The translations under genes and the position numbers were made by a program. Positions 1 through 64,000 of a DNA stretch of 64,000 nucleotides are shown here, piece after piece. Within the stretch, counting starts at the first letter, position 1, and each line of letters opens with the position of its first letter. The notes beneath the pieces were generated by a model, which saw only the letters and a list, made by a program, of their open reading frames with translations, was not told where the DNA came from and did not search any database. The stretch lies in the IMG/VR virus record IMGVR_UViG_3300037070_001066, positions 1 through 64,000 of that record; one strand, 5' to 3'. Source of the DNA: a virus.

Positions 1-122
1 GGAGCAGTTGTCAATGGAGAAATCAATTGTGGTTGTGTACCAAAAATTGCTCCAATGTGATTTTTTAATGTAAGGCCAGACCATGCCTTGCCTTTAATCA
101 TTACAAACTTGCCTAAACTCAT
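1..122 (-). CDS. Major capsid protein, N-terminal fragment (runs off the window)
   Basis: ATG at 122 gives MSLGKFVMIKGKAWSGLTLKNHIGAIFGTQPQLISPLTTA, resembling the crAss-like MCP N-terminus (LGKF..W.GLT..NH.GAIF...PQ). It follows terminase, portal and scaffold-like genes. Confidence 0.85.
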   Translation of the reverse strand, partial: MSLGKFVMIKGKAWSGLTLKNHIGAIFGTQPQLISPLTTA

Positions 123-150
123 TTAATTTTAATTTTAATTTATTATTTAT

Positions 151-1206
151 TTATAACACTAATTCAGAACCAAAGGAACCTCCGTAACTATTAGGATCAG
201 TCATAAAGTCTGGCGTTTTACCATCACCTTCAAAACTAGTCTTACGTAAAGCTTTCTCTAAATTCTTCGTTGCCTTAGATGTAACAGTGGTTTGAAACTT
301 ACCTAAATCAGTAAATCCATTAGTCAGCTCATAAAAGTAATACATCTTAGTATCAAATTTAATTGGATCTAATGAACGTTCTTTCATTAACTTATTCTCA
401 AGTTCACCTGTATTTGGATTCTTACTTACAATCTCAGTCATACTCTTATATACAGCAGTCTGCATTGCTTTAGTGTTAGGAATCCCCTTAACTATTTCAG
501 GAGAGTCAAAGATATAACCTTTGATAGCCTTGTCGATTTGTTCTTGCTCTAGTCTAGCATCTTTAATAGATTGCTCATAACGAGATCTTTCGTACTCCTC
601 TTGTCGTCTTTCAAATTCTTTTAAACTCTCTCTAGATTCAAGTGCGTCCTCTACTATAGTATCTTCACCTAAATCAATTGTTTTCTTAAGTATCTTTCTT
701 GCTCTATCTTCAGATAGACCTTGGTTCATTGCGTCTCTAAATATAATCTCTTTAGCTACTTCTAGATTGTTTCTAAGGAAATCCTCATCTATACTATCTA
801 ACTCCATTACATTTCTTCGAGACTCTGCAATCTTACTTACATCAAGGTTATCTAGATATTCATTTAATCTATTCTGAGCCTGAATATCAATCTCTTGTTT
901 AACAACTCCAACTAAATCGTCAGGTGTTAATATTTTATCAGAAGACTCTAGTGAAGGAATAATTCCTTGTTCAAAAAGAACATTGGCTAGGGAAGAATAA
1001 AGGTTGGGAGAAGATTCATCGCCTGAATCATCCTCTTCACTATCATCGCCTTCTTCCCCATCTACGTTCTCCGGATTTTCCTCCTCGACAGGTTCATTAT
1101 CATTAATTATATCATCGTCTTGTTCTTCGACATCATCGTCAAAGCCGTCGTAACTTAGTTCCATACCAGAACCAAATATTGACATTAAATCGTCATTCTC
1201 TTCCAT
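151..1206 (-). CDS. Acidic coiled-coil protein between portal and MCP (putative scaffold/head assembly protein)
   Basis: 351 aa, very D/E-rich N-terminus, helical body; conserved portal-X-MCP position. Confidence 0.65.
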   Translation of the reverse strand: MEENDDLMSIFGSGMELSYDGFDDDVEEQDDDIINDNEPVEEENPENVDGEEGDDSEEDDSGDESSPNLYSSLANVLFEQGIIPSLESSDKILTPDDLVGVVKQEIDIQAQNRLNEYLDNLDVSKIAESRRNVMELDSIDEDFLRNNLEVAKEIIFRDAMNQGLSEDRARKILKKTIDLGEDTIVEDALESRESLKEFERRQEEYERSRYEQSIKDARLEQEQIDKAIKGYIFDSPEIVKGIPNTKAMQTAVYKSMTEIVSKNPNTGELENKLMKERSLDPIKFDTKMYYFYELTNGFTDLGKFQTTVTSKATKNLEKALRKTSFEGDGKTPDFMTDPNSYGGSFGSELVL

Positions 1207-1232
1207 AATTCTCCCATTTATTATAAAGTTAG

Positions 1233-1308
1233 CAAATATAACATAAAACTATTTTTTTTCCAAACAAAATCACAAATATTTTGATAAATTTGATATTAAG
1301 TAATAGCT
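1233..1308 (-). promoter_or_regulatory. Bacteroidota-type promoter (TTTG-N20-TATATTTG) with upstream AGCTATTACTTAAT box; drives scaffold/MCP
   Basis: + strand CAAATATA 1233-1240, CAAA 1261-1264, ATTAAGTAATAGCT 1295-1308. Confidence 0.75.
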
Positions 1309-1309
1309 T

Positions 1310-3718
1310 TTATTTAGTTGTGGTTTTCTTCTTGATTCTAGATATGGAGTTAGATTCTTTTTTAAGCACTACATCGTCTGCATGTTTCTTCATGTCATTG
1401 TCTAATGCTTTCATTTTAAGAATGTAATCATCTCTTCTTTTTTGAACATCTAAATCAAACTTGTCTCTAGCAAGAGGATCTTCAATACCATCTTCGGCTT
1501 CAACTTCACCATCACCTACTGAAGCACTAAGTTCAGCTATATAACGTTTAGTATCATTATCTCTTTGATTAAGCATATCTTCTTGTTGCATTTTTTTATT
1601 CTCTAGATCAGCTTGTTGAGCCATTGCAGCTTGTTGGTCTTTAGATTGTTGTTGAGAAGCTTCTTGTGCTCTTTGATGTTGCAACTCTTCTGCTTCCTCT
1701 AATCTTCTTCTCATGTCCATTAATGAAGGGCTAAAGTAAATATCCATAATAGTAGACATGCTTCCGCCATTTTGAACGAATGCTTGTGCGCTTTGCTTAA
1801 TGAATTGTTCAAGCTCTTGTGTTTTACTAGAATTGGTACAAACTATCCCATAGTCATTTTCAGAGAACTCATCTCCTTCTAAATTAAGAATTTGAATAGA
1901 CTGATCATCTAGAATGTATTGGACTTTCTTATTGTTACCTTTCAATGCTATCTTAGCTGTCTCAAGGAATGTTTCAAGTACTCTTAACTTACACTCTTCA
2001 TGTAACATAAACCAATACTCTGTAATATGGCTAGACTGATTAACAGATCTTTCTACACCACCTACAGTCTCTCTATTACTAATTTGACCTTGACGTTGCG
2101 CTGTAACACCAGCAATCTCACCCATCTCCATTTTAATAAACTCAAGCAATTGAATGTGTTGTTGAATGTAAGAACCTGTCTCCATATCTATTACACGTCC
2201 ACCTTGAGTATTCATAGAACCAGCAAGCTTACCTGTAGCGGCACCTTGATTTCCCTCTTTAAACGAGTCGATCACAGCAATCTTATTTACGACTGCGAAG
2301 TGCATCCATTTATCAATCTCCCAGTTCTCAGGTACCTTAGCGATGTCTAATTCAAAGATCTTACCGTAGTTAGAAGCAATAGCCTTATTAAGTCTATCCC
2401 AAATAACATCATACATGTATTGGTAATTCTTACATCTATCTACTAGAGATACTGCTTTAGATTGATTAGTATTGTAAATCTGTCCTACAATCCCAGGACT
2501 ACATATTGATGGATTGTTTATTCTATTATATTGAACTTTACGTGGTTTAACATTTAGATAAATATCTTTACCTATCTTAACACCTTCCCACCATTCATTC
2601 ACCCATAGCTTCTCAACTTCTTCTCCTAATGTTGGATCTGGTATATATTCTTCTGATGCAATTTTAGATTGCTCATTACCATACTCATCATAGAATTTAA
2701 CTTTCTTAATCTGTTTAATTGATTTCCAGAACACTTTTAATACACGTATGTTGCCTGTATCATCTGTATAGTTAGATCCAAAGAAGTGACCATTAAGTTC
2801 AGCTAAGTTAAAGATTGTGTCATACATTCCTTCTACGCCAGTATTCAATGCATCACGTAACAATACGTGGTTGTTCTGATCATCTGAATAACTTCCTTTA
2901 GATGAAGTTGTAGAATACTCTAAGATATAATCTATATCCTCAGGTTTCAATTCATCATGATAGTTATCTATAATCTTATTAGGAGACCAGTGATCTTGTA
3001 TAATAATAATAGAAGAGTCTTCTATTCTGTCTGAATTACCTGATCTAACTGAGTGAACCTTAAGTGGATTAAGTTTAATAAGAACAGGTTCGTCTTGAAC
3101 TATATCACATTGATAGATCTCTTCAGCAAAGATTAAAGCATCTTTAAATCCATCATTAAATGTTCTTGCGAATCGTTGTTCTTGGTAATAGTGTCTTATA
3201 ATTTGATTTGCTGTCTTCTCTCTAATGTCTTGCCAAGTATACTTCATATGCTTACCAAGTTCTTCCATCTTAGCCTTTAACTCATCATCTTGATAGTTGG
3301 CTTCAAAGAACTCTTGCATCCTTTGTAAGAGAAAAGCTTTCTTGTCTTCCTCTTTCTTAGATATAGCATCTGGATTTGTAACTACAAAAGACCAATCAAA
3401 TCTTCTTTTAATTTCCTCACCTACTAATAGATCTATCTTAGGTACTAATATAGGATTGTGAGGCAAATTATCTGGTACGAAACTAGCATCTATCTGATGT
3501 GGATTAACCACATTAGTTAAATCTCTAATGTCAACAATACCATTATATAAATTAAGGTTTATAATTTTGTTTTGCAAACTCTTTCTAACCCTTTCATTAT
3601 TGTAGAATGAGTGTCTGTCTGCATAGTCAATGTTACTGATCCTCCATTCCTTAGTCTTCTCCTTGTAAGGAAGACGCTGTCTAGGCATTATCAGACTATT
3701 AATCATTGGTACTGGCAT
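1310..3718 (-). CDS. Portal protein (crAss-like)
   Basis: 802 aa, downstream of TerL; N-terminal PRQRLP..K..EW, GEEIKR, EIAGVTAQRQG motifs and Q-rich coiled-coil C-terminus. Confidence 0.85.
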   Translation of the reverse strand: MPVPMINSLIMPRQRLPYKEKTKEWRISNIDYADRHSFYNNERVRKSLQNKIINLNLYNGIVDIRDLTNVVNPHQIDASFVPDNLPHNPILVPKIDLLVGEEIKRRFDWSFVVTNPDAISKKEEDKKAFLLQRMQEFFEANYQDDELKAKMEELGKHMKYTWQDIREKTANQIIRHYYQEQRFARTFNDGFKDALIFAEEIYQCDIVQDEPVLIKLNPLKVHSVRSGNSDRIEDSSIIIIQDHWSPNKIIDNYHDELKPEDIDYILEYSTTSSKGSYSDDQNNHVLLRDALNTGVEGMYDTIFNLAELNGHFFGSNYTDDTGNIRVLKVFWKSIKQIKKVKFYDEYGNEQSKIASEEYIPDPTLGEEVEKLWVNEWWEGVKIGKDIYLNVKPRKVQYNRINNPSICSPGIVGQIYNTNQSKAVSLVDRCKNYQYMYDVIWDRLNKAIASNYGKIFELDIAKVPENWEIDKWMHFAVVNKIAVIDSFKEGNQGAATGKLAGSMNTQGGRVIDMETGSYIQQHIQLLEFIKMEMGEIAGVTAQRQGQISNRETVGGVERSVNQSSHITEYWFMLHEECKLRVLETFLETAKIALKGNNKKVQYILDDQSIQILNLEGDEFSENDYGIVCTNSSKTQELEQFIKQSAQAFVQNGGSMSTIMDIYFSPSLMDMRRRLEEAEELQHQRAQEASQQQSKDQQAAMAQQADLENKKMQQEDMLNQRDNDTKRYIAELSASVGDGEVEAEDGIEDPLARDKFDLDVQKRRDDYILKMKALDNDMKKHADDVVLKKESNSISRIKKKTTTK

Positions 3719-3749
3719 ATCAATAAATTTATTTAATTAATTTAACCCG

Positions 3750-3825
3750 CAAATATAATACATTTTTCTTCTAAATGCAAACTATTATTGGGTTATTATC
3801 AAAATGTTAATATTAAGTAATAGCT
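3750..3825 (-). promoter_or_regulatory. Bacteroidota-type promoter with upstream AGCTATTACTTAAT box; drives portal
   Basis: + strand CAAATATA 3750-3757, CAAA 3778-3781, ATTAAGTAATAGCT 3812-3825. Confidence 0.75.
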
Positions 3826-3826
3826 A

Positions 3827-6037
3827 TTATTTAAAATTCCTGCTAAAGAAAGGATCTTCTGATATCTTCTTAATGCGTTTATGTTCATTACTTTTAGCAG
3901 AATTAGTTCTTTTAACTCTATCCTCTCTAAGTATAAATAACATACCTGCAGAAGACACCCTATCGAAGTTACCATCTGAGTTCCAGGCAATACATTCTTC
4001 TAAGTAAGGAATAGTTCTAATAAGGTGTAAATTAAGTCTTTGATCTTCTTCATCTCCTTCGTTGTGTCTTTTTAACATAAATTGAGCTTGCAACAGTCTA
4101 CCCCACTTGTTAACTTCTTTGTTAGCATGTGTACCTTTAGCCTTATTTCCATATAGATTAGTTGCTTTAACCATATCCATATCTTTAAGAATTTGAGGAA
4201 CATCCGCTAAATAGTGTAAACAATTACGAGCATCAAAATAACTAAACAATCCTTTTAAATTAGATTCATAGTTAGCTTCACCATTATAAAACTTCAATAC
4301 ACGTAAGGCTGTTTCATATGCATCATTAGCAAGTCTAGGTCTACCAGTATACTCACAAACTATACGATCTGTGAATGTATCAAATCCGATAATACTAAAT
4401 AAAGAAGTACCGGTATCAGCATCAATAGGGTCAATTCCAAATATATATCTACCCCTTGTAACCACCCCTTCATTATTCTTCTTAGGCATCTCAAATATCT
4501 CAAGACATCCAGTTCTATCTGTATCTGAACTATCATAAGCTCTTAAAGGAAACTTATCTGTAGGCTTCCATTCAACATCTCCAGTAGTTCCATACACTAG
4601 TTCTCCAATATAATGCTCTGCAAGAAAAGCCTCTTTACGAGGTCCAATTGATTCAAGGTAGTCTTTTATATCAGCAACAGGAAACACTGTCCCCTCTGTA
4701 CGCATAATAGCCTCCTGAGGCGTGATAGGTTCCTCTGCCTTTCTCTGAGTAATAGCAGAAGCATCTGATGAACTATATTTAATAGTATGACGTTCCATTA
4801 ATAATTCAAGTATAGCCTTGATAATATCTGGCTCGCCTGTCTTAATATCATAACATCCATTTCTATTTAAATATGCTCCCCAAAAGAATCCACATTCAGT
4901 TTCTCCATGAGCTCCTTTATCATATACATTAGGCAGTCCATATATATTATATGCTGCAGGTCTATAGAACAGCTTTTCAGAACCTGAGAATGAAGCACCT
5001 TCAACACCTCCAGTTCCACCTGCTAACATAAATCCTGTATTCACACTACCATCCTGTACTGCTTTCAAGTTAACGTTCCAAGCTTTCTCTAGATTAGGAA
5101 ACAAACCATCTTCTTCATAATGAATTAATGGTCCTCTAATACCTCTAGCTTTATCTGGGTTATCCTTCATTGATATACAGAATACAGACGATAGGAGCCC
5201 TTTACGTGAACCATATTCATCTTTGTATCCTAACTGTACGTTCATCTCTTTTGTTGCATCTATCGTACGCATACGAGGCAATGGAGTGTGTTCAGCTATC
5301 CAGTCAAGACAGTCAAGTACCTTACCCCATATACCCTTATCACCAGAAAGGAAACCTTTATCTGATGCAAGGTGGAAGTTAGGATTACCTGATCCAGGAA
5401 ACACATACATGTTCCTAGGAGACTCAGATGCATTCTTGAAACTAAATCCAATACCCCTTGTCTTAAGTATCTTACCATGTTTACCTAGGCGCTTTGCTCT
5501 TGCTGTATAGTGATAGTATAGATAATCTCCTAACCATGTCTTAGCAAAGTCTTTAACACGCTCTCCTTGTGAACGTTCTTCTTTCTTACCTTGAGCAATA
5601 ACCTTAGCTAACCATATAGGACTATAGTTCCAATAGAAATACAGCTCTCCTGGAATCCATTCTCCATCTTCACGTACCATTCCATACTTCCAACGTTTAA
5701 GTTCTTCTCTCCAGAATTCAGCATATTCAGATTTAGGATTACTATTTGGCGCTATATTTGTATACTTACCATTACGCTTAAAGAACAATGATCGTTCTCT
5801 AAAGTAATCCATGTTCTCAAGTATATGAGGATTAGTTATATCTACAAGTTTGCGTCCATCATCATACATTGTATCTACAGGTCTATCTTTAACAAACCCA
5901 CGTATATGTTCAGGAGCAATAAGGTTCTTTAAGAACTTTACTGTAGCTAAATACTCTAATAGATTATCCCATACTTCTTTAGGTACTGAATTCTGAAGTT
6001 CTTCTGTTATAGGTGTTTGATATCTGTTTAATTCCAT
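3827..6037 (-). CDS. terL: Terminase large subunit
   Basis: 736 aa; LKTRGIGFS Walker A-like, IHYEEDG Walker B-like, GGTGG coupling motif, RNase H-like GIDPID...NFDRVS. Confidence 0.9.
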   Translation of the reverse strand: MELNRYQTPITEELQNSVPKEVWDNLLEYLATVKFLKNLIAPEHIRGFVKDRPVDTMYDDGRKLVDITNPHILENMDYFRERSLFFKRNGKYTNIAPNSNPKSEYAEFWREELKRWKYGMVREDGEWIPGELYFYWNYSPIWLAKVIAQGKKEERSQGERVKDFAKTWLGDYLYYHYTARAKRLGKHGKILKTRGIGFSFKNASESPRNMYVFPGSGNPNFHLASDKGFLSGDKGIWGKVLDCLDWIAEHTPLPRMRTIDATKEMNVQLGYKDEYGSRKGLLSSVFCISMKDNPDKARGIRGPLIHYEEDGLFPNLEKAWNVNLKAVQDGSVNTGFMLAGGTGGVEGASFSGSEKLFYRPAAYNIYGLPNVYDKGAHGETECGFFWGAYLNRNGCYDIKTGEPDIIKAILELLMERHTIKYSSSDASAITQRKAEEPITPQEAIMRTEGTVFPVADIKDYLESIGPRKEAFLAEHYIGELVYGTTGDVEWKPTDKFPLRAYDSSDTDRTGCLEIFEMPKKNNEGVVTRGRYIFGIDPIDADTGTSLFSIIGFDTFTDRIVCEYTGRPRLANDAYETALRVLKFYNGEANYESNLKGLFSYFDARNCLHYLADVPQILKDMDMVKATNLYGNKAKGTHANKEVNKWGRLLQAQFMLKRHNEGDEEDQRLNLHLIRTIPYLEECIAWNSDGNFDRVSSAGMLFILREDRVKRTNSAKSNEHKRIKKISEDPFFSRNFK

Positions 6038-7491
6038 ACGCTTGGATTAAGTACTATACAGTCTGTAGATAGTACAGTTTTAGCTACTGACGCTGCATTC
6101 TCTAATGCACACCTAGTAACCTTTAATGGATCTATAATGTTATTTAAAAACATATTCTTACTTGTATTAATCTTAGTTCCATTTGCAGCAATCATTCTAA
6201 ATGGAGAAGTAAGCGACTCTGTTATTTGAAACTCTGGAGTGTTTTCTAAATAATCACCAAAGAATAGTTCTAAAGATTTGTACAAAGCAACCCCTCCACC
6301 TTCCACAATACCTTCTTCTAATGCACATGCCACTGCAAGTACTGCATCATCATATCTATCTTTGCGTTCTTTCATTTCAATCTCAGACTTACCGCCTACA
6401 CGTATTAGTGTAGCCTTGGCTGTAAGGTTTTCAATTCTTTTATTTAGAAGGTTCTTGTCGTAGTCAGACAAGTCAGGCAAGTCAGACAATCCTTTAATAC
6501 CATTTACTATCTCATCTACGTTTATATCTTCATGTTTTACAAGTAAAGAATGATTCTTTGTAATTGTACAAGACTCCAGCTTGCCTAAACAGTTCGAATG
6601 AGCTGCTTTTCCTTGCGCTAGAGACACGATCTCTGCTCCAGTGAAGTCTGATATATCTCGAAGAAAATCTTTCCTTACAGGGCCAAATCCAGGAGTCTTA
6701 ATTACACACAGATTTATGTTGCCTGACATTACATTTGTCTCTAACTTACGCATCTCTTTCTCAGACACATGTTCTGCAATGATAAGTAATGATTCATCTA
6801 CAATAGATATCTTTGTCAGAATAGTCTTAAGTAGGTTCAGGTCTTCAATCTTACCATCAACAATCAATACGTGTGGATTACTAAACTCACATGTTTCTTT
6901 AGGAGTGTTTGCAAACCTTTTAGAGAAGAACGACACATCCAATTTCATACCACTAATTTCCTCAATAGCATCTTCCAGACTATTAGACTCTTCTACTTTA
7001 ACTATAGAAGAAAAATTATAAGCCTGTTGAATAATATTACCAATCTGTATATCGTTATTAGCAGATATACTAGCAACATATTTAATGTCTTCACGTTTTA
7101 ATTCTCTTGAATTATCTTTTAAGTGTTGTAATACTTTAGGAATTATATCTTCAAAGGCTTTGTTAATCTCAAGTGAGTTGTAGCCTTTAAGGTTTTGTAT
7201 AAATGCATTTGCCAATACTATTGCTGTAGTAGTTCCATCACCTGCTTGATCTACTGTTCGTTCTGCGACCTCTTTGACAAGGATCGCACCAAGCTGCTCA
7301 ATTGGATCTTTAAAGTTAATTGCTCTAGCAACTGACACTCCATCTTTTGTAACTCGTGGTTGTCCGTACTCATCACATATAATGACAGTTCTCCCACTTG
7401 GTCCCATTGTAGACGCAACTCCAGAATGCAACTTTCTGACTCCTTCGAATAATCTGTTTCTTGCTTCATCTGTAAAAAATATTTCTCCCAT
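6028..7491 (-). CDS. groEL: Phage-encoded group I chaperonin (GroEL-like)
   Basis: TMGPSGR, VTKDGVSVA, AGDGTTTA, KTPGFG, RYDDAV, GIVEGGG, IIDPLKV; 487 aa, no GGM tail. Confidence 0.93.
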   Translation of the reverse strand: MGEIFFTDEARNRLFEGVRKLHSGVASTMGPSGRTVIICDEYGQPRVTKDGVSVARAINFKDPIEQLGAILVKEVAERTVDQAGDGTTTAIVLANAFIQNLKGYNSLEINKAFEDIIPKVLQHLKDNSRELKREDIKYVASISANNDIQIGNIIQQAYNFSSIVKVEESNSLEDAIEEISGMKLDVSFFSKRFANTPKETCEFSNPHVLIVDGKIEDLNLLKTILTKISIVDESLLIIAEHVSEKEMRKLETNVMSGNINLCVIKTPGFGPVRKDFLRDISDFTGAEIVSLAQGKAAHSNCLGKLESCTITKNHSLLVKHEDINVDEIVNGIKGLSDLPDLSDYDKNLLNKRIENLTAKATLIRVGGKSEIEMKERKDRYDDAVLAVACALEEGIVEGGGVALYKSLELFFGDYLENTPEFQITESLTSPFRMIAANGTKINTSKNMFLNNIIDPLKVTRCALENAASVAKTVLSTDCIVLNPSVWN

Positions 7492-7493
7492 GA

Positions 7494-8060
7494 TTAATCT
7501 ATTACGAGACCATCCTCAAATAATCCCATTGTTCTACTTCCCCTAGTTCTTCCTTCTAATTCTTTTTGCTCAGCTAACACTTCTTTATAAGCAGCTTTTA
7601 AGTTCTGCATTATCTTTGGAAGCTTCTCTTGAGCAGTTGTAATCATAGGCAACGTAGTTACTGTTGCTCCATTATTAGTTCTCTCTCTTAATAGTTCATC
7701 TGTTATTCTAAGATACTCACTCATATCTCCTACAGATTTAAGTGCATCTTGATATAGTTTTCCAATAACACTTACACTTCTTTCTCTATAGAAAGCTATT
7801 GCTTCTTGTACTTGTCTATCCATTGTCCAATCTTCAGGTAGACCTACATCTTTAATTATCTCCTTTTCTCTTTCTAAATCATTTGTTATATACATATAGT
7901 CAGACCTAATATCTACATAGAAATATATAAATAACATTTCTTTAAATGCAGTTTCTTTATTCCTACTCTTGTCTTTCTTAAGTATAGCCTTGAATGGCAA
8001 TAGTCCCCATGCTTCTGGAGCAATTGTTAGACTGTAATCATGCATTTCAAATATCTTCAT
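7494..8060 (-). CDS. Helical protein upstream of GroEL/TerL (possible terminase small subunit); likely start at 8060 (MKIFEM)
   Basis: The listed ATG at 8090 lies inside a terminator hairpin; function inferred from position only. Confidence 0.45.
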   Translation of the reverse strand: MKIFEMHDYSLTIAPEAWGLLPFKAILKKDKSRNKETAFKEMLFIYFYVDIRSDYMYITNDLEREKEIIKDVGLPEDWTMDRQVQEAIAFYRERSVSVIGKLYQDALKSVGDMSEYLRITDELLRERTNNGATVTTLPMITTAQEKLPKIMQNLKAAYKEVLAEQKELEGRTRGSRTMGLFEDGLVID

Positions 8061-8073
8061 ATAATGTTGTTTT

Positions 8074-8105
8074 AAAAAACTATGCCCCATATAAAATATG
8101 AGGCT
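8074..8105 (-). terminator. Intrinsic terminator
   Basis: Minus strand GCCTCATAT-TTT-ATATGGGGC followed by ATAGTTTTTT. Confidence 0.6.
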
Positions 8106-8112
8106 AGTTCTA

Positions 8113-8271
8113 TTAACTTACTAAATCATGCAACTTCTTTGTTAATTCAATAATGTAATTATCTTTTTGCTTTAACTCGCTATTCAATTTTTCTATTTGA
8201 ATATCTTTAAACGCATTCATTGATACCAATGCAATTACTACAAATACTAGTATAATTACTGTGTATGCCAT
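8113..8271 (-). CDS. Small membrane-anchored coiled-coil protein (52 aa, not in ORF track)
   Basis: MAYTVIILVFVVIALVSMNAFKDIQIEKLNSELKQKDNYIIELTKKLHDLVS; fills the gap in the operon. Confidence 0.55.
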   Translation of the reverse strand: MAYTVIILVFVVIALVSMNAFKDIQIEKLNSELKQKDNYIIELTKKLHDLVS

Positions 8272-8272
8272 C

Positions 8273-8470
8273 TTATGCTTTTTTAGCACGAACCTTTTTA
8301 ACAGGAACTTCTTTCTCTACTACTGGTTCAGATAAATCTTCATACTGACCAATAAACTTAACTACTGCGTCAAATGAATTAATAACTACTATTGCCTCTT
8401 GCAATGTAAATGCTCCAGACTTGTTTGCTGCGTTCAACGCGTTGTTTAATGTAATCAAATTCTCTCTCAT
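8273..8470 (-). CDS. Hypothetical protein (likely start MRENL)
   Basis: Tightly packed in the operon. Confidence 0.5.
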   Translation of the reverse strand: MRENLITLNNALNAANKSGAFTLQEAIVVINSFDAVVKFIGQYEDLSEPVVEKEVPVKKVRAKKA

Positions 8471-8474
8471 AATC

Positions 8475-8843
8475 TTATCTATTATCTTTTGCTTTAATAA
8501 GTCTTTCATCTATTAGTGCATAAGGCACTCCATCTATTTCATATAAATCAACCTTAACCTGCATAACTGCTTCGTATGCATTATTGTCTTCCGACTTTGT
8601 GGCAACCATCATTCTTTCAATATCGATGATTACTTTTTGACCTGGAGATACTTTAATATTCTTCCATTGTATTTCTCCTGCAACTACATATTGAACATCA
8701 TCTAATACATTATCTGAAAATATCAATACACCATCTTCTTCTGCTTTATTCAAAGTAATGAATACTTTACCAAATAAAGGTTCTAAAGGAAATACATTTA
8801 TAACATCTAATACATCATCTTGATTCATTCTCTCTTCTCCCAT
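8475..8843 (-). CDS. GroES/Cpn10-like co-chaperonin
   Basis: LEPLFGKVFI...DGVLI...VVAG...VSPGQKVII...IDGVPYALIDERLIKAK follows the GroES pattern (PL.DRV.V...GII...VVAVG...V..GD.V...DG.EY.I..E.DI.A). Confidence 0.6.
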   Translation of the reverse strand: MGEERMNQDDVLDVINVFPLEPLFGKVFITLNKAEEDGVLIFSDNVLDDVQYVVAGEIQWKNIKVSPGQKVIIDIERMMVATKSEDNNAYEAVMQVKVDLYEIDGVPYALIDERLIKAKDNR

Positions 8844-9112
8844 TTCTCTATCAAATTACTTTTTTGTTTCTTAATCTTTTCATATACCATAAAATTAGTA
8901 TATAACTTTCCAATGTGTGTATATATAAAATTAGTTTTAAGTTCTTTAAATTCCTCTTCAGTCATATTATCTTTTACATCTAAATTAGAAATAGTTTCTC
9001 TTGTGAACTTAAACTGAGCTTGTACTATCTTCTTGACAATATCATCCTGTAAGTTAAACTCTAATCCTATACTATGTATTAATTTCTTAAGTCTAGGATC
9101 CTCCGCTTTCAT
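8825..9112 (-). CDS. IHF/HU-like DNA-binding protein
   Basis: Basic 95 aa; helix-helix (LIHSIGLEFNLQDDIVKKIV) then NFIYTHIGKLY, like the HU/IHF beta-arm start. Confidence 0.5.
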   Translation of the reverse strand: MKAEDPRLKKLIHSIGLEFNLQDDIVKKIVQAQFKFTRETISNLDVKDNMTEEEFKELKTNFIYTHIGKLYTNFMVYEKIKKQKSNLIEKWEKRE

Positions 9113-9500
9113 TATCTACTATGTTAAAGTTAAATATTAATTTAAAGTTCTTTGCTTTTAAATCTAATTCAGGTATATATACTTTAGATATCTCTCCATC
9201 TACTATAACATTCTTCTTTCTCAAGTTAGTTAATATAGTCTGTAGAGCACTATCTGATAAACCATTCTCAAATACATCATCTTCCTTTATCTTCAACTTA
9301 GTATCGTAATCAAACAATACTCTCCATAGTATCTTATTGTTGGTGATGTCCTTTCTGTATTGATAATGGTAGTATAGGAAAAGAGCTAATACTTGTTGTT
9401 GTTGATTATTCAGCTTATGAAAAGGCTTAGTTATCTCCATCCACTTAAAGAACAAGTCTTTAAGCTTTACATTCATATTAGCAACTTTACTATTACTCAT
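9093..9500 (-). CDS. Putative winged-helix DNA-binding protein (likely start MSNSK)
   Basis: LNNQQQQVLALF...LSDSALQTILTNLRKKNVI wHTH-like pattern. Confidence 0.45.
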   Translation of the reverse strand: MSNSKVANMNVKLKDLFFKWMEITKPFHKLNNQQQQVLALFLYYHYQYRKDITNNKILWRVLFDYDTKLKIKEDDVFENGLSDSALQTILTNLRKKNVIVDGEISKVYIPELDLKAKNFKLIFNFNIVDNESGGS

Positions 9501-9669
9501 CTTCTCTGTCTTTAATTGTTCCTTCTCTTTGAGTGCTAATTTCGCTTGCAACTATACCGCTTATAAGATTTAATTTATATTTAAGACTATTAATATCGCT
9601 TCGTTGTTTAGCACATAATTCTGCTAAACGTTTTATTAAGTCATCTTTATCTGCATCATCACTACTCAT
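9493..9669 (-). CDS. Small coiled-coil hypothetical protein (58 aa, not in ORF track)
   Basis: MSSDDADKDDLIKRLAELCAKQRSDINSLKYKLNL...; overlaps both neighbours as in translational coupling. Confidence 0.45.
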   Translation of the reverse strand: MSSDDADKDDLIKRLAELCAKQRSDINSLKYKLNLISGIVASEISTQREGTIKDREDE

Positions 9670-10324
9670 TCTCTAAATATTTAATTATATCTGTTAATAT
9701 AGGATTTCTATGATTGGCAGTCAATGTCTTGAATCCTACTAATCCAGATTCCTGTAGCTTCATAATTCTATGAAGACAACTATTCCCATTGATAGACTTA
9801 TCTATCTGCTCTTTAGAGCCACAGAAAATCATTTTTGATCCTTCACCTAGTCTAGTTAAAATAGTCCTGAAATCATTATAATCCATGTCTTGGAACTCAT
9901 CTACTATAACTACTGACTTAATAAACGTAACACCTTTAGCTACTTCAATAGGCATAATCTTAATCTCACCTTCTTTCAACATCTTGTCTGTAGCTTCTTT
10001 ACCTTGGCAAACTTCTAAATTCTGAATGATTGGAAACGTATATGGAGCCATCTTTTCTTCTAATGTACCTGGCAGTGCGGCTAGGTTATTCTTAAGCATT
10101 GGCCTTGTAATCCATATGTGGTCAATCTTGAACTCTCTACTTCTTTTTCTAAATGCTTTAAGTGCTGTATGTACAGCTGCTAAAGACTTTCCAGAACCAA
10201 AATCTCCTAATAGGAAATTAACATCATATTCGTAGAATAAAGCAACAAACTCTTTTTGCTCATCATTTAATTCTACCTTAAGTTTAGGTTCTGTTTTAAG
10301 AGGTTCTTTTAATGAATTAATCAT
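9662..10324 (-). CDS. phoH: PhoH-family ATPase
   Basis: GDFGSGKS, ITRP, LPGTLEEKMAPY, KGVTF, IVDEFQD, LTRLGEGSK, HRNP. Confidence 0.9.
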   Translation of the reverse strand: MINSLKEPLKTEPKLKVELNDEQKEFVALFYEYDVNFLLGDFGSGKSLAAVHTALKAFRKRSREFKIDHIWITRPMLKNNLAALPGTLEEKMAPYTFPIIQNLEVCQGKEATDKMLKEGEIKIMPIEVAKGVTFIKSVVIVDEFQDMDYNDFRTILTRLGEGSKMIFCGSKEQIDKSINGNSCLHRIMKLQESGLVGFKTLTANHRNPILTDIIKYLENE

Positions 10325-10640
10325 CTTTTGAATTTTTAAAGTTTAGGTATTCATTTATGTTATTAAAATTCTGTAACTCATTAATTGAGCCACAACGCAT
10401 ACATACGTTATTATCGACCTCATCTGAAACGATGTGTAAACTTTTACAAAATCTACAAGCCACTACTGGCTCCTCATCGTAATTTGTAATTTTATCTTCC
10501 ATTACTTCTCTTAATTTATTTTCAACGTCTTCAATATATTCTGAACCATAAATAGGAAATGGAGCTAAATTATCATAATATTTCAGGTGGCTCAATAAAC
10601 TCTTGAGAGCTGTCTCTATCTTTCTTTCCATACTTAACAT
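10317..10640 (-). CDS. Zinc-ribbon protein
   Basis: CRFCKSL...CMRCGS. Confidence 0.55.
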   Translation of the reverse strand: MLSMERKIETALKSLLSHLKYYDNLAPFPIYGSEYIEDVENKLREVMEDKITNYDEEPVVACRFCKSLHIVSDEVDNNVCMRCGSINELQNFNNINEYLNFKNSKDD

Positions 10641-10790
10641 GTATTTTAGCCTTCCATTTACTTTTATGTTGAGAAATATTAATTGAATAAGAATAATCCT
10701 TGTGTATTGTTTTAAATGGTTCTATAATACTTACAGCCTCATCTACCTTATCCAACACCCATTTTAATTCTGCTCCCTCTATAATATATA

Positions 10791-11078
10791 TCATATTCCA
10801 TTATCTGCTTTAAACTTAATCCAATCTTCATTACTCATTAGATTAGGAAACCTAGCTCCTTTGTTACAAGATTCTCCTACAGAAGTCTTTCCTCTAAAGT
10901 CACATCCACAATAAACACACTTGTTAGTTACTGCGCAATCATCCTTACATAGTAGTCTTCTATATACAATCTGCTCTCTTACATGTTCTGGTTGTAGTTT
11001 TAACTCCTCTAATATTAGTTGGGTATTACCTTCTAAATAAGAAAGTATATTAGTTATTGTTATCATTCTTCCTGTCAT
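10791..11078 (-). CDS. Cys-rich (zinc-binding) hypothetical protein
   Basis: CKDDC..NKCVYCGC...SC pattern. Confidence 0.55.
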   Translation of the reverse strand: MTGRMITITNILSYLEGNTQLILEELKLQPEHVREQIVYRRLLCKDDCAVTNKCVYCGCDFRGKTSVGESCNKGARFPNLMSNEDWIKFKADNGI

Positions 11079-12044
11079 TTATCTTACCTAATACTAAGAA
11101 CTTCTCCATAGGATCTAAGTCTCTATAGTCTAGATAATCATTTATATTGTCTTCATTGTATTCTATAGAGAGATCTACCTTATCTGCTAATGCTTGCATA
11201 TCATCCATTATCTTATAGAAAGCTTTAAGATGTGCTTTAACTTTTTTATCATTCTGAAGTTTATCCTTTCTGTATCCTTGCTTTAAAAAACTCATTAGTT
11301 ACATAGTTTTAAGTAATTAAACTCTGTTTCTTTTAACTCCATAAATCTAGACCTAGTCATCAATATTAAGTCAATCTCGAATTCAACGTCTACTTCATTA
11401 TTCTGAGGATAGGAGACCTTATTATCAACTAAATAGTAATATCTACTCATAGTGTCTCTGATCATCTTTTCCTTTAAACCATCTATATGATCTTTATGTA
11501 TTAAACCATTCTTTGACGGTAACGTATCTTTAACCACTTCTCTAATCTCTATCTCTAACTTCTGGTTCATATGTCTTCATTATAAGGTTTGAATCTACTA
11601 CTCTCTTGTCTCTTATTGTAATCTGTTCTCTTATTCTAGTATACTTATCAGCTACATAGATCTGAACTATATCTTCCTTCTCATTAAGTCTAAAGATACC
11701 AACATTAACGTCTAGTCTTCTATCCTTACTTCTATACTTATGTGTATAGTAATGAGACATATTAATCAAATCTTCCTGATGCCTTACTAAATCTTGTCTT
11801 ATGTAAAAATACAATTTCTCTATCATTACCTATAGTATATTTCAATGTTAAAAAATAATAAACCAATAACGAATCTATTCATTCTAATGATCTCTTCTCC
11901 TTCAATAGGATTACCATCATCATCAACTTTAAATCCTTCTAATGCTTGATTATAGAAACCTAGCATGATTTCAGTATTTTGGTCTCCCCATACAAACTCT
12001 AACCAAGTTGGTAATTTCATATCTATGATTTTTAAATTATAATA

Positions 12045-12076
12045 CAAAGGTATGTAAAAAAAATGACATATGCAAA
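12045..12076 (-). promoter_or_regulatory. Bacteroidota-type promoter (TTTG-N20-TACCTTTG)
   Basis: + strand CAAAGGTA 12045-12052 and CAAA 12073-12076. Confidence 0.65.
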
Positions 12077-12691
12077 TAAAATTGCAATTATTTTTTAAAA
12101 ATTTGGATGATCAGTTAATTCATACTCTGAACACACATATTCTGTATTCCATGTAGTAGCTACTGTATAAGCATACTTATCTATAGAAAACATATAAGTT
12201 ATCTCTACAATAACTCCCTTACCTGAATCAGGTGTAACATGATACACAGTATCTCCTATACTAAATTTGTTGCTTGTCATCTTTCCTATATTTATGGTTA
12301 TACAATTCTTCCAAATACTTATTAAACCCTTCTAAATTAAAACCTTTATGTGACGTCCACCTTCCCTTATCCAATGTATTACCATCAGGCAGTATTACCT
12401 TATACTGCGTATGTACTATACTTTTCTTCCATTCACTAAAGTTCTCCATATCTATTTAGTATATATACTGTAAACGCTTCATTGTCAAATCTCTGATTCA
12501 TGTCCATAAACAACTTAGCAAACGTTGTTGTCCCATCTGGAATAAGTATCGTATACTTACACTGCTTAATCCCCTTAACCCATTCTTTAAACCCTCTAGG
12601 TTGCCCTTCTCTAATTATAACTTCTGCTTCAAACCAAGGTTCTTGTTCTGAGCAATCTTCACTTACTTTTATCATTTCTCTTAATTTTAAA

Positions 12692-12723
12692 CAAAGATAC
12701 AAAATATTTATTTAATTTCCAAA
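12692..12723 (-). promoter_or_regulatory. Bacteroidota-type promoter (TTTG-N20-TATCTTTG)
   Basis: + strand CAAAGATA 12692-12699 and CAAA 12720-12723. Confidence 0.65.
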
Positions 12724-12742
12724 CTTTTTCTCACTTATTTTC

Positions 12743-12783
12743 AAAAAAAAAGTCCCTACAGCTTTTTTAAGGCCATAAGGACT
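12743..12783 (-). terminator. Intrinsic terminator closing the candidate ncRNA
   Basis: Minus strand GTCCTTATGGC-loop-GCTGTAGGGAC (11 bp including G-U pairs) followed by a long T run. Confidence 0.75.
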
Positions 12784-13030
12784 CTACCAAAGGTAGCACG
12801 GATCTTTAACTAATGTTGTTGTTGTATAAGGTTATATAATATATATAATATTTAACTATTAGGCATAAGAAGGTTTCCACGATTTTTGTCGTGAGCCTCT
12901 TGGCTAGCCAGTGTTGTAGAAGTTGTCATACCTTCAAAACCCGTTATCCCCCAAACTCATCCTGTGAGCAGTCCCGTTTCAATCTTTAAGGGGGCAACTA
13001 CATCCTAAACTAGTTGCTTAATATTTTACT
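12743..13030 (-). ncRNA. Candidate ~285-nt structured ncRNA
   Basis: Own promoter (13037-13112) and terminator; several stems; longest ATG-started ORF seen is 25 codons. Confidence 0.55.
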
Positions 13031-13036
13031 TGAGCA

Positions 13037-13112
13037 CAAAGATAATACATTAATTTGACATATGCAAGTATTTTGGCAATTATTTTCAATATATTTGTAT
13101 TAGGTAATAGCT
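13037..13112 (-). promoter_or_regulatory. Bacteroidota-type promoter (CTTG-N20-TATCTTTG) with upstream AGCTATTACCTAAT box
   Basis: + strand CAAAGATA 13037-13044, CAAG 13065-13068, ATTAGGTAATAGCT 13099-13112. Confidence 0.7.
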
Positions 13113-13277
13113 TTTATGAAAAATAGACTTTTTAAAATATTTTTTTCTAGAAAATTTTTCATGAATGTGAGAGTGGGCTAACCCAAGATCATACCCCGAC
13201 TCTTTTCAAATTTTGGGCATACCCGTTCACTTAGAGCGGCTTGCAAAAACATATCACAAACGTATAAATGTATTATT

Positions 13278-13823
13278 ATGGAAATTACGCAAAAGGTTGC
13301 AGAGAACATTATCGAGAGTAGAGTTATCATTGAGGAAGCTATGACACCATATAAAGGTGTTGAGGTTACATACGTAGGCTTTACTGACGCTGAGGGTGAA
13401 CAATTCTTATGGAATGATGAGGACGGTGACCCTGACCCATCTAGACCATTCGCTATTGTATCATTCAATGCTATGAACTTGCATTTGCTTGAGCAGAGTG
13501 TTGATGAGTATCAGGCAGGTATGTATGATGAGTGTGTGAACCACAACTTGTCAGTTCGTATGGACGCTGATAAAGCTCGTGAATTGTCTAAAGGCACTCC
13601 AGGTACGTTGATTTGTCATAATGTTCATCTTAAGGATGAGGATGGTGAATTGATGTACGATGAGAAGACTGAAGAGCCTGTTATGGGCTTGTTGGTGAAA
13701 AGCTTCGCTCCAGTAGCTGCTAAGTTTGCTAAGAAAGCTAGTCTTGCTGACATCTTGGCTAAAAGAGCTCCTAAGGAAGAGCCTAAGGCTGTACCTGAGA
13801 AAAAGGTGAAGATAACTGCCTAG
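13278..13823 (+). CDS. First rightward gene; acidic beta-rich protein with Lys-rich tail (possible nucleic-acid-binding protein)
   Basis: 181 aa, monocistronic with a strong terminator; visibly G-richer codon usage (GAG/AAG/TTG) than neighbours. Confidence 0.6.
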   Translation: MEITQKVAENIIESRVIIEEAMTPYKGVEVTYVGFTDAEGEQFLWNDEDGDPDPSRPFAIVSFNAMNLHLLEQSVDEYQAGMYDECVNHNLSVRMDADKARELSKGTPGTLICHNVHLKDEDGELMYDEKTEEPVMGLLVKSFAPVAAKFAKKASLADILAKRAPKEEPKAVPEKKVKITA

Positions 13824-13831
13824 ATTGAGAT

Positions 13832-13855
13832 TGCCCCTTCGGGGGCATTTCTTTT
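13832..13855 (+). terminator. Intrinsic terminator with UUCG loop
   Basis: TGCCCC-TTCG-GGGGCA-TTTCTTTT. Confidence 0.85.
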
Positions 13856-13890
13856 GACCTTTAGTGGTAAGATTAGCATCTAAATAAAGA

Positions 13891-14050
13891 GTGTTTACTT
13901 TGTCCTATATATGTTACCCGAGCTGTTTACCTTATGGTTACAGTATGTTTACGTTAGTGCTACGTGTGTCTACGTTGGTGCTCTCTGTGGGGTTACTATC
14001 GTTTACAGTATGGTTACTGCGTGTTTATAGTACGTGCTACGTGTGTTTAC
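13891..14050. repeat. Degenerate ~11-bp-period array of GTTTAC/GGTTAC/GCTAC units
   Basis: Units end at 13930, 13941, 13952, 13963, 13973, 13996, 14006, 14017, 14028, 14040, 14050; GTGCTACGTGTGT is repeated at 13957 and 14034. Confidence 0.75.
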
Positions 14051-14313
14051 ATATTTAGTCTTGTAACGTACCACTATCAAACCCTCAAACCCTTATTTAA
14101 TGGTGTAATTGGGAGATATTTGGCGTACTAAGTGCGTTATTCCCATTATCTTACTCTCCCTTTTGTGATAATACCCTCAATAATGCAATTTAAGCATATA
14201 TAAATAGCTTTTAAGGCACTATTACCATAAATACATACAAGTACATCGACAATAAATTATCGTTGCTTAAATGCAATATTTACATTAAATTACGAACCAC
14301 AAATACATAAATT

Positions 14314-17300
14314 ATGAATACATTAGAGGCTAAGCCATCAATTACAGAAGTACAAATGCTGTTTGTACCTAAAGACATTACACAAGATTCTGAAACATCT
14401 GCTAATATTGCATCATTTGACTATTATTCAGGCATAAGATATTGTCAGTTACTTGGCATTAAACAACATACTCACTTCAATGCAGTTAATGATTGGAAAC
14501 ATTTCATTGTATGTTGTGGTGATGTTATGGTTAGAGTTAAATCAACAGATTATCCTAATATTGAACGTAGAATATTATGAAGAGATTAATACAAGGTATA
14601 ATGGTTATAGTAACTGTTATACCATTTATCATTGGTTATTTATGTTATACAATTAGTATATCTTGTTTCAAGAACTTCTTGATATTTGGTGTACCAATGA
14701 TAATAGTAAGATTTGTACATATGTTATTAATGATGCCTAAAACATTTACACAATGGAAAAGAGATTAAGATTAGCACATTTGGCATTTATGGTGTCATTT
14801 GTATTATGGATTATTGTATTAGCTGTTACACCTGTAGGTGGATGGCACGAGAGTAATCCTTGGAGAGAATATTATATGACTGCATTTAGTATAACTAGTG
14901 TATTAACACTATTAACATTATGTGTGTGGTATAGATATGATAAAATAGTTTAATCCATAGACAGCTGGGGGAAGTAAGGGGTTATGTCACCTCAGCTGGG
15001 ATTATTTAACCATCTAAATAGATAAATATGACAACAGCAGAAATACTAGTAACAGCAGTTTCATTCTTTATATTAATATTATTTATTAATATATCTAGAA
15101 TACCCAAAGACGCAGAAGATATTGATCTTAATAAAGTCGTTCTCATGGAATGTCAATATATTGGAAATCTAGATTTATATATGTTAGATAATCCTGTTTA
15201 TATTGGTGAAAAAGATAATTATAAGATATATTTATCTAAAGGTAAATTATACAGAACAATATAATGTTTGACGTAACTAATGGTTGGACAGATAAATGTG
15301 ATAAACAACTAGACGAATTAATAGACTATTTATATAACAAACACTTTAAAACTATGATTATCACTCATCAAACTGATGTTGTTAAACCAGCATCTACAAT
15401 TATTTTATGTCAATTGGCATTAAATAAAGAGATTCAAGATTTCTTAGCTAAACATAGTTTAACACAAACGTATTATTATGCTAATGGTAGTACATTGTAT
15501 TTATACATACATCTAAATGATGGTAGTTGTGTAATTGCAAAATATTAAAATGGCGGTCACATATAATAAGCCCTGCTGAAGTAGAGTATTAAGCATCCTC
15601 TACATTTTTTAACTAACTTTAATAACGATAACCAATGACAATTACTCACAACAAAAGAATTGTGGCATCATCAATGCCAACACATCAAGTATCATTTAAT
15701 GTATTACATCAGTTAATACAACGTTATTTAACCAATAATTTAATGGTACACAAGTATTATAAGATTAGAGATGATCTTCAAGGAACAATGTATATCTATT
15801 TACCTAATAATGGTAGATTAGAAGTAAAATATTAATATTTAAAAACATACCACAATGAAAACAATATTTATATTATCAACAATATTACTAGTAAGTGCTA
15901 TAGTATCAAACTATGTAATTCAATATGTATTCAACTTCATAAATTATTTAAATCAATTGTAATGAATGAATTGATTGCTAAATTATCTCAAACATATTTT
16001 GTTAAGGTAATTGATAATAATAACTTTGTATTAATTGCTCGTGATGAAAATGAATTACGAGCAATTGCTATTAAGTATAATTTAATAATAGTTAAAATGC
16101 ACACTAGTATTCAAGATGCATTAAGATAAATAACATACCACATGAAAAAGATTATAGTTAATGACTTAACAGTCGCATCAATAGTATTATTCTCAGTATT
16201 TGTATTGGGATTATTTTTACCAATGTTAGTAGTATCATTTTTAGCCTTATTTACTAATTATAAGCTTATTGATATGGTATTATCAGGACCATTCTGGTTT
16301 TTAACAGGTATAGGATGGATAATGGCGGCATTTTATATGAATGATTCTGTAAAGAAACACCCTAATGGCTAATATTGTATTCACAATAGAGCACGATTCA
16401 TTTGCATTTGGACCGTTTCCTGTTGATGAATTAAATGAGTTAGATGGATTAAATGTAACTTCAAAGATTGTAACTAGTCTTAAAGAAGAGGTTACATTTA
16501 CATTCCACGATGATGATGATGTCCATGCTGCAATATTTGTAATAGGACAATACGCTTATAAATTAATGCATATAAATAGAATAGAAAAACAAAATTAATA
16601 TGAATGCGCATAAGTTTATGAATATAATACTTGTACTTGAAGTTATTACAATATTTATAGTAATAATATATTTAAATACAAGATAAACGAATTACTAATT
16701 CAATAACCACAAAAAACAAATAACATTCCAAGTTATTGAGGACACCAAGTTTCTATATATTAATATTGACTAGACATAGTATAAATATATAGTTTTAGGT
16801 GTAAAATACAATTTTAAAACGATACAAATGAACAATAAAACTGGTTATAGCATATTAATGGTAATTAATACATTTACAATTATTGCAAGCTTGTATTATT
16901 TATTCTCAACAAGAAATCTATATTTTATATTCCCACTATCAATAGGATTATTATCATTCTATTCATCAGCTCAAATGTATAACAAATAAACTTAAACAAA
17001 TGAAAACAACAGACAAATTAAAACCAACAGAAAAAGCAATGGTTTGTGTTATTATATCAGTAGTATTAATGTTAATATCTATTCTTACTTTATCATTTAA
17101 TTTAGTATTTATAGAAGAATTAGTATCTTTTAAAACAGCATTATTAATAGCTCCATTCATATTATTTGCCATATCTATGGTAGTTTATGATATATTATGG
17201 GAAAAAGAACATTTAAGATGAAAATAAGTATTTATAATATTTATTTAGGTCAATCATTATGGGATGTAAGGTATGGTAAAGTTTCTGTAACTAAATTAAA

Positions 17301-18992
17301 AGGAGATTATCCTATTAGTGCAGTAACACAAAATGGTACTACATTACATTATGATGAAGAAGGTAAGGCTTGTATTGGCCATAATTATCCAGTATTATAT
17401 ACAAAAAACCCTATAAATGAAATATCCTAAGTTAATGCTTGTGTCAGATAATAATATATCTTGGCACAAAAGAATAGTATTATTTAAAAACGCAAAAGGT
17501 TACATTGCATTTACTGAATATGAATCTATAGACGATATAGATAAATGTCAAAGTACAAGTAAGTGGAGATTTGCAAAAGATATTGTTGAACAAAAAATAG
17601 TTAAACTAAATGAAAACAGAAACAATAGTAATATCAATCTCAGACGTCTTATTAGTGATAGTCCCGCTAGTTGTGCAATTTATAATGTGGAAGATATATA
17701 TTCTTAAGAACAATAGTATGGATAACATGCAAAGAAATATTGCCTCAGGATTTTTTACTTTTGTAGGAATGATAATTTATTTCTTTATTATGTCATTTAA
17801 TTGGAGAATAACTTGGTAATGAAGCTAATTAAAGTTACATTAATCAAGAAAGATAAGTTTAATACAATTGTAGAAATTACTTACAGCGATAAGAAAATAT
17901 TTAAAGAACCAGAAACTTTTACTAGAATGGCATTTAATGATGGCATGTACTATAAATGGTTAGATGATGGTTCTTATATTCATGAATTAGATAGGTCAAT
18001 TAAAGTTATAGTTGATTTAGGATTTACTGATTTTGATGTATAAATTTCTATATTTAGAAGCTATCTAGTTCTTTACAGGTGAACTTAAAATAACTGTTGA
18101 TTCCCTAGTCTAGAAGAACGAGGACTCACAGGTGCAAGAGTATAAACAAAGCATTCAAACTATTACATTGACATTGCAAGTGTTGTATTGTAATAGAATA
18201 GTGAGAAGTCGTAGATGGGCGGACCACTTTTAGACAAAAAAACCTAAATAATTAAAGATGTTGTTAACGCCTTGGTTCTAATATCTCTGCATTACTATAG
18301 CAGTAACATCGCTCAATAGTTTTGGATGTATTAGTTTTAGGCGTAGACATCTTTTTAACCATCTAAATAATAATATATGTATACAGAATTAATAATATAT
18401 TCTTCATTATGTTGGTTGCTTGCAATTTTATTTTATGGAGCAAATGTAAAAGATGATGAAGAAGTAGATATTTGGTTAGTACTTATAACAATATTTGCGC
18501 CAATAGCATTACCTATGTGTTTTATATATGTAACATTTATGGCGGCAATAGAATCTTAACCTTTAAAAACTTAAAAAACATGCCAGAGAAATTAATAATA
18601 CTAATCCTACTTATAGGATTAAATGCATTGTATTGGATGGATTATCTAAAAACATTCAACAATACTAGTGATGATGGGGCAGTTGGTAAAGCTTTATTAG
18701 GCTTATTATTGTTAATACCATCAGGATTAATATTATTTAATTTAGATTTTTTATTACGATGATACCTAATGTATTTCATCTAAGGCTAGTATCAGAAGCT
18801 TATAAGATTAAATATAGATCCGTAGTATGGAGAGCTAGAAAACTTGGAATAACTTCATCTGAAGTTACAAATGAACAAGCTTTTGATATTGCTAACTACA
18901 GAAAGAAACCTAAATTAGAGGTAATAGTAGTTTATGTCACGTTTGAAATTATACCATCAAGAATGAATTATACCACGTTAGAAGATTTATAG
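14314..18992 (+). other. Early-type cluster of ~20 small hypothetical ORFs, many with 1-2 transmembrane segments (e.g. 14314, 14577, 14753, 15028, 15264, 15635, 16142, 16365, 17000, 17417, 17801, 18377, 18759)
   Basis: Co-oriented short ORFs with A-rich start contexts and hydrophobic stretches. Confidence 0.6.
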
Positions 18993-19028
18993 TACAGTGG
19001 TTTTGTGTGGTATCGTTTCCATTGTGCA

Positions 19029-19053
19029 GGGGAGAGCAATCTCCCCAACTTTT
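19029..19053 (+). terminator. GNRA hairpin/terminator directly before tmRNA
   Basis: GGGGAGA-GCAA-TCTCCCC-AACTTTT. Confidence 0.55.
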
Positions 19054-19367
19054 GGGGCTGTTTTGGTTTTGACTGGTAGTGAGTAGGTAAATAGTTCAGT
19101 GAGAGATAACTCTAAACATAGGTGAATTGAATAAATGGAAAACAAATTGACGCCAATATGGCAAAAGTTCGTAGCTTAATCAACTCTGAGGAGTTTGAAT
19201 TAGCAGCATAATTATTCTAAAGATTTATCATTTAGATTAAAATGATTGGTGGATTGTTAGCTAAAACTAGTTAACCCCTTTGAACGTAACAATTTAAAAA
19301 CGTGAAACTGTATACAACTATTTAGCGAATGCTAATCAGGACGCGGGTTCGAATCCCGCCAGCTCCA
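19054..19367 (+). ncRNA. ssrA: tmRNA (SsrA); predicted tag (A)GKQIDANMAKVRSLINSEEFELAA at 19137-19211
   Basis: 5' GGGGCTG pairs with 3' CAGCTCC-A including G3-U; T-arm GCGGG-TTCGAAT-CCCGC; GAC before the T-arm; tag frame after ATAAAT ends LAA-stop. Confidence 0.92.
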
Positions 19368-19380
19368 CACTCCTAGAGTG

Positions 19381-19457
19381 GTTCCACATGCCATGAGTTA
19401 GGCTAGCAAATACGACAGGACTGTATTTGTGATGAGGTTCGACTCCTTAAATGTGAC
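19381..19457 (+). ncRNA. tRNA-like element downstream of tmRNA (degenerate)
   Basis: T-arm TGAGG-TTCGACT-CCTTA, CACAT/ATGTG closing stem, GCAAATAC/GTATTTGT stem with a 9-nt loop. Confidence 0.4.
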
Positions 19458-19477
19458 TAACATTAAATAATAATAGA

Positions 19478-20584
19478 ATGAAGAACAATTTTTTTACAGG
19501 GTTAATATTGGGAATAGTTGCTATGATTTTAGTGGGATTTGTTGCTGCACAAAACAAAACTATCTTTCAACCAGCTGCTCCAGCTGTAGTTAGTGCAAGA
19601 ATGTGTAACACACAATTAGAAATAATTGCTGCTCTTAAATTCTATGCTGATAGAGAATATCTTGTTGATATTCATCAGTTAGGTTCAGGAACAGTAATTG
19701 TTGTTGGTAAAAAATATTAATTTTAAATTGATTTATTATGGCCAGAGAAGGAAAACAAAAGAGAAAGATTTATTTTACTGTTAGTGAACCAGGAGAATTA
19801 AAATTCAAAAACGTTTCAGCAGGTAAATTTACAAAAAAAGTAAGAAAACACAAAGCTACTCGTAATTTACAATTTGTTAAATCATTAGGTTTAGAGCCTA
19901 TGGGTAAAATAGTATATGATGCCTAAAATAGTATTATTTAAAAAACTATTAGGAAACAGGGGAGGCTGTCCTAAATGTGGTGGTGAGCTAGATGGAGACA
20001 ATATGGCTGCCTGGTGTACAAGATGCGATTGGAATAACTTTGGAACTTATTTAACATGGCAAAAATAACATTAAAACAAATTAGAAAAGAGCTTGACGAG
20101 CTCATGAAAGAAAAAAAGAAAGGTTTAACAAGTTCAAAAGAGATTAATTTAGCTGTAAATAGAGCTAGATTTGAAATCAATTTGAAATATGGTAAGAATT
20201 GGAGAGAAAGATTCAAGACTAATCATAAAAAATCATATGATTTCAGCAAACCATCTCAAGCTCAAGATTTAGGAGATGAATGGGATCATTATGCTTGGAC
20301 TGCTGACGATTATTAATATGGAAGAAACAACCACAGCAGAACAATATTTAGATGATGATGTAGAAATTGCATTATATAATCTAAGACACGATCATCCTAA
20401 TCTATTTTCTCTATTAACTAAAAAGTTAATTGGATTTGCGGCAATACATTGTAAAGTGCAACAAGAAGCTATCTTAGAAAGTGCATATATTAATACATCT
20501 AGAGATAAGAATCGTAACATTACAAGTGCTAGAATAAACAAAGAATCAGTATTAACAGCTTATCCAGTTGAAAACATTAAATAA
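19478..20584 (+). other. Small hypothetical ORFs (19478-19720 membrane-anchored; 19738-19926 and 20056-20316 basic; 20276-20584)
   Basis: ORF track, co-oriented. Confidence 0.55.
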
Positions 20585-20765
20585 GTTATGGAAAATAAAG
20601 AATTAAAACAATATACTAAGTATCTATTAGTATATTTTGCAATATCAATTGCATTAATAGGAATATTATATTATTTTGGATTAGTAGATTTATCTAAATA
20701 ATTAAAGAAACCAGGGTAAGCCGAAAACTGGAACTAGAGTAGGCAAAACAAATAAATAAATTTTT

Positions 20766-21779
20766 ATGAGAAATGTTTTAAAAAACACAATGTTCGCAAT
20801 CTTAGCATTTATTGCTTTAAGTTTAACTTCCTGTACCGACAACGGTGATGACAAAGGTTCTTCTGCTGATCCAAATGCTATTGAAAAAACAAGTGTTTCT
20901 TTCAATGTGACTACACCTAAACCAGTATCAACAGGAAGAAGTGTTGTTCGTGGTACTATAGACACTAAAGTTAGCGCTATTACAATTAAAGCTGTAAAAG
21001 TATGGACACCTGGATCTAATCTTCCTGGATTCCCTAACTATAATGTTCAAGGTACATTTGAATTAGTTCCTAATGGAACTGTGGGTGCATTACCTGGATT
21101 TGACTTACAAGATGTTGCTATTGGTACTAACAATTTCTATGCTACTACTGAAGCAGCAGGTACACCAACATTTAAAGTAGATTTGGATAATCATCCTTGG
21201 ACTACAAATGCAGCTGAGGCTATCTTTGCTAACAACAAACTTAATACGTATAAAGCAGCAATTCCTTTTGCTACATATACTGGTGAAGTTTTAAACAAAG
21301 TTATCTACAAACCAGAAGCTAGTAATAATATTGGCAACAATGTTGCGTTCAATATGACTACTCAAAATGGTAGAATTACTTCAGCTATCACATTAGATGA
21401 TTACTTGGTACAATTAGAGTACAGATTAAAAGTTATCATTGACGTTTACACTCCTTCAGGTGTGCTTATTGAAAGATTATCTCCTTCTACACAAATGGTA
21501 GGTGGTGATGTAATGTTGTTTCAATGGAGTAACGCACATTCTGTAGCAGGTGCTAAAGTTAAATATACTGTTGAGATTAAAGAATTAGGTCAATTACAAT
21601 CTTTAAGCGCACCATTATACACTTATTCTTTTGAAGATGTTGTAGTTGCTTCTGCTTCTAAAAATACTCATTATACTATTGGTAGAGACAAAGCTCAGGT
21701 TACTTTAAATGGTACTGACGACTTTACATTCAATATTCCTGAGTGGATTGAAGGTAACAATACAGTAGGGACGAACTAA
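20766..21779 (+). CDS. Lipoprotein, beta-rich, possibly fimbrillin/type V pilin-like
   Basis: Signal peptide II with LTS-C, acidic TDNGDD after Cys, TGRS motif ~35 aa later, beta-strand-rich body. Confidence 0.7.
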   Translation: MRNVLKNTMFAILAFIALSLTSCTDNGDDKGSSADPNAIEKTSVSFNVTTPKPVSTGRSVVRGTIDTKVSAITIKAVKVWTPGSNLPGFPNYNVQGTFELVPNGTVGALPGFDLQDVAIGTNNFYATTEAAGTPTFKVDLDNHPWTTNAAEAIFANNKLNTYKAAIPFATYTGEVLNKVIYKPEASNNIGNNVAFNMTTQNGRITSAITLDDYLVQLEYRLKVIIDVYTPSGVLIERLSPSTQMVGGDVMLFQWSNAHSVAGAKVKYTVEIKELGQLQSLSAPLYTYSFEDVVVASASKNTHYTIGRDKAQVTLNGTDDFTFNIPEWIEGNNTVGTN

Positions 21780-21949
21780 TGAGAAAGTTATTAATTGCAT
21801 TAGTTATTGTCTTTACATCTTGTACTGACGACGATATTTATATTATAAATTATTGTCCTAGAGACTGTAATGTAGATCATTGTCATAATTTCACTAAAGC
21901 TGATTTTGATTGGCAAAAGTGGCAAGAAGAACAAAATAAAAAAGGATAA
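21779..21949 (+). CDS. Small lipoprotein (56 aa, not in ORF track)
   Basis: MRKLLIALVIVFTSC-TDDDIYIINYCPRDCNVDHCH...; coupled to upstream gene by TAATG. Confidence 0.65.
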   Translation: MRKLLIALVIVFTSCTDDDIYIINYCPRDCNVDHCHNFTKADFDWQKWQEEQNKKG

Positions 21950-21956
21950 TACTAGA

Positions 21957-21989
21957 AAGGAGCTCTATTAATTTAGGGCTCTTTTTTTA
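21957..21989 (+). terminator. Intrinsic terminator
   Basis: GAGCTCTA-TTAATT-TAGGGCTC-TTTTTT. Confidence 0.75.
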
Positions 21990-22010
21990 TTAACATTTAA
22001 ATTATTTAAG

Positions 22011-22304
22011 ATGAAAAGATTATTTTTGCTTGGATTATTACTATTTAGTGGGATTGTATTTTCCCAAAATAACCATGAATTTTCAACTGTGTATCCTGAG
22101 AGAACAAATTGGAATGTTCAAGGTAAAGTTCTATATGCAGACTATGCAGACAGTGAAAAAGGTAGGTTTAAAAAAGTTGTTAGATACAAATATGAACCTA
22201 TTAACTGTACAAATGTTTGGACAGTAGAATATCCTAAACAACGTATTAAATATATTATACGTGTTAATGGAAACAAATCATTAATAACTAAATATAGAAT
22301 ATAA
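22011..22304 (+). CDS. Secreted protein (signal peptide I)
   Basis: MKRLFLLGLLLFSGIVFS|Q. Confidence 0.65.
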   Translation: MKRLFLLGLLLFSGIVFSQNNHEFSTVYPERTNWNVQGKVLYADYADSEKGRFKKVVRYKYEPINCTNVWTVEYPKQRIKYIIRVNGNKSLITKYRI

Positions 22305-22699
22305 TGAAGAAACTAATTTTATTGTTATTATTAGCAACAAGTTTAACATCATTTGCTCAAGCGTTAGAGCCTTCTACATATTATAGTGCAGAGATTACAA
22401 CTGATGGAAACAAAACTTACACATACTATTTTTATGTAAATAAGAATAATTATGTAAGAATGGTAAATGCAAACAAGGGTCTTGAAGAAACATCAGTTAA
22501 TCAAACTATGGTACACGGTACAACAACTACATATGGCTGGCAAAATGCTGGAGGTGTATGGTCAGAATGCCAGAACTTTGTATTTACTAAAGATTTAAAA
22601 TCAGGTAATATATATGTGCATTTTATGAGAGTAGTGCAAAATGAAGGATCTGTTCCATGGTCTGTTATAGGCGTTGGGAACGTAGATAAATTCTATTAA
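22304..22699 (+). CDS. Secreted beta-rich protein (signal peptide I)
   Basis: MKKLILLLLLATSLTSFA|Q. Confidence 0.7.
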   Translation: MKKLILLLLLATSLTSFAQALEPSTYYSAEITTDGNKTYTYYFYVNKNNYVRMVNANKGLEETSVNQTMVHGTTTTYGWQNAGGVWSECQNFVFTKDLKSGNIYVHFMRVVQNEGSVPWSVIGVGNVDKFY

Positions 22700-22885
22700 T
22701 AAAAATAATCAGATGATTTCACTTTTAAAAATTAAGAAAAAATATACTCAAGACGAAATAGATTATATATCTAGTAAAATACCAGACATTGAATTCTATT
22801 TAATATCAGATGGATTAAGAGAATTTTGGCTTGAGTGGAGAGAAAAAAACGAAAAATAAATCAAAACTAATAAAAAAACAATACC

Positions 22886-23296
22886 ATGAGCGAGGTTAAC
22901 AAGTTAGATATGGCCGAAGAGCCTATCACAGTAAAGAAAAATAGGTCAGTAAAGAAGTATTCAGTTATTGAGGAGCAAATAATTATGGATTTAGTTATGC
23001 TATATCCAGATAATATGGCTCACGCATTCTCAGAAGCTTCTAAAAAATTAAAAAACAGGGCTAAACATAGCATTGCCCAAAAATATTATTCAATGATAAA
23101 TAAAGGCAGTAAAAAGAGTCCTGTTGTTACAGGCTCTGCAGCAGGGTTTTCCGCTAACAAAAGTACAAAGAGAGTAAAAGGTCAATTTATTAGAAAAGAG
23201 CCTTTACAACCGCTTATAGTGATCTTTAAACAGCTGTTAGAGTGTGATCCTGTACAGAGAAAAAAGATTATGGAATTTCTTAAGACTATTGAGTAG
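22886..23296 (+). CDS. Putative HTH (Myb/SANT-like) DNA-binding protein
   Basis: KKYSVIEEQIIMDLV...AFSEASKKLKNRAKHSIAQKYY. Confidence 0.4.
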   Translation: MSEVNKLDMAEEPITVKKNRSVKKYSVIEEQIIMDLVMLYPDNMAHAFSEASKKLKNRAKHSIAQKYYSMINKGSKKSPVVTGSAAGFSANKSTKRVKGQFIRKEPLQPLIVIFKQLLECDPVQRKKIMEFLKTIE

Positions 23297-23489
23297 AATT
23301 TTTAACTAAATCTGATTATTATGAGCAAAGAACAGGAAATTATTCGCAGAAGTGATAAAAAATATCACTACAACCCTGAGAAAACCTTTCATACAAAGGA
23401 ACAACTTCAGGCTTATTTCGTTGACAAGATGACAACAAACAGGAATAAGAGGTTTAATATGCATGTCATCTTAACTTAAAATACACATC

Positions 23490-26251
23490 ATGAGAAATAG
23501 ATTCAGAAGATTTATACTACATCTATTTATTAAGTATGTGCCAAGTGCGAATAAAATAGCGAAGGACGAAGCCAAGAGATTGGCTGCCTATGTTTTCGAG
23601 AACTTTTCAGAAGAAGAAGGATTGCTTATCCTAGAAAAGATGAAAGGTTTTACAATAGAACTCATAGAGGCTCAGATATCAGAAAACAAGTCTGAATTAG
23701 ACAAAAAATTAAAAGGATTAGATAATTTAAAAAAAACACTAAGCAAACTACAAGAGAAATGAAAAAAATTGAATTAAAAGCAGAGCACATGGCGAAGATA
23801 TTCGATATGTGTAACCATTATTTTCCAGAAAGAGTAATTACTGGAGCAATAATTGTAGATGGAATAGTATTATTCAAAGATGTTAGCGGAGATTTTGTTA
23901 AACTACATTGGATAGAATTATGTTTGACGCATTTGTCAAAGAAGATAATCTTTACACTTTCAAAACCAAAACATTTTGCACAAGATACGCATTTTAGATT
24001 GGTTGACAATTTAATGAGATTATTTAACGATGATGACAAGTTTATACATCCTGTTGATTTTCTTCATAACGAATACTTGAAAAGCAAGAAGTAAGGGATA
24101 ATCACCAGGTAAAATGGTCACACTAGAACAGGGTACACAGCACGCAGTGCATTCGTCTATTTCTCAGTATGGTTCCTGCACTAGCCACAGGGGTGGTGAT
24201 TAATTTAGGTAGGACAGTATTTAATACTAGTAGATAATTAAGCAGTGTGTCTTAATTATGGACGATGTAAGCGATATTGTCTTATCTCTCTTACATTATT
24301 TAATCTTAAAACAATAAAGTTATGACAGTAAGTAAATTTTTTGGAATATTAGCTAGATTGTTATTATATCCATTTATATTATATTGGGCGTATGTATATT
24401 ACTTTGCAAATGAAAAGAATCAAGACTTTGGAGAAATAATAAACAACAAAGGCATTGTTTTAATATCATTTGTCTTATTTTGTATCTTTGCTGGCATTAT
24501 GTTGATATGCTTTGTGGCATTTTGCATTAAAAACAGTGGTAAAGCTTTAACAATAGTCTTTTCGCCTAAATATTTATATACTAACCATTGGAAAGACATT
24601 GAAAAACAATTCGATTAATCATTAACAAATTTAAAAATGAAAAAATTCTTATTTATGGCCTTATTAGGCTCAATGACAATGTTTGCACAGTCTGATAAGA
24701 TTTCTAAATCTATTGACAAGAATGTTGATAAGATCGAAAAGGGCACAAGTACAGTGTATGGAGACGTCAAGGACGGCACTAAAACAGTGTATCAAGACGC
24801 AAAAGATGTTGTTAAATATCTTACTCCAGAAGCTAAGAATATGATCATTAAGATAGCTAATAAGCTTGAAAAGACTACTGATCAAGTGTGGGACATACTT
24901 GTAAGACAACAAAAAGTGTGGTCTTGGTGCTATTTATTGCTATCAATATCTGCTTTGGTATTGTGGTATAGATTTTATTTACAATTTAATGTAACAAAAA
25001 CTGATTTAACAGACGTAAGTGAAGTTAAAGAGATTAATGTTATATTCTCTGTTGTATTATTTATATTCGCAACATCTGCATCTGCATTCTCTTCATTTCA
25101 TTTCGTTGATATGATGACTGGATTTATGAACCCAGAGTATGGTGCAATGAAAAGTATCTATCACGTGTATCAATCAATTAGGTAATGGATCAAGTTAGTA
25201 AAAATATCCTGAATTTAGATAAGATCTCTAAACAGGATAGATCAAATACAGTTAAAAATGTATCTGATACGTTGTTACTATTGCAAGGAGACGTTATTCC
25301 TGAAGAAATATCCATATTAAAACAGATTGGATTAGATAATCATATACAAAAAGCTGAAACAGCTAAGAGAAACATCAATAGATTCACTGCTTTTGAGACA
25401 AAATATGGACGCAATGTCTATGCTGGATCTCAAATAAAAAAGTATTGTGAATCTAATGGCTTTAAAATGATTAGGGTTGATAGGTTTAAGCATGAAGTTC
25501 CATTAGAAGTAGGTAAAGCAATCATTAATTTCAACGAAGAGCAATCATATGAACATGAAAAGTCTGAAGAGAAAACTGTGAAGAAGTCTAGAATAGACTT
25601 ACAACCACAACATTTCTTCTTACTTGTATCAATTCAAGCTGTAAATGGTGCTCCAGTTAAATCTGCAACATTATTCTACAGAGAAGAGTACAGTCATGAT
25701 TTCTATGAGACAGCATCAGAGAAAGATATGTTTGTAGAGGTATTTTCTTGGGGAATTCCAGGAACTGACAAGAATCTATTCTGGTACTATGTTAAGGCAA
25801 CAGATTATTTAATTATATTCCCAGTAATCTTCTTAGTTATAGGTCTTTTATGCCTAATACTTGGAGAAAACTCACATGGAATACTGTTGTTCCTATCTAT
25901 ATGTACTTTGATAGCAATATTAACTTCTAAAAAACCATCATTCTTCAAATGGAACTAAAGCTAAAACTCAGGTATGCAGGAATAATGATGCTATTATTCT
26001 TGGCAATGATTATGATTGATTGGTATAAAAATATCGATTATGTTAATGTCTATGATGAAACGATTAAAGAGTCTGTTCCTAACGGGGAACTATATAAATA
26101 CTCTTCGAATTACACATTAGACTTTAACAAGGACTATATGTGGATGAATGCAACTACTGTTAAAAAAACTAAAACTTCAGTTCCCTTTATATTTAATAGA
26201 GAAGTATTGAAAGCTAGTAAACGCGAACTGTATTTAGATCCACGGCAATAA
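23490..26251 (+). other. Hypothetical and membrane proteins (23490, 23759, 24322, 24637 signal peptide plus 2 TM, 25185 C-terminal TMs, 25949)
   Basis: ORF track, hydrophobic segments. Confidence 0.55.
24099..24287 (+). ncRNA. Two adjacent structured intergenic elements
   Basis: TAATCACCA/TGGTGATTA (24099-24107/24194-24202); 14-bp AGGTAGGACAGTAT/ATATTGTCTTATCT stem with G-U pairs (24207-24220/24274-24287). Confidence 0.45.
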
Positions 26252-26252
26252 T

Positions 26253-26319
26253 GCAATATGTGCTAGTTTATATGTAAAACTCATAATTTCCTAGGTTCGA
26301 CTCCTTGGAGCGATATTGC
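26253..26319 (+). ncRNA. tRNA-like RNA lacking an anticodon arm
   Basis: GCAATAT/ATATTGC closing stem, GTTT/AAAC D-like stem, T-loop GGTTCGACTCC. Confidence 0.45.
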
Positions 26320-26388
26320 GCCTAGTCTAGATAGAAAGAAAGTGCACTGAACTGTACAGGGGAGAGAACCCATATCTAGACAAACCAA

Positions 26389-26460
26389 GGGTAATCTTCT
26401 AAATGGTAAGATGCAAGCACGTTGCTTGTGAATATAGGTTCGAATCCTGTTTATCCGCAA
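26389..26460 (+). tRNA. Non-canonical or pseudo-tRNA (anticodon loop CACGTTG, identity unclear)
   Basis: GGGTAA/TTATCC acceptor, TCTT/AAGA D-stem with TGGTA, GCAAG/CTTGT anticodon stem, ATAGG-TTCGAAT-CCTGT T-arm; no U33. Confidence 0.45.
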
Positions 26461-26561
26461 ATATTTTACTCCTGAGTATTTATTTATTAGTTTTGAGTGT
26501 GGGTGAATCATAGTAGCCCACATTTTTTTTAATATAAGTATAACCAACTAAATATAGAAAT

Positions 26562-27275
26562 ATGGAAGAAAACTTAATGCTTATACCTATAATAAAACCA
26601 GGAATGAGGGTCATGATTAGGCCTGGAACAAGGTATTATAATAGAGGGCCAGGCAATCCTGGAGGAACAAAAGGTAAAATTGTTCAAGGTGATTCTAGTT
26701 GGATAAGAGTCAGATGGGATAGTGGTTACACAAATACTTATGAAGAATATGATCTTGATTTTGAAAGTATACCAGAAATGTTTGAAACTAACATCAATAG
26801 AATATACTTCAAAGAAAATGGTATTAAAATATCTAGCATGAAACAGTTGTTAGATATATTATATCCTGAAAACAAACCAACTGCAGCAACATATTATTTT
26901 GTAACAGCCACTGGAGAGAAGTTCTTGCATTGTACAGAAGGTAAAATGAGATCATTTGATGATATCTGGATACTTGCTGATACATACATGCCTGGAATTG
27001 AGGTTAAAGAAGTCTTTAGAGAATTGCTTTTACATGGAGTGACTGAAAAGCATGTAAAGGATGAAATATTTAAAAAATCATTATCTCATTGTTCTACTAT
27101 GAGAAGAATAAGGTTTACTACAGATGCTGCTAGACCTCATATGATGATGGCTTCTGCTGATTGTAATAAATACGACTCTATATATAGTTGGAGAAACTTA
27201 TTTAACATGCTTAACATAAAAGATTCTGCAGATTTACTAAAATTTTACAAACAATCAATTAAAGTAGAAGTATAA
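26562..27275 (+). CDS. SH3-like (MIB/HERC2-like) domain fused to novel paralogous C..RSxDD domain (member 1)
   Basis: GMRVMIR...GTKGKIV...WIRVRWDSGYTNTY; LHCTEGKMRSFDD...CSTMRRIRF. Confidence 0.6.
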   Translation: MEENLMLIPIIKPGMRVMIRPGTRYYNRGPGNPGGTKGKIVQGDSSWIRVRWDSGYTNTYEEYDLDFESIPEMFETNINRIYFKENGIKISSMKQLLDILYPENKPTAATYYFVTATGEKFLHCTEGKMRSFDDIWILADTYMPGIEVKEVFRELLLHGVTEKHVKDEIFKKSLSHCSTMRRIRFTTDAARPHMMMASADCNKYDSIYSWRNLFNMLNIKDSADLLKFYKQSIKVEV

Positions 27276-27742
27276 TGGAACTGTATGTACAATTTGCGCA
27301 AGAAGAACTTCCTAGAACTGTTGCCTCATTTATTAAAAAATATTACACAAAACGAGTAGATCCATATATTGCAATAGGACACAATACATTTTTTGATCCT
27401 GAATGTACTAAATTGCATTGCAGTAAATCTTATAGAAGTTTTGATGATTTATATGATTTGGTAAAAACGTATTATCCTGATACAACAAAAAAAGAAATGA
27501 TTCATCATCTTATTACTGTAAATATACCAACACAAAATGGTAGATCTTTTCCTAATTTAGGAACATGTAATACTATGAATAGAATTAGATTCATACCTTA
27601 CCAAAAAATGAATGATCGTCCTGAGCATTTAGAAATGAAAATGTTACATTCTGAAAACACCTGGATGGAATTACTTGGTTTAATAGGAATAAAAAGTGAA
27701 AAAGAATTACAAGAATACATTAAAAACAATAGAGAACCTTAA
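27275..27742 (+). CDS. Paralogous C..RSxDD family protein (member 2)
   Basis: LHCSKSYRSFDDLYDLVKTYYP...CNTMNRIRF. Confidence 0.65.
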   Translation: MELYVQFAQEELPRTVASFIKKYYTKRVDPYIAIGHNTFFDPECTKLHCSKSYRSFDDLYDLVKTYYPDTTKKEMIHHLITVNIPTQNGRSFPNLGTCNTMNRIRFIPYQKMNDRPEHLEMKMLHSENTWMELLGLIGIKSEKELQEYIKNNREP

Positions 27743-27753
27743 ATTAATTTATC

Positions 27754-29129
27754 ATGACAAAGCTAGGAGAGATTAAAATCGCGTTTAAGTACAGAGGAAT
27801 CGAAAGACAAAAAACTTACATCATTGTAAGAGATTCTGCGGGAGAAGTATTGATGGAAACATCTGTTAAAAGATGTGTCGAAGATCAACATGACAAATTG
27901 TTAGCTAGATTCCAAGCATTCAGAAAGGCTATGCATCGTCTTATGATTGAGAATCGTATAACAAGACAACAACGCAAAGAGATTTGGGCTGCATTCGTTG
28001 AAAATGTTAAAGTGCCTTCTAAGATCAATTTGGACTCACCAAAGAGAGAAAAGAAAGTTAAAGCAATGATAGCAGTATAATGGATATCCCAAATACTGTT
28101 ACTTATCACTTTGAGAATGGTGCAAAACAAATTTGTTCTATAAATGATAAAGTCATTTATAATGTCAAAGGACGTTTAAGAAGTCGTAATGAATTATATG
28201 ACATCTTTGCCACCACAGCTCATGACTTAGGAGCGATTAAATTCGAAATCTAATGCTCCAAATAGGTCTAATGAATGATGATTCGTGTGAATTCATCATC
28301 GAGAACACTATAACGGAATGTAATAGAGTTCTATACAATTGGAAACTAAATAAGAAGAATATCGATTACGATGATAAAATTTCTTTATTTAGAAGTTATC
28401 TAGCCAAGTTCTTTAAACAGAAGTTTGGTTATGCTGCATATCATAGATATATCAGAGCTTATACCCCACTTGTAGTAATTGAGAATTACATGCTAATTGA
28501 CATAGATTTTAATGTAACACATGCTAATTGCAAAGCAAATATTTATTTAGTAGCTCTAAGTAACTATACTCGAAAAATGGACATATTAAAATTTAGTCAA
28601 TTGCAAGAAATGAAACCTATGTCTATAATCGAAGACAATAGGATTCTAGAAACTGTTGATTATACAAAAATTGCTAACATTAGATTTAATTAAAATGGCT
28701 GACGTACAACAAAACGAAGAACAAGGAAAAGAAGCTAAAAAAGTATTAGCCAATTTCGAACAGACAGTAAACAAACTTACTGCAATTGTAAGAGGACCTG
28801 AAAATCTTAAATTACCTACTAGAGTAAAGAAAGACAATGTGCAAGTTCTTGTTGAAGAACTATTCAAGGAAGAGAGTGAAGCTACGATTAAAGAGGTAAA
28901 AGAGGGTGTTAAAGCATTATTAAAAGGATATGTTGCTTTAAATTCTTCTTTAGCTGAAGAGCGTAAGAAACTTGATTTACTTGAAGTTGCTAAAAAGAAG
29001 GAATTCAATGCAACTGCTGCAAGATTGTTTTCTAAAATTGATGGCATTGACAATATTAATAGGGAGTATCAAGCTGCCTTAGGTGCTGCTCAAGCTGCTG
29101 TTGAAAACAAGGAAGAAGATCCTGAATAA
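27754..29129 (+). other. Hypothetical proteins 27754-28080, 28253-28693 and coiled-coil 28695-29129
   Basis: ORF track; third ORF probably starts at ATG 28695 (MADVQ). Confidence 0.55.
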
Positions 29130-29130
29130 T

Positions 29131-29547
29131 ATGTGTAAATACTCGAATAGACTCTATAAAGAGTGGATAGCGTATGGCAAGATAATATTATCAGTAGACT
29201 TTGATGATACATTATATCCATGGGGATTACTTCAAAACGATAAAGATAGAGCTAAAACTATCAAATTAGTTAAGAAGGCAAAAGGTATTGGAGCATATAT
29301 AGTTATATTCACTGCGTCTGATAAAGAAAGATACAATGAAATAATTAAATATTGCAAAGCCTTAGGTATTGACATTGATACAATTAATCAAAACCCTATT
29401 GATTTACCATTTGGTAACAATGGAGGTAAAATCTTCTACAATCACAATCTATGTGATAGAAGTGGATTAACTGAATCATTAAGAATCCTTAAAAAAGCAA
29501 TGAAACGTTACAGGAAATATAAACAAAAAATAATCTTAACAAGTTAA
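29131..29547 (+). CDS. HAD-superfamily phosphatase-like protein
   Basis: ILSVDFDDTL (motif I), IFTA (motif II), K and CDR motifs; likely start ATG 29131. Confidence 0.7.
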   Translation: MCKYSNRLYKEWIAYGKIILSVDFDDTLYPWGLLQNDKDRAKTIKLVKKAKGIGAYIVIFTASDKERYNEIIKYCKALGIDIDTINQNPIDLPFGNNGGKIFYNHNLCDRSGLTESLRILKKAMKRYRKYKQKIILTS

Positions 29548-29551
29548 AAAC

Positions 29552-31243
29552 ATGAGTGATTTAAATCCGATGTTGTTTGTCGACAGTTACAAACTTCATC
29601 ACAAGCCTATGTATCCAAATGGTATGGTAAAACTATATTCTAACGGAACACCTAGAGCTAGTAGAATGCCAGGAGTTAAAGAAGTAGTTGTGTTTACAAT
29701 GCAACATACTATTAGAGAGTATCTTATTGAGAAATTTAATAAAAACTTCTTTATGACCGAAGAGAGAGAACGATGTTTAAACCAATCATGGGCTCTTGAG
29801 GCTTTAAAAGGAAAGATGGTTGCAGACTACAAACGTCACTGTCCTGTCGATACTAAACACATCGAAGATTTATGGGACTTAGGATATCTTCCTATTGAGA
29901 TTAAAGCTCTTGAAGAAGGCACATTATGTCCAATTGGAGTTCCAGTATTCACGATTACAAACACTCATCCTAGTTTTGCTTGGTTAGTGAATTATTTGGA
30001 AACTTTAATTTCCTGTTGTATTTGGCAAGGTATGACCTCAGCTACAATCACTCATGAGTATAAGAAAATATTAACCAAACACGCTTTAGAATCAGATGAA
30101 GAAAACGTCGAATTCGTTAACTGGCAAGCTCATGACTTTAGCATGCGTGGCATGTCTAGTGTCGAATCTGCTATTACTTCTGGAATGGGTCATTTGCTAT
30201 CAGTCACAGGCAGCGACAATATACCAGCAATCTACCAACTTGAGAAGAGTTATTCAGGTTCTGGGCTTATTGGAGCTTCTATTCCTGCTACTGAGCATTC
30301 TGTCATGTGCATGGGTAATAAAGAGAATGAGGTAGATACATTTAGACGTCTTCTAACTTTATATCCTGAAGGAAACTTAGCAATAGTTTCAGACACTTGG
30401 GACTTATGGGATGTAGCAGAATTCTATTTACCTGTATTGAGAGATTTAATTATGTCTCGTAATGGTAAGTTAGTAATACGTCCTGATTCAGGTAATCCTG
30501 CAGATATTCTATGTGGATTAGATTATGAAGAGATTGATCATCGTGATGAAGTTTACTTAATAGACGACCCTAAAGTTGTATATGTAAGAAACGAAGATGC
30601 TTTCTTTAGAGTTAAAAAGATAGAAAAATCTGGAACTTTTGATTACGTTTATTCAGAAGTTAGAGAAGCAGAGGTTAAAGGGCTCGTACAGCTACTTTGG
30701 GACGCATTTGCGGGCACAACTAATACTCAAGGGTATAAAGTATTAGATTCACATATTGGAGCGATCTACGGCGATTCTATTACGTTGGCACGTGCTGAAG
30801 AAATCTGTACTAGACTTAGAGAAAATGGCTTTGCATCTACAAATGTTGTACTTGGTATTGGAAGTTATACTTACCAATATAATACAAGAGATACTTTTGG
30901 ATTTGCTATCAAAGCTACATATGGTGAGGTAATGAGTTCAGATGGTACTTGCACTTGTGAGAATACTTCGTCATGTGAATGTGGTAAGATTGATAGAAGA
31001 GAAATCTACAAAGATCCTATTACTGACGATGGTACTAAGAAATCTAAGAGAGGCTTGTTAAGAGTAGACATGGAAGACGGTAAAATCGTTTGCTATGAAA
31101 GCCAAACTCCTTTCGAAGAGACTCAAGGTTTACTACAAACTGTATTCAAAGATGGCAAGTTATATAACCAAACCACTCTAGAGAGAATTCGAGAAAAACT
31201 TAAATCACAATTTCATGTTGAGCCAGCGGGATCAGGACGATAA
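29552..31243 (+). CDS. Nicotinamide phosphoribosyltransferase-like enzyme (Nampt/NadV family; Namat-like in this context)
   Basis: DSYKLHH, HDFSMRG, PATEHSVM, VSDTWD, VIRPDSG, IYGDSI, GIGSYTYQ, RDTFGFAIKAT, KKSKRG. Confidence 0.92.
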   Translation: MSDLNPMLFVDSYKLHHKPMYPNGMVKLYSNGTPRASRMPGVKEVVVFTMQHTIREYLIEKFNKNFFMTEERERCLNQSWALEALKGKMVADYKRHCPVDTKHIEDLWDLGYLPIEIKALEEGTLCPIGVPVFTITNTHPSFAWLVNYLETLISCCIWQGMTSATITHEYKKILTKHALESDEENVEFVNWQAHDFSMRGMSSVESAITSGMGHLLSVTGSDNIPAIYQLEKSYSGSGLIGASIPATEHSVMCMGNKENEVDTFRRLLTLYPEGNLAIVSDTWDLWDVAEFYLPVLRDLIMSRNGKLVIRPDSGNPADILCGLDYEEIDHRDEVYLIDDPKVVYVRNEDAFFRVKKIEKSGTFDYVYSEVREAEVKGLVQLLWDAFAGTTNTQGYKVLDSHIGAIYGDSITLARAEEICTRLRENGFASTNVVLGIGSYTYQYNTRDTFGFAIKATYGEVMSSDGTCTCENTSSCECGKIDRREIYKDPITDDGTKKSKRGLLRVDMEDGKIVCYESQTPFEETQGLLQTVFKDGKLYNQTTLERIREKLKSQFHVEPAGSGR

Positions 31244-31334
31244 TCCTAGAAGCCCAGGCTTTACAGGTTGCCCTAAATGTGAAAAACCAAAAGGGCTTTG
31301 TACGTGTAAACCAAAAACAGGAAAAAAATGCTAA
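31215..31334 (+). CDS. Putative 39-aa zinc-binding micro-protein (not in ORF track)
   Basis: MLSQRDQDDNPRSPGFTGCPKCEKPKGLCTCKPKTGKKC; overlaps both flanking genes. Confidence 0.45.
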   Translation: MLSQRDQDDNPRSPGFTGCPKCEKPKGLCTCKPKTGKKC

Positions 31335-32209
31335 GTCTAAATTTAACTAACCAAGAAACGTCTGACATCCATTTTAAAATTTATAATTTTCCAGATGGAC
31401 AAAGACAAGTAAAGATAGAGTCGCCTGTAAAGGCGCTCTACTCTTTCAAAGAAACTCCTGTTACTATAATGTCTAGAATGAATAACTTTCAAGATCTTGA
31501 ATTGATTATTTGTTCAGTTAAATCATTGAGAGGATTAGGATTTAAAGAGTTAAATCTTTATTGTCCACTTTTCCTTGGTTCAAGAAGTGATAGAGTTTTC
31601 GAACCTGGTACAAATAACTATCTTAAAGATGTTATATGTCCAATTATAAACTCATTAGAGTTTGAATCTGTTATTGTAGTAGATCCTCATTCAGATGTCT
31701 TAGAAGCATGTTTAAATAACTTTAAAAAGATTAGCAATCTCGCTTTAGTTGAATTTGCTTTAAAAGACTTTAAAGATGAAGACTTTACATTAGTATCGCC
31801 TGATGCAGGAGCATTAAAAAAAGTCTTTAATATTGCTGAAAAGATTAAATACGAAGGCAGTATTTTAACTTGTACTAAAACAAGAGATGAACACGGGAAA
31901 CTCTCAAACTTAAATATCCCTCTAAATTATGAACATGTATGCAAACCCATAATTATCATTGATGATATATGTGATGGTGGAGCTACATTTGCTAGAATCG
32001 GTAGGGCTATATATGGTTATAGAGTTGCAACTGGAGCTGATTCAAAAACATTTGGAAAAGTTTCCTTAATTATCACGCATGGAATGTTTAATAATGGATT
32101 CGCTGAATTAGCTAGATATTTTAATTCTATGTATACAACGAATAGTTATAAAAACATAAATAAAGCTTTCTTGACTGCGCATAAAATTAAACAGTTAGAT
32201 GTATTTTAA
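31328..32209 (+). CDS. PRPP synthetase-like enzyme (Prs family; Adps-like in this context)
   Basis: FPDGQ, SRSDR, VDPHS, VSPDAGA, IIDDICDGGAT, ITHGMF. Confidence 0.9.
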   Translation: MLSLNLTNQETSDIHFKIYNFPDGQRQVKIESPVKALYSFKETPVTIMSRMNNFQDLELIICSVKSLRGLGFKELNLYCPLFLGSRSDRVFEPGTNNYLKDVICPIINSLEFESVIVVDPHSDVLEACLNNFKKISNLALVEFALKDFKDEDFTLVSPDAGALKKVFNIAEKIKYEGSILTCTKTRDEHGKLSNLNIPLNYEHVCKPIIIIDDICDGGATFARIGRAIYGYRVATGADSKTFGKVSLIITHGMFNNGFAELARYFNSMYTTNSYKNINKAFLTAHKIKQLDVF

Positions 32210-32843
32210 TGAATGGAAACACTAGAAAAGTTGCTCGTACGGGGTCCATAATGGTCAGGATCAATAATAAGTTTTATGAAGTTCCAGATAATGTTTTATT
32301 ATTTAAATCTCATGATGGAAAAGATATCTATCTTTCTGGTGTAAAAAATGATTCTAAAAATGATTTTAGAAAAGACTGGGTTGGAATTGTTAAATTTATT
32401 GAAGATGATAAATTTGAAAACGTTCCTTTGGCGTTATTAGAAAAGTTTATGGATGAACCATATAAGAAATTTGTTATAGATGATGAGGAATATGATATCC
32501 CTTTGCATCTATCAGATGATTGTAGACAAAAGATTTCCAAAATATCTAAGTATGTACCAAGAATTTTAAGAGAATTAAAAGAATCTTACAAAGATTTTCT
32601 ATTTAAAAGTAATTAAAATAAACGTATATGTCTAAAAAGTTGTATTCACAAATGGCCATGGCTATAGATTTAGTTTCGTTTGAATATAGAACAGGTAATC
32701 CAATTATACTTGCTGAAAAGATACATCAAGATTTAGGTATAGATTACTCTATTCACCAAATTTCTGATTACCTAGACATCAATAGAATTGATGATTACGA
32801 AAAACAGTCAAAACAAATAGAGTATGAATTCAAAAACATTTAA
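32209..32843 (+). other. Hypothetical proteins 32209-32616 and 32628-32843 (small HTH-like)
   Basis: ORF track. Confidence 0.5.
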
Positions 32844-32845
32844 AA

Positions 32846-33586
32846 ATGGCAAACTTTATAATAAAGATTCTTGAAAAAAACAGAGAACATGTTGAATCAC
32901 TTAAAGACTCAGTAGTATCACGCAATGGCTTTTTCTTAAACGAATGGGCTTATGATAATTTGGGTATTATAGTAGCGCTATACACTGTCTTCGTTTTAAT
33001 ATTTATTGCGTTATTTGCAATATTTATGTTACCTATATCAATAGTTATGATATCTATAAATGCTTGTTACAAAGGATTTAAGGCAATAAGAGGATCATAT
33101 TACTTTTATAGGAAACACATACGAGAATCAATAAAGGAATATGAAGCTTCTCTTAACAAGAAGAATACATATTTTCTATGCGATAAAGGGGATCTAAATG
33201 ATTGGACATGTATTGTCCTAGAATCACAATTAGAAGAATTCCTTATCAAGTTCTTTAACCACTATAATTCTACATATGACACTTATGAAATGAACACTAA
33301 TGAGTGTGTGTGTACTAGATATAGAAGGAGAAGCATAGGAGATCTTTATTTAATTTGCAAGAGTTATTTTCCAGACACTAATCTCGATGAAGTTATCATA
33401 TGCTTAATTAAGCTAGTTAATGACAACGTGATAGCTGTTTCTAAATGTAGCGATATAAAGAGATACGTCTTTGTTAAGAAAGATACTTATACAGGAAATT
33501 ATCAAAACAAGGAAGTAGAATTTATAAGCGGCGTTAACTTTGAACAATTAACTGCGTATTATGAACGAAACGGAAGAATGTCCTAA
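32846..33586 (+). CDS. Membrane-anchored member of the paralogous C..RSxDD family (member 3)
   Basis: Long hydrophobic segment at aa ~38-73; CVCTRYRRRSIGDLYLICKSYFP...CSDIKRYVF. Confidence 0.6.
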   Translation: MANFIIKILEKNREHVESLKDSVVSRNGFFLNEWAYDNLGIIVALYTVFVLIFIALFAIFMLPISIVMISINACYKGFKAIRGSYYFYRKHIRESIKEYEASLNKKNTYFLCDKGDLNDWTCIVLESQLEEFLIKFFNHYNSTYDTYEMNTNECVCTRYRRRSIGDLYLICKSYFPDTNLDEVIICLIKLVNDNVIAVSKCSDIKRYVFVKKDTYTGNYQNKEVEFISGVNFEQLTAYYERNGRMS

Positions 33587-33746
33587 ATGCTTTGGTTCTA
33601 CGGAAACTATGGAAGCCAAAGAAACTAAGGGGTTTGAATACAATAAATGCAGTCTGTGTAAAGGAGAAGGTGTTGTTTTAGCTGAAATAGCTGAAGACTT
33701 CATATTTTCAATCACAGAAGATAATTTTAATGATGAAACAATTTGA
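33561..33746 (+). CDS. Small DnaJ-type zinc-finger protein
   Basis: CPKCFGS...CSLCKGEG. Confidence 0.55.
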   Translation: MNETEECPKCFGSTETMEAKETKGFEYNKCSLCKGEGVVLAEIAEDFIFSITEDNFNDETI

Positions 33747-33749
33747 CAC

Positions 33750-34148
33750 ATGGAAAGAAACAATTTAATAGCAGTTTACGGTACATTACGAAAGGGATGC
33801 GGAAATCACAGTCATTTTTTAAGAAATGCTGATTTTAAAGGAGAGTTTTCTACTGAACCAGTTTACAGTTTATATAGCTTAGGAGGTTTTCCTGGGTTAA
33901 AGGCTAATGGCAATACGTCTGTTAAGATGGAAGTATATGCAGTTAATGATGATGAAGCAGATACTGTAGATTCATTGGAGGGATATTCTAAAAATAGAAC
34001 TCCTCACTTTTATGATAAAGAGGAAATCGAGACTCCTTGGGGAACAGCTAGTGTATACACTTATGTTAGAGATGTGAATGAAGATTCATTTATTCCAACT
34101 GGTGACTGGCTTAACAGGGTAGTTATGGAGCCTGTTTATCGTTTTTAA
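33750..34148 (+). CDS. Gamma-glutamylcyclotransferase (GGACT/AIG2-like)
   Basis: AVYGTLRKG, FPGL, EVY, DSLEGY, YTY, GDW. Confidence 0.85.
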   Translation: MERNNLIAVYGTLRKGCGNHSHFLRNADFKGEFSTEPVYSLYSLGGFPGLKANGNTSVKMEVYAVNDDEADTVDSLEGYSKNRTPHFYDKEEIETPWGTASVYTYVRDVNEDSFIPTGDWLNRVVMEPVYRF

Positions 34149-34159
34149 TATTATTCACA

Positions 34160-34738
34160 ATGAACATAAACTCTTTTGTTTTAGACTTTAGTCTATTAGA
34201 GGAGCAAAATCTTTCTGTAGAAGAGTTCATTGCATTGATAAGTTTGGTTAATGGAGTTGAATATCCTAATCAATACCTATCATTGCAATCAAAACAATTT
34301 GTCAAGATAACAGAAGACAATGAAATAATATTAAGGGAAAAAGGAAAATTGTTTGTTGAATTAGTTTCAATAGATAAGGTTAGCTCTAGTGGCAAAAAAA
34401 AGATATCTAAGCCTGTTGTAGTGGATGGTTTTGATGAGTTTATATTTGAATATAGATTGCAATGGAAAGGAAGGAAAGCTGGAAGTATGGGATCATTGTC
34501 TAGTTGTAAAGAGAAAATGATTCGTTGGATGGAAGAAAATCCTACATACACTAAAGAAGAGATCCTTAAAGCCGCAAAACTATATCTAAACACATTAGAA
34601 AATATACGTTATCTTCAAAGAGCTGACTTTTTCATCTTCAAGAAGGATGAGAATAAGGAAGAAAGCTCAAGATTAAGTGCATTCATTGAGGAAATAGATG
34701 AAAGACCCGTAGAAGATTGGACTAACATATTATTGTAG
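34160..34738 (+). CDS. Putative replication initiator / helicase-loader-like protein
   Basis: N-terminal wHTH-like part; C-terminal FDEF...W...EILKAAKLY...YLQRADFFI like phage replication-organiser domains; upstream of helicase. Confidence 0.45.
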   Translation: MNINSFVLDFSLLEEQNLSVEEFIALISLVNGVEYPNQYLSLQSKQFVKITEDNEIILREKGKLFVELVSIDKVSSSGKKKISKPVVVDGFDEFIFEYRLQWKGRKAGSMGSLSSCKEKMIRWMEENPTYTKEEILKAAKLYLNTLENIRYLQRADFFIFKKDENKEESSRLSAFIEEIDERPVEDWTNILL

Positions 34739-34743
34739 TTTTA

Positions 34744-34775
34744 TTAGGAAAAATCAATTATTTTTCGTATATTTG
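34744..34775 (+). promoter_or_regulatory. Bacteroidota-type promoter for the homing endonuclease
   Basis: TATATTTG 34768-34775 with TTAG at the -33 position. Confidence 0.5.
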
Positions 34776-34791
34776 TATAAAATTTATACAA

Positions 34792-35382
34792 ATGATAGGA
34801 ATATATAAAATTACATCTCCATCAAATAAAATATACATTGGTCAAAGTACGGATATTGAAAAAAGATTTAGTCAATATTTAAAGTTAAATTGTAAATTTC
34901 AAAAAAGATTGTTCAATTCATTTACCAAATATGGTGTTGAAAACCATAAATTTGAAATATTGACATTGTGTTATGAAGAACAATTAAGTATATTTGAACG
35001 AGATTTTCAAGAAGCTTATGATGTTATTGGTAAAAATGGATTAAATTGTATATTAACAAATACAAGTTCATTAAAAAAGATTTTATCTGAAGAAACTAGG
35101 ATAAAAATGTCTAATTCTAGAATTGGTTTTAAATTTTCTGATGAATCTAAACTTAAAATGAGTATAGCTAAAAAAGGAAGAAAAAGAACTGAAAAAGAGT
35201 TGAAATCTTACGAGTTATATCATAGTTCTAAATCTAAACCAATAATTTGTACTAAAACAAATAAAGAATGGTATTCTTTAAGAAAATGTGCTAAAGAGCA
35301 TGGAATTTCAAAAAGCATATTAAGTAATTATTTGAATGGTAAAAATCCTAATAAAACAACATTGATTTATAAAAATTCTTAA
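34792..35382 (+). mobile_element. Free-standing GIY-YIG homing endonuclease with NUMOD-like DNA-binding repeats
   Basis: IGIYKITSPSNKIYIGQS...R...E...N; SEETRIKMS, SDESKLKMS; C-terminal HTH; more AT-rich than flanks. Confidence 0.85.
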
Positions 35383-35389
35383 AAGAACA

Positions 35390-35815
35390 ATGGAAAAAAC
35401 AAACCTAATCTACGTTAGACTTGGTGATATTCCTGCCACAAAAACACGTAAGGGATTCATTAAGAAACTTTTAACTTCAAAAGGTGTATTGACTTATTTA
35501 GATGAGGATTGTTCAAAATTGCAATGTGCTAAAAAGGGAGCTTTTAGGAGTGTTAGCGAGTTGCATTTAATTGTACGTTCTCGTTTTAAGTTTACATCAT
35601 TGGAAGCTTTATTGAAGATTTTGAAAGAAATCATTGATGAAGAAAAATGTGTTGCATTAATTTGGTGTACACAAATTCACAAAGTAGTTGTTAAGTATCA
35701 AGAAAACACACCCAAAGAGTATATTACTCAATATAGTAAAAGTAATCACTATGAATCAAAAGGGGTAGATGGTTGGTCACTTAAAGATTACGAAGAAATT
35801 ATTAACAAATTGTAG
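35390..35815 (+). CDS. Paralogous C..RSxDD family protein (member 4)
   Basis: TYLDEDCSKLQCAKKGAFRSVSELHLIVRSRF...WCTQIHKVVV. Confidence 0.6.
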   Translation: MEKTNLIYVRLGDIPATKTRKGFIKKLLTSKGVLTYLDEDCSKLQCAKKGAFRSVSELHLIVRSRFKFTSLEALLKILKEIIDEEKCVALIWCTQIHKVVVKYQENTPKEYITQYSKSNHYESKGVDGWSLKDYEEIINKL

Positions 35816-35891
35816 GATATTCATAAAAACAATATCAAACAATAAGAACCGACTAAATAGAGTATCTTATGATTAAATCTAGCAAATTTAA

Positions 35892-36998
35892 TTGGAGAAA
35901 CAAAGTTTATTTGAAAGAACATTTAATAGAATTTCAGAACGTAGACAGCGTGTTTTAGATGGTAAGATAAATTGTATCCCATGGAATTTGCCTAGATTTG
36001 AAGAATCTTGTCCAGGTATTGAACAAGGTAAATACTATTTAGTATCTGCAAATCAAAAAGTAGGTAAAACACAGATAACTGACTGGTTGTTTGTGTATAA
36101 CCCTATTCAACAGATACTAGATGGAAATTTAAACATCAAACTTAAAATCTTCTATTTCTCTTTAGAGATGTCTAAAGAAGAGAAAATGCTGTCTTGTTTT
36201 GCAAATATATTGTATGTTAAAGAAGGCATTAGAGTGAGTCCTATCGACTTAAAATCTACGAGGGCAAGTAATGTCCTTTCTGCGGAGATCTTGTCTGTAA
36301 TCGAACGTTACAGGCCTTATTTCGAACGTATAGAGGAGACCGTCGAGTTCATTGATGATATACGCCATGGTTTTGGTATGTATAACCTAGTTAGAGAGTA
36401 TGCTTTAGCTAATGGAACTATACATACAAGAAAGATAGAGATAGACGGAAAAGTTACAGAAGTAGAGGATTATTATGAATCTAATGATCCTGACGAATAT
36501 GTAATGATCTTAATTGACCACATCAGTCTAATATCACCAGAAAAAAGAAATGGTTTACAACTAACTTTACATGAAAGTATATCTTCATTATCAGCAGACT
36601 ATTTAATTAAGCTTAGAAATAGGTTTAACTATATACCTGTAGTAATTCAACAACAAAGTGCTTCCCAAGAGGGTATTGAGAACAAAAAGGCTAACAAGCT
36701 TAAGCCAACAATGGACGGGTTAGGAGACAATAAGCTAACTGGTAGAGATCCAAATGTAATGTTAGGGTTGTTTAGTCCATTTAGACATGAAATCCCTGAT
36801 TATTTTGGATATGATATTACCCAATTCAAGGATAATATTAGGTTCTTAGAAATTATGGGCTCTCGTGACGGTGGTGCTGGTGCAATTTGTCCATTATATT
36901 TTGATGGAGCTACCAATTATTTTAGAGAATTGCCAAGACCTGAAGATAAAGAACAGTTAATGAGAGTGTATGATTTTTTAAAAACAATGAAAAAATGA
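35892..36998 (+). CDS. DnaB-like (SF4) replicative helicase
   Basis: ANQKVGKT, FSLEMS, ILIDHISL, VIQQQS, GRDPN, SRDG. Confidence 0.8.
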   Translation: MEKQSLFERTFNRISERRQRVLDGKINCIPWNLPRFEESCPGIEQGKYYLVSANQKVGKTQITDWLFVYNPIQQILDGNLNIKLKIFYFSLEMSKEEKMLSCFANILYVKEGIRVSPIDLKSTRASNVLSAEILSVIERYRPYFERIEETVEFIDDIRHGFGMYNLVREYALANGTIHTRKIEIDGKVTEVEDYYESNDPDEYVMILIDHISLISPEKRNGLQLTLHESISSLSADYLIKLRNRFNYIPVVIQQQSASQEGIENKKANKLKPTMDGLGDNKLTGRDPNVMLGLFSPFRHEIPDYFGYDITQFKDNIRFLEIMGSRDGGAGAICPLYFDGATNYFRELPRPEDKEQLMRVYDFLKTMKK

Positions 36999-37558
36999 GA
37001 AAAACTTATGAATGGGGAAAAGCTAATTACCAAATTTTATTAAAAGAGAAGATTGTTCTTGATTGTAAGAGAGGTGTAGCTTGTTTTTCTGACTTTATGT
37101 CAAGAGGTAGCATAGAATCTTATGATACCATAAAAATCTATAACATTGATTCTGAGCCTACAGTAGATTATAAAAACTTTTTTCTACAATACGTAATTGA
37201 CATGTATGGATTAACAGGTTCTTTTGATGATGATCACTTTGAGTTTAAATCACTCGGTCACAAAATTAAAGATGTTTTAGTTATGTCTACAGTTAGGTTA
37301 TTGTGGGAGAACTTAGGTAGTATGACGCCTCATGTTGATACTGCTAATTTACTATTTAAAAGGTTAAGAGACGATGAGTGTCCTCATGAAGATAAACTTG
37401 AAAGATTTTGTTATTTTTACAAAGCATTAGATAATCATAAAGGTTATTTCTCTGATGGACATTCTTGGCCTCCTAAAAATACATTAATAAAATCCTGCAA
37501 GGACTTTAAGACACGTGTTGATTGGCCGTCTGTTAATGGATTTTTTACAAGAATTTAA
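36995..37558 (+). CDS. Hypothetical protein
   Basis: 187-aa ORF coupled to helicase. Confidence 0.55.
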   Translation: MRKTYEWGKANYQILLKEKIVLDCKRGVACFSDFMSRGSIESYDTIKIYNIDSEPTVDYKNFFLQYVIDMYGLTGSFDDDHFEFKSLGHKIKDVLVMSTVRLLWENLGSMTPHVDTANLLFKRLRDDECPHEDKLERFCYFYKALDNHKGYFSDGHSWPPKNTLIKSCKDFKTRVDWPSVNGFFTRI

Positions 37559-37572
37559 CAAAACTAAAGGTA

Positions 37573-38043
37573 ATGAAAAAGAGCGATGTAAAGGATTTTG
37601 ACACATTAGAAGAATATTACGATAAAGTTAGGAAGATTAAGTTTGATGATAACGTTCAGATTGAATCTTTGGACGATATATACAATAACTTGTTTACACT
37701 ACACAGAGTTGGGTTTTCTCAACGACCAACATTCTTCTCCAGAGGCAAGCTACAATGTTCTTCTGGAAGATTTCGTAGTATAGATGACTTCGTAAAACTT
37801 GTTAAAAAGTACTTCCCTGACAAAACACTAAAAGAAATATTTCAATACTTGAAAGATAAAGAAGATACATTTAAAAAAGATGATCTTATTCAAAGTTTCA
37901 GATATTGTGGAACTATTAGGAAATATAATTTCAGCGGCTTAATACCTTCAAGATATTCTCAGCATATGGAAATTGAGAAGTATAGACTAAGAGATTTAAA
38001 TCCTAATTTAGGAGTTGCCACAGTAGCTGATCTTTTAACTTAA
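37573..38043 (+). CDS. Paralogous C..RSxDD family protein (member 5)
   Basis: TFFSRGKLQCSSGRFRSIDDFVKLVKKYFP...YCGTIRKYNF. Confidence 0.65.
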   Translation: MKKSDVKDFDTLEEYYDKVRKIKFDDNVQIESLDDIYNNLFTLHRVGFSQRPTFFSRGKLQCSSGRFRSIDDFVKLVKKYFPDKTLKEIFQYLKDKEDTFKKDDLIQSFRYCGTIRKYNFSGLIPSRYSQHMEIEKYRLRDLNPNLGVATVADLLT

Positions 38044-38064
38044 TAGTGGTCGGTATGGGTCGGA

Positions 38065-38838
38065 ATGATGATGATGATTGAATTACCAATTAAAAAGCAA
38101 GATCCTGTTCAGATTAATCCTAAAAAATTAATATTGTTCAGTCAGCCTAAAACAGGCAAAACAGAAGCACTAAGCAGACTTGAGGGTAATCTTATATTAG
38201 ACCTTGAAGATGGAGCTGGATATGTATCTGGGTTAGTTATAAACGTATTGGACGTTGCTAGAAAGAATAAAGTTAAGCCTATTGGCGCTTTAAAATCTAT
38301 TATTGAGGAAATCAGTGAAGCAAACGAATTAGTAGAAGGTTACGCTTATAAATATATAACTATAGATACAATATCTGCTCTTGAGGATTATTATGCGCCA
38401 GATTTGGCATTGGGGATGTATAAGGCTACTCCTATAGGGCGTAATTATCAAGGAGACAATATATTAGATTTGCCACAAGGAGCTGGATGGGCTATCTTAA
38501 GGAATGCAATTCTGATTATTATAGCAGAACTAGAAGCTTTATGCGAAACATTAATTATATCAGGTCATACTAAAGACAAACTCGTAGAGTTCAATGGAAA
38601 AGAAATGAATCAACGTGGACTAGATTTGTCAGGTAAAACACCAGGTATACTTTGTTCGAAATCAGATGCAATTGCATATTTGTACCGTAAGGACAATCAA
38701 ACTATAGCAAACTTTCAGTCTGCAGAAACATTGATTGTAGGCGCAAGAAGTAAGCATTTGAAAAATAGAGAGATAGTTATCTTAGAATCAGATGAAGAAG
38801 GAAACTTCACGTCCCATTGGGATAAGATTTTCCTATAA
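38065..38838 (+). CDS. AAA_24 / Sak4-like P-loop ATPase (recombination)
   Basis: SQPKTGKT, LDLEDG, TIDTIS, GAGW, ISGH. Confidence 0.8.
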   Translation: MMMMIELPIKKQDPVQINPKKLILFSQPKTGKTEALSRLEGNLILDLEDGAGYVSGLVINVLDVARKNKVKPIGALKSIIEEISEANELVEGYAYKYITIDTISALEDYYAPDLALGMYKATPIGRNYQGDNILDLPQGAGWAILRNAILIIIAELEALCETLIISGHTKDKLVEFNGKEMNQRGLDLSGKTPGILCSKSDAIAYLYRKDNQTIANFQSAETLIVGARSKHLKNREIVILESDEEGNFTSHWDKIFL

Positions 38839-38969
38839 TATGTGCCCCTGATCAGGGATCGTAAGCATGGTAAAGCCTCTTGCGTAAGCAATGTAACCAT
38901 CTAAGATCGTAAGCTTAGCGCATTGGAGCCATGCGGCTTAGTAGGTTCCTCTAAACCTTAAAACGAGAG

Positions 38970-39575
38970 ATGATGATTGATTTAAATGGAAGTGAGTTTA
39001 ATAGACCAACAGTGTCTATTTTCAATAATGGTGTAGCGGGAAGAGTTAATAACGTTACTATGAGTGTTGAACGTGTTCATAAGCTAGATATGGCGGATAA
39101 GAATCCAGATTATCAGGTTATATTCACAGACGAGATTGGTAGTATCAATTTAGGGATTTATTACCCAGGTGAGGAATCTACAGATTCTAAAAATAAGATC
39201 TTAGCACAGAAATGTACAGATTTAGTTAAAGCTGTGGCAGGAGATAATTATATATTTCCATCATATAACTCTTACAAAGAAATGGTCGATTCTTGTATGA
39301 AAATTATTTCTGAGAACAGTAAAGGCAAATTGGTAAACGTAATGGCTACGTATGGTACTGTTGGATTCCCTAAGAAATTCTTAGGTATTTACAAAAACTT
39401 TAATTTTGTTGAGGCAGCTGGTTCTACTCCGACTAAATTAAAAGTATCTAAGAATCCAAACAAAGCTGAATACGATGATTTGTTTGAAAGAATTGTTGAA
39501 GACGCTCCTCTTGGAAGCGTAGATATTAGTCGTATAGTTGAACAAACTCCGACTAAGTCACCTTGGGCATTGTAA
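38970..39575 (+). CDS. Putative single-stranded DNA-binding protein
   Basis: Lies between Sak4-like ATPase and primase; beta-rich; PW-type C-terminal tail; own terminator. Confidence 0.45.
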   Translation: MMIDLNGSEFNRPTVSIFNNGVAGRVNNVTMSVERVHKLDMADKNPDYQVIFTDEIGSINLGIYYPGEESTDSKNKILAQKCTDLVKAVAGDNYIFPSYNSYKEMVDSCMKIISENSKGKLVNVMATYGTVGFPKKFLGIYKNFNFVEAAGSTPTKLKVSKNPNKAEYDDLFERIVEDAPLGSVDISRIVEQTPTKSPWAL

Positions 39576-39583
39576 TATTTAAT

Positions 39584-39612
39584 AGAGGGGGGCAGAAATG
39601 CCCCTTTTCTTT
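39584..39612 (+). terminator. Intrinsic terminator
   Basis: GGGGCA-GAAA-TGCCCC-TTTTCTTT. Confidence 0.8.
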
Positions 39613-39626
39613 AATAAACAAAAAAG

Positions 39627-40658
39627 ATGACAGAAATAAATTTAAATAAAGTTTTTGTTACAAAATCTAATCTTTTGAATCATATATCAGACTATGAAAT
39701 ATACAAAATGTATATAGGTAACACTGCTATAAATACAAAAGGGAGGATAAGATCTCCGTTAAGAGAAGATGAATCTCCTTCATTTGGATTCTTTATTGGA
39801 GAGACTGGTGAATTATGTTTTAAAGACTTTGTTCTTGGTTCAGGTGATTGTGTAAGGTTTGTTATGTTTAAATTTGGACTTACTTATTTTGAAGCATTAA
39901 GCCAGATTGCAATAGACGCTAACTTAGATGATAAATTTATTATAAAAGCTTCGTTTAAAACAAGCGTAATAAGTGACAGTAAAGGAAAAAGAGAAGACTT
40001 CGTTAAAACAGTAAATTCGAACTATCTTGGTAAAACAAGTAGGAATTGGGAAATAAGAGACTACGTCTTTTGGAATCAATTTGGTATAACTAAGCCAATA
40101 TTAGAGAGGTATAATGTTCAACCTGTAGCATATCTACATGTTGGAATAGATAAGAAGATAGTTAAACCTGATTTTCATACGTATTGTTACAATGAAATGA
40201 AAGATGGAATTAATTCTTTTAAAATATATCAACCTAATAAAGAGGAATACAAATGGTTAAACAACCATAATGATTCTGTATGGCAAGGATGGACTCAATT
40301 ACCAGAAAAAGGAGATACTCTTATAATTACTAAATCATTAAAAGATGTTATGGCTATTGCTGGAGTAACAGGAATACCTGCTGTAAGCTTACAAGCTGAA
40401 GGTAGTAAACCTAAACAAAGCGTGATAGACGAACTTCAAGAAAGATTTGAAACTATATTCGTATTATATGACAACGATTATGATAAAACTGTCAATTGGG
40501 GTAGAGAGTTTGGACGAAAACTTTCTAGCGCACATGGATTTTGTCAAGTTGAAATAGAAGAGGCTTATAGATCAAAGGATTTCAGTGACTTAGTAATGAA
40601 TCATGGCGAAAAGCTTTCAAGAAAATACTTAGAAGAACTAATAGAAAGACCTTTTTAA
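39627..40658 (+). CDS. DnaG-like primase (crAss-like)
   Basis: SPLREDESPSF, FKDF..GSGDC, IITKSLKDVM, YDND, KDFSD Toprim motifs. Confidence 0.8.
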   Translation: MTEINLNKVFVTKSNLLNHISDYEIYKMYIGNTAINTKGRIRSPLREDESPSFGFFIGETGELCFKDFVLGSGDCVRFVMFKFGLTYFEALSQIAIDANLDDKFIIKASFKTSVISDSKGKREDFVKTVNSNYLGKTSRNWEIRDYVFWNQFGITKPILERYNVQPVAYLHVGIDKKIVKPDFHTYCYNEMKDGINSFKIYQPNKEEYKWLNNHNDSVWQGWTQLPEKGDTLIITKSLKDVMAIAGVTGIPAVSLQAEGSKPKQSVIDELQERFETIFVLYDNDYDKTVNWGREFGRKLSSAHGFCQVEIEEAYRSKDFSDLVMNHGEKLSRKYLEELIERPF

Positions 40659-40660
40659 AA

Positions 40661-41083
40661 ATGGAAGAAAAAATCATAGTTGGAGTATATGATGGCCTTA
40701 GAAAAAATGGAGAATCTCATGATTTATTTATGTCAAAAGCTAACTACTTAGGCACATTTTATACTGAGCCAGAATTCTCACTATTTTCATTCTCTAAAAA
40801 ATATCCAGCACTAAGTTTAGGAGGTTCCACTTCTGTTTTGTTAGAAGTCTATGAGGTTACTGAAGAAATTTTAAAGACAATAGATTACTATGAAGGGTGT
40901 AATGACATAGATCCTTATATGAATATCTATAATAAAGCAGAGATTGAAACTCCGTTTGGTGAATGTATTATCTATATCTACAACAGGATGGTAGTAAACA
41001 AGCCGCTTATTGAATCAGGTGATTGGTTTAGATTTAAAAAAGAAGTAAGACAACGAATAGAAGAAACAAGAAAAATAGTATAA
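40661..41083 (+). CDS. Second gamma-glutamylcyclotransferase (GGACT-like)
   Basis: GVYDGLRK, YPAL, EVYEV, DYYEG, YIY, GDW; paralogue of 33750. Confidence 0.75.
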   Translation: MEEKIIVGVYDGLRKNGESHDLFMSKANYLGTFYTEPEFSLFSFSKKYPALSLGGSTSVLLEVYEVTEEILKTIDYYEGCNDIDPYMNIYNKAEIETPFGECIIYIYNRMVVNKPLIESGDWFRFKKEVRQRIEETRKIV

Positions 41084-41086
41084 ATC

Positions 41087-41965
41087 ATGGTAATAAACAT
41101 TAATTCAAAAAAGAAAGTAGGAGATGTTCTATTATCAGTTGCATTAAGAACTGGTAAATATGTTCCAATGATTAGAAGCAGACATCCTTCTCATGCAGGT
41201 TTAAGAAGAGCTTTACCTAAACTTCCGTTTAGAAGTGTCATCAGACTAGGCTCTCTGACTGTATTAGAGGACGATAGCAGCAAGAAAGGGAACAGGGTGG
41301 AACTGAACAGTGCATTGGCTATAAAGAATAGCTCTAGCAAGCTTAAAATGAAGCAATGTTTTACTCAAGGAGGCGTTAAAACAGCTGAATGGATATATTC
41401 TACAAGTGAGAATGATATCATAAATTGGCTGAAGGAATATCCAATTGTGGCTAAAAGCCATATGGGTTCTCGCGGAAGAGGAAATACATTGTTGAAAACT
41501 GAAGCTGAAGTAAGAGCTTTTATTAGAAGCAAGGATCTTTCACATTACATTTTTGAAAAGTATTATAACTACAACAAGGAGTATAGATTGCATGTCAGTG
41601 CTGACGGTTGCTTTTATGCTTGTAGAAAAATGCTTAAGAATGAATTTAAAGATCATCCTAATGCGTGGCAAAGACATGATGACAATTGTTCTTGGATACT
41701 TGAAGAGAATGAAATGTTTGACAAACCTACAAATTGGGCTAATATAATTGATCATTGCGTTAAAGCATTGATTAGTTGTGGTCTTGATTTTGGAGCATGT
41801 GATTTGAGAGTTCAAAACAATATTGATAAAGAAGGAGTTAGAAGACTTCAACCTGACTTCATTGTTGTAGAGATTAATTCTGCGCCATCATTTGGTAAAG
41901 TTACTCTTGAAAAATACAAAGAAGTATTACCTCAACTTTTAGTTAAAAAACATGAAAATCGTTAA
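41087..41965 (+). CDS. ATP-grasp peptide ligase (RimK-like)
   Basis: SSKLKMK, YPIVAK..GSRGRG, FEKYY..KEYRLHV, GLDFGACD, VEINSAPS. Confidence 0.85.
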   Translation: MVININSKKKVGDVLLSVALRTGKYVPMIRSRHPSHAGLRRALPKLPFRSVIRLGSLTVLEDDSSKKGNRVELNSALAIKNSSSKLKMKQCFTQGGVKTAEWIYSTSENDIINWLKEYPIVAKSHMGSRGRGNTLLKTEAEVRAFIRSKDLSHYIFEKYYNYNKEYRLHVSADGCFYACRKMLKNEFKDHPNAWQRHDDNCSWILEENEMFDKPTNWANIIDHCVKALISCGLDFGACDLRVQNNIDKEGVRRLQPDFIVVEINSAPSFGKVTLEKYKEVLPQLLVKKHENR

Positions 41966-42173
41966 AAAAGGAGATGAACCAACTTTTGTTCCTATAACCT
42001 TATATATTACTATAGAGAGCAAAGAGGAGCAAGAGACGTTATTATCATTATTTAAAACAATAACTTCTCATGAGTTAACAACAATTGCTTTAAAGAATAC
42101 AAAAGAACATCTTAACCAAAAGGTTATTAGCACATTTATAGGAGGTTTTTATAATTCATTATTAGATAAATAA
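41952..42173 (+). CDS. Hypothetical protein
   Basis: 73-aa ORF within the cluster. Confidence 0.45.
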   Translation: MKIVKKGDEPTFVPITLYITIESKEEQETLLSLFKTITSHELTTIALKNTKEHLNQKVISTFIGGFYNSLLDK

Positions 42174-42180
42174 AAAAAAC

Positions 42181-42921
42181 ATGAAAAAAATAATTGGAGT
42201 TTATGCTGATGTAGCAAATGGTAGAGTTGGTCAAACAGCTCCGTATATGCAATTCTTAGGTCAATTTGGTAATGTACGTTTAATACTACCTACTGACAAT
42301 TTAAGAGAGGTTGCAAAAAGTATTGATATGTTAGTATTGCCTGGAGGTTCTGATATAAATTCTGCCAAATATAATCAAGCGCCAGATATTATGACAGGAC
42401 GTCCTAATATGCATTTTGATTATTTAGATGCTAATCTGTTGCCTTTGGTAATTGAGATGAAGAAACCTATTTTAGGTATTTGTCGAGGTATGCAAGCATT
42501 AAATGTTCACTTTGGTGGTACATTAAATCAGCATGTTATTGGTCATCACCAAGGAGACAATCGTGCTGCTACAAAGCAAGAAATTCAATTTGAAGACGGA
42601 AAGAAACCGCATATGATTAACTCTATGCACCATCAATCTGTTAACATTTTAGGAGATGGTTTTGAAATTGTAGCTTATAGCCAATGTTATCAAGGATGTT
42701 ATTCTGAAAAGAAACATGTTAGAAACTGGTATTTTGTTGATGACAAGAAGAAGAAAGAATTCTTTGAATGTATTGTCATCATTGAGATGATTAAGCACAA
42801 AAATCTTCCTATTGTTGGAGTTCAATGGCATCCAGAGGAGTTCAATTGTAAAGTTACAGTTGATTGTATTAACACTTTATTAAAAGAATATGAAGAAAAA
42901 GTTAGCAGTCCTAGTAAATGA
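42181..42921 (+). CDS. Class I glutamine amidotransferase / peptidase C26 (PuuD-like)
   Basis: LPGGSD, GICRGMQ, NSMHHQ, VQWHPE. Confidence 0.88.
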   Translation: MKKIIGVYADVANGRVGQTAPYMQFLGQFGNVRLILPTDNLREVAKSIDMLVLPGGSDINSAKYNQAPDIMTGRPNMHFDYLDANLLPLVIEMKKPILGICRGMQALNVHFGGTLNQHVIGHHQGDNRAATKQEIQFEDGKKPHMINSMHHQSVNILGDGFEIVAYSQCYQGCYSEKKHVRNWYFVDDKKKKEFFECIVIIEMIKHKNLPIVGVQWHPEEFNCKVTVDCINTLLKEYEEKVSSPSK

Positions 42922-43570
42922 TTCAGCAGATTATGAATCTTATGTTGCGTTCCTTAAACTAAAATATGATATTGAGCTTGTAAAGCTTTCTTCTATTGCA
43001 AAGAAAGAAACGATTCCTGAGATTGATTTAATGTTGTTTACTGGAGGAGAAGATGTTGATCCAGCTTATTACAATGAGAAACCTGGAAAAAGAACATTCT
43101 ATAATCCTTCAAGAGACAATGATGAATCTAAAATGTTTAGAATGCTAAATCAAAAGATTCCAAAACTTGGAATTTGTAGAGGAAGTCAATTCTTAACTGT
43201 AATGAGTGGTGGTAAATTAATACAACATGTGGAAAATCATGGTATTGGTGGAACTCATTCAATTACATTTGATTATATTCATAATCATAAAATGCAGATT
43301 ACGTCAACGCATCACCAAATGATGTATCCTTTTGATTTATCAAAGAAAGAATATATACTTTGTGCTTATGCAACCAACTATTTAAGTCCTATATACTTAA
43401 ATGGTAATGACAGAAACATTGAAGTGCCTGAAGAATTCTTGGAGCCAGAGATTGTATTCTATCCTAGAAGTAATTCTTTAGCAATTCAAGGTCATCCTGA
43501 ATCTGGTATTATGTCAGATGATGGAAAAATGTTTATATTGAACTATATAGACAATGTATTAAAGCTTTAA
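42890..43570 (+). CDS. Second class I glutamine amidotransferase / peptidase C26
   Basis: FTGGEDV, GICRGSQ, STHHQ, IQGHPE. Confidence 0.88.
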   Translation: MKKKLAVLVNDSADYESYVAFLKLKYDIELVKLSSIAKKETIPEIDLMLFTGGEDVDPAYYNEKPGKRTFYNPSRDNDESKMFRMLNQKIPKLGICRGSQFLTVMSGGKLIQHVENHGIGGTHSITFDYIHNHKMQITSTHHQMMYPFDLSKKEYILCAYATNYLSPIYLNGNDRNIEVPEEFLEPEIVFYPRSNSLAIQGHPESGIMSDDGKMFILNYIDNVLKL

Positions 43571-43595
43571 CATTAAACCTTTAAATTATAAAAAC

Positions 43596-44414
43596 ATGGA
43601 AAAAATTGTAGAAAACAAGCATGGAGTTACCTTAGGTAGTGATCCTGAGATTTTTATATGTAATGCTGAAGAGATCGTCTCAGCAGAAGGTTTAACAGGT
43701 GGAACGAAACACGATCCCGTTCCAATTAGCGAGGAAGGACATATGATTCAAGAAGATGGTATTGCTCTCGAGTATAACATACCAGCTTGCTCCACAGTAG
43801 AGGAGTTTATTGCTCATCATGAATTTGTTCAAGACTATTTTAAAGTTTTAATCGCCGCTCATGGTTATGAGTTTAGCAAAGAAAGAAGTGCGGATATTAA
43901 TCCAATCTTCTTGCAAACTGAGCAAGCTCAAACATTTGGGTGTGAACCTGATTATAACGTTTATACTAGAAGCGAGAACGAAGCTCCTGAATCAGGACAG
44001 AATTTAAGATGTGTTGGAGGTCATATTCACATTGGATATCCAGATCCAGACCAAGACGTTACTGAGAAAATTGTAATGATGTTTGACATGTTTGCAACCT
44101 TGCCATCTCTATTTAAAGACAATGATACGCGTCGTAGAGAATTGTATGGTAAAGCCGGTAGTTTTAGGTTTAAGATTTTTGGATTAGAATGTAGAGCATT
44201 GTCTAACTTTTGGATTCATACAAGAGAAGACATGACTTGGGTATGGAATCAAACAATGAGAGCTGTTAATTGTGTTCTTGACGGAGAGTCTGATGCTTTA
44301 ATTGAAAAGTATTCTTCTGATGTTAGAAATGCAATTAATACTGCTGATTTAAAATTAGCAGCTGAATTGATGATCATGATTGATCATGAAGTACAAAAAG
44401 AAGTGGTAGAATAG
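43596..44414 (+). CDS. phiEco32-like COOH-NH2 ligase (glutamine-synthetase fold)
   Basis: LGSDPEIF, QEDGIALE, FGCEPD, GGHIHIG, RRELYGKAGSFR, ECRALSNFW. Confidence 0.85.
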   Translation: MEKIVENKHGVTLGSDPEIFICNAEEIVSAEGLTGGTKHDPVPISEEGHMIQEDGIALEYNIPACSTVEEFIAHHEFVQDYFKVLIAAHGYEFSKERSADINPIFLQTEQAQTFGCEPDYNVYTRSENEAPESGQNLRCVGGHIHIGYPDPDQDVTEKIVMMFDMFATLPSLFKDNDTRRRELYGKAGSFRFKIFGLECRALSNFWIHTREDMTWVWNQTMRAVNCVLDGESDALIEKYSSDVRNAINTADLKLAAELMIMIDHEVQKEVVE

Positions 44415-44435
44415 ACAAACAAACAAGACTAAATA

Positions 44436-46403
44436 ATGGAAATAAAAATTTTATTACTACTATTATTAGCACATTATATACTCTTCTTTCTATTTAGAGG
44501 GAAGGGTGATGTGCTCGCTTGCGGTATATTTGGATGGTCTGGAAGCAGAACTACAAGATTTAACAAGCAAAAATTTGATATTCTAGGACTTTTTAACAAT
44601 TCAAGAGGTGGAGATTCATGTGGAGTGTCTACAGATGGAGAAATCTATTATGGTACACTTTTAAACAAAAGTTATGATGACTTTGTTGTTAACAAGAATT
44701 ATCTTTCTCCTGTAAGAATTCCTGTTGTTATTGGACATTCTCGTAAAGCAAGTGTTGGAGCTGTAAGTGAAACAAATGCTCATCCATTTGGATTTGGAGA
44801 TTTAGGAGAAGGTCATGCTTTTATTGGGTGTCATAATGGTACTTTAAGCAATTATGAGGAACTTGGTAAAAAATATGAAGTCGAAACTTCTGTCTACAGT
44901 GAAAGAAATATGTTCCTAAGGACTAAAGTAGATTCTGAAATACTATTGGAGATACTATATAAAACTAAAGATACGGAAGTATTACAAGAATATATAGGAG
45001 GAGCTGCTTTATTATTCCAAAATTTAGAAGAACCTAACACATTATTTGCATTTCATGGAGCTTCTAAAAAAGAAGTTGGAGATAGAGGTGAAACTTTATA
45101 CGAAGAAAGACCTTTATATTACTATCAAGAAGCAAAAGATTCAGTTTACATTTCTTCAATAGAAGAAGCTTTAATATTCATAGGTGGAGAAAAAGACAAA
45201 ACTGTTTTTGAATTTGATCACAATCTTTTGTACAAAATCAAAGATGGAAATGTTGATAAAGCTGTAACTTATGAAGTGGACAGGAGAGGAGCTGGCCAAA
45301 AGAAACCCTATGGGGGTGCGGGTTTTTGCATGGGTGGGACGGCTACTGGGACTAATACTGCCAGAAACCACGGTCCTGCCAAAAGGGGAAAGCGAAAAGA
45401 AAGAAGTAAATCTAGACGGTTCAAACAAATAGCAAATGTCGCAAATATATACGATGAAACTGTTATTGAGGGAGACTTTAAATCTGCAATATATTATAAC
45501 AAATTAAGATATTGGAGAAATGGTCACTTAATAGATGGTGTTTTCACATATATTAAAGGATTTGGTTTGTATAAGATCGGAGATCAAGCTTCTGATTCAA
45601 ATAATAAATTGTATCAATTGATGGGAGAACACTTTAGTCTTGAAGATGGTATGTTTTTAGATACTGTTTATTTAGAACAAAGACTCGCTCTTGATGAAAC
45701 TATATTTGTACCATTTGAATTTAGTACAAAGGAACCACCTGTATTCTTCTTTCATAATGGAATCATGCTAGAAACAATGCATGACTTTGCTGCATTAAAT
45801 GGAGAGTATGCAAGTAAATTTTCCTTTGAACATTTATCGCAAATGTCTAAATACCCTATCTGTAGAATGCGCAAGAATCGGCCAGACAATAACAGACAAG
45901 AAATACTTTATAATGGTCAGCCTTATACCAATAATTTTATACCTTTGCAATGTAATAATTGCTACAATATTGAAAATGGTAATTTAATCAATATAGATAG
46001 GTTAGAAGAAATTGTTGTGAAAGAAGCTGAAATTTGTTGTTCTGTTAAGATTCCTTCTACTAATGAGGTGATACAGTTGCCCATGGAATTTGATGCTCCA
46101 ATTATGGGGCCGAATAGTTTGATCAATGCATATCATCCTGCTAGACCAACTGTTGAATTTCTGGATGAAGATCCTCCTATTGAAGATTATTTCCAAAAAA
46201 AGGGAGATGATGAAAAGGTTTTGAGCATCATTAATAAGCACATTATGCCAGTTTACACACAATTGCAAACTTGTAATGAGGATCTTAAAAATGAAGAAGA
46301 TGAAACTATTCAAGAGCTTATTGACTTAAACAAGGATTACTTATTGAGTGTTGACTGTATTGTTGAATCAAAATCCAAAGAAAATGAAGGAGAAGCTAGT
46401 TAA
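44436..46403 (+). CDS. Class II (Ntn) glutamine amidotransferase-like protein with a 28-aa hydrophobic leader
   Basis: CGIFG at aa 29, RGGDSCG, GHSRKAS, NAHPF, HNGTL, VDSE, ERPL. Confidence 0.85.
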   Translation: MEIKILLLLLLAHYILFFLFRGKGDVLACGIFGWSGSRTTRFNKQKFDILGLFNNSRGGDSCGVSTDGEIYYGTLLNKSYDDFVVNKNYLSPVRIPVVIGHSRKASVGAVSETNAHPFGFGDLGEGHAFIGCHNGTLSNYEELGKKYEVETSVYSERNMFLRTKVDSEILLEILYKTKDTEVLQEYIGGAALLFQNLEEPNTLFAFHGASKKEVGDRGETLYEERPLYYYQEAKDSVYISSIEEALIFIGGEKDKTVFEFDHNLLYKIKDGNVDKAVTYEVDRRGAGQKKPYGGAGFCMGGTATGTNTARNHGPAKRGKRKERSKSRRFKQIANVANIYDETVIEGDFKSAIYYNKLRYWRNGHLIDGVFTYIKGFGLYKIGDQASDSNNKLYQLMGEHFSLEDGMFLDTVYLEQRLALDETIFVPFEFSTKEPPVFFFHNGIMLETMHDFAALNGEYASKFSFEHLSQMSKYPICRMRKNRPDNNRQEILYNGQPYTNNFIPLQCNNCYNIENGNLINIDRLEEIVVKEAEICCSVKIPSTNEVIQLPMEFDAPIMGPNSLINAYHPARPTVEFLDEDPPIEDYFQKKGDDEKVLSIINKHIMPVYTQLQTCNEDLKNEEDETIQELIDLNKDYLLSVDCIVESKSKENEGEAS

Positions 46404-48396
46404 AACAATTAAAGGAGAAGATCGTAATGAGAAAGACTGTAGACTTATTGATGGACAATACTATTATATAGGGGACATCCATAGAGAAAACTCTGGAGAT
46501 ATATATCTAATTAACAATAGATATATAAGAGCGTCTACTGAAAGAATCGTATTCGATCATTTTGAAGGTGAGTATAAGTTGAAAAATAGCAGTTTAACTC
46601 ATGGTATAATTGATATTGAAGACGGAACTCCTGTATTTGGTTATTTCTCTAAAAATGATCTTTATAACGTAAAGGTTATAGTTAAGGATTTGAGCGAAAG
46701 AGTTGCAATTTCAGCAAATGTACTTGGATATGAATTCAGAGAAAGAAGATCTGATGGAGTGTTCTATCACATTTCCCTTTTAGATGCTAATAAGTTTAAC
46801 CTGCTTAGAGGTATTTCAAGAGAAATAAAAGAAAGCTTTCCTTATGATTCTAAAGGGTCTATTGCTAAAATTACAAAAACATTTGAGTCTAATTACAAAC
46901 CTGTTATTTGTAGAAATGCAGAAATTGTAGGTAAAACTTTAAAGGATTATACATTTGGATTAGAGTTTGAAACATGTGCTGGAATAATACCTAATAATAA
47001 ATTAGTATACTTGCCATTAATACCATTGAGAGATGGTTCAATTAGCGGTATAGAATATGCTACAATTCCATTAAAAGGTCCAGTAGGAGTTCAAGCATTA
47101 ATTGATTCTGTAGATGAATTGAAAAGAAGAACATCCTATAGTGATGAATGCTCTTTACATATACATGTTGGTGGTATGCCAAGAACGACTGAGTATATAT
47201 TAGCATTCTACAAGACTATATCATTGTTGCAAAATGACATATTTTCAATGTTCCCGCTTTACAAGAAATATAATTTTGGCGTTAAACGTAAAAACTATAG
47301 CGCGCCATTTCCATTTGAAGAGATTAACTTTAGAATGGATCCGATCATAAATTATAATGATAAAAAGCAGGTTAATAAGAATTTTGATCATTTGTTCACA
47401 TATTTATCTGGAGGTGTAACTTTCGCAGAATATGGTAATGATTTAAGTCAAGTACTTGTACATCCTCAAGATCCTCAAGGAGCTGCTAAATGGAATATTA
47501 AGCATAGATATTCTTTTGTAAACTTAATTCCTTTAATATTTGGAAATCATCAAACTATTGAATTTAGAATTCATACACCAACGTATGATATAAATAAAAT
47601 ATTGGATTTCTTGATGTTGAATATTTATATAATTGATTATGTTAACATAAACTATAAATTGATTCTTGCAGGCAAAGATACTTTATCTATCATGAGACCA
47701 AGCTTGCAGTTTATGTTAAATGATTATGTAAATAACATTGAAGGAAGTAGTAGAAAAACTATATTTAATGAGTTAAATCGTTATATTAGTGAAAGAAAAC
47801 ATGCTTCTGAAGACATTGCAAGAACAAAAGGTGTTGTTTACCAAGAAGAAGACTTAAGACTTCCTAAAGGTTTAGGATTTAATACCTACAAATACCATAG
47901 ATCAAATGGATCTTATTTTTCAGCTTCATATCTTGAAGATATTCTATACGAAAGTAGTCTGAGTAGCTTTGACAGCCCTTTTGCTGAGGCTTCTATTAAA
48001 TTCGAAGATGTAAATCCTTCTGCTAAATTAAAACTTCGCAGTGATGTTGGAGTTTCTCCTAAAAGGAGGCCAAGAGATTTAGCTAGAGAGAAAGAAGTTT
48101 TAGAATCTTCAAGAAAAGCTCTTGAACAGATACAAGCATCTGAAAAAGAACGTTTAGATAAGGGGTTAGGTGGAGGTTTATATGAGCAAATGAGACAAGC
48201 TGCTGAAATTAGATATTCTCTTAAAGACAATGGAACTAGGCCTGTAATTTCAGATCCTGGAACTTTATCTGGACTTGGTGTATCTACTTTTGGAACTAGC
48301 GGCTCTGTTCAAGTTAAAGAAAGTTCTTATGATTGGACTCTTAAGGCTTCTAAGTCTAATGATGATTGGGAAGAATCTATACATAAACCAGAATAG
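46384..48396 (+). CDS. Putative amidoligase (Amidoligase_2-like); likely start MKEKL
   Basis: FGLEFE, DGSISG.EY, CSLHIHVG, RY..VN, TIEFR. Confidence 0.8.
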   Translation: MKEKLVKTIKGEDRNEKDCRLIDGQYYYIGDIHRENSGDIYLINNRYIRASTERIVFDHFEGEYKLKNSSLTHGIIDIEDGTPVFGYFSKNDLYNVKVIVKDLSERVAISANVLGYEFRERRSDGVFYHISLLDANKFNLLRGISREIKESFPYDSKGSIAKITKTFESNYKPVICRNAEIVGKTLKDYTFGLEFETCAGIIPNNKLVYLPLIPLRDGSISGIEYATIPLKGPVGVQALIDSVDELKRRTSYSDECSLHIHVGGMPRTTEYILAFYKTISLLQNDIFSMFPLYKKYNFGVKRKNYSAPFPFEEINFRMDPIINYNDKKQVNKNFDHLFTYLSGGVTFAEYGNDLSQVLVHPQDPQGAAKWNIKHRYSFVNLIPLIFGNHQTIEFRIHTPTYDINKILDFLMLNIYIIDYVNINYKLILAGKDTLSIMRPSLQFMLNDYVNNIEGSSRKTIFNELNRYISERKHASEDIARTKGVVYQEEDLRLPKGLGFNTYKYHRSNGSYFSASYLEDILYESSLSSFDSPFAEASIKFEDVNPSAKLKLRSDVGVSPKRRPRDLAREKEVLESSRKALEQIQASEKERLDKGLGGGLYEQMRQAAEIRYSLKDNGTRPVISDPGTLSGLGVSTFGTSGSVQVKESSYDWTLKASKSNDDWEESIHKPE

Positions 48397-48398
48397 AC

Positions 48399-49097
48399 AT
48401 GAAGGTAATCTATTACAAAGAAGATAGTAGCTTTAATTTGGCTGTTGATTATGGTAAAATGATTGGTAATGGTTGGTCTAGAAGATTGAAAGAATATCTT
48501 CACAGTAAGGATATGCAAGATACTATGTATGAAGTTTCTAAATTATACACTAACAAGCATTTAGCTATGTTTCCTGCAAAGGATCAAATTTTCGCTTCAT
48601 TAGGTAAAATGGATCTTACTGAGATTAATGTTGCCATAATAAATTGTAATCCTACGTTTAATTATAGAAGTAATGGCGTTGCCTTTTCTAATACATCTAA
48701 GCACAGAGGAGATATCGACCTTCAATTGTCTAACTTATTTGATAAGATAAACATCTATGAAAGAAGAACATCTTCTGCTGAGGATTACACTTTAGACCAT
48801 TGGATAGAACAAAGTGTGTTTTTATTCAATGTATCATTAACTGGATTCACTAGTTATAACCAACGTTCTTTATGGTTTGGATTCTCAAGAGCTGTTATTG
48901 AGACCATTAGTAGATGTAGGCAAGGATTAGTTTTCTTATTTATAGGTACAGAAGAACAATGCAAGCTTTACAGCGAAAAAGTCGACCAACGAAAACATAC
49001 GATTTTAAGACACGATACACTTAGCTATGACGCGCTAAATGAAGTCAACCTTGAAATCGATAGTATAGATGGTAAAGATTATAGAATTAAATGGTGA
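48399..49097 (+). CDS. Uracil-DNA glycosylase-fold protein with degenerate catalytic motifs
   Basis: FPAKDQIF, NGVAFS, WIEQSVFLFNVSLT; GQDPY replaced by NCNPT and HPS missing. Confidence 0.65.
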   Translation: MKVIYYKEDSSFNLAVDYGKMIGNGWSRRLKEYLHSKDMQDTMYEVSKLYTNKHLAMFPAKDQIFASLGKMDLTEINVAIINCNPTFNYRSNGVAFSNTSKHRGDIDLQLSNLFDKINIYERRTSSAEDYTLDHWIEQSVFLFNVSLTGFTSYNQRSLWFGFSRAVIETISRCRQGLVFLFIGTEEQCKLYSEKVDQRKHTILRHDTLSYDALNEVNLEIDSIDGKDYRIKW

Positions 49098-49536
49098 AGA
49101 CTTCCTATTTATACAAGGGAATGTCCCGTCACTTAAAAATGCCAAGATAAAGACTACAAGAGGTATATTCTCATCGAAAACGGTGCAGAATTACCTTAGG
49201 TCTCTTGGTATCCAAAGATACTCTTCAAGTAAAAAGATCGTAGTAAAGTATGCACGCAAGGATAATGAATTCCAGAAGTGTTCAGCTTATTTCGATAAAT
49301 ACCTTGTTGAAGTTCCTCACGAAGTTGGGTTTCATTTCATTAGAGGTTCTAAGCACAGATTCGATTTCAATAATGCTTCACAGATACTAGCAGATTTAAT
49401 GACTGCTCATGACTTCATAGAAGATGATGATATGGATAATTTCCTTCCATATCCAATGAAAATCGATGGAAAAGCTTATTCCTACGATAAAGAGAATCCT
49501 GGAGTATTAATTAAAATACTTAATAAAAATGGATAA
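49069..49536 (+). CDS. RusA-like Holliday junction resolvase
   Basis: GNVPSLKN, RFDFNN..Q...DLM....IEDDD, YDKENPGV. Confidence 0.65.
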   Translation: MVKIIELNGEDFLFIQGNVPSLKNAKIKTTRGIFSSKTVQNYLRSLGIQRYSSSKKIVVKYARKDNEFQKCSAYFDKYLVEVPHEVGFHFIRGSKHRFDFNNASQILADLMTAHDFIEDDDMDNFLPYPMKIDGKAYSYDKENPGVLIKILNKNG

Positions 49537-49777
49537 AACTATATCAAACATCAAAAGCCTAGCTTTATCTGTACTTAATTATGATGAATATGTCACATTT
49601 ATGTCTTATATCTATAATGGTGAATACAATCTAGCTAGGTTGTTTTTAAAAAGCTATTATCATCACGATGATGCTGAAAACCATAATAGATTAGAAGACA
49701 TTCTGATCGATTTAATCATGAAGAAGGAAGATGAAGGAGGAGATGAAAGTGAACAAGCTAACAGAGATTCTGGATAG
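49529..49777 (+). CDS. Hypothetical protein
   Basis: Coupled ORF. Confidence 0.45.
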   Translation: MDKTISNIKSLALSVLNYDEYVTFMSYIYNGEYNLARLFLKSYYHHDDAENHNRLEDILIDLIMKKEDEGGDESEQANRDSG

Positions 49778-50753
49778 CAGTGAAACCATAGATTTATTTG
49801 TGTCCTATAGTAAATTATCTGATTTTGATCGAAATGGCCCTAGTTGCTTAGTCCACAAGACCAGTGGAGGTAAAGAAGCGGTTAAGCTTGGATCTTTAGT
49901 AGATGACTTGCTGTTTTTAGACAAATCAGCATTTGATGAAAAGTATTATCTATATGATGGTGACAAGCCATCAGCCACATTAGGATTGTTATGTGATGTT
50001 ATAACCAACAACTACATGGAGATACCTTCTAAAGAAGATGTCATCAAGATTGGTGTTACAAACAATTTCTGGACAAACATTAAAAAACCTGAATTATATT
50101 TAGCAAAATTCAATGTCCCAGAATTCTGGGATTATTTAGATACCATGTTTAAAGTTAGCAATAGAACCATTATAACATCGTCTGAACTTAACACAGCAAC
50201 AGATCTCGCTGAGATCCTTCGAACTCATCCGTATTCAAAGAGTATTCTTGACAATGAACTCGATAACTATTACCAAGTTAAATTCCAATACGATTATAAT
50301 GGTTTTAAAGTTAGGGGAATTATTGATATTTTAAGTGTAGACCATAAGAGTAAAAAAGTCGTTATGACTGACTTGAAAACTGGAAAAGGGTCTTCTACAG
50401 AATTTGAAGAGAGCTTCGTTAAATGGAGATACTACTTTCAAGCCGCACTATATGTGAAAGCATTCCAAGAGATTTGTGATGCATTGGAGCTTAAAGATTA
50501 TACTCTAGAACCTTTTCAATTTCTATATATTTCTAGATCAGACAAAACACCTTTATTATTTATCACCACAGACAAATGGATTAAAGCCGCTTGGAAAGGG
50601 TTCCGTATTAGTAAATACATATATAAAGGGATCGACGAGATATTAGAAGAAATATACTGGTGTTGGAAGAACAAAGAATACATTATTCCAAAACGTGTAG
50701 CAGAAGCTAACGGAGTTGTTGAACTTAAAGATAATTTTATTGAAGTTGACTAG
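49731..50753 (+). CDS. PD-(D/E)XK exonuclease (RecE/Cas4-like)
   Basis: SYSKL, GSLVD, RGIID, DLKTG, Y..QAALY. Confidence 0.8.
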   Translation: MKEEMKVNKLTEILDSSETIDLFVSYSKLSDFDRNGPSCLVHKTSGGKEAVKLGSLVDDLLFLDKSAFDEKYYLYDGDKPSATLGLLCDVITNNYMEIPSKEDVIKIGVTNNFWTNIKKPELYLAKFNVPEFWDYLDTMFKVSNRTIITSSELNTATDLAEILRTHPYSKSILDNELDNYYQVKFQYDYNGFKVRGIIDILSVDHKSKKVVMTDLKTGKGSSTEFEESFVKWRYYFQAALYVKAFQEICDALELKDYTLEPFQFLYISRSDKTPLLFITTDKWIKAAWKGFRISKYIYKGIDEILEEIYWCWKNKEYIIPKRVAEANGVVELKDNFIEVD

Positions 50754-51315
50754 TAAGAGTAGATATAACAAGTCCAAAACCTATCTTTTACCATTGATCT
50801 CTGAGGTCGTTGGTATAGAAAGTGACTTCATAGACTACTTGGAAGATACTTACTTGTTTGATGAACAAGGCGAATTTAAAAATTGTATTTTTATAAAGTA
50901 TGAATCTGATTTTAGGAATCCTGATTTTACTTCATATGAGTATAAATTGACGAATAGTTCTTATTTTGTTAAGCACGTAGATATTGGAAATAAAGTAGTC
51001 TATGTTTTCAACTTTCCAGAAGAATATCTTCCTGAGTATAATCATTTTATAAACGGGGAATATTCAAGATTTGGAGAGGATGCTAAGATTTTAATCTTGC
51101 ATTTTTGGACTCAAATGTATGGTAGAACTGCTTCTGGAATCAACGCGATTCTTAAGATAAAACAAGTACTATATAGAGACAAAAAACTAAAGCAACAAAT
51201 AGAAGAGCGTTTAAGTTCAGAGCACTGTCGCATTATCTTAGATGATAATGCTGAATTAGGGGATTTGGTTTTATTGGAAGATGAAACTTTTAAATTAAAT
51301 GATAGTGATTTATGA
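50716..51315 (+). CDS. Hypothetical protein of the replication module
   Basis: YLLPL...YVF..PEEY...F.NGEYS; start uncertain. Confidence 0.55.
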   Translation: MLNLKIILLKLTSKSRYNKSKTYLLPLISEVVGIESDFIDYLEDTYLFDEQGEFKNCIFIKYESDFRNPDFTSYEYKLTNSSYFVKHVDIGNKVVYVFNFPEEYLPEYNHFINGEYSRFGEDAKILILHFWTQMYGRTASGINAILKIKQVLYRDKKLKQQIEERLSSEHCRIILDDNAELGDLVLLEDETFKLNDSDL

Positions 51316-51328
51316 AAGGGGATATTAA

Positions 51329-53197
51329 ATGAATTTGAACTTAGATAAGCAAATATTAAGTGATATAACGGTACATACAAAGTACGCGAAATACTTACCT
51401 GTAGAACAACGTAGAGAGACGTGGGCGGAATTAGTCAATAGGAATATGAACATGCACATTAAGAAGCATCCAACTTTAGAGGAGGATATCAAATATGTGT
51501 ATGAACATTACGTAATGACGAAGAAAATCCTACCTTCCATGCGAAGTCTTCAGTTTGGTGGTAAAGCCATTGAGTTAAATAATAGTAGAATATATAATTG
51601 TGCATTCTTGCCTATTGATGATATACGGAGTTTCAGTGAAACAATGTTCTTATTGTTAGGTGGATGTGGAGTTGGATATAGTGTTCAAGGACATCATATC
51701 GATAAGTTACCTGAGATTAGGAAGCCTAACTATAGCCGTAGAAAGCGATATGTAGTACAGGATAGTATAATTGGGTGGGCTGATGCTATAAAAACTTTAT
51801 TTAAATCATATACTGGCTCTATTAATTCACATATTGAATTTGATTTATCAGATATAAGGCCAAAAGGAGCACTTTTGGTGACAGCAGGTGGTAAAGCGCC
51901 AGGCCCGGAGCCTTTGCGTATTGCCCTTGTTAAAATAGAAGCAATTCTTCGAGAGAAGAATGACACTTCAAAACTTACAGACATTGAATGCCACAGAATT
52001 CAATGTTTTATCGCAGATGCTGTACTAGCGGGTGGCATAAGAAGAGCAGCTATGATAAGCTTATTCGATTTAGATAGTGATTCTATGTTAAATTGCAAAG
52101 CTGGTAGCTGGTGGGAGACTATGCCAGAATTAGGTAGAGCGAACAATTCAGTCGTATTACTTAGACATAAAATTGATAAAAAGACTTTTGACAAAGTTTG
52201 GGAACGTATAGAAGTTTCAGGTTCCGGCGAGCCAGGTATATACCTTACTAATGACAAAGATTGGGGAACTAACCCTTGTTGTGAAATTGCGCTTAGACCT
52301 TATCAATTCTGTAACCTATGCGAGATCAATATGTCTAACATACAATCACAGGCCGATCTTAATGAAAGAGCGAGTGCAGCTTCCTTCGTAGGCACGTTAC
52401 AAGCCTCGTATACGGACTTTCATTACCTTCGTGATGTATGGAGAAAGAATACAGAAAAGGATGCCTTAATTGGTGTCTCAATGACTGGAATTGCATCAAA
52501 AAGTAATCTTGAATTAGACTATTCAGTAGCTAGTGAAATAGTTGTTGAACAGAACAGAGTTACAGCTGAAAGGCTTGGAATAAATCAGGCAGCTCGTACT
52601 ACAGCAGTTAAGCCTGCAGGAACAACTTCGTTGGTCTTAGGTACGTCATCTGGAATCCATGCTTGGCATAATGATTATTATATTCGTAGAATTAGATTAG
52701 GAAAGAATGAAGCAATTTATACTTACCTTTCTATCTATCATCCAGAGCTTCTAGAAGATGAATATTTTAATCCTAAGTCACAAGCAATCATCGCTGTACC
52801 ACAGAAGGCTCCTGAAGGGGCTATAACTCGTCATGAATCAACGATCGACCTATTAGAGAGGGTAAAGCTCATTTCAAAAGAATGGGTTAAAACAGGGCAC
52901 TTAAAAGGGCAAAACACGCACAATGTTTCTTGCACAGTATCTGTTAGACCTGACGAATGGAAAATAGTTGGAGAGTGGATGTGGGTTAATAAAGATTATT
53001 ATAATGGACTTTCTGTATTGCCATTTGATGGTGGTACATATAAACAAACTCCGTTCGAGGATTGTTCTAAAGAGACTTATGACAATATGATGAAAACATT
53101 GAAAGGTGTAGATTTATCTAAAGTTGTAGAGCTTCAAGACAATACATCGCTGAATGAAAATTTAGCGTGTGGACCAGGAGGATGTGAAATATTGTAA
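51329..53197 (+). CDS. nrdJ: Class II (adenosylcobalamin-dependent) ribonucleotide reductase
   Basis: KYA, RETW, PSMR, YNC, GCGVG, TNPCCEI, FCNL, VKPAGT, C-terminal CGPGGCEI; no small subunit nearby. Confidence 0.88.
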   Translation: MNLNLDKQILSDITVHTKYAKYLPVEQRRETWAELVNRNMNMHIKKHPTLEEDIKYVYEHYVMTKKILPSMRSLQFGGKAIELNNSRIYNCAFLPIDDIRSFSETMFLLLGGCGVGYSVQGHHIDKLPEIRKPNYSRRKRYVVQDSIIGWADAIKTLFKSYTGSINSHIEFDLSDIRPKGALLVTAGGKAPGPEPLRIALVKIEAILREKNDTSKLTDIECHRIQCFIADAVLAGGIRRAAMISLFDLDSDSMLNCKAGSWWETMPELGRANNSVVLLRHKIDKKTFDKVWERIEVSGSGEPGIYLTNDKDWGTNPCCEIALRPYQFCNLCEINMSNIQSQADLNERASAASFVGTLQASYTDFHYLRDVWRKNTEKDALIGVSMTGIASKSNLELDYSVASEIVVEQNRVTAERLGINQAARTTAVKPAGTTSLVLGTSSGIHAWHNDYYIRRIRLGKNEAIYTYLSIYHPELLEDEYFNPKSQAIIAVPQKAPEGAITRHESTIDLLERVKLISKEWVKTGHLKGQNTHNVSCTVSVRPDEWKIVGEWMWVNKDYYNGLSVLPFDGGTYKQTPFEDCSKETYDNMMKTLKGVDLSKVVELQDNTSLNENLACGPGGCEIL

Positions 53198-53209
53198 GGT
53201 TAAAGGGTT

Positions 53210-53237
53210 GGGGGAATATTTCCCCCTTCCTAACTTT
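53210..53237 (+). terminator. Probable terminator hairpin
   Basis: GGGGGAA-TAT-TTCCCCC; weak T tract. Confidence 0.5.
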
Positions 53238-53250
53238 AAAAAAGATAATT

Positions 53251-53439
53251 ATGGAAATTTTATTTTTTGCTTTATTTGTAATTTACTCATTAATTACAGC
53301 CTTATGGGTGGCTAATCTTGCTGAATCTAAAGGCATTGAATTTTTAAATGCATTTTTGGTATCTTTCTTTTTAGGTCCAATCATTGGGTTACTGTATGTT
53401 GTTGTTAAATCTCTTGATTCAAATTGTAGTTGTAAATAA
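53251..53439 (+). CDS. Small two-TM membrane protein
   Basis: Hydrophobic; FLVSFFLGPIIGLL. Confidence 0.55.
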   Translation: MEILFFALFVIYSLITALWVANLAESKGIEFLNAFLVSFFLGPIIGLLYVVVKSLDSNCSCK

Positions 53440-53483
53440 TTATTTTTAGTGGATGCACATGCGTCATTTAAACATGTTATTCT

Positions 53484-54764
53484 ATGGAAGCAAATGAATT
53501 AAAGAATACTATACAAGATTTTGCTATTGAGAAATGGAAATCCAAAGATAAGGTTGGAACTATAGAAACACCTTCATTAAACAGTAAAACTTTTATATTT
53601 CTGAAAGCTCTTTATACTATGCCTAAAGACGATAAGAAGACAATTCACTTGTTCTTATCTGAAACTATGACTAGGGAAAAAGAAGCTTTGGCTGAGATAG
53701 TTAAGTTTGATGAAATTTTTAATTTAGATGTTTTAAGAGATTATAATCTGCAGTTCTTTTCATATGTTGGAGTTTCATCTTGGCAGAATAGAGAATTTGG
53801 CTTAGTTTGTTGTGATAAATTTCAAGAACAATTAACCGTTGGGAATTTTAAATTCCATCTAAATAATAAGTATAAAGCTCTAATTGGAGTTACCAATTCT
53901 ATAAACAAGTATAGTTTCTTTAGTATCAAATCTGATCTATTATTATCATCTTATTTCGATAAGAAAGTGGTTAGTAAAGAAGAAATGCTTGATAAAATTG
54001 CTCCTGTCTGCTTTAAATATAATATTAGAGGTGATTACAAGAAACCAGTCAAGAATAAATTGAACATCTTTGTTATTAAGAACAAATTAGATGCAACAAA
54101 TCGTAATGTTAGACATGAAACTTTCAAATCTATAACTTACAAAACTGAAGAAGATTCATACAACCTTATAATGAGTGAGATCAATGAACTTAAACTTAGG
54201 ATTCCTGAAGAGGGAGAAGATTTGTTTGAGTTTACTGAAAATAAGATTGCAAGAATGAAGATACTTCTAAATAGAAGAAACAAACTACTTTATACGCTAG
54301 GCTCTAAAAAGATATTAGCTGAAGGTCTTTTGTTTAGGCTAAGAGGAAGAACAATGATTTTTGGCAACAATCTTCAATCATTGGAAATACTTACTGTAAG
54401 TAAGGTATTGTGTATGAAAAATACAGACGAAAGAAACTCTTTAATAAAGAGAACTTTTGATAATGGAAAATTGAGAGCAATTAGCAACTATTGTGATATG
54501 GAAGAAAATCCTGATATATCAATGGCTGACAATTGTTTATTCAAAGATGTTCCACAATCAAAAGAAGACTTTGTTGAAAAGATTGCTAGCTTAAGAACTT
54601 TAAACAAGGAAAAAGCTGGTAATGTCTTTATTTTTGTAACTGAAGGAACACAAGAAGTTGCGTGGTTGAATGAGTCTCTAAAAGGACTTAATGAACACAA
54701 ATACATGCTTTGTGACAATTTAATTTCAACTTTTAACAAATATTCAATAATTGAAGACTACTAA
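53484..54764 (+). CDS. Degenerate SF2 helicase-like protein
   Basis: IQ..A...W, GTIETPSLNSKT (eroded Walker A), VCCDKFQ (eroded DExH), LIGVT, IFVTEGTQE..W. Confidence 0.6.
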   Translation: MEANELKNTIQDFAIEKWKSKDKVGTIETPSLNSKTFIFLKALYTMPKDDKKTIHLFLSETMTREKEALAEIVKFDEIFNLDVLRDYNLQFFSYVGVSSWQNREFGLVCCDKFQEQLTVGNFKFHLNNKYKALIGVTNSINKYSFFSIKSDLLLSSYFDKKVVSKEEMLDKIAPVCFKYNIRGDYKKPVKNKLNIFVIKNKLDATNRNVRHETFKSITYKTEEDSYNLIMSEINELKLRIPEEGEDLFEFTENKIARMKILLNRRNKLLYTLGSKKILAEGLLFRLRGRTMIFGNNLQSLEILTVSKVLCMKNTDERNSLIKRTFDNGKLRAISNYCDMEENPDISMADNCLFKDVPQSKEDFVEKIASLRTLNKEKAGNVFIFVTEGTQEVAWLNESLKGLNEHKYMLCDNLISTFNKYSIIEDY

Positions 54765-55065
54765 TATGATTACAAAGGAAGAAAAAGATCAAGTGTACCA
54801 ACACTTGGTTGAAAAGAATTATCATCACTATAATCTTTTAAAAGCTTCTGAAGAACTACAAGAGTTAGCTCTTATATTGACACAGAAGGTTAATAAGAAG
54901 AATAATGTGCCTGATCAAAAGATTATTGATGAAATAGGAGATGTGAAGATAAGACTTAAGGTTTTAGAGAAAATGTTTCCTAAAGAATTAATAGACGAAA
55001 GAGTAAATAAAAAATTAACTTCATTTCAAAGTTATATCCAAACTGAGAAATACAAAAACATTTAA
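54751..55065 (+). CDS. MazG-like nucleotide pyrophosphohydrolase
   Basis: EELQEL...IIDEIGDV. Confidence 0.65.
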   Translation: MKTTNMITKEEKDQVYQHLVEKNYHHYNLLKASEELQELALILTQKVNKKNNVPDQKIIDEIGDVKIRLKVLEKMFPKELIDERVNKKLTSFQSYIQTEKYKNI

Positions 55066-55069
55066 AAAC

Positions 55070-55888
55070 ATGAGAACAGTAGAATGTAAAAAGTTAGGAA
55101 GCGTTACGTCTTTAACAGTTGGAAAAGTATATAATATCATTGAAGAAACTAATGATCGATTTTCTATTGAAAACGACAAAGGCGTTCAGATGAGGTATGG
55201 TAAGAATTTGTTTAATAATCCTGTAGAAGTTCCTGTAGAAGACAATCCATTATTAGGATTACCAGGAGCACCTGTAAGAAGAGGTCCTGGAAGACCAAGA
55301 GGAAGAGCAGTAGGTCAAGAAGGTAGAATGCTTGCTCCAGAAATGGCTCAAGTTCCTGCTCCAGCACCTGCACCTGTACCTGTTGTTAATCAAATTCAAA
55401 TTAACACTTCTGCAAGCAATTCTAATGGACTTGTATCATTTAGAGTAGAGTCTATATTCTTGCAAGATGTAGTTCATACATATTCTACTGGGAATATTAT
55501 CTCTACAAATGGTATTTCTGCATCTTGTGGTATTCAATCTTTAAGTGGTCTTGATGAATTAAGATATCATATTACTCAATTAAGATCTGAATTTACGATC
55601 TTCGTAAATGAAAATCGAGGAAGATTTATATTAGCTGGAGATATTGACTTAAATTTACTATTTGAAGAAATTGCTGTTGCATTGGTTCAAGACCTTGTAG
55701 CTTCTTATCAAGGAGGAGATGCAGACATCAAAGCAGGTATCTTGATTTTATCTACAACAGAAGATTCAATCAGACAAGAACCTTGTTTAAGAAGAGCACT
55801 TAATAATGCCTCTGCTGGAAACATTCCTGTTTACAATCCAAATAGCGGTAATGATATTGTTATGTGGAATATACCTGTTGAGGCATAA
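55070..55888 (+). CDS. Multidomain protein: SH3-like N-terminus, AT-hook, Pro/Ala linker, C-terminal domain
   Basis: LTVGKVY...IENDKG....Y..NLF; RRGPGRPRGR; PAPAPAPVP. Confidence 0.55.
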   Translation: MRTVECKKLGSVTSLTVGKVYNIIEETNDRFSIENDKGVQMRYGKNLFNNPVEVPVEDNPLLGLPGAPVRRGPGRPRGRAVGQEGRMLAPEMAQVPAPAPAPVPVVNQIQINTSASNSNGLVSFRVESIFLQDVVHTYSTGNIISTNGISASCGIQSLSGLDELRYHITQLRSEFTIFVNENRGRFILAGDIDLNLLFEEIAVALVQDLVASYQGGDADIKAGILILSTTEDSIRQEPCLRRALNNASAGNIPVYNPNSGNDIVMWNIPVEA

Positions 55889-55925
55889 AATAAAAAGCCC
55901 TGTAGACAATTAAGTTTACAGGGCT
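55886..55925 (-). terminator. Hairpin whose T tract is on the minus strand
   Basis: AGCCCTGTAGAC-AATTAA-GTTTACAGGGCT preceded by AAAATAAAAA. Confidence 0.6.
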
Positions 55926-56168
55926 ATAATACCTTCTAAATAGATAATAACAAAAACAGTGACAAAATGGCAAATCGTGTTTTATTTACAAATGTTAAGT
56001 ACTGGGTTGGAGGTGGTAAAAGTGGGAAGCCTTTAAGGATTCGAAAACACCAAAACATTCATTTGACGATTCATATGCCAGTTGATGGAATAAAACCATA
56101 TTACTTGGATATACTGTCTGATGGAAAATACATGTCTACAAAACTAACCAAAATTAAAATTAGAAATC

Positions 56169-56423
56169 ATGAGCAACTACAAGAATAGATATACTAATAG
56201 ATTGATTACGGAAACTGAATATTACAATTTGTTTCCATCTGAAAGAGGTGATTATGAAAGAATTAGTATTCATGATGTTCCTCAAAGAGATTCTGGTGGA
56301 GATTTTATGACATCTGCTGTGATTGGAGCTGTAACAGATTCTGCATTCCTAGGAGGTTTTATTGGAGGAGATATGCTAGGAGGAATTGTTGGAGATATAA
56401 TTGACGGTGATTTAGGAGACTAA
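56169..56423 (+). CDS. Small glycine-zipper protein
   Basis: AVIGAVTDSAFLGGFIGGDMLGGIVG. Confidence 0.55.
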   Translation: MSNYKNRYTNRLITETEYYNLFPSERGDYERISIHDVPQRDSGGDFMTSAVIGAVTDSAFLGGFIGGDMLGGIVGDIIDGDLGD

Positions 56424-56914
56424 TGAGCGTCGTTAGATATATTTCTGACCTTCATCTTGGACACTTAAATATGGCTACTAAAAGAGGCTTTAAAGACCAA
56501 CATGAAATGAATGACCACATTATTAAGAGCTGGAACTCTGTAGTTGGAAGGAAAGATGTCACTTGGATACTTGGAGACATAACTATGGAGAAAGCGGTTC
56601 ACTATCATATGTTAAACAGACTTAATGGACTTAAAAAAGTTGTATTAGGAAATCATGATAGACCAGAACATGTGCCTCATTTACTAAATTACGTAAATAG
56701 TGTTTGCTCAATGAAATATCATAAAGATAAAGAATTTGGCAACGTTATATTTACACATGCTCCTATTCATCCTTGTGAATTAGACTATAGATTTACTATA
56801 AATATTCATGGTCATGATCACGAGAGAAATCTTAAGGATGAAAGATATATAAATATTTGTGCAGAATTTATAGACTATAAACCTAAATTACTAAGTGAAT
56901 TGATATGTCGATAA
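56423..56914 (+). CDS. Calcineurin-like metallophosphoesterase
   Basis: SDLHLGH, LGD, GNHD, HAP, IHGHDH. Confidence 0.88.
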   Translation: MSVVRYISDLHLGHLNMATKRGFKDQHEMNDHIIKSWNSVVGRKDVTWILGDITMEKAVHYHMLNRLNGLKKVVLGNHDRPEHVPHLLNYVNSVCSMKYHKDKEFGNVIFTHAPIHPCELDYRFTINIHGHDHERNLKDERYINICAEFIDYKPKLLSELICR

Positions 56915-57023
56915 TAAAATCAATAATTAATGGCAATGAAGTTTATGTATATTGGAATGGTGAATTGATTTACAAGAAATGGTTTAATCAAGAACACGGT
57001 GTTGTTTTTCAAAATTACAAAAG

Positions 57024-58106
57024 ATGGCATACATAGACAGAGAATACCATAAATTGCTAAATGCAATTAAAAGAGATGGTTATACGTACGAAGATCCTAA
57101 CAGAGAAGGAGTTTTTAGGACAGAGATTACAAGTTTTACAATAAGGCATTTGTTTAAAAATGGATTTCCATTGATAAGTACAAGGGAGTTGAATTATAAT
57201 AATATTATAGTCGAACTTCTTTGGTTTCTTAAAGGAGATACAAACATTAAATATTTAGTTGACAGAGGTTGTAATATTTGGAATAAAGATGCTTATAAGT
57301 ATTATTTAAAAAAAGGAGGACACGCTTCTGAAAAAATGTTTAAAACTTTAGTATCACAACAAGATGAATTTGACTCAAGGATTAAAGATTATAAGTATGG
57401 TGATTTAGGTCCAGTTTATGGTAGACAGTGGCGTAATTTTAATGGAGTTGACCAAATAGCTAAGTTGATTAAAGGTCTTAAAGAAAAACCTTTAGGAACT
57501 GAACATATTGTAAACTCTTGGAATCCAGCAGATATTCCTGATATGGCTTTACCTCCTTGTCATTATGGATTTCAAGTTGTAGTTAGACCATTAACCGTAT
57601 CTGAAAGGTTTCATGCAACTCCTGGTGCTAATCTAAAAGATGTTGATGTGTTTGTTGAGAACGCACATATTATTTATTTAGATGGAATAGGGGCGCCTAA
57701 ATATGGCTTCGAATTACACTGGGAACAAAGATCTGTAGATACCTTCTTAGGTTTACCCTATAATATAGCCTCCTACGCTTCATTAGCGTTGATCTTAGAG
57801 AAGATAACAGGTCATGTGGCACTAGGTATCCAAGGAAATTTAAAGAAGGTGCATTTGTACGATAATAGCCTCAATGCAGTAGCTCAACAATTGAAGAATG
57901 ATCAGTATTTGAATGACGAATGTAAATTAGTATTTCCTGAAGACGAAGTTAATCCAGATGGACTTGATTTTAATCTTAGAATGGGATATTTAAGGGGGAA
58001 TTTGAGCCTAAATGATTTCATTGAGGAAATGAAACCTGAGTGGTTTTCTATTGAAGGGTATTCACCTTATCCTTCAATTAATGTACCAATGTTAGCAAAA
58101 GATTAA
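57024..58106 (+). CDS. thyA: Thymidylate synthase
   Basis: ELLWFLKG, LGPVYGRQWR, MALPPCH, QRSVDTFLGLPYNIASY, HLYDN. Confidence 0.93.
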   Translation: MAYIDREYHKLLNAIKRDGYTYEDPNREGVFRTEITSFTIRHLFKNGFPLISTRELNYNNIIVELLWFLKGDTNIKYLVDRGCNIWNKDAYKYYLKKGGHASEKMFKTLVSQQDEFDSRIKDYKYGDLGPVYGRQWRNFNGVDQIAKLIKGLKEKPLGTEHIVNSWNPADIPDMALPPCHYGFQVVVRPLTVSERFHATPGANLKDVDVFVENAHIIYLDGIGAPKYGFELHWEQRSVDTFLGLPYNIASYASLALILEKITGHVALGIQGNLKKVHLYDNSLNAVAQQLKNDQYLNDECKLVFPEDEVNPDGLDFNLRMGYLRGNLSLNDFIEEMKPEWFSIEGYSPYPSINVPMLAKD

Positions 58107-58168
58107 TTATGTGGTGGATTGTTATTATTATAATTGTGTGGATATTATTATCTGAGGATTAAAAATGG

Positions 58169-58214
58169 AAAAACCGCTAGAAGACCTTAATTGGTTGTCT
58201 AGCGGTTTTTTTTT
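58169..58214. terminator. Bidirectional terminator between convergent modules
   Basis: AAAAACCGCTAGA..ACC-TTAATT-GGT..TCTAGCGGTTTTTTTTT. Confidence 0.85.
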
Positions 58215-58227
58215 GACTTTTCAGAAG

Positions 58228-61200
58228 CTACTCTAATATCGTGTATAATTGATAATAATCTTTATCTAACTGAGACCATATTGGCACAAGTCTTTTAGTT
58301 GCTTTAACTAATTCATTCTTGTGTTTAGCGTCTTCATCTAAATATGAAAAGAAATTTTCATCATCCTCTGGGAAGAAGTTAATTGGAGTTACAACTTGTT
58401 GTATAAAGTCTAAACCTGTTTGTATTAATTTAATACCTGCAACAGGATTTGTTAAAATCTTAGCTGTCTCTCTAGGATCTCTAAATTGAGATAATTCAGA
58501 CTCTAATCTTCTAAGTTGATATACTAAGAACCATAATTCATCATCATCAGGGGCTGCTGCTCCTGCAATTAATGCTCCAATAGCTGGTAAAATTACAGAT
58601 GTTAACATTATCTCAAGAGTTGCTTTCTTTAAATTAGCCTTCTCGTGGTCTGATAATGAGTTATATACATCTTTCATATACATCAATTGCATAGACTTCA
58701 TTGATGGAACAACTCCATTTACGAAATATCTAGCTAAAGATGTGTAAATACCTTCAGTATATTCTTTCTTAGCAGAACTATAGTTTAATTCATCTTCAGT
58801 TAAGTCTTCTCTACTTTTAAGTGATGTAGATATACCTGTATATCTGTAAGCAAGAGCGCCTAAGAAGAAGTTTTTAAACATCATCACTAGTTTACCTGAG
58901 ATAGTTTTAGACAATTCATTCTTAAAGTTATTATCATAAACACCATACAAGTCAAATACTTTGCTCTTAATCAAAAGATTTATATGAGTTTTACCTCCTT
59001 TAGCATATTCAGTAGTAAGATTGTGTTTGGTAAATTTAACTTTATCGTCCATTACTAACTTACCTTTGTTGTCCATCTTAAGCATATCTAATAATGAAGA
59101 AGCTTTAGATTCATCTACAACTTTACCATTCTTATCTATAAATTTATTGTCAGAATTCATCACTTTAAGAGAGTCTAGTACGGCCATAGTAAGTATAGAG
59201 TTCATCATGTGCTCTCCAACTTCGTTTATACCATTCATATTCTTTCTAGAAGCTAACTTCTTTGCCAATGTATTTCTAAGATATTCTTGTGTAGCAGGAT
59301 CAAATCCTCCAAATACATCATACATTTCTAAAGTTTGATTTACAAAAGATGTTTTAACTGGATTACTTAAGTCAGACAATGTGTTAGGAAGTTCAGTTCC
59401 ATAAAGTTTCTCAGCTTTAAGTAAATTCTTAGGACTAATAACGTCTCCTCCAAATGACTCTATAAACAATTGAGTGAATCCATTGAATAAGTTAGCAGTT
59501 CCTGATGCTACGTTTAGAGACATAGCAATACTTGCAGTAGCTCCATTTACGTAAGATACAATCTTATTTCCATCTAAAGGACCTAATCTTCCTCCATGTT
59601 CATGAAATACATCATATATCATCCTGTCCATTAAACCTTTTATTCTCTTATATTCATTAGTAAATTCACCTGGAATAGTTACAACTGGCTGATTCTTGTT
59701 CCAAATATTCATTAAAGGAAGTCCAGTTTTAGTAGAAGTTTGAAAATACCTTTTACTTTTAGATACATCTGCCAACATAATAGCATTAGTTTCGACCTTA
59801 CTTTTCTCTCTAAAGCTAATAACATTGAAATATTCTTTTCTCAGCATTGTAGCTACGTCTAAAGATTGAGTTTTTGGATCTATATCACCTCTATAATGAA
59901 CTTTAACACCGCGAACAGACTCACCTGTTTTGTTATCTATAGCTTCACCATATCCAACATCATCTGGTTTAATCTCAGTAGCATCTGTCCACTTTTGTTT
60001 AACTAAGCCTTTAAAGTCTTTCTCTACACCTCTTTCGAAATCAGATTTAGTTATAGATGGAAACTTATAGAAACTTACTTGGCCTGTCTTTCTAACAAGA
60101 CTCCTACTTCCGCCTGTAGTTGTGTGACCTAATTTGGCTAAAGAAACTGCTTCTTTAAGCATTTCAGCACTAGCTCCAGTTGGTTTAGTATTTCTATATT
60201 TGTCTTTAGGATACCATTTAAGACCATGTTCATCAGATTGATCTCTAACTGTATGCTCTTTCATCCAGGCTTTAGTCTTCTGATACAATGCTTTGTATTC
60301 ATCATTCTTCATGAAATCTTTAGCCATTACAGCTCCTTCTGCTTTAAGTTTATCCTTCAATTCACTAAGCTCTAATTCCATAGGTTTGTATTCTTCTAAA
60401 TAGATATCTCTAAATTTTACACTATAAATACCTTTAAAGAAGTAATTACCATCTTTGTCTTGCTCATATATATCTTTATATAACTCAGACGGAGCAAGGT
60501 TACCTTTTTCTTTAACTAAATCATTAAAAACATTTTTAAGAGCTAAATCATAATCTTTGTACAAATCTATAATAGTATCTCTTGCTGCACTAATCATATT
60601 AGTGATTATTTGTATAAGTTTACTGTTAGTATTTAAAGGGTCTTCAAAGTTCTTTTTAAATGAACTTATGTCGAATGCTGGATTGTATACAATTTTCTCT
60701 GCAGCTTTAATTAAATCTTCTTCAAATAAATCTTTATCTCTAGTAGTCAACATTCTAGATGCATATTCAATTCTAGATTCACCAGTTATTTTCTTATCTA
60801 CATATTCTTTGTAAAGTCTATTTCTGTGATCTGTCTCTACTTGTGTATTAAACTTTGGATTAGCAAGAAATTTAACAGCTTGTTCGTTTTTTATAGCGTG
60901 AAACTGAGATTTAAGTGATTTACTTTCACCTGCAGCATAAGATATAATCTTTCTTATAGAATTAAAATCTTCAACTTCCTCTTCAGTTAAGTCTTTTTTA
61001 AGGACAGAGGCTCCAACAAGTTTACTTATATCATCAATAAGATCATATGCGGCTAGATACTCTTCATAACTATTTATAGTCTTAAGTAGATCTTCGTCTC
61101 TATAGTCTTTTGTTTTCTTATGAAGTCTTTCTAAACCTTTTGTAACTTGAATAACAGTTTTGTTTAATGTATTAGCATAACCTAAAATAACTTTAACTTT

Positions 61201-62364
61201 TTGAGTCTCAGACATTTTGTCCATCTCTTTAATTAAAGCATCTATATTCTTCAAGTGATCTTTTTTGTCTTTCCTTGATATAGGTTTTTTTGTCTTAGCA
61301 GTTCTAGCTCTAGCTTGAGCAATTCTATCTTTAGTTTCTTTTACAAGCTCATCAAGTTTGTTTTCAAAACTAGTCATCTCTGGTTTAACAAATTCAAGCT
61401 CTTTAGCAAACACACCTTTATATTGAGTCTCTTCATTTTCATCCTGAACATTTTGTTCATTGAAGTCCATTATCGTGTTGAATAAGGTTGTATATTCACT
61501 ATTTAGTGGTATATTGAAAAATCTTCTTATTGCGTTAATGAATTGATTCCACAATCCTTCAGATTCAGATTTAACTTGATCTCTAAATTCAGGATTAGAA
61601 TAAAACTCAGCAACAAATTCAAATTCATTTTTAAATCCATATTCCTCTGCTAAATCACTATCTTTGTATTTCTTCATAAACTTGTCAACAACTTCAACAA
61701 GTTCTTTCTCTGCAAGAGTTCTATTCTTAGGATCTTTAGCTAAAGCATCAGCAGTAATACTATGAACAACTTCATGAAGAAAAGCTACAACAACATCTTT
61801 CTCACTAAGACCTTTAATTCTCTCTGAAGAAACTTGAATTTTCTTAGATACTGGGTCATATTGCATAACTGCAGAAGTAGATATCATGACTTCTTCATCA
61901 ACTAATTCAACTTTTGCTTTCGATCCACCCATAATACGTGCCGCTCTAGTAGCTAAATCTTGCGCGTAAGGCGTTAAATCAGAAATTCCAGTACTTATAT
62001 TAGATAAAATATTATCGACGCTTAAATCGCCTTTAAATAGGTTTTCAGTAAATACTTCAACTTCAGGATCATATGAAATTTCTTCATCAAGAGTATTTGG
62101 AGCATTTTCATCAACTAAATCATGAAAATTTACTTCATCTGACAATCCTATCTCACTAATTGGTTCTGTTAATTTTTGTTCAGGTTTTGCATTTTCTTTA
62201 ACAACTGATGCAGTATGTAGTTCGTCTACTGTAGGAAACTTTTCAAGTCCATTTACTTCTTGCCACAAAGATATCTTAGCAGCAGCAATTAGGGGACTAA
62301 CCCCTAACTCGCTAGCCAAATCAATAACAGCATGACTCTTATGATTAACACAATGTATTGCCAT
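58228..62364 (-). CDS. Large virion cargo/ejection-type protein with zincin metallopeptidase-like motif
   Basis: 1378 aa, helical; FLHEVVH...EFVAE; C-terminal hydrophobic segment (IMLTSVILPAIGALIAGAAA); in the late-strand large-protein region. Confidence 0.65.
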   Translation of the reverse strand: MAIHCVNHKSHAVIDLASELGVSPLIAAAKISLWQEVNGLEKFPTVDELHTASVVKENAKPEQKLTEPISEIGLSDEVNFHDLVDENAPNTLDEEISYDPEVEVFTENLFKGDLSVDNILSNISTGISDLTPYAQDLATRAARIMGGSKAKVELVDEEVMISTSAVMQYDPVSKKIQVSSERIKGLSEKDVVVAFLHEVVHSITADALAKDPKNRTLAEKELVEVVDKFMKKYKDSDLAEEYGFKNEFEFVAEFYSNPEFRDQVKSESEGLWNQFINAIRRFFNIPLNSEYTTLFNTIMDFNEQNVQDENEETQYKGVFAKELEFVKPEMTSFENKLDELVKETKDRIAQARARTAKTKKPISRKDKKDHLKNIDALIKEMDKMSETQKVKVILGYANTLNKTVIQVTKGLERLHKKTKDYRDEDLLKTINSYEEYLAAYDLIDDISKLVGASVLKKDLTEEEVEDFNSIRKIISYAAGESKSLKSQFHAIKNEQAVKFLANPKFNTQVETDHRNRLYKEYVDKKITGESRIEYASRMLTTRDKDLFEEDLIKAAEKIVYNPAFDISSFKKNFEDPLNTNSKLIQIITNMISAARDTIIDLYKDYDLALKNVFNDLVKEKGNLAPSELYKDIYEQDKDGNYFFKGIYSVKFRDIYLEEYKPMELELSELKDKLKAEGAVMAKDFMKNDEYKALYQKTKAWMKEHTVRDQSDEHGLKWYPKDKYRNTKPTGASAEMLKEAVSLAKLGHTTTGGSRSLVRKTGQVSFYKFPSITKSDFERGVEKDFKGLVKQKWTDATEIKPDDVGYGEAIDNKTGESVRGVKVHYRGDIDPKTQSLDVATMLRKEYFNVISFREKSKVETNAIMLADVSKSKRYFQTSTKTGLPLMNIWNKNQPVVTIPGEFTNEYKRIKGLMDRMIYDVFHEHGGRLGPLDGNKIVSYVNGATASIAMSLNVASGTANLFNGFTQLFIESFGGDVISPKNLLKAEKLYGTELPNTLSDLSNPVKTSFVNQTLEMYDVFGGFDPATQEYLRNTLAKKLASRKNMNGINEVGEHMMNSILTMAVLDSLKVMNSDNKFIDKNGKVVDESKASSLLDMLKMDNKGKLVMDDKVKFTKHNLTTEYAKGGKTHINLLIKSKVFDLYGVYDNNFKNELSKTISGKLVMMFKNFFLGALAYRYTGISTSLKSREDLTEDELNYSSAKKEYTEGIYTSLARYFVNGVVPSMKSMQLMYMKDVYNSLSDHEKANLKKATLEIMLTSVILPAIGALIAGAAAPDDDELWFLVYQLRRLESELSQFRDPRETAKILTNPVAGIKLIQTGLDFIQQVVTPINFFPEDDENFFSYLDEDAKHKNELVKATKRLVPIWSQLDKDYYQLYTILE

Positions 62365-62370
62365 ATATTT

Positions 62371-62733
62371 TTATTTTAAAAATTTTAATTTATATAGCGT
62401 ACTATATATTAATTCTAATATGTCATCAATTATTTGTTGTAGATATCCGCAGTCACTTAAAGACTCTCTAAAGGATTTAAAAGACTCAATAAATCCTTCT
62501 AAATAAGAAATTGGACTAATGCTTTCAGAAATAGAAAACGACTTATAGCCTTTTATAATTCCATATTCTCCTTGGTAAGACTCAATGAATCTATCTCTAA
62601 GATCTACAATATCTCTATATAATCCATCTAAAGCTTTATGCTCTGCAAAACTAGATGTTTGCAAGTGAGCAATATGTGCATTTACTTCTATTGCAAATAG
62701 GTTAGACACAAACTCTTGTACTTTATTTTCCAT
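62371..62733 (-). CDS. Ferritin/Dps-like four-helix protein (DUF5856-like)
   Basis: AHIAHLQTSSFAEHKALDGLY...DRFIESYQG...IDDI...YKL. Confidence 0.7.
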   Translation of the reverse strand: MENKVQEFVSNLFAIEVNAHIAHLQTSSFAEHKALDGLYRDIVDLRDRFIESYQGEYGIIKGYKSFSISESISPISYLEGFIESFKSFRESLSDCGYLQQIIDDILELIYSTLYKLKFLK

Positions 62734-64000
62734 AACATTCTATTAATTTTTCTTTTTCATCGTCACTTAACGCCATGAATGACTCCTTAGTCATAGTAGG
62801 ATCTGCTTGTTGGAAAGCCTTAGAATGCTTATTCCATGAATCTTCAATAAACTTATCATAATCTTGTTCAGTAGTCTCTTCTCCAGTTAAATTCAATGCT
62901 CTTGAGGCATTTCCTTCAATAGTCTCAGCTTTGTTACTAATTCCAATTACAGTAGTTTTAGCTCTAGTTAAAGCCGTATAAATACTTCTAGATTTAGATT
63001 TTGCTGATAAAGGACCAACACTATTGATGTCTTGGATATCTACTATAACACTATCATATGTAGAACCTTGAGATTTATGTGAAGTTATAGCATAAGCATA
63101 ATCTATGTTAGCAAAAGACTTTTTAAGTCCCCATGCTTGTGCATACATTTGCTTTCTTAATGCTCCAGGAGGCATTTGTTTAGCCTTAGCGAACATCTCA
63201 GCTACTCTTTCATTAAACTCAACTTTAGATTCATCTGCAAGTACTGGAAATGACATATCAGTATTAGTTCCATCACCACGCTCTACAGTAACTGCATAAG
63301 CTTGAAAACCATTATATGTAGTCTTTCTAACACCTTTTATAGAGAATTCATCACTATTAGATACCTTAGTTCTAGAATCAACATCAAAGTTGTCTTGGAA
63401 CATTATAATATCATTCTCAATTAATTGAGGCACATCTTCTCCGAATACAGCTTTTCTAATATCATTATTGTAAGCAGTTCTTGTAGCGTTTCTATATGTA
63501 ACAACTTTGATTACATTAGGGTTTTGCTCAAGTATACCTCTTTTAAATGAGTCTACTACATCTTCAAATATATGACCAAATGATCTTACAAATACTAAAT
63601 TACCTTTAGGAGATAATGTATCTTTCATAACTCCATCTGGAACAGGATCTTGTTGAGAAGTTTCTAACTCAGAGTTATCCCAATAATAATCTGCAAATGG
63701 AAGTATAGGAGACTCTTCTCCTTGACGAACACGTTCAGTTAGGCTAGCTTTATTCTCAGAATCAAATACAGGACTAATGCTATCTAAATCAGTTTTAGAC
63801 CATCCATGATAATAAGGATTTTTAAGATCTCTAATAGGAGGCAATTGACCTCTATCTCCCAAGAACACTAATTTAGCAGATCTTCTTTTCATCTCCATCA
63901 TCATCTCAATAGCCTCTTCATTAACCATAGAAGCTTCATCTATAATAATAATATCATGTTTAGTAATCTTAGCATCTTCAGAAAATGAATCAGTAAACTC
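62723..64000 (-). CDS. SF1B (Dda/RecD-like) helicase domain protein, 5'-truncated by the window
   Basis: Frame open to 64000 giving IIIIDEASM; GDRGQLPP, RVRQ, YAITSHKSQGSTY, YTALTRA. Confidence 0.85.
   Translation of the reverse strand, partial: EFTDSFSEDAKITKHDIIIIDEASMVNEEAIEMMMEMKRRSAKLVFLGDRGQLPPIRDLKNPYYHGWSKTDLDSISPVFDSENKASLTERVRQGEESPILPFADYYWDNSELETSQQDPVPDGVMKDTLSPKGNLVFVRSFGHIFEDVVDSFKRGILEQNPNVIKVVTYRNATRTAYNNDIRKAVFGEDVPQLIENDIIMFQDNFDVDSRTKVSNSDEFSIKGVRKTTYNGFQAYAVTVERGDGTNTDMSFPVLADESKVEFNERVAEMFAKAKQMPPGALRKQMYAQAWGLKKSFANIDYAYAITSHKSQGSTYDSVIVDIQDINSVGPLSAKSKSRSIYTALTRAKTTVIGISNKAETIEGNASRALNLTGEETTEQDYDKFIEDSWNKHSKAFQQADPTMTKESFMALSDDEKEKLIECYGK

What the first reader, a model, noticed from the sequence alone, without database searches (positions are those of the whole stretch)
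1233..13112. Phage-specific promoter class: 14-bp box at exactly fixed spacing upstream of three host-type promoters
Seen: five minus-strand promoters fit the Bacteroidota -33 TTTG / -7 TAnnTTTG consensus with an identical 20-nt spacer (-7 boxes start at + coordinates 1233, 3750, 12045, 12692, 13037). Three also carry AGCTATTAC(T/C)TAAT, starting exactly 62 nt from the -7 box each time (1295, 3812, 13099). These three serve scaffold/MCP, portal and the candidate ncRNA; the other two lack the box. Inference: a binding site for a phage late activator that recruits host RNA polymerase. The wHTH/IHF-like proteins at 8825-9500 are candidates.
Basis: partly seen in the sequence, partly recalled or inferred. 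Interest (0 to 1): 0.75.

Follow-up and report, generated by a model that had tools for sequence, protein, structure and literature searches.

The report
Conserved upstream box at capsid-gene promoters
A short palindromic DNA box sits at a fixed distance upstream of the host-type promoters for the portal and capsid genes in this crAss-like phage and about 80 relatives, making it a likely docking site for a still unidentified regulator of late gene expression.

Summary
AGCTATTACYTAAT occurs exactly three times in the 104,771-bp genome (0.009 expected). Each copy starts 68 nt upstream of the T of a Bacteroidota -7 box (TAnnTTTG), and each promoter has a 20-nt -33/-7 spacer.

The genome is a crAss-like phage whose closest isolate is Cellulophaga phage phi14:2. 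The CYTAAT half varies between lineages.

- **Conservation.** The core holds the same position (G of GCTAT at -67, rarely ±1) before the portal gene and the gp092-like/major-capsid operon in about 80 IMG/VR relatives and in phi14:2. The sequence between box and promoter has diverged.
- **Class specificity.** In phi14:2 the box is present at the two late promoters. It is absent from all four experimentally mapped middle promoters.
- **Not a host feature.** 151 Flavobacteriaceae genomes show no enrichment of box plus promoter.

The best reading is a cis-regulatory site for a sequence-specific, probably phage-encoded protein that controls host-RNA-polymerase transcription of the capsid module. 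Activation itself is not shown. The IHF-like claim is not supported.

The parts
1295..1311 (-). Distal box copy 1 (AAAAGCTATTACTTAAT). It begins 1 nt after the portal stop codon.
1233..1264 (-). Core promoter of the gp092-like/major-capsid operon: -33 TTTG at 1261-1264, 20-nt spacer, -7 TATATTTG at 1233-1240.
   Evidence: orthologous to phi14:2 P092
3812..3828 (-). Distal box copy 2 (AATAGCTATTACTTAAT). It forms the perfect 12-bp palindrome TAATAGCTATTA together with the T of the TerL stop codon.
3750..3781 (-). Core promoter of the portal gene: -33 TTTG at 3778-3781, -7 TATATTTG at 3750-3757.
   Evidence: orthologous to phi14:2 P093
13099..13115 (-). Distal box copy 3 (AAAAGCTATTACCTAAT). No co-oriented gene lies upstream.
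   Evidence: same site conserved in relatives G001 and G002
13037..13068 (-). Core promoter at the head of the leftward gene block: CTTG then CATATGTCA block, -7 TATCTTTG at 13037-13044.
12743..13030 (-). Stretch of about 290 nt without a sizeable ORF, downstream of the box-3 promoter, ending in a hairpin plus T9.
   Evidence: no Rfam family; fold no better than shuffles, z -0.81
12045..12076 (-). Box-less promoter (TTTGCATATGTCA..TACCTTTG), middle-type, like phi14:2 P108.
12692..12723 (-). Box-less promoter (TTTG-N20-TATCTTTG).
1310..3718 (-). Portal gene, served by the box-2 promoter.
   Evidence: phrog_6547, E 2e-162
151..1206 (-). Head-module gene homologous to phi14:2 g092, served by the box-1 promoter. 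The major capsid gene follows across the contig junction.
9093..9500 (-). Candidate trans factor: a 135-aa winged-helix-like protein conserved in all six genomes compared (phi14:2 g098 homologue).

Best explanation
The box is a distal cis-regulatory element of three host-type (Bacteroidota sigma-A, -33/-7) promoters. Its conserved core is AAWAGCTATTA, which contains a 10-bp palindrome centred 66.5 bp upstream of the T of TAnnTTTG. That is roughly -78 from the inferred transcription start. A sequence-specific protein most likely binds it and controls transcription of the capsid module (portal; the gp092-like plus major-capsid operon) by host RNA polymerase. In this lineage it also controls one promoter at the head of the leftward block.

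The binding protein is probably phage-encoded and made in the middle phase. The most likely action is class-I-like activation from an upstream site, which would give late timing and high output.

**Shown:** existence of the box, exact spacing, deep positional conservation, restriction to 2-3 promoters per genome, presence at late and absence from mapped middle promoters in phi14:2, and no enrichment in host-family genomes.

**Inferred:** protein binding, the sign of regulation, phage origin of the factor, and transcription start positions.

The leading but unproven candidate factor is the winged-helix-like protein at 9093-9500.
For: - **Rarity.** Three exact 14-mers against 0.009 expected, all at the same offset from a -7 box.
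- **Position in relatives.** Across non-identical relatives (portal 64-87% identical), the G of GCTAT sits at -67 in 60 of 74 post-portal and 35 of 46 pre-portal promoters. The rest sit at ±1 or -61.
- **Motif conservation.** Flanking positions A(-4) and A(-3) are 98% and about 90% conserved, while the 50 nt between box and -33 have diverged.
- **Spacing tracks the promoter.** The distance from stop codon to box varies from 2 to 163 nt. The distance from box to -7 is 67 in 47 of 54 unique sequences.
- **phi14:2.** CGCTATTAAAA lies 68-69 nt upstream of TATATTTG at P093 and P092. It is absent at P070, P075, P108 and P110.
- **Published context.** The phi14:2 preprint (10.1101/2020.03.07.982082) reports that middle and late genes are transcribed by rifampicin-sensitive host polymerase, that gp092 and gp093 are late, and that the four box-less promoters are middle.
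- **Few sites per genome.** Whole-genome scans of six genomes find only 2-3 box promoters each.
- **Host comparison.** 151 Flavobacteriaceae genomes gave about 80 matches against about 66 for the reversed-pattern control.
- **A different box in gut relatives.** Gut Steigviridae carry CAGTAAATTTAGT 63 or 73 nt upstream of the -7 box on the portal side. This fits a factor that co-evolves with the phage.
- **Candidate factor.** The model has pLDDT 88 and its top structural matches are nearly all winged-helix domains at Z 6-7. Homologues are annotated 'VpsT-like putative transcriptional regulator' and lie 4-6 kb upstream of portal on the same strand in crAss001-like phages. The gene is present in 41 of 47 relatives with enough flank.
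Against: - No transcription start, timing or binding data exist for this genome.
- The core promoters already look near-consensus, so a need for activation is not evident.
- The third copy sits on a promoter with the 'middle-type' block, and its positional equivalent in phi14:2 (P110) lacks the box. 'Late-specific' is therefore not clean.
- A 10-bp palindrome is short for a typical winged-helix dimer.
- Structural matches at Z 6-7 are only middling. DnaD-N-terminal-like winged helices often act as scaffolds rather than as sequence readers.
- The host of this phage is unknown. A host factor with few chromosomal sites would escape the enrichment test.
Confidence: 0.5

Rival explanations
1. Same protein-bound site, opposite sign. 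The box is an operator for a repressor or timing gate, for example an early or middle protein that holds capsid promoters off or blocks read-through from upstream.
For: The core promoters are near-consensus and might fire without help. In relative G001 a second strict promoter lies 94 nt upstream, so the box falls just downstream of that promoter's -7 box, a position that suits a roadblock. About 20% of post-portal promoters carry a second AATAG half-site abutting the -7 box.
Against: A site centred near -78 is unusual for a stand-alone repressor. The second half-site is absent from pre-portal promoters and from most relatives.
Confidence: 0.2
2. The box is bound by a host protein, either a nucleoid-associated protein or a transcription factor shared by Flavobacteriia, that the phage exploits. 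The model is Fis at -71 of E. coli rrnB P1.
For: The GCTAT core is invariant across phages that probably infect different hosts. A conserved host factor would explain that.
Against: Box plus promoter is not enriched in 151 Flavobacteriaceae genomes. Gut relatives that infect Bacteroides carry a different box at the equivalent place.
Confidence: 0.13
3. The box is the 5' foot of a terminator or cruciform hairpin that ends the upstream transcript and overlaps the next promoter. Its conservation would reflect structure, not protein recognition.
For: In 48% of post-portal and 32% of pre-portal regions of relatives, the stretch from box to -7 forms a strong inverted repeat (z below -2, as low as -7). 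The arms differ in sequence between relatives, and some of them pair AGCTAT with ATAGTT just before the -7 box.
Against: The three copies in this genome fold no better than shuffles (z 0.41, -0.56, 0.56). No terminator-like site is detected at these copies. The hairpin arms vary in position and often exclude the box. Copy 3 has no co-oriented upstream gene. The box sequence is invariant whereas the hairpin arms co-vary.
Confidence: 0.09
4. The box has no transcriptional role. It is a conserved gene-boundary sequence (a recombination or module-exchange junction) or a target of a DNA-modifying or nicking enzyme acting at AGCT.
For: It sits exactly at the ends of the TerL and portal genes and often overlaps the stop codon as TAG (25 of 55 unique sequences).
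Against: Its spacing is fixed relative to the -7 box, not to the stop codon. A third copy exists where no co-oriented gene ends. The bare 8-mer AGCTATTA is not enriched genome-wide (11 observed, 8.2 expected).
Confidence: 0.06

Closest known systems
phi14:2 / crAss-like 'extended tripartite' middle-late promoter motif (Drobysheva et al., bioRxiv 10.1101/2020.03.07.982082)
   Same: Same phage group and the same host-polymerase promoters. The paper notes the motif before homologues of gp092 and gp093 (portal), which are the genes served here. The A-rich block, the -33 and the -7 elements are all present in this genome.
   Different: The text describes three blocks, two of them -35- and -10-like. 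In my reading of the phi14:2 sequence, the third block is the A-rich stretch just upstream of -33. The GCTATTA box about 45 nt further upstream is not mentioned in the held text, and it is absent from the four promoters used for the published logo. The figure and the supplementary file could not be read.
Bacillus phage phi29 protein p4 at the late A3 promoter (established knowledge)
   Same: A phage regulator binds an inverted repeat centred about 80 bp upstream of a host-sigma late promoter, activates it through the polymerase alpha subunit, and represses a neighbouring early promoter.
   Different: The A3 promoter lacks a -35 element, whereas these promoters have a good -33. No homology to p4 was sought or found. 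The binding factor here is unknown.
Class I activation (CRP at -61.5/-71.5/-82.5) and Fis site I at -71 of rrnB P1 in E. coli (established knowledge)
   Same: A palindromic site upstream of the -35 region at a strictly kept distance from the core promoter.
   Different: The sigma and promoter type differ (Bacteroidota -33/-7). The palindrome here is only 10 bp. Dependence on helical face is untested, apart from the 63 versus 73 nt spacing seen in three gut phages.
T4 MotA box and sigma appropriation; N4 late transcription with N4SSB (established knowledge)
   Same: Phage factors that redirect host polymerase to a later gene class. N4 shares the overall strategy of a virion polymerase for early genes and host polymerase for late genes.
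   Different: The MotA box replaces the -35 element at -30, and N4SSB acts without a specific DNA site. The match of ORF 9093-9500 to the MotA N-terminal domain is weak (Z 6.1-6.3, rmsd about 6 A).

Membership tests
Bacteroidota primary-sigma promoter (-33 TTTG / -7 TAnnTTTG) | TAnnTTTG with TTTG/TTG 19-21 nt upstream | tested here: met
   All five window promoters and the sixth at 83715 have a 20-nt spacer. Promoter 13044 has CTTG.
Bacteroidota primary-sigma promoter (-33 TTTG / -7 TAnnTTTG) | Located in sense orientation shortly upstream of a gene or transcription unit | tested here: met
   Start codons lie 26-31 nt after the -7 box for portal and ORF 151-1206. The orthologous positions in phi14:2 are P093 and P092.
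Bacteroidota primary-sigma promoter (-33 TTTG / -7 TAnnTTTG) | A transcript 5' end a few nt downstream of the -7 box | not testable with these tools
   No RNA data are available. Published primer extension covers phi14:2 promoters only, and the figure is not readable here.
Upstream activator site of a class-I-type activator-dependent promoter | Specific conserved sequence upstream of the -35/-33 element at a fixed distance from the core promoter | tested here: met
   The G of GCTAT sits at -67 (±1) in nearly all of about 120 promoter instances.
Upstream activator site of a class-I-type activator-dependent promoter | Dyad symmetry consistent with a dimeric binder | tested here: inconclusive
   AAWAGCTATT is a 10-bp palindrome with both halves conserved. 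However, it is short and the flanks are asymmetric.
Upstream activator site of a class-I-type activator-dependent promoter | Core promoter too weak to fire without the activator | tested here: inconclusive
   This genome's promoters are near-consensus. Many relatives have TATATTAG or TATATTTA at the portal promoter.
Upstream activator site of a class-I-type activator-dependent promoter | An identified activator that binds the site and contacts the polymerase | not testable with these tools
   There is only a candidate, ORF 9093-9500.
UP element | A/T-rich tract between about -40 and -60, without a fixed G/C core | tested here: not met
   The box has an invariant GC and lies beyond -60 from the inferred start. 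A separate A-rich block occupies the UP-like position.
Intrinsic terminator | Stable stem-loop followed by a T run | tested here: not met
   No terminator-like site was found at the three copies. Fold z-scores are 0.41, -0.56 and 0.56. Many relatives do have hairpins downstream of the box.
   PF00216 has no hit in the whole genome while the control genomes ring. There is no Pfam or PHROG hit. The model is all-helical but low-confidence, pLDDT 65.
Winged-helix DNA-binding proteins (for ORF 9093-9500) | Three-helix bundle plus beta wing, matching solved winged-helix domains | tested here: inconclusive
   The model has pLDDT 88. The VIA-align list is dominated by winged-helix domains at Z 6-7. 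Foldseek found nothing at E 0.001 or better. There is no sequence hit to PDB.

The most novel reading that the evidence does not exclude
crAss-like phages of the Steigviridae time their host-polymerase transcription with a modular code of distal boxes. Short palindromes sit about 67 nt upstream of the -7 element and are read by small phage proteins made in the middle phase. The AAWAGCTATT box, read by the conserved winged-helix 'VpsT-like' protein, would be the switch that turns on the capsid module. Other boxes would serve other modules and lineages: ATTATACnGTATAAT at tail-side promoters and CAGTAAATTTAGT in gut phages. This would be the first defined middle-to-late switch in the crAss-like group.
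Probability: 0.25. Interest if true: 0.7.

Novelty: new member of a known kind. Interest (0 to 1): 0.55.

Why it matters
How crAss-like phages move from middle to late transcription while using the host polymerase is not known. The published phi14:2 work defined the core promoter but found nothing that separates the late class from the middle class.

This box is conserved, restricted to the capsid-module promoters, and absent from the four mapped middle promoters. It is therefore a concrete handle on that switch. It can be tested directly in the cultivable phi14:2 / Cellulophaga baltica system, and it offers a search rule for equivalent elements in the abundant gut crAss-like phages.

Tried and rejected
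- **Rfam.** A gathering-threshold scan of the window and an E-value scan of 12650-13300 found no family at the box or in the untranslated unit. Only the tmRNA was found.
- **Small ORFs 7494-11826.** PHROG and Pfam scans gave no DNA-binding family apart from a weak zinc-ribbon hit for 10317-10640.
- **HU/IHF.** The PF00216 search of the whole genome found nothing.
- **ORF 9093-9500.** Foldseek against PDB found nothing at E 0.001 or better. A PDB sequence-profile search found nothing. The protein atlas returned only viral hypothetical clusters.
- **ORF 8825-9112.** The structure model is too poor to use.
- **Megablast of 1-14000 against phages.** Only a short Kolpuevirus portal hit came back.
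- **The genome search 'relatives'.** Not available for a virus record.
- **Literature.** No held paper mentions a distal element at crAss-like late promoters or 'VpsT-like'. The Nature version of the phi14:2 paper and its supplementary file are not held.
- **Earlier findings.** A lookup by sequence found nothing.
- **Covariation.** Winged-helix recognition-helix residues did not separate cleanly between the GCTATTA and GCTATGG box groups, and the comparison is confounded by phylogeny.
Full report
**What the window is.** The window is the first 64 kb of a single 104,771-bp virus contig. Portal, large terminase, a GroEL-like protein and a PhoH-like protein are encoded on the minus strand of the first 13 kb. 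The closest cultured relative is Cellulophaga phage phi14:2, a crAss-like phage of the Steigviridae, at 57% portal identity. Gut crAss-like phages follow at about 47%. The first 546 nt and the last 542 nt of the contig are 92% identical, so the contig closes on itself. ORF 151-1206 is then followed by the major capsid gene at genome 102844-104346.

AGCTATTACYTAAT has three exact copies in the genome, all on the minus strand at 1295-1308, 3812-3825 and 13099-13112. A composition model expects 0.009. Each copy starts exactly 68 nt upstream of the T of a TAnnTTTG box, and each of those boxes has TTTG or CTTG 20 nt upstream. The two box-less promoters at 12045 and 12692 are also as described. A sixth promoter of the same strict type, also box-less, lies at genome 83715. 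It precedes an ORF followed by a homologue of the phi14:2 g069 region.

I fetched 80 loci around portal homologues from IMG/VR, with portal identity 64-87%.
- I anchored the promoter after the portal gene and the promoter before it on their -7 boxes. Nearly every locus then shows (A/T/C)GCTATTA, or GCTATGG in one clade, at the same place.
- The G of GCTAT is at -67 in 60 of 74 post-portal promoters and in 35 of 46 pre-portal promoters in which a GCTA(T/A) was found near the expected position. The rest are at ±1 or, rarely, -61. In 7 further pre-portal sequences none was found there; in at least six of them my script had picked a wrong -7 box.
- The position frequencies give A(98%) A(90%) W A G C T A T T(85%) A(85%) S n n A A. 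The core is therefore AAWAGCTATTA and contains the 10-bp palindrome AAWAGCTATT.
- The 50 nt between the box and the -33 element have diverged beyond recognition, yet their length is kept.
- The spacing tracks the promoter, not the upstream gene. The portal stop codon lies 2 to 163 nt from the G, while the G-to--7 distance is 67 in 47 of 54 unique sequences.

**The box is restricted to a few promoters.** I scanned this genome, four near-complete relatives and phi14:2 in full. Each has only two or three box-bearing promoters. These are the promoter before portal, the one before the gp092-like/capsid operon and, in three genomes including this one, a third at the head of the leftward gene block. 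The other strict promoters in these genomes lack the box. In this genome the third copy sits on a promoter that also carries the TTGCATATGTCA block. That block is shared with the box-less 12052 promoter and with phi14:2 P108.

**Link to experimental data in phi14:2.** The phi14:2 preprint (10.1101/2020.03.07.982082) makes four relevant points.
- Middle and late genes are transcribed leftward by the rifampicin-sensitive host polymerase.
- An extended tripartite motif, two blocks of which resemble -35 and -10 elements, lies before the middle genes g070, g075, g108 and g110.
- Similar motifs lie before homologues of the late genes gp092 and gp093 (portal).
- The capsid transcript is the most abundant.

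I read the phi14:2 sequence directly. P093 and P092 carry aaaCGCTATTAAAA 68-69 nt upstream of TATATTTG. The four mapped middle promoters have nothing similar at that position. In the one relative with timing data, the box therefore separates the two capsid-module late promoters from the mapped middle promoters. The held text does not mention this distal element. I could not read the figure, the supplementary file or the journal version, so prior description cannot be fully excluded.

**Phage-specific rather than host.** I searched 151 Flavobacteriaceae genomes, drawn evenly from the family, for AGCTATTA followed by 59-61 nt and then TAnnTTTG. By my tally this gave about 80 matches, against about 66 for the reversed-pattern control. 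Most matches look like coding sequence. That is about 0.5 per genome of 3-4 Mb, against 2-3 per 0.1 Mb in the phages.

Gut Steigviridae (IAS virus, DAC15 and a crAss001-like phage) lack GCTATTA. At the portal-side promoter they share a different exact 13-mer, CAGTAAATTTAGT, placed 63, 73 and 73 nt upstream of the -7 box. A lineage-specific box at an equivalent position fits a factor that evolves with the phage, although three genomes are few.

**Structure as a rival.** Folding the three regions of this genome gives energies no better than shuffles (z 0.41, -0.56, 0.56), and no terminator-like site is called there. About half of the post-portal and a third of the pre-portal regions of relatives do contain long inverted repeats between the box and the -7 element. 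Their arm sequences differ between relatives, and the 3' arm often includes the -33 TTTG. These look like terminators, or operators, overlapping the next promoter. They vary in position and often exclude the box, so they do not explain the box's invariance. They are nonetheless a real accompanying feature.

**Candidate factors.** Among the small genes between the 12-kb promoters and the terminase gene, three are conserved in all six genomes, including phi14:2: ORFs 9093-9551, 10317-10640 and 10791-11078.
- **ORF 9093-9500.** Homologues show that the first of these genes starts at 9500. Its AlphaFold model has mean pLDDT 88. Foldseek finds nothing significant. A full structural scan returns a list that is almost entirely winged-helix domains at Z 6-7: ORC, MukF, the DnaD N-terminal domain, LexA, MarR and the MotA N-terminal domain. 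That is a middling score.
- **Its relatives.** Homologues in crAss001, DAC17, IAS and other gut phages are about 34% identical and are annotated 'VpsT-like putative transcriptional regulator'. They lie a few kb upstream of portal on the same strand. The gene is present in 41 of 47 relatives with enough flank, and its putative recognition helix (LQNILTxLRKK) is well conserved. This makes it a reasonable candidate and nothing more.
- **ORF 8825-9112.** It gave a poor all-helical model.
- **IHF.** No HU/IHF profile match exists in the genome. The homologue of phi14:2's annotated IHF subunit lies at genome 89189-89656.

**Verdict.** The box is a genuine, deeply conserved distal promoter element of the capsid-module promoters in the phi14:2-like branch of crAss-like phages. 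The most economical mechanism is a binding site, centred near -78, for a phage protein that controls host-polymerase transcription of the portal and capsid operons. Activation is the likeliest sign, but repression or gating is not excluded. Mechanistically this is a familiar kind of element, comparable to phi29 p4 at the A3 promoter and to class I activator sites. Its value is that it gives the unexplained middle-to-late switch of crAss-like phages a specific, testable sequence.

Noticed in passing
window 19054-19370 (+): A phage-encoded tmRNA gene, called by both ARAGORN and Rfam (RF00023, 82 bits), with a predicted tag peptide ending in ELAA.
   Followed up: no
window 5-546 and genome 104229-104770: The two contig ends are 92% identical over about 542 nt. 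This points to a circular or terminally redundant genome assembled from two variants. ORF 151-1206 is partly duplicated at the far end.
   Followed up: partly
relatives L004, L013, L015, L017, L019, L021, L025, L028, L053, L058 and others, between box and -7 element: Long inverted repeats with non-conserved arm sequences (fold z as low as -7) whose 3' arm often contains the -33 TTTG. They look like terminator-promoter overlaps or operators. This genome's three copies lack them.
   Followed up: partly
G004 43755, G002 61611 and G003 80264 (loci L213, L220, L227); phi14:2 P070 and P075: Tail-side, box-less promoters carry a different palindrome at the same distal position: ATTATACAGTATAAT, ATTATACTACATAAT and ATTATAAACTATAAC. 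phi14:2 P070 and P075 share ATAGGT there. This may be a second class of distal box.
   Followed up: no
L231 (DAC15), L232 (IAS virus), L233 (PhiCrAssBcn22): Gut Steigviridae share an exact CAGTAAATTTAGT 63 or 73 nt upstream of the -7 box of the portal-side promoter. It overlaps the stop codon of whichever gene lies upstream, which is TerL in two phages and a DarB-like gene in DAC15.
   Followed up: partly
window 12053-12076 and 13045-13068 (-); phi14:2 P108: The block TTGCATATGTCA directly after the -33 element is shared by two promoters here and by a mapped middle promoter of phi14:2.
   Followed up: no
window 10317-10640 (-): A 107-aa protein with a weak zinc-ribbon match (DUF5817, E 7e-6; TFIIB-type ribbon, E 0.004), conserved in all six genomes compared. 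It is another possible regulator.
   Followed up: no
window 13877, 18360, 53856 (+); 35504, 42430, 57684 (-); further copies beyond 64 kb: C(C/A)TCTAAATAA occurs nine times in the genome on both strands. Its reverse complement reads TTATTTAGATG, so it may be a shared start-codon context on the other strand.
   Followed up: no
G001 79900-80446 and G002 98700-99252 (loci L208/L209, L221): In two relatives the third box-bearing promoter is followed by a leader of about 310 nt and then a 180-aa ORF that begins like a GIY-YIG/T5orf172-type protein. Their leader is not alignable with this genome's 290-nt unit.
   Followed up: partly
G001 80361-80455 (locus L209): Two strict promoters lie in tandem 94 nt apart. 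The box of the downstream promoter falls just after the -7 box of the upstream one.
   Followed up: no

What the first reader, a model, noticed from the sequence alone, without database searches (positions are those of the whole stretch)
12743..13030. Candidate ~285-nt structured ncRNA co-regulated with portal and capsid genes
Seen: a minus-strand unit bounded by a box-containing promoter (13037-13112) and a strong terminator (12743-12783), whose longest ATG-started ORF is 25 codons. It is GC-richer than its flanks and full of stems: GCAACTA/TAGTTGC (12994-13017), CCCCC/GGGGG (12948-12952/12990-12994), CACGA/TCGTG (12878-12893), CTACC/GGTAG (12784-12796), GAAGG/CCTTC, and a long-range ACGGGTTTT/AAGATCCGT helix whose G-U pairs work only on the minus strand. 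Inference: an undescribed late RNA. Sharing the promoter class of portal and MCP raises the possibility of an assembly or packaging role (loosely analogous to phi29 pRNA), or a late regulatory RNA.
Basis: partly seen in the sequence, partly recalled or inferred. Interest (0 to 1): 0.8.

Follow-up and report, generated by a model that had tools for sequence, protein, structure and literature searches.

The report
New double-pseudoknot RNA gene, crAss-like phages
The gene-free stretch is a real, separately transcribed gene for an intricately folded RNA that matches no catalogued family. One group of uncultured soil and freshwater crAss-like phages carries it at the head of their structural-gene arm, and its job is still unknown.

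Summary
Window 13030-12743 (minus strand) is a stand-alone unit with a Bacteroidota-type promoter, about 288 nt lacking any conserved reading frame, and an intrinsic terminator.

**Evidence for a real RNA**
- Folding energy alone is not significant.
- I collected 33 distinct homologues from related crAss-like phage contigs. On these, 96.5% of pair cells are standard pairs, against 35-50% in slid controls, and 19 of 33 pairs show compensatory changes.
- The conserved 150-nt core has helices P1-P4 plus two pseudoknot helices. These tie the P1 loop to the inside of P3, and both are 100% paired.
- No Rfam family matches.

**Context**
- The promoter carries the same upstream box, at the same spacing, as the portal and structural-gene promoters. 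This supports a "late RNA".
- The RNA is single-copy and confined to one clade.
- It is missing from phi14:2 and from two genomes inside that clade. In one of those, a different folded RNA sits under the same promoter.

**Reading**
- It is an accessory cassette, not a phi29-pRNA-like motor part.
- My best guess is a trans-acting RNA that binds a protein or host factor.
- This scan already reported the same family on another genome (e1-6011908).

The parts
13098..13117 (-). Upstream promoter box (contains AGCTATTA). It is shared at identical spacing with the portal promoter (-7 box at 3750) and the structural-gene promoter (1233).
   Evidence: Alignment of five promoters. The box lies 76 nt from the end of the -7 element in most relatives' RNA promoters.
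13037..13087 (-). Bacteroidota-type core promoter (-33 region and -7 TAnnTTTG), plus an A/T-rich element at 13076-13087 that is also found before the next two promoters.
   Evidence: The promoter type matches the host-RNAP middle/late promoters described for phi14:2 (bioRxiv 10.1101/2020.03.07.982082).
12743..13030 (-). Predicted primary transcript, about 288 nt. The 5' end is inferred from the promoter geometry.
   Evidence: The strand is fixed by U-G pairs that would be C-A on the other strand.
12868..13017 (-). Conserved 150-nt core (P1 to the 3' arm of P3). This is the part shared by all 33 distinct homologues.
   Evidence: Covariance model R1 scores 152-210 bits on all members.
12994..13017 (-). 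P1 hairpin. The 4-bp stem is 13014-13017 with 12994-12997. Its loop carries the PK1 5' arm (13008-13013), an invariant UAGGA (13003-13007) and the PK2 5' arm (12998-13002).
   Evidence: The P1 stem is invariant, so it is neither supported nor contradicted by covariation.
12949..12993 (-). P2 (12990-12993 with 12949-12952), enclosing a variable hairpin domain.
   Evidence: All 4 pairs show compensatory changes.
12937..12948 (-). Conserved G/U-rich joining region J2/3. No partner was found for it.
   Evidence: Pairing with the 3' tail is not beyond chance.
12930..12936 (-). P3 5' arm. It pairs with 12868-12874.
   Evidence: 7 bp, 99% paired; the outer pairs are compensatory.
12915..12919 (-). 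PK2 3' arm. It pairs with 12998-13002 in the P1 loop.
   Evidence: Found by a column-pair scan. 5 bp, 100% paired, 3 compensatory pairs.
12904..12909 (-). PK1 3' arm. It pairs with 13008-13013 in the P1 loop.
   Evidence: 6 bp, 100% paired in 33 sequences, 4 compensatory pairs with four different pair combinations.
12878..12893 (-). P4 hairpin inside P3. Its sequence and length vary.
   Evidence: 6 of 7 pairs are compensatory.
12868..12874 (-). P3 3' arm.
12784..12867 (-). Variable A/U- and CA-rich 3' region, with an A/U hairpin and a small lineage-specific hairpin at 12784-12796.
   Evidence: It is poorly alignable between subgroups.
12743..12783 (-). Intrinsic terminator: 12-bp stem, 9-nt loop and U9 run.
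   Evidence: Equivalent terminators follow most homologues.
12692..12742 (-). Next promoter, without the box. It serves the downstream small genes, which makes the RNA a separate unit.

Best explanation
This is a stand-alone gene for a stable, non-coding RNA of an uncatalogued family.

**Shown**
- Host RNA polymerase would start it at a Bacteroidota-type promoter.
- That promoter carries the upstream box also used by the portal and structural-gene promoters.
- Transcription ends at the RNA's own terminator.
- The 150-nt core folds into four helices. The loop of the first hairpin is clamped by two further helices onto the inside of P3, forming a double pseudoknot with many invariant unpaired bases.

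**Inferred**
- The RNA is made in the middle-to-late phase of infection, together with virion genes.
- It acts in trans. The rigid pseudoknotted core would be a specific binding surface for a protein, more likely a host factor than a phage protein.
- It is an optional cassette that improves infection in some hosts, not a part of the virion assembly or packaging machine.
For: **A real RNA family**
- 33 distinct homologues; 96.5% of pair cells are standard pairs, against 35-50% in slid controls; 19 of 33 pairs are compensatory; no shuffle of 500 reaches the observed values.
- Both pseudoknot helices are 100% paired.
- U-G pairs fix the strand.

**Not coding**
- Only the first 10 codons of the one shared ORF are conserved.
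- ORF lengths run from 11 to 97 aa.
- The conserved 3' segment is read in all three frames across members.

**A separate unit**
- It has its own promoter and its own terminator, and in most members a complete promoter follows for the next genes.
- In L012 and L055 a tRNA-Thr lies between the promoter and the RNA, as expected for a stable RNA gene.

**Late co-regulation**
- The shared box is at fixed spacing in the window and in relatives.
- In phi14:2 this arm is transcribed by host RNAP as the middle and late classes.

**An accessory element**
- One copy per genome.
- It is confined to one portal clade, with two RNA-less genomes inside that clade.
- Under the same promoter, G010 and G002 carry a different ORF-free conserved element.

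**No dedicated phage partner**
- No ORF of this genome is present in all RNA-plus genomes and absent from all RNA-minus genomes. The single hit is an antisense frame inside a giant gene.
- All neighbouring gene families also occur without the RNA.

**Phage-specific**
- The only hit among 185,579 species' genomes is a 104-kb phage-like contig.
Against: - No expression data exist for this RNA. The 5' end, its stability and its timing are inferred.
- No partner is known.
- The 'acts in trans and binds a protein' step rests on gene architecture and on analogy, not on a test.
- The fixed position as the first unit of the structural arm would equally suit a cis-acting role.
- In L007 and L008 no clear terminator follows the RNA.
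- The co-occurrence test used only 6 RNA-plus and 4 RNA-minus genomes, and only ORFs of this genome.
Confidence: 0.45

Rival explanations
1. It is a cis-acting leader, in the manner of HK022 put RNAs or the Bacillus EAR element. The nascent folded RNA would modify the transcribing host RNA polymerase, so that it reads through the RNA's own terminator and later ones into the structural arm.
For: - It is always the first unit of the arm, directly behind a box-bearing promoter and directly before a strong terminator.
- Some members (L007, L008) lack a clear terminator, so there the RNA is a leader.
- EAR also contains a pseudoknot (my own knowledge).
- An earlier scan note (e1-5954658) proposed the same reading for another crAss RNA.
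Against: - In most members a complete promoter follows the terminator.
- The portal and structural genes have their own box promoters, so read-through is not needed.
- Close relatives do without the RNA.
- The 60-130 nt variable spacer before the terminator is unlike known elements of this kind.
Confidence: 0.2
2. It is a riboswitch-like sensor. The double-pseudoknot core would bind a small molecule and control termination at its own terminator, tuning read-through into the downstream small genes and PhoH.
For: - It has a compact pseudoknotted core with many invariant unpaired nucleotides.
- A terminator lies downstream.
Against: - No known riboswitch class matches.
- The terminator lies 60-130 nt beyond the core, behind a non-conserved spacer.
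- The only candidate link between core and tail (J2/3 with the tail) is not beyond chance.
- The downstream genes have their own promoter.
Confidence: 0.08
3. It is a packaging or assembly RNA analogous to phi29 pRNA. It would bind the portal and form part of the DNA-packaging motor.
For: - It shares a promoter box with the portal and structural genes.
- Its covarying long-range loop pairings could in principle be intermolecular, as in pRNA rings.
Against: - It is absent from phages with homologous portal and TerL, including two genomes nested among RNA-bearing ones.
- The TerL is canonical and full-length.
- There is no match to the pRNA family.
Confidence: 0.03
4. It is a small-protein gene. 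The conserved AUG inside P3 would start a short peptide (first ten residues conserved), and the RNA structure would be secondary.
For: - The AUG and the next nine codons are present in all 33 members.
- Several of the few variable sites are third codon positions or conservative changes.
Against: - The ORF length is 11-97 aa.
- The conserved sequence after codon 10 is read in three different frames.
- Variable sites in codons 5 and 8 covary with bases upstream of the ORF, in the P1 loop.
- The AUG abuts the P3 stem and lacks the A-rich leader that Bacteroidota start sites prefer (my own knowledge).
Confidence: 0.04

Closest known systems
Orphan stable RNAs of phages: T4 species 1 and 2 RNAs (rnaC, rnaD), and the large ornate ROOL and GOLLD RNAs
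   Same: - A phage-encoded, non-coding, stably folded RNA of unknown function.
- A stand-alone gene; in one lineage it is co-transcribed with a tRNA, as the T4 RNAs are, and ROOL and GOLLD often lie near tRNAs (my own knowledge).
- Patchy, accessory distribution.
   Different: - No sequence or structure match to ROOL, GOLLD or any Rfam family.
- The core is only 150 nt, against more than 500 nt for ROOL and GOLLD.
- It occupies a fixed slot at the head of the structural arm, under a promoter box shared with virion genes.
phi29 pRNA (packaging RNA)
   Same: - A phage RNA of comparable size.
- Long-range loop pairings supported by covariation.
- Sequence signals suggest expression linked to the portal gene.
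   Different: - Not co-inherited with the portal and terminase.
- The phage has a canonical TerL.
- No match to the pRNA model.
- pRNA is an early transcript (my own knowledge).
HK022 put RNAs and the Bacillus EAR element (cis-acting processive antiterminators); also the lambda PR'-tR' '6S' transcript as a positional analogue
   Same: A short folded transcript that opens a long late or structural transcription arm and is followed at once by a terminator.
   Different: - It is larger and doubly pseudoknotted.
- In most members a full promoter follows the terminator.
- It is dispensable in close relatives.
- No activity was tested.
The same family as reported earlier by this scan on another genome (note e1-6011908), and other head-of-arm RNAs of crAss-like phages (notes e1-5954658, e1-6027894, e1-5964066, e1-5944280, e1-5997360)
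   Same: - First unit of the structural arm, box-bearing promoter and double pseudoknot. I re-derived all three here.
   Different: - Those notes are unpublished AI notes on other DNA, and I could not see their sequences.
- The other notes describe different, unrelated folds in the same kind of slot.

Membership tests
phi29 pRNA | Match to the family's sequence and structure model (Rfam) | tested here: not met
   No hit at E<=10 in the region, nor in three other members.
phi29 pRNA | An obligatory motor part, and therefore present wherever the same portal and packaging ATPase are present | tested here: not met
   The covariance model finds nothing in phi14:2, G001, G002, G004, G005 or G010. 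G001 and G010 sit inside the RNA-bearing portal clade.
phi29 pRNA | Intermolecular loop-loop pairing that builds a ring on the portal | not testable with these tools
   Covariation cannot distinguish intramolecular from intermolecular pairing.
put / EAR-type processive antiterminator RNAs | Lies in the leader between a promoter and the first terminator of a long operon | tested here: met
   It is the first unit of the arm in all 21 loci examined, with a terminator directly behind it.
put / EAR-type processive antiterminator RNAs | Downstream genes depend on read-through from that promoter | tested here: not met
   A full promoter follows the terminator in the window and in most relatives. The portal and structural genes have their own box promoters.
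put / EAR-type processive antiterminator RNAs | Makes RNA polymerase terminator-resistant | not testable with these tools
   This needs in vitro transcription or reporter assays.
ROOL / GOLLD large ornate RNAs | Match to the Rfam models; size above 500 nt | tested here: not met
   No hit. The core is 150 nt and the transcript about 288 nt.
Known riboswitch classes | Match to a known aptamer model, with an expression platform adjoining the aptamer | tested here: not met
   No Rfam hit. The terminator is 60-130 nt away behind a variable spacer, and core-tail pairing is not beyond chance.
tmRNA (the phage encodes one at 19054-19370) | tRNA-like ends, a tag reading frame and a model match | tested here: not met
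   No model match. Only 7-9-nt chance words are shared with the phage tmRNA. tmRNA presence does not track the RNA.
Small protein-coding gene | A reading frame conserved in length and frame across homologues | tested here: not met
   ORFs of 11-97 aa; three frames are used across the conserved 3' segment.
Head-of-arm double-pseudoknot RNA of crAss-like phages (this scan's note e1-6011908) | First unit of the structural arm, under a promoter with the box shared with virion genes | tested here: met
Head-of-arm double-pseudoknot RNA of crAss-like phages (this scan's note e1-6011908) | Two pseudoknot helices supported by compensatory changes | tested here: met
   PK1 and PK2 are each 100% paired, with 4 and 3 compensatory pairs.

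The most novel reading that the evidence does not exclude
crAss-like phages may keep a dedicated 'RNA slot' at the head of the structural-gene arm, driven by the late-gene box promoter. Unrelated, intricately folded RNAs would be swapped into this slot by recombination. This double-pseudoknot RNA and the type-B element of G010 and G002 would be two alleles. The cassettes would be host-specific RNA effectors, for example decoys that neutralise host defences triggered by late proteins such as portal or terminase, or RNA-only assemblies. That would be a so far unrecognised, RNA-based layer of phage-host conflict.
Probability: 0.2. Interest if true: 0.85.

Novelty: new variant of a known kind. Interest (0 to 1): 0.6.

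Why it matters
- Crassvirales include the most abundant phages of the human gut and are common in soil and water, yet almost nothing is known about their RNA biology.
- This RNA has a complex, well-supported fold: a double pseudoknot with many invariant unpaired bases. It has its own late-type promoter and matches no catalogued family.
- Folds of this kind usually mean a specific molecular partner, such as a protein, a ligand or RNA polymerase.
- A second, unrelated folded RNA can occupy the same promoter slot. Together with this scan's notes of other RNAs at the same position in other crAss-like phages, this hints at a general and unexplored feature of how these phages run their late programme or fight host defences.
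- The alignment and model made here make the family searchable and its structure testable in vitro, even without a cultured host.

Tried and rejected
- **Thermodynamic test.** The MFE z-scores are -0.63 and -0.85, not significant on either strand. Single-sequence folding therefore gives no support.
- **Deposited phage genomes.** No match. The neighbouring 181-aa protein also found no relatives.
- **Scan with the P1-loop motif alone.** It returned at least 120 unrelated contigs and no new family members.
- **Long-range helix between J2/3 and the 3' tail.** A run of 9-11 complementary bases exists in one subgroup, but shuffled tails do as well in 20-40% of trials. About half of the members have no partner at all. 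Rejected as a family feature.
- **Terminator/antiterminator alternatives involving J2/3.** Considered by eye only; the pairings are weak and not conserved.
- **Search for a phage protein that co-occurs with the RNA.** None was found. The single candidate is an antisense frame within a giant ORF.
- **Relation to the phage tmRNA.** None.
- **Expression.** No RNA holder is listed among public runs; the holders are soil metagenome DNA contigs.
- **Candidate-RNA catalogue of Fremin et al. 2023 (PMC10690425).** No supplementary files are held, so I could not check whether the family is among their unnamed candidates.
- **Other.** One pattern I sent to the own genome had the wrong spacing and found nothing; this was superseded.

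Full report
**What the window is.** The window is the first 64 kb of a 104,771-bp IMG/VR virus record rated complete. It encodes a crAss-type portal, a large terminase, a GroEL-like protein, PhoH and NAMPT. Its portal is 57% identical to that of Cellulophaga phage phi14:2 (Crassvirales, Steigviridae). Genes left of about 12,700 run on the minus strand and genes right of 13,278 run on the plus strand. The finding therefore sits at the divergent junction, at the head of the minus-strand arm that leads through small genes, PhoH, GroEL and the terminase to the portal.

**Checking the observation.** The -7 element ends at 13037. The upstream box at 13098-13117 recurs at identical spacing before the portal promoter (3750) and the promoter at 1233. 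The terminator is a 12-bp stem with a U9 run at 12783-12743. The longest ATG ORF is 25 codons. The core is 39% G+C in a genome of about 32%. Single-sequence folding is not better than shuffled sequence on either strand (z = -0.63 and -0.85). No Rfam family matches, even at E<=10. The window alone therefore could not settle the matter.

**Homologues.** PhoH, 2.5 kb downstream, located 29 related contigs, and eight of them carry a homologue of the RNA at about 70% identity. An exact-motif scan added contigs from IMG/VR and from metagenomes. The same motif hit only one of 185,579 species' genomes, on a 104-kb contig that looks like a mis-binned phage. A covariance model built on 19 sequences scores every member at 152-210 bits and finds nothing else. 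This gives 39 matches and 33 distinct sequences (alignment A3).

**Structure.** On A3, 96.5% of pair cells are standard pairs, against 35-50% when the partners are slid by 1-3 columns. Nineteen of 33 pairs carry compensatory double changes, and none of 500 shuffles reaches the observed values. The fold, in window coordinates, is as follows.
- P1 is 13014-13017 with 12994-12997. It is invariant.
- P2 is 12990-12993 with 12949-12952. All four pairs are compensatory, and it encloses a variable hairpin.
- P3 is 12930-12936 with 12868-12874.
- P4 is 12889-12893 with 12878-12883. Six of its seven pairs are compensatory.
- PK1 joins the 5' half of the P1 loop (13008-13013) to 12904-12909. It is 100% paired in four different base combinations.
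- PK2 joins the 3' half of the P1 loop (12998-13002) to 12915-12919. It is 100% paired with three compensatory pairs. I found it with an unbiased column-pair scan, after an earlier scan note mentioned a double pseudoknot.

Both targets of the P1 loop lie inside P3, so the fold is a true double pseudoknot. An invariant UAGGA in the loop, the G/U-rich J2/3 and long invariant stretches inside P3 remain unpaired. U-G pairs in PK1 and P4 fix the strand as minus.

The small hairpin at 12784-12796 is lineage-specific. The long-range helix is not beyond chance and is absent from about half of the family.

**Not a protein gene.** One ORF starts at an AUG next to P3 in every member. Only its first ten codons are conserved, and its length runs from 11 to 97 aa. 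The conserved segment further on is read in all three frames in different members. Its variable codons covary with bases upstream of the ORF.

**Transcription unit and timing.** In most members the RNA has its own promoter and terminator, and a complete promoter for the next genes follows. The box recurs 76 nt upstream of the end of the -7 element in nearly all relatives. It also precedes portal or structural-gene promoters in L007 and L035. The two promoters just downstream of the RNA lack the box. The RNA therefore groups with virion genes rather than with its immediate neighbours. In phi14:2 this arm is transcribed by host RNA polymerase as the middle and late classes (bioRxiv 10.1101/2020.03.07.982082). 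In L012 and L055 a tRNA-Thr(UGU) sits between the promoter and the RNA, which suits a stable RNA. No RNA-seq holder is listed, so all timing is inferred.

**Distribution.** There is one copy per genome, always as the first unit of the arm. phi14:2 lacks it, as do G001, G002, G004, G005 and G010. On a portal tree all six complete RNA-plus genomes fall in one clade (support 95/95). That clade also holds the RNA-less G001 and G010, while G005, phi14:2 and G002 lie outside it.

In G010, the promoter is identical to that of its RNA-bearing relative L014. It is followed by a different ORF-free element of about 310 nt. This element is shared with the distant G002 and four more contigs, and it shows some compensatory pairs. 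The slot therefore holds exchangeable RNA cassettes.

No ORF of this genome strictly co-occurs with the RNA, and the phage tmRNA does not track it.

**How it most likely works.** What is shown is a separately transcribed, accessory, non-coding RNA with a rigid double-pseudoknot core, under a virion-gene-type promoter. From this I infer that it acts in trans during the middle-to-late phase by binding a specific partner, probably a host factor (confidence 0.45). The reasons are the independent gene architecture, the lack of a dedicated phage protein and the optional distribution.

The rivals are these.
- A cis-acting antiterminator leader of the put or EAR type (0.2). The position fits, but the following promoter and the RNA's dispensability argue against it.
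- A riboswitch-like sensor (0.08).
- A small peptide gene (0.04).
- A pRNA-like packaging RNA (0.03). This is contradicted by the RNA's absence from phages with the same portal and TerL, and by the canonical TerL.

**Comparison and novelty.** The RNA belongs to no Rfam family, and paper searches found no description of it. It may be hidden among the unnamed candidates of PMC10690425, which I could not check. In kind, it joins the orphan structured RNAs of phages such as T4 rnaC and rnaD, ROOL and GOLLD. This scan has already reported the same family on another genome (note e1-6011908), and different RNAs in the same kind of slot in other crAss-like phages. Those notes are unchecked leads. I independently re-derived the position, the box and the two pseudoknots.

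Noticed in passing
L015:3200-3516 (+), L009:3934-4223 (+); also L357, L344, L311, L351: A second, unrelated ORF-free element of about 310 nt ('type B') occupies the same slot under the same box promoter in phages that lack the double-pseudoknot RNA. It is 70% identical between distant genomes, shows 14 pairs with compensatory changes in RNAalifold, and has no Rfam hit. It shares only a short 3' motif with the main family.
   Followed up: partly
L012:2591-2664 and L055:657-730: A tRNA-Thr(UGU) is inserted between the box promoter and the RNA, ending 14 nt before P1. In this lineage the RNA is therefore made as a tRNA-RNA co-transcript.
   Followed up: partly
window 19054-19370 (+): A phage-encoded tmRNA (82 bits) with a 24-residue tag ending in ELAA. 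Relatives G009 and L048 carry similar long-tag tmRNAs, and most relatives have none.
   Followed up: partly
G008:C1:45654-45726 (locus L210): ARAGORN calls a tRNA with a CUA anticodon (an amber suppressor, labelled Pyl) in one RNA-bearing relative. This hints at stop-codon recoding in that phage.
   Followed up: no
L055 (DASVUV010000089.1, 104,255 bp): A contig filed under an Allosphingosinicella MAG carries the RNA and the tRNA-Thr, and has the size of a crAss-like phage genome. It is probably a phage contig mis-binned into the MAG.
   Followed up: no
window 12731-12742, 12084-12095, 13076-13087 (minus strand): An A/T-rich 12-nt element precedes three consecutive promoters of the small-gene block. 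It is distinct from the box shared with the portal and structural promoters, and may mark a second promoter class.
   Followed up: partly
G000 62723 to about 71863 (minus strand; window 62723-64000 and L244:1-7863): One giant open reading frame of more than 2,600 codons, presumably the virion RNA polymerase typical of crAss-like phages. Its antisense frames gave a spurious co-occurrence hit.
   Followed up: partly
L015:3517-4059 (+): The 180-aa ORF directly behind the type-B element begins with a motif reminiscent of T5orf172/GIY-YIG-like homing-endonuclease domains (judged by eye only). This would fit a recombination-prone slot.
   Followed up: no

What the first reader, a model, noticed from the sequence alone, without database searches (positions are those of the whole stretch)
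26562..38043. Five dispersed paralogues define an unrecognised two-cysteine, winged-helix-like domain family
Seen: ORFs at 26562, 27275, 32846, 35390 and 37573 share T(Y/F)-x5-12-C-x4-6-RS(F/I/V)x(D/E)(L/I/F)xx(L/I)xxx(Y/R)(F/Y/M)P-x4-5-E...L...C-xx-(I/M)-x-(R/K)-xx-(F/V). Examples: LHCTEGKMRSFDDIWILADTYMP..CSTMRRIRF; LHCSKSYRSFDDLYDLVKTYYP..CNTMNRIRF; VCTRYRRRSIGDLYLICKSYFP..CSDIKRYVF; LQCAKKGAFRSVSELHLIVRSRF..CTQIHKVVV; LQCSSGRFRSIDDFVKLVKKYFP..CGTIRKYNF. One copy has an SH3/MIB-HERC2-like N-terminus and one a membrane anchor. The copies are interleaved with NAD-rescue and replication genes. I recognise no named family. Inference: a diversified nucleic-acid- or nucleotide-binding module with invariant C, RS and C (metal, redox or ligand site), possibly a panel of anti-defence or regulatory proteins with different targets.
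Basis: partly seen in the sequence, partly recalled or inferred. Interest (0 to 1): 0.8.

Follow-up and report, generated by a model that had tools for sequence, protein, structure and literature searches.

The report
Unnamed winged-helix protein family in phages
Five genes in the early/replication block of a crAss-like phage are old paralogues of a widespread phage protein family that no database names; it has a winged-helix-like core and a fixed Cys/Arg-Ser/Cys signature, and probably binds DNA or replication partners, though its function is untested.

Summary
The five ORFs (26562, 27275, 32846, 35390, 37573; + strand) are homologous. A profile built only from outside sequences scores them E 1e-47 to 4e-13, and the next hit in the genome is 0.14. 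There are exactly five copies in this 104.8-kb crAss-like phage genome.

The family is large (1,646 clusters at 50% identity in metagenomes). It is absent from Pfam, PHROGs, NCBIfam and PADLOC, and every database copy is unnamed or "hypothetical".

Two AlphaFold models (pLDDT 95.8 and 91.8) both match the independent model of phi14:2 g061 (TM 0.86 and 0.70). Their only PDB resemblance is to winged-helix domains (all top 50 rows, Z up to 6.5).

T38, C49, R54, S55, L79 and C98 are conserved in all well-sampled subfamilies.

Each window copy belongs to its own orthologous subfamily with a fixed syntenic position. Two flank the DnaB-like helicase, one is membrane-anchored, and one carries an N-terminal SH3-like extension. 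This argues against a fast-changing anti-defence panel and for separate, retained roles in early replication or regulation.

The family is absent from the two gut crAss genomes tested and present in a cyanophage near its DNA polymerase.

Function is inferred, not shown. The scan's index had no earlier record of this family on other DNA.

The parts
26562..27275 (+). Subfamily A, long form (237 aa). The N-terminal SH3-like extension is residues ~10-68 (nt ~26589-26765). The family domain is residues ~80-233 (nt ~26799-27260). Signature: H-C-x5-R-S-F-D-D, T-Y-M-P, C-S-T-M-R-R-I-R.
   Evidence: Outside-only HMM E 2e-33. N-terminus matches phrog_11307/18715/9469. Orthologues with the same N-terminal extension lie in tandem with the short form in G006 and G007; clade support 100/98.
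27275..27742 (+). Subfamily B, canonical short form (155 aa). The whole protein is the family unit. Signature: C44, C49, R54-S55, T65-Y66-Y67-P68, C98, R103-I-R105, W130.
   Evidence: Outside-only HMM E 1e-47. AF2 model pLDDT 95.8, pTM 0.90. Matches phi14:2 g061 model S0A2B8 at TM 0.86, E 4e-10. Winged-helix rows at Z 3.6-4.8. Orthologues in G003, G004, G006, G007 and G008.
32846..33586 (+). Subfamily C, membrane-anchored form (246 aa). The hydrophobic segment is residues ~34-76 (nt ~32945-33073). The family domain is residues ~127-222 (nt ~33224-33511).
   Evidence: Outside-only HMM E 2e-13. Hydropathy maximum 3.07, with the G006 and G002 orthologues also hydrophobic. The position between the 71-aa ORF (32628) and the 61-aa Zn-finger ORF (33561) is conserved in G006 and G002. 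Clade with the G006 copy has support 99/98.
35390..35815 (+). Subfamily D (141 aa), immediately upstream of the DnaB-like helicase gene. This is the most divergent copy: R-S-V-S-E, S-R-F-K, C-T-Q-I-H-K-V-V.
   Evidence: Outside-only HMM E 4e-13. AF2 model pLDDT 91.8, pTM 0.86. Matches phi14:2 model at TM 0.70, E 5e-6. All top 50 PDB rows are winged helix, Z up to 6.5. Positional orthologues in G002, G004, G005, G006 and G010; clade support 100/99.
37573..38043 (+). Subfamily E (156 aa), between the helicase/187-aa ORF and the Sak4-like AAA_24 ATPase gene. It carries only the two invariant Cys.
   Evidence: Outside-only HMM E 4e-20. Positional orthologues in G003, G004, G006 and G010; clade support 99/97.

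Best explanation
Shown. The five ORFs are members of a large phage protein family of about 150 aa that no database names. The predicted fold has a winged-helix core followed by a small C-terminal helical extension. In 27275 numbering the core runs helix 16-23, an inserted beta region ending in C49, R54-S55 capping helix 56-66, helix 72-81, and a beta-hairpin wing at 92-98/103-109 that begins with C98. Each of the five copies represents a separate, old orthologous subfamily kept at a fixed place in the rightward replication block of phi14:2-like crAss-like phages.

Inferred. These are early-expressed nucleic-acid-binding accessory proteins, most likely DNA-binding, that act in genome replication and/or early-to-middle gene regulation.
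- Binding would use the wing (conserved R/K103 and R105), the N-terminus of helix 2 (K/R52, R54, S55) and K73 at the start of helix 3.
- The subfamilies would differ in target through subfamily-specific residues at the helix-2/helix-3 turn, the end of helix 3 and the wing (R-I-R, K-V-V or K-Y-N).
- One copy would tether this activity to the membrane. One adds an SH3-like module. Two work beside the helicase.
- S55 and D58 look like a helix-capping box.
- The role of the invariant C49/C98 pair (structural, redox or metal) is open.
For: Homology and copy number.

Family size: 1,646 clusters at E<=1e-3 and 443 at <=1e-10.

Fold: two confident models both match the independent BFVD model of phi14:2 g061. 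The exhaustive PDB comparison gives only winged-helix domains in the top 50 for both models. Best rows are Fur 9ire_B Z 6.5/2.8 A/71 aa, Stn1 8soj_B Z 6.5/2.6 A/70 aa and 4nb5_A Z 6.4/2.7 A/75 aa, and several small winged-helix domains are covered end to end.

Charge: conserved basic positions 52, 54, 73, 103 and 105, and a wing that is net positive in 86% of members.

Subfamily-specific conserved positions at 66, 68, 80 and 103-105.

Positional orthology and well-supported subfamily clades.

Context: helicase, Sak4-like ATPase and primase are neighbours. The cyanophage member lies three genes downstream of a DNA polymerase gene.

Timing: in phi14:2 the whole rightward replicative module is the early class, transcribed by the virion RNAP (10.1101/2020.03.07.982082), and g061 lies in that block.
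Against: - Z-scores are below 8, a range the tool warns can reflect only a common arrangement. Foldseek finds no PDB match.
- The putative recognition helix is about neutral and poorly conserved, and helix 2 carries a conserved acidic D57-D58.
- 26 of 82 members have pI below 6.5.
- Many of the best structural rows are protein-binding winged helices (Stn1, cullin WHB, ESCRT-II, ScpB, Rpa2).
- A DNA-binding model does not explain the invariant Cys pair, or the many conserved polar residues (T38, Y39, D41, Q48, S126).
- No DNA target was identified.
- Early expression is inferred from position only; the paper's supplementary tables were not held.
Confidence: 0.45

Rival explanations
1. The proteins are protein-protein adaptor winged helices of the phage replisome. 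They would recruit or load the DnaB-like helicase, Sak4-like ATPase or primase, as the Rpa2, Stn1, MCM or ORC winged-helix domains do, rather than bind DNA themselves. The membrane-anchored copy would localise the complex.
For: Two subfamilies flank the helicase gene at conserved positions. Many top structural rows are protein-binding, replication-associated winged helices: Stn1 8soj_B/4jqf_A, Rpa2 9f2a_C, MCM 2ma3, ORC2 5c8h. The recognition helix is neutral and a third of members are acidic.
Against: The basic residues on the wing and at the N-terminus of helix 2 are conserved. phi14:2 keeps a single copy far from its helicase. No co-variation or interaction data exist.
Confidence: 0.2
2. 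The proteins are a thiol-dependent enzyme, or a redox, metal or small-ligand sensor, built on a winged-helix scaffold. The conserved C49, R54, S55 and C98 (plus C44, D41, Q48, T38) would form an active or sensing site, with Cys at the ends of strands and Arg on the return strands making an anion-binding thiol pocket.
For: The conservation pattern is rich in polar and catalytic-type residues, with R54 and C98 in 87/87. C-x5-R-S occurs in 72/87 members. Cys-based winged-helix sensors (PerR 2fe3_A, QsrR 4hqe_A) are among the structural rows.
Against: The C-to-R spacing varies (x3 to x9 in the family; x4, x5, x5, x6 and x5 among the window copies). DSSP places that loop in a beta-hairpin rather than a P-loop cradle. 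C44 is missing from two window copies, so a Cys3/Cys4 metal site is not universal. No enzyme family was matched by sequence. Three members lack C49 yet keep C98.
Confidence: 0.15
3. This is the first reader's idea: a diversified panel of anti-defence or host-takeover proteins, each paralogue neutralising a different host target.
For: The genes sit in the early block, next to a NAMPT plus ribose-phosphate pyrophosphokinase pair of the kind reported to restore NAD+ against depleting defences (the anti-defence role of such pairs is from my own knowledge, not tested here). There are multiple paralogues per genome.
Against: Each paralogue is an old orthologous subfamily with a fixed syntenic position across genomes whose helicases are only 60-87% identical. 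That is the behaviour of core module genes, not of fast-turnover accessory anti-defence genes. There is no similarity to any defence-related model, and no fusion to any recognisable effector domain in 29 long forms.
Confidence: 0.12

Closest known systems
Winged-helix (wHTH) DNA-binding domains, for example the Fur/PerR N-terminal domain, MarR/PadR/MecI and RFX/forkhead
   Same: Same order of elements: helix, strand, helix, helix, beta-hairpin wing. 60-79 residues superpose at 2.5-4 A. All top 50 exhaustive PDB rows for both models are of this kind. Basic residues lie on the wing.
   Different: There is no sequence-profile match to any named winged-helix family. A ~25-30-residue beta insertion sits between helix 1 and helix 2, and a conserved ~45-residue C-terminal helical extension follows (W130, L133). 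The invariant Cys/Arg-Ser/Cys signature is specific to this family. The recognition helix is neutral. The Fur dimerisation and metal domain is absent.
Cellulophaga phage phi14:2 g061 (YP_008242285.1 / UniProt S0A2B8), hypothetical protein
   Same: A true homologue: tblastn 29% identity, E 1e-8; profile E 4e-37; predicted structures superpose at TM 0.86 and 0.70. It lies in the rightward early block of a cultured crAss-like phage.
   Different: phi14:2 has one copy (184 aa, with a C-terminal tail) near the end of the early block, next to a phosphoheptose-isomerase-like gene. The window genome has five copies in five subfamilies.
Replication-associated protein-binding winged helices (Stn1/CST, Rpa2, MCM and ORC winged-helix domains)
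   Same: Comparable structural scores, Z 5.2-6.5, and a genomic association with replication genes.
   Different: These are eukaryotic or archaeal, with no sequence relation. Here the resemblance is at the level of fold only.
phi29 p16.7-type membrane-anchored phage DNA-binding proteins (analogy recalled from my own knowledge)
   Same: An N-terminal membrane anchor followed by a small putative DNA-binding domain in a phage replication gene block, as in the 32846 protein.
   Different: No sequence or structural comparison was made. p16.7 has a different (homeodomain-like) fold. This is an analogy only.

Membership tests
Winged-helix fold class | Topology H1-S1-H2-H3-S2-wing-S3 | tested here: met
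   DSSP on both AF2 models. Model 1: H16-23, E47-49/54-55, H56-66, H72-81, E92-98, E103-109. Model 2: H20-29, E44-46, H55-65, H71-85, E88-93, E98-103.
Winged-helix fold class | Clear structural superposition on solved winged-helix domains | tested here: inconclusive
   All top 50 rows are winged helix for both models, but Z is only 3.6-4.8 and 5.1-6.5, below the tool's caution line of 8. Foldseek against PDB finds nothing at E<=0.001.
Winged-helix fold class | Nucleic-acid binding through helix 3 and the wing | not testable with these tools
   Only indirect evidence: conserved K73, R/K103 and R105, and a wing that is net positive in 86% of members, while helix 3 is neutral overall.
Any named Pfam / PHROG / NCBIfam winged-helix or other family | Profile match above the curated threshold | tested here: not met
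   No consistent hit for the five copies or for 87 family members in Pfam, PHROGs or NCBIfam. PDB sequence profiles give a best E of 0.095.
Fur/PerR family | Fur profile match plus a C-terminal dimerisation/metal-binding domain | tested here: not met
   PF01475 matches 1 of 87 members at E 0.008. The PDB profile gives E 0.095. The structural match covers only the Fur DNA-binding domain, residues 19-89. The C-terminal part here consists of three short helices.
Cys-based phosphatases / rhodanese-like (C-x5-R-[ST] P-loop) | Strictly fixed C-x5-R spacing in a strand-loop-helix cradle | tested here: not met
   Spacing varies. In the family: x5 72, x4 7, x3 2, x6 1, x9 2, none 3. In the window copies: x4, x5, x5, x6, x5. 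R54-S55 are in a beta-bridge.
Cys-based phosphatases / rhodanese-like | PTP, LMW-PTP or rhodanese alpha/beta fold | tested here: inconclusive
   No such chain appears among the top 50 rows for either model. Absence from the list does not exclude the fold.
MGMT/ATL alkyltransferase-like winged helix | P-C-H-R-V active-site motif and a PF01035 match | tested here: not met
   The motif around C98 is C-x-x-[IM]-x-[RK]. PF01035 was not hit in the five copies at E<=1 or in 87 members at E<=0.01.
MIB_HERC2 (N-terminus of the 26562 protein) | Pfam gathering score | tested here: not met
   12.9 bits against a cut-off of 33.5, E 0.11. The region does match PHROGs 11307, 18715 and 9469, all of unknown function.
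Known anti-defence protein families | Homology to a characterised anti-defence protein, or a measured effect on a defence system | not testable with these tools
   No anti-defence library was available. PADLOC (defence-side models) gives only noise, with best E 0.0011 on a linker region.

The most novel reading that the evidence does not exclude
The five subfamilies together form the so-far unknown replication-initiation and organisation apparatus of phi14:2-like crAss-like phages. Origin- or iteron-binding winged-helix proteins flank and load the helicase. One copy tethers replication to the membrane. A conserved Cys pair couples their activity to the redox state of the infected cell.
Probability: 0.12. 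Interest if true: 0.7.

Novelty: new variant of a known kind. Interest (0 to 1): 0.42.

Why it matters
How crAss-like phages start and organise DNA replication, and how they switch from virion-RNAP early transcription to host-RNAP middle and late transcription, is unknown. This work defines a family of about 1,650 clusters that no database names. It comes with a high-confidence structural model, a clear residue signature and five stable subfamilies placed around the helicase.

That gives a concrete set of candidates that can be tested in a cultured system: phi14:2 on Cellulophaga baltica carries a single copy. At the least, the family merits a database entry (a DUF-type family), so that thousands of 'hypothetical' phage proteins can be grouped.

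Tried and rejected
- **Chance similarity:** rejected.
- **More than five copies in the genome:** none found.
- **Named families:** Pfam, PHROGs, NCBIfam and PADLOC give nothing on the shared domain. PDB sequence profiles give nothing. Foldseek against PDB gives nothing. ESM Atlas gives no hit above 0.84.
- **Fused domains in 29 long forms:** no Pfam domain.
- **C-x5-R-S as a phosphatase-type P-loop:** set aside because the spacing varies and the loop is a beta-hairpin.
- **MGMT-like reactive-Cys winged helix:** no motif or profile support.
- **Universal Zn(Cys)3-4 site:** set aside because two window copies lack C44.
- **Presence in gut crAss-like phages:** cr108_1 and PhiCrAssBcn1 have no match at E<=1. 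Their helicase-adjacent small ORFs are unrelated, with hhalign probability <=1.2%.
- **Presence in prokaryotic genomes:** the motif-pattern scan gave two chance matches that the profile did not confirm. No profile search across prokaryotic genomes was run, so absence from cells is not established.
- **Near-identical phage records:** none by megablast.
- **Literature:** searches found no description of the family. The supplementary tables of the phi14:2 transcriptome preprint were not held.
- **Cys-Cys and Cys-Arg distances:** could not be measured because the model coordinates are not exposed.

Full report
**1. What is in the window**

The window is the first 64 kb of a single-contig 104,771-bp virus record. 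The genome is crAss-like:
- Its DnaB-like helicase (35892-36998) is 43-46% identical to helicases of Crassvirales genomes.
- The closest named relative of the family under study is g061 of Cellulophaga phage phi14:2, Steigviridae.
- Earlier first-stage notes on the same genome read the downstream giant ORFs as a phi14:2-type virion RNA polymerase. I treated those notes as leads only.

The region from 24.6 to 40.7 kb is one run of + strand genes. In order they are: membrane proteins; paralogues A and B; small ORFs; a phosphoheptose-isomerase-like protein; NAMPT; ribose-phosphate pyrophosphokinase; paralogue C; a 61-aa Zn-finger ORF; a gamma-glutamyl cyclotransferase; a 192-aa ORF; a GIY-YIG endonuclease; paralogue D; the DnaB-like helicase; a 187-aa ORF; paralogue E; a Sak4-like AAA_24 ATPase; a 201-aa ORF; and the primase.

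Yes.
- In blastp against the window's own ORFs they form a closed cluster (E 1e-9 to 2e-3), and the best unrelated hit is 0.044.
- A profile built only from family members outside this genome scores the five at 1e-47, 2e-33, 4e-20, 2e-13 and 4e-13. The sixth-best six-frame hit in the whole genome is 0.14.
- The genome therefore holds exactly five copies.

**3. How large is the family, and is it named?**

A profile search of 1.84 billion cluster representatives found 1,646 proteins at E<=1e-3 and 443 at <=1e-10. Most are 145-170 aa, so the whole small protein is the unit.
- No member carries an informative name. The few that are named are called 'hypothetical protein', and none has a precomputed Pfam domain.
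- Eighty-seven members were scanned one by one. They give no consistent Pfam family and no PHROG.
- NCBIfam and PADLOC give nothing.
- Sequence profiles against PDB give nothing better than E 0.095.
- Twenty-nine longer forms carry no recognisable fused Pfam domain.
- Four literature searches found no description of the family.
- The scan's own index has no earlier look-alike.

**4. Conservation** (numbering of the 27275 protein)

- R54 and C98 are invariant (87/87).
- Y66 86/87, T38 85/87, S55 85/87, C49 84/87, Y4 82/87, T65 81/87, W130 81/87, L133 81/87, L79 79/87.
- C44 75/85, Q48 74/87, D57 77/87, D58 78/87, P68 74/86.
- T38, C49, R54, S55, L79 and C98 are conserved in all four subfamilies that have enough sequences.
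- Conserved basic positions are 52, 54, 73, 103 and 105. The wing region is net positive in 86% of members. Helix 2 is acidic. Helix 3 is neutral.
- S55 with D58 has the pattern of a helix-capping box. This is my inference.
- C-x5-R-S is the commonest spacing (72/87) but is not fixed. The five window copies have x4, x5, x5, x6 and x5.

**5. Structure**

| Model | pLDDT | pTM |
|---|---|---|
| 27275 protein, 87-sequence alignment | 95.8 | 0.90 |
| 35390 protein (most divergent), 62-sequence alignment | 91.8 | 0.86 |

- In the viral predicted-structure library, each model has one significant match, and it is the same one: phi14:2 S0A2B8 (g061). The scores are TM 0.86, E 4e-10 and TM 0.70, E 5e-6.
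- Foldseek against PDB finds nothing.
- The exhaustive aligner gives modest scores but a uniform answer. All top 50 rows are winged-helix domains for both models.
  - First model: Z 3.6-4.8.
  - Second model: Z 5.1-6.5, with 66 chains at Z>=5. This model lacks the extra hairpin after helix 1.
  - The same chains lead both lists: Fur 9ire_B, Stn1 8soj_B, 4nb5_A and PerR 2fe3_A. Several small winged-helix domains are covered end to end.
- The secondary-structure order is the winged-helix order. C49 ends the strand before helix 2. R54-S55 sit directly before helix 2. C98 ends the first wing strand. R/K103 opens the return strand.
- These Z values are under the tool's caution line of 8. I therefore call the fold winged-helix-like, not a proven member of any winged-helix family.
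- The tools do not expose coordinates.

**6. Genomic behaviour**

*Copy number.* A degenerate DNA pattern for R-S-F-D-D...T-Y-[FY]-P found 16 loci in IMG/VR. Whole-record profile searches of ten of those records found 2-5 copies in every one. Three of the records are 96-100% complete at 97-104 kb. phi14:2 has one copy.

*Positional orthology.* Synteny mapping and a maximum-likelihood tree of 39 domains show that each window copy sits in its own well-supported clade with orthologues at the same position:

| Subfamily | Window ORF | Position | Orthologues in | Support |
|---|---|---|---|---|
| A | 26562 | SH3-like N-terminal extension; tandem with B | G006, G007 | 100/98 |
| B | 27275 | canonical short form | G003, G004, G006, G007, G008 | 94/90 |
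| C | 32846 | membrane-anchored; between the 71-aa and 61-aa ORFs | G006 (G002 at the same position) | 99/98 with G006 |
| D | 35390 | just upstream of the helicase | G002, G004, G005, G006, G010 | 100/99 |
| E | 37573 | between the helicase and the Sak4-like ATPase | G003, G004, G006, G010 | 99/97 |

The membrane anchor and the SH3-like extension are conserved in the closest orthologues. The duplications are therefore old, and each copy has been kept. That pattern points to distinct, non-redundant roles.

*Range.*
- Two gut Asinivirinae genomes (cr108_1, PhiCrAssBcn1) have no match at E<=1 with a method that found the family in all eleven positive genomes. Their helicase-adjacent small ORFs are unrelated.
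- A pattern scan of 185,579 prokaryotic species genomes gave only two chance matches. No profile search of prokaryotic genomes was run.
- Leptolyngbya phage Lbo-JY46, a 125-kb cyanophage that is not crAss-like, has a true member: profile E 9e-13 and hhalign probability 97% over 132 columns. It lies three genes downstream of a DNA polymerase gene.

**7. Timing**

[quoted passage not shown] Middle and late genes are leftward and use host RNAP at promoters with an extra upstream block (10.1101/2020.03.07.982082). g061 lies in the rightward block. Early expression of the family is therefore inferred from position. The supplementary tables that would show it directly were not held.

**8. Interpretation**

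*Shown:* a real, large phage family with no name in any library searched; a winged-helix-like core with a specific Cys/Arg-Ser/Cys signature; five old subfamilies with fixed positions in the replication block.

*Inferred as most likely (about 0.45):* early-expressed nucleic-acid-binding accessory proteins for replication and/or the early-to-middle switch. Target differences would be encoded at the helix-2/helix-3 turn, the end of helix 3 and the wing (positions 66, 68, 80 and 103-105).

*Rivals:*
- Protein-adaptor winged helices of the replisome (0.2).
- A thiol-based sensor or enzyme on a winged-helix scaffold (0.15).
Positional orthology weakens this one, but it is not excluded.

The main weaknesses of the leading explanation are the neutral recognition helix, the acidic members, the unexplained invariant cysteines and the modest structural Z-scores.

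**9. Verdict**

Novelty: a new variant (a new family) within the known winged-helix kind.

Interest is moderate. The family is worth naming and testing in phi14:2. However, uncharacterised winged-helix proteins are common in phage early regions, and no unusual mechanism has been demonstrated.

Noticed in passing
window 19054-19370 (+): A phage-encoded tmRNA gene. ARAGORN calls it, with a 24-residue tag peptide ending in ...EEFELAA. Rfam RF00023 scores 82.4 bits against a gathering score of 47 (E 2.5e-31), matching the full model.
   Followed up: partly
window 26388-26458 (+): A tRNA-like element in the 310-bp gap just upstream of paralogue 26562. Rfam RF00005 scores 33.1 bits against a gathering score of 29 (E 6e-4). 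ARAGORN does not call it. A second T-arm-like GGTTCGACTCC lies at ~26294.
   Followed up: partly
window 34792-35382 (+): A GIY-YIG/NUMOD3 homing-endonuclease gene sits between the 192-aa ORF and paralogue D. In G004 and G006 those two genes are adjacent, so this looks like a recent mobile insertion.
   Followed up: partly
window 33561-33746 (+): A 61-aa CxxC...CxxC Zn-finger ORF always follows the membrane-anchored paralogue C (or its position) in related genomes. It weakly matches phrog_6060, 'anti-termination protein Q-like' (E 5e-5).
   Followed up: no
window 29552-32209 (+): A NAMPT (E 7e-176) plus ribose-phosphate pyrophosphokinase (E 2e-52) pair. It is also present in G005, G006 and G007 and resembles phage NAD+-reconstitution gene pairs.
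   Followed up: partly
This is a candidate origin or iteron region and a possible target for winged-helix proteins.
   Followed up: partly
L052:4845-5303 (Leptolyngbya phage Lbo-JY46, PP438436.1 40367-40825): A cultured cyanophage outside the Crassvirales carries a true family member (152 aa, annotated as hypothetical) three genes downstream of its DNA polymerase gene and a LAGLIDADG endonuclease.
   Followed up: partly
window 29083-29547 (+): A 154-aa protein matches phrog_1238, 'phosphoheptose isomerase' (E 2e-17). The same annotation is given to phi14:2 g060, which directly precedes the family member g061 in phi14:2.
   Followed up: no

What the first reader, a model, noticed from the sequence alone, without database searches (positions are those of the whole stretch)
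58228..64000. Cargo-type proteins carry single cysteines only at their facing termini: possible head-to-tail disulfide chain for ejection
Seen: the 1378-aa protein has one Cys, at residue 5 (MAIHCVN). The visible ~425 aa of the upstream helicase-domain protein has one Cys, four residues from the C-terminus (LIECYGK). Other proteins in this window use Cys freely. Known: crAss-like virions carry large proteins that are ejected through the tail, probably unfolded. Inference: Cys is purged internally but kept at the ends so that consecutive cargo proteins can be linked C-to-N by a disulfide or shared metal and threaded out as an ordered chain, released in the reducing cytoplasm.
Basis: partly seen in the sequence, partly recalled or inferred. 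Interest (0 to 1): 0.78.

Follow-up and report, generated by a model that had tools for sequence, protein, structure and literature searches.

The report
Terminal cysteines chain crAss ejection proteins
In this crAss-like phage the three giant proteins packed with its virion RNA polymerase have no cysteine except one at each end that faces the next protein. Relatives lose a pair when two genes fuse and gain one when a gene splits, which points to untested end-to-end disulfide links joining the proteins into one thread.

Summary
The 1378-aa protein (homologue of phi14:2 gp65) has one Cys, at residue 5. The "helicase protein" is the C-terminus of a 3046-aa virion RNA polymerase that runs out of the window, with Cys only at residues 3 and 3043. 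The next protein upstream (1812 aa, gp67-like) has one Cys, at 1810.

That is four Cys in 6236 aa (about 59 expected), all within 5 residues of facing termini.

The rule holds in:
- phi14:2, crAss001, cr85_1, three Suoliviridae, p-crAssphage and FpV4;
- 78 of 79 gp65-like proteins and 103 of 120 vRNAP homologues;
- essentially all of 80 IMG/VR loci.

Fusions lose exactly the junction pair. A triple fusion has no terminal Cys. An inserted extra member (L075) and a recent fission (L012) each carry a new pair.

Best reading (about 0.6): head-to-tail disulfides make a gp67-like → vRNAP → gp65-like chain. No bond was observed here.

Two parts are already published: Cys suppression in Schitoviridae ejection proteins, and a Cys1715–Cys5 disulfide seen by cryo-EM in cyanophage A4. 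I found no paper describing the rule for crassviruses.

This scan has noted the same rule before in many other crAss-like genomes.

The parts
58228..62364 (-). gp65-like ejection/'RNAP-associated' protein, 1378 aa. It is the last member of the chain, and its only Cys is residue 5.
   Evidence: tblastn to phi14:2 g065: 25.5% identity over 89% of the query, E 4e-90. 78 of 79 family members have a Cys at residue 3-6, 65 of them as the sole Cys, and none has a C-terminal Cys.
62200..62364 (-). N-terminal 'head' module (about residues 1-55) carrying Cys5 (codon 62350-62352).
   Evidence: C5 is an invariant column in alignment A2, as are the zincin residues H197, E198 and H201. The head stays at the N-terminus when 500-900 aa are inserted behind it. 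The same head type opens the extra 1167-aa member in L075.
61762..61776 (-). HExxH zincin motif (residues 197-201) of the gp65-like protein.
   Evidence: H197, E198 and H201 are invariant in A2. A profile search of PDB sequences hits a lethal-factor-type zincin and phage internal virion/ejection proteins weakly, E 1e-4 to 7e-3. A zincin domain in gp65 is noted in the Drobysheva preprint.
62371..62733 (-). Small 120-aa DUF5856 gene between the two chain members. Its Cys is internal (residue 95) and it is not part of the chain.
   Evidence: Pfam DUF5856 E 1e-21; phrog_858. Similar small genes with internal Cys sit at this position in many related loci.
62723..64000 (-). C-terminal 425 aa (Dda-like SF1 helicase domain plus tail) of the 3046-aa virion RNA polymerase, which continues to genome position 71863 outside the window. 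The tail Cys is residue 3043 (codon 62735-62737).
   Evidence: The open frame is 3047 codons and was translated. Pfam AAA_30 and UvrD_C_2; phrog_325 Dda-like helicase. C3 and C3043 are invariant columns in A1, like the DFDID aspartates. Of 120 homologues, 117 have a C-terminal Cys and 105 an N-terminal Cys.

Best explanation
The three giant proteins of the crAss-type virion RNA polymerase module are kept free of cysteine except for one thiol within a few residues of each terminus that faces the next protein. The three are the gp67-like protein (1812 aa), the vRNAP (3046 aa) and the gp65-like protein (1378 aa).

The most likely mechanism has five steps:
- The C-terminal tail of one protein docks on the N-terminal head of the next. 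The tail is an acidic stretch, then hydrophobic residues, K-x-Cys, and 0-3 further residues. The head is Met, 1-3 residues, Cys, and then a conserved module of about 50 aa.
- The two thiols form an intermolecular disulfide once the virion is outside the reducing cytoplasm.
- This gives a linear gp67-like → vRNAP → gp65-like chain of about 6200 residues, which copies the single polyprotein that some relatives encode.
- Internal Cys are purged so that no wrong or intramolecular disulfide can form in proteins that must pass a narrow tail channel and the envelope largely unfolded.
- The very short overhangs beyond each Cys keep the branch at each joint small enough to thread. In the host cytoplasm the links would be reduced and the polymerase freed.

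What is shown here: the Cys pattern, its conservation, and its gain and loss with gene architecture. What is shown elsewhere: a disulfide of exactly this kind in phage A4 virions. What is inferred: the bond in crAss-like virions, ordered threading, and reductive release.
For: Pattern in this genome: Cys only at 1810/1812, at 3 and 3043 of 3046, and at 5/1378.

Same pattern in distant relatives (the gp65-like protein is about 25% identical to phi14:2 gp65):
- phi14:2: gp67 Cys1797 of 1797; gp66 Cys3 and Cys2179 of 2180; gp65 Cys3.
- crAss001: gp47 Cys2339 of 2341; gp50 Cys5, 1334 and 2404 of 2412; gp49 Cys5. This holds although gp47 lies on the opposite strand, so it is not a gene-junction nucleotide effect.
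- cr85_1, three Suoliviridae, p-crAssphage and FpV4 also follow the rule.

Large sets:
- 78 of 79 gp65-like proteins have the N-terminal Cys and none has a C-terminal one.
- 103 of 120 vRNAPs have both terminal Cys, and 89 of those have no other Cys. The tail Cys is kept whichever C-terminal domain is present: helicase, AlkB, NADAR or none.
- In 80 IMG/VR loci, vRNAPs are 60 of 60 for both ends. gp65-like proteins are 72 of 72 for N only. gp67-like proteins are 56 of 60 for C only.

Natural experiments:
- gp66-gp65 fusions (L041, L048, P0187) keep only the N-terminal Cys, and their upstream gp67 keeps its C-terminal Cys. p-crAssphage gp44 keeps Cys3, has seven internal Cys and has none at its C-terminus.
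- gp67-gp66 fusions keep the C-terminal Cys and have no N-terminal one, and the downstream gp65-like protein keeps its head Cys. These are L075-L084, the three Suoliviridae, FpV4, P0192 and P0195-P0202. In several it is the only Cys; others also have internal Cys.
- The triple fusion P0193 has no terminal Cys.
- On an RNAP-core tree these states need at least 4 and 2 independent changes.
- In L075 an extra 1167-aa protein inserted in the chain has exactly two Cys, at residues 4 and 1166. It also has a gp65-type head.
- L012 is a recent fission. Its nearest relative (84% identical) ends in the tail DNNDTCVPF. In L012 a 6-kb insertion leaves the vRNAP with a new Cys tail, and the old tail sits on a 113-aa ORF that has a new head Cys.

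Overhangs are minimal: 0-3 residues after the tail Cys in about 96% of cases, and Cys at residue 3-5 in most heads.

Precedents:
- In cyanophage A4, gp27 has its sole Cys at 1715 of 1717 and gp26 has its sole Cys at residue 5. Cryo-EM shows them disulfide-bonded, with the gp27 C-terminal helix sitting in a gp26 cleft.
- Disulfides exist in crAss001 virions.
- N4 ejection proteins have zero Cys, and Cys suppression in Schitoviridae ejection proteins is published.
- The three RNAP-associated proteins were estimated at similar copy number in crAss001.
Against: - No bond was observed here. All evidence for crAss-like phages is comparative.
- Some members carry a few internal Cys: crAss001 gp50 Cys1334, p-crAssphage gp44 with 7, and L080.
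- Four of 60 gp67-like proteins have the Cys 12-31 residues from the end, or none at all (one of these looks truncated).
- Gut crassviruses live in an anoxic habitat, where spontaneous oxidation is less obvious.
- Orphan terminal Cys exist with no identified partner: p-crAssphage gp47 Cys856 of 857, FpV4 gp30 Cys5, and a 326-aa protein of this genome with Cys2.
- Tail and head are encoded next to each other, so their co-occurring motif classes may reflect genetic linkage rather than recognition.
- The crAss proteins show no detectable sequence similarity to A4 gp26 or gp27.
Confidence: 0.6

Rival explanations
1. The bond is the same but the purpose differs. The tail-head disulfides are static clamps that stabilise or organise the packed cargo or pre-ejectosome, or that ensure 1:1:1 co-packaging. 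They would open or become irrelevant before ejection, and the proteins would not travel as a thread.
For: In A4 the Cys1715-Cys5 bond is described as stabilising the outer ring of a folded pre-ejectosome. Similar copy numbers of the three proteins were inferred in crAss001. Co-linearity with a polyprotein would equally serve stoichiometry.
Against: The extreme terminal placement with 0-3 residue overhangs and the complete internal purge are what threading needs. A static clamp could sit anywhere on a surface. Cargo density in crAss001 is unresolved, so no ordered stack is seen there.
Confidence: 0.2
2. The terminal thiols do not form disulfides. Instead they share a metal ion (for example Zn or Cu), or they only contribute to a non-covalent tail-head dock.
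For: The head in this window has His near the Cys (H4, H8, H11). There are four Cys in all across the three proteins, the number needed for one tetrahedral site.
Against: Most heads and tails have no His or second Cys nearby. Fusions leave exactly two Cys, not four, and these are the pair at the remaining junction, which argues against a four-Cys node. The A4 structure shows a disulfide for a head beginning MSKHC.
Confidence: 0.07
3. The Cys pair differently. Options are N with N and C with C, homodimers, cyclisation of the vRNAP through its own two ends, or bonds to another virion component such as the portal or capsid.
For: Sequence alone cannot assign partners. The counts (two heads, two tails) also fit N-N plus C-C pairing, or a cyclised vRNAP plus a gp67-gp65 bond.
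Against: A fusion of gp66 with gp65 removes the gp66 tail Cys and the gp65 head Cys together. A fusion of gp67 with gp66 removes the gp67 tail Cys and the gp66 head Cys together. Under the other pairings each fusion would orphan two Cys that are nonetheless retained. An outside partner would not become dispensable on fusion. Inserted members carry one head Cys and one tail Cys. The A4 bond is tail to head.
Confidence: 0.05
4. There is no protein-level function. The pattern is chance, shared ancestry, or a nucleotide signal at gene junctions.
For: Most trios are encoded head to tail with overlapping or abutting stop and start codons.
Against: The Cys is invariant while neighbouring residues vary, in homologues as little as 22-26% identical to the query. 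The position relative to the stop or start codon varies. crAss001 and cr85_1 keep the gp47-type tail Cys although that gene is on the other strand and not adjacent. The outer ends of the chain, which also abut other genes, never carry a Cys.
Confidence: 0.01

Closest known systems
Cyanopodophage A4 (Anabaena phage A-4L) pre-ejectosome proteins gp27 and gp26, PNAS 2025 (PMC12002296)
   Same: The upstream ejection protein has its only Cys three residues from the C-terminus (1715 of 1717). The downstream one has its only Cys at residue 5, in a head beginning MSKHC like several crAss-type heads. Cryo-EM shows the two disulfide-bonded, with the C-terminal helix of gp27 docked in gp26.
   Different: A4 has two proteins and no RNA polymerase. 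There is no detectable sequence similarity to the crAss proteins (best BLAST E above 0.2). The paper describes a stabilising detail of a folded pentameric ring, not a general rule or a threading chain. No fusion or fission logic is described.
phi14:2 gp67/gp66/gp65 and crAss001 gp47/gp50/gp49 (virion RNAP module or cargo of Crassvirales)
   Same: The proteins are homologous and in the same order, with a DFDID two-barrel RNAP and a zincin in the gp65-like protein. Mass spectrometry shows them in virions of those phages. Some relatives encode them as one polyprotein. The terminal-Cys pattern is identical.
   Different: The papers I could read on these phages mention neither the cysteines nor any link between the proteins; the word 'cysteine' occurs zero times in both. 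The vRNAP of this window carries an extra C-terminal Dda-like helicase.
Cys-suppressed ejection proteins of Schitoviridae (N4 gp50/51/52, DEV gp71/72/73)
   Same: These are giant ejected proteins including a vRNAP, with Cys purged to near zero. The published rationale is passage through the periplasm with its disulfide-forming enzymes.
   Different: In those phages the purge is total and the vRNAP is a single chain of about 3500 aa. Here single Cys are retained at precisely the facing termini of separate proteins.

Membership tests
crAss-type virion RNAP module (phi14:2 gp65-gp66-gp67) | The 1378-aa protein is homologous to gp65 and has a zincin HExxH motif. | tested here: met
   tblastn E 4e-90 over 89% of the query. 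H197, E198 and H201 are invariant in A2.
crAss-type virion RNAP module (phi14:2 gp65-gp66-gp67) | The upstream giant protein is a gp66-type RNAP with the DFDxD catalytic motif. | tested here: met
   D1356, D1358 and D1360 are invariant in A1. blastp and tblastn link it to phi14:2 gp66 and crAss001 gp50.
crAss-type virion RNAP module (phi14:2 gp65-gp66-gp67) | The proteins are packaged in the virion. | not testable with these tools
   Mass-spectrometry evidence exists only for phi14:2 (record notes) and crAss001.
A4-type tail-to-head disulfide between ejection proteins | The sole Cys lies within a few residues of the C-terminus of the upstream protein and of the N-terminus of the downstream protein. 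| tested here: met
   for this genome; for A-4L.
A4-type tail-to-head disulfide between ejection proteins | An S-S bond is observed in the virion. | not testable with these tools
   Seen only in A4 by cryo-EM.
A4-type tail-to-head disulfide between ejection proteins | Sequence homology to A4 gp26 and gp27. | tested here: not met
   The best blastp E-values are above 0.2. A PDB profile search with A2 did not list a chain named as A4 gp26; A4 gp26 was not identified among the PDB chains.
Cys-suppressed ejection proteins (Schitoviridae type) | Near-absence of Cys in the ejected proteins. | tested here: met
   Only 28 of 297 Cys in about 391,000 aa of complete, unbroken trio ORFs are internal. The N4 control has zero Cys.
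Cys-suppressed ejection proteins (Schitoviridae type) | Complete absence of Cys, termini included. | tested here: not met
   Terminal Cys are conserved.
Dda-like SF1 helicase (domain at the vRNAP C-terminus) | P-loop AAA_30/AAA_19 domain plus UvrD_C_2 domain. | tested here: met
   Pfam E 2.7e-20 and 1.3e-9; phrog_325 E 1e-57.

The most novel reading that the evidence does not exclude
Crassviruses and FpV4-like phages may use a portable two-part 'clasp': a C-terminal helix-Cys tail and an N-terminal Cys head of about 50 aa. With it, any number of separately encoded proteins (polymerase, helicase, AlkB, peptidase, unknown effectors) could be joined into one covalent, redox-releasable train that is threaded into the host. 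This would be a modular protein-delivery system in which gene fusion and clasp are interchangeable. Tail and head classes may be matched to fix the order.
Probability: 0.35. Interest if true: 0.85.

Novelty: new variant of a known kind. Interest (0 to 1): 0.72.

Why it matters
How crassviruses, the most abundant phages of the human gut, get about 700 kDa of polymerase-module protein through a narrow tail is an open question. Both the crAss001 and the N4 structural papers raise it.

A covalent end-to-end tether would explain several things at once:
- equal stoichiometry of the three proteins;
- ordered delivery;
- why a polyprotein and three separate genes are interchangeable in evolution;
- why the proteins are otherwise cysteine-free.

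The idea is directly testable on two cultured phages, phi14:2 and crAss001, with gels and mass spectrometry. The rule also helps annotation: terminal-only Cys marks chain members, and it separates true splits from intron-interrupted genes. It also suggests a natural, redox-released way to load and deliver proteins with phage particles.

Tried and rejected
- Complex prediction on the gp65-like protein (residues 1-780, alignment A2) with the vRNAP tail (residues 2940-3046, alignment A3) gave score 0.13, below the mark. That is no verdict and is not used either way.
The genomic context of P0187, P0193 and P0195 therefore could not be fetched. Equivalent fusions were found in IMG/VR loci instead.
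- megablast of the region against the phage collection found nothing.
- p-crAssphage under NC_024711 and JQ995537 is not held; BK010471 was used instead.
- The published Nature version of the phi14:2 paper (PMC12127119) is not held, so only the preprint was read.
- Apparent 'split' vRNAPs without new Cys (L018/L019, L028, L040, L078) looked like counter-examples. The break is inside the DFDID motif. In L018, the only gap checked, it matches a group I intron below Rfam's gathering score (33.5 and 25.2 bits, E 2e-6). They are probably single proteins after splicing.
- The maximum-likelihood tree with the mixture model did not finish in time. The FastTree result was used; p-crAssphage and FpV4 sit on long branches there.
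- Pfam found nothing in the L075 extra member, the 659-aa protein or the gp67-like protein.
- A nucleotide-signal explanation and a four-Cys metal node were considered and rejected (see the rival explanations).
Full report
**1. What is in the window**

The minus strand at 58228-62364 encodes a 1378-aa protein whose only cysteine is residue 5. The frame that runs off the window at 62723-64000 has one Cys, four residues from its end. Between them lies a 120-aa DUF5856 gene with an internal Cys. Other ORFs of the window use Cys at 1.19%.

The window is the first 64 kb of a 104,771-bp virus record. In the whole record the 'helicase protein' turns out to be the C-terminus of a 3046-aa open frame with Cys only at residues 3 and 3043. 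The next gene upstream encodes 1812 aa with one Cys, at 1810. Two further cargo-like proteins upstream (659 and 1038 aa) have no Cys; the 1038-aa one weakly matches the crassvirus cargo-1 domain.

So there are four Cys in 6236 aa, against about 59 expected. All lie within 5 residues of termini and face each other in gene order.

**2. Identity of the proteins**

- The 1378-aa protein is a homologue of phi14:2 gp65 ('RNAP-associated', E 4e-90) and of crAss001 gp49. It has an invariant HExxH zincin motif.
- The 3046-aa protein is a gp66-type two-barrel virion RNAP with the DFDID motif. It has a Dda-like SF1 helicase fused to its C-terminus.
- The 1812-aa protein is gp67-like.

In phi14:2 and crAss001 these proteins are found in virions by mass spectrometry. 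In crAss001 they are counted as cargo that must leave through the tail. The phi14:2 preprint notes that some phages encode the three as one polyprotein.

**3. Conservation**

phi14:2 shows the same four positions:
- gp67: Cys1797, the last residue;
- gp66: Cys3 and Cys2179 of 2180;
- gp65: Cys3.

crAss001 shows gp47 Cys2339 of 2341, gp50 Cys5/1334/2404 of 2412, and gp49 Cys5. Here gp47 is encoded on the other strand, so a signal at gene junctions cannot explain the pattern. cr85_1 behaves the same way.

In metagenomic homologues:
- 78 of 79 gp65-like proteins have a Cys at residue 3-6, and 65 have no other. The single exception looks N-terminally truncated.
- Of 120 vRNAP homologues, 105 have the head Cys, 117 the tail Cys, 103 both, and 89 both with nothing else. 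The tail Cys is kept regardless of which domain ends the protein.
- In an alignment of 23 diverse vRNAPs the two Cys are invariant columns alongside the catalytic aspartates.

In 80 IMG/VR loci with flanks:
- all 60 complete stand-alone vRNAPs have both Cys;
- all 72 gp65-like proteins have the head Cys and none has a tail Cys;
- none of 60 gp67-like proteins has a head Cys, and 56 have the tail Cys.

**4. Natural experiments**

*Fusions of gp66 with gp65.*
- L041, L048 and P0187 keep one Cys, at the N-terminus, and the gp67 upstream keeps its tail Cys.
- p-crAssphage gp44 is the same kind of fusion, with Cys3 and no tail Cys. The protein before it has Cys1956 of 1957.

*Fusions of gp67 with gp66.*
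- The cases are L075-L084, the Suoliviridae cr1_1/cr118_1/cr4_1, FpV4, P0192 and P0195-P0202.
- They lack a head Cys and keep the tail Cys, and the gp65-like protein behind them keeps its head Cys.

*Triple fusion.* P0193 has no terminal Cys at all.

*Independence of events.* On a FastTree of the RNAP core these states need at least four and two independent changes. The tree is unrooted and two rows sit on long branches.

*Gains.*
- In L075 an extra 1167-aa protein sits between the fusion and the gp65-like protein. It has exactly two Cys, at residues 4 and 1166, and its first 49 residues resemble the gp65-type head.
- In L012 a 6-kb insertion of ordinary, Cys-containing genes separates the vRNAP from its former tail.
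- L012's nearest relative (84% identical) ends with the tail DNNDTCVPF. In L012 the vRNAP has a new tail with a Cys, and the old tail now ends a 113-aa ORF that begins with a new head Cys.

*Apparent splits.* Apparent splits of the vRNAP inside the DFDID motif carry no new Cys. The one gap checked (L018) matches a group I intron below Rfam's threshold.

Each fusion removes exactly one tail and one head. This fits tail-to-head pairing. It does not fit N-N or C-C pairing, cyclisation of the vRNAP, an outside partner, or a single four-Cys metal site.

**5. Shape of the joints**

Tails of gp67-like proteins and of vRNAPs share one style: acidic residues, then hydrophobic ones, Lys at -2, Cys, and 0-3 further residues in about 96% of cases. 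Heads are Met plus 1-3 residues, then Cys, then basic and hydrophobic residues. Such short overhangs would keep a disulfide joint thin.

Tail and head motif classes co-occur. The two are encoded side by side, however, so genetic linkage could explain this.

**6. What is known**

- N4 gp50, gp51 and gp52 have no Cys at all.
- The DEV paper documents Cys suppression across Schitoviridae ejection operons and cites the periplasmic-passage rationale.
I read that paper. Cryo-EM shows the C-terminal helix of gp27 inserted in gp26, with a disulfide Cys1715-Cys5.
- In the A-4L record, gp27 (1717 aa) and gp26 (1114 aa) each have only that one Cys, and they show no sequence similarity to the crAss proteins.
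- The crAss001 atlas reports disulfides in the tail and the portal vertex but does not mention cysteines of the cargo. The phi14:2 preprint and the N4 paper do not either.
- Full-text searches found no paper that states the rule for crassviruses.
- The scan itself has recorded the rule in many other crAss-like genomes.

**7. Verdict**

The tail-to-head pairing is strongly supported by comparative evidence, and the disulfide chemistry has a structural precedent in A4. Formation of the bond in crAss-like virions, threading as a chain and reductive release remain inference. A co-fold of tail and head gave no verdict.

I put about 0.6 on a disulfide-linked chain that serves delivery, and about 0.2 on the same bond serving only packing or stoichiometry. 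I rate it a new variant of a known kind.

Noticed in passing
window 62723-64000 and genome 62723-71863 (L005:724-9864, minus strand): The virion RNAP of this phage carries a C-terminal Dda-like SF1 helicase after a region of about 400 aa with no family match. Relatives have AlkB (PF13532), NADAR (PF08719), PF25176, PF12694 or nothing at the same place, so the C-terminus is a variable enzyme slot on an ejected polymerase.
   Followed up: partly
window 62371-62733 (-): A DUF5856 gene (phrog_858, named 'starvation-inducible transcriptional regulator') overlaps the vRNAP stop by 11 nt and sits between two chain members. Similar small genes occupy this slot in many relatives.
   Followed up: partly
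L018:11654-12597; also L019, L028, L040, L078: The vRNAP gene is interrupted inside the catalytic DFDID motif by 0.25-0.95 kb. In L018 the gap matches a group I intron (RF00028) at 33.5 and 25.2 bits, below the gathering score of 50.
   Followed up: partly
L091 (p-crAssphage gp47), L092 (FpV4 gp30), genome 96632-97612 and window 11295-11570: Further proteins have a single Cys at one extreme end and no identified partner. They are p-crAssphage gp47 (Cys856 of 857), FpV4 gp30 (Cys5), a 326-aa protein of this genome (Cys2) and a 91-aa ORF (Cys90).
   Followed up: no
L012:16504-22674: A 6.1-kb insertion between the vRNAP and the gp65-like gene carries three ordinary Cys-containing genes (781, 500 and 440 aa) of unknown function, plus the 113-aa adaptor-like ORF.
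   Followed up: partly
L090 (cr4_1): The giant late genes of cr4_1 contain 7-38 in-frame stop codons under table 11, consistent with stop-codon recoding in this Suoliviridae phage.
   Followed up: no
L094 (A-4L gp26) compared with P0011, P0028 and P0036: The head of A4 gp26 begins MSKHC. P0011 begins with the same five residues, and other crAss-type gp65-like heads begin MAKHC or MKKHC (P0028, P0036, P0034). The rest of the proteins show no detectable similarity.
   Followed up: no
L091 (p-crAssphage gp39 and gp37): p-crAssphage is annotated with a thioredoxin and a truncated thioredoxin near the RNAP module. Whether phage thioredoxins bear on reducing the links was not examined.
   Followed up: no
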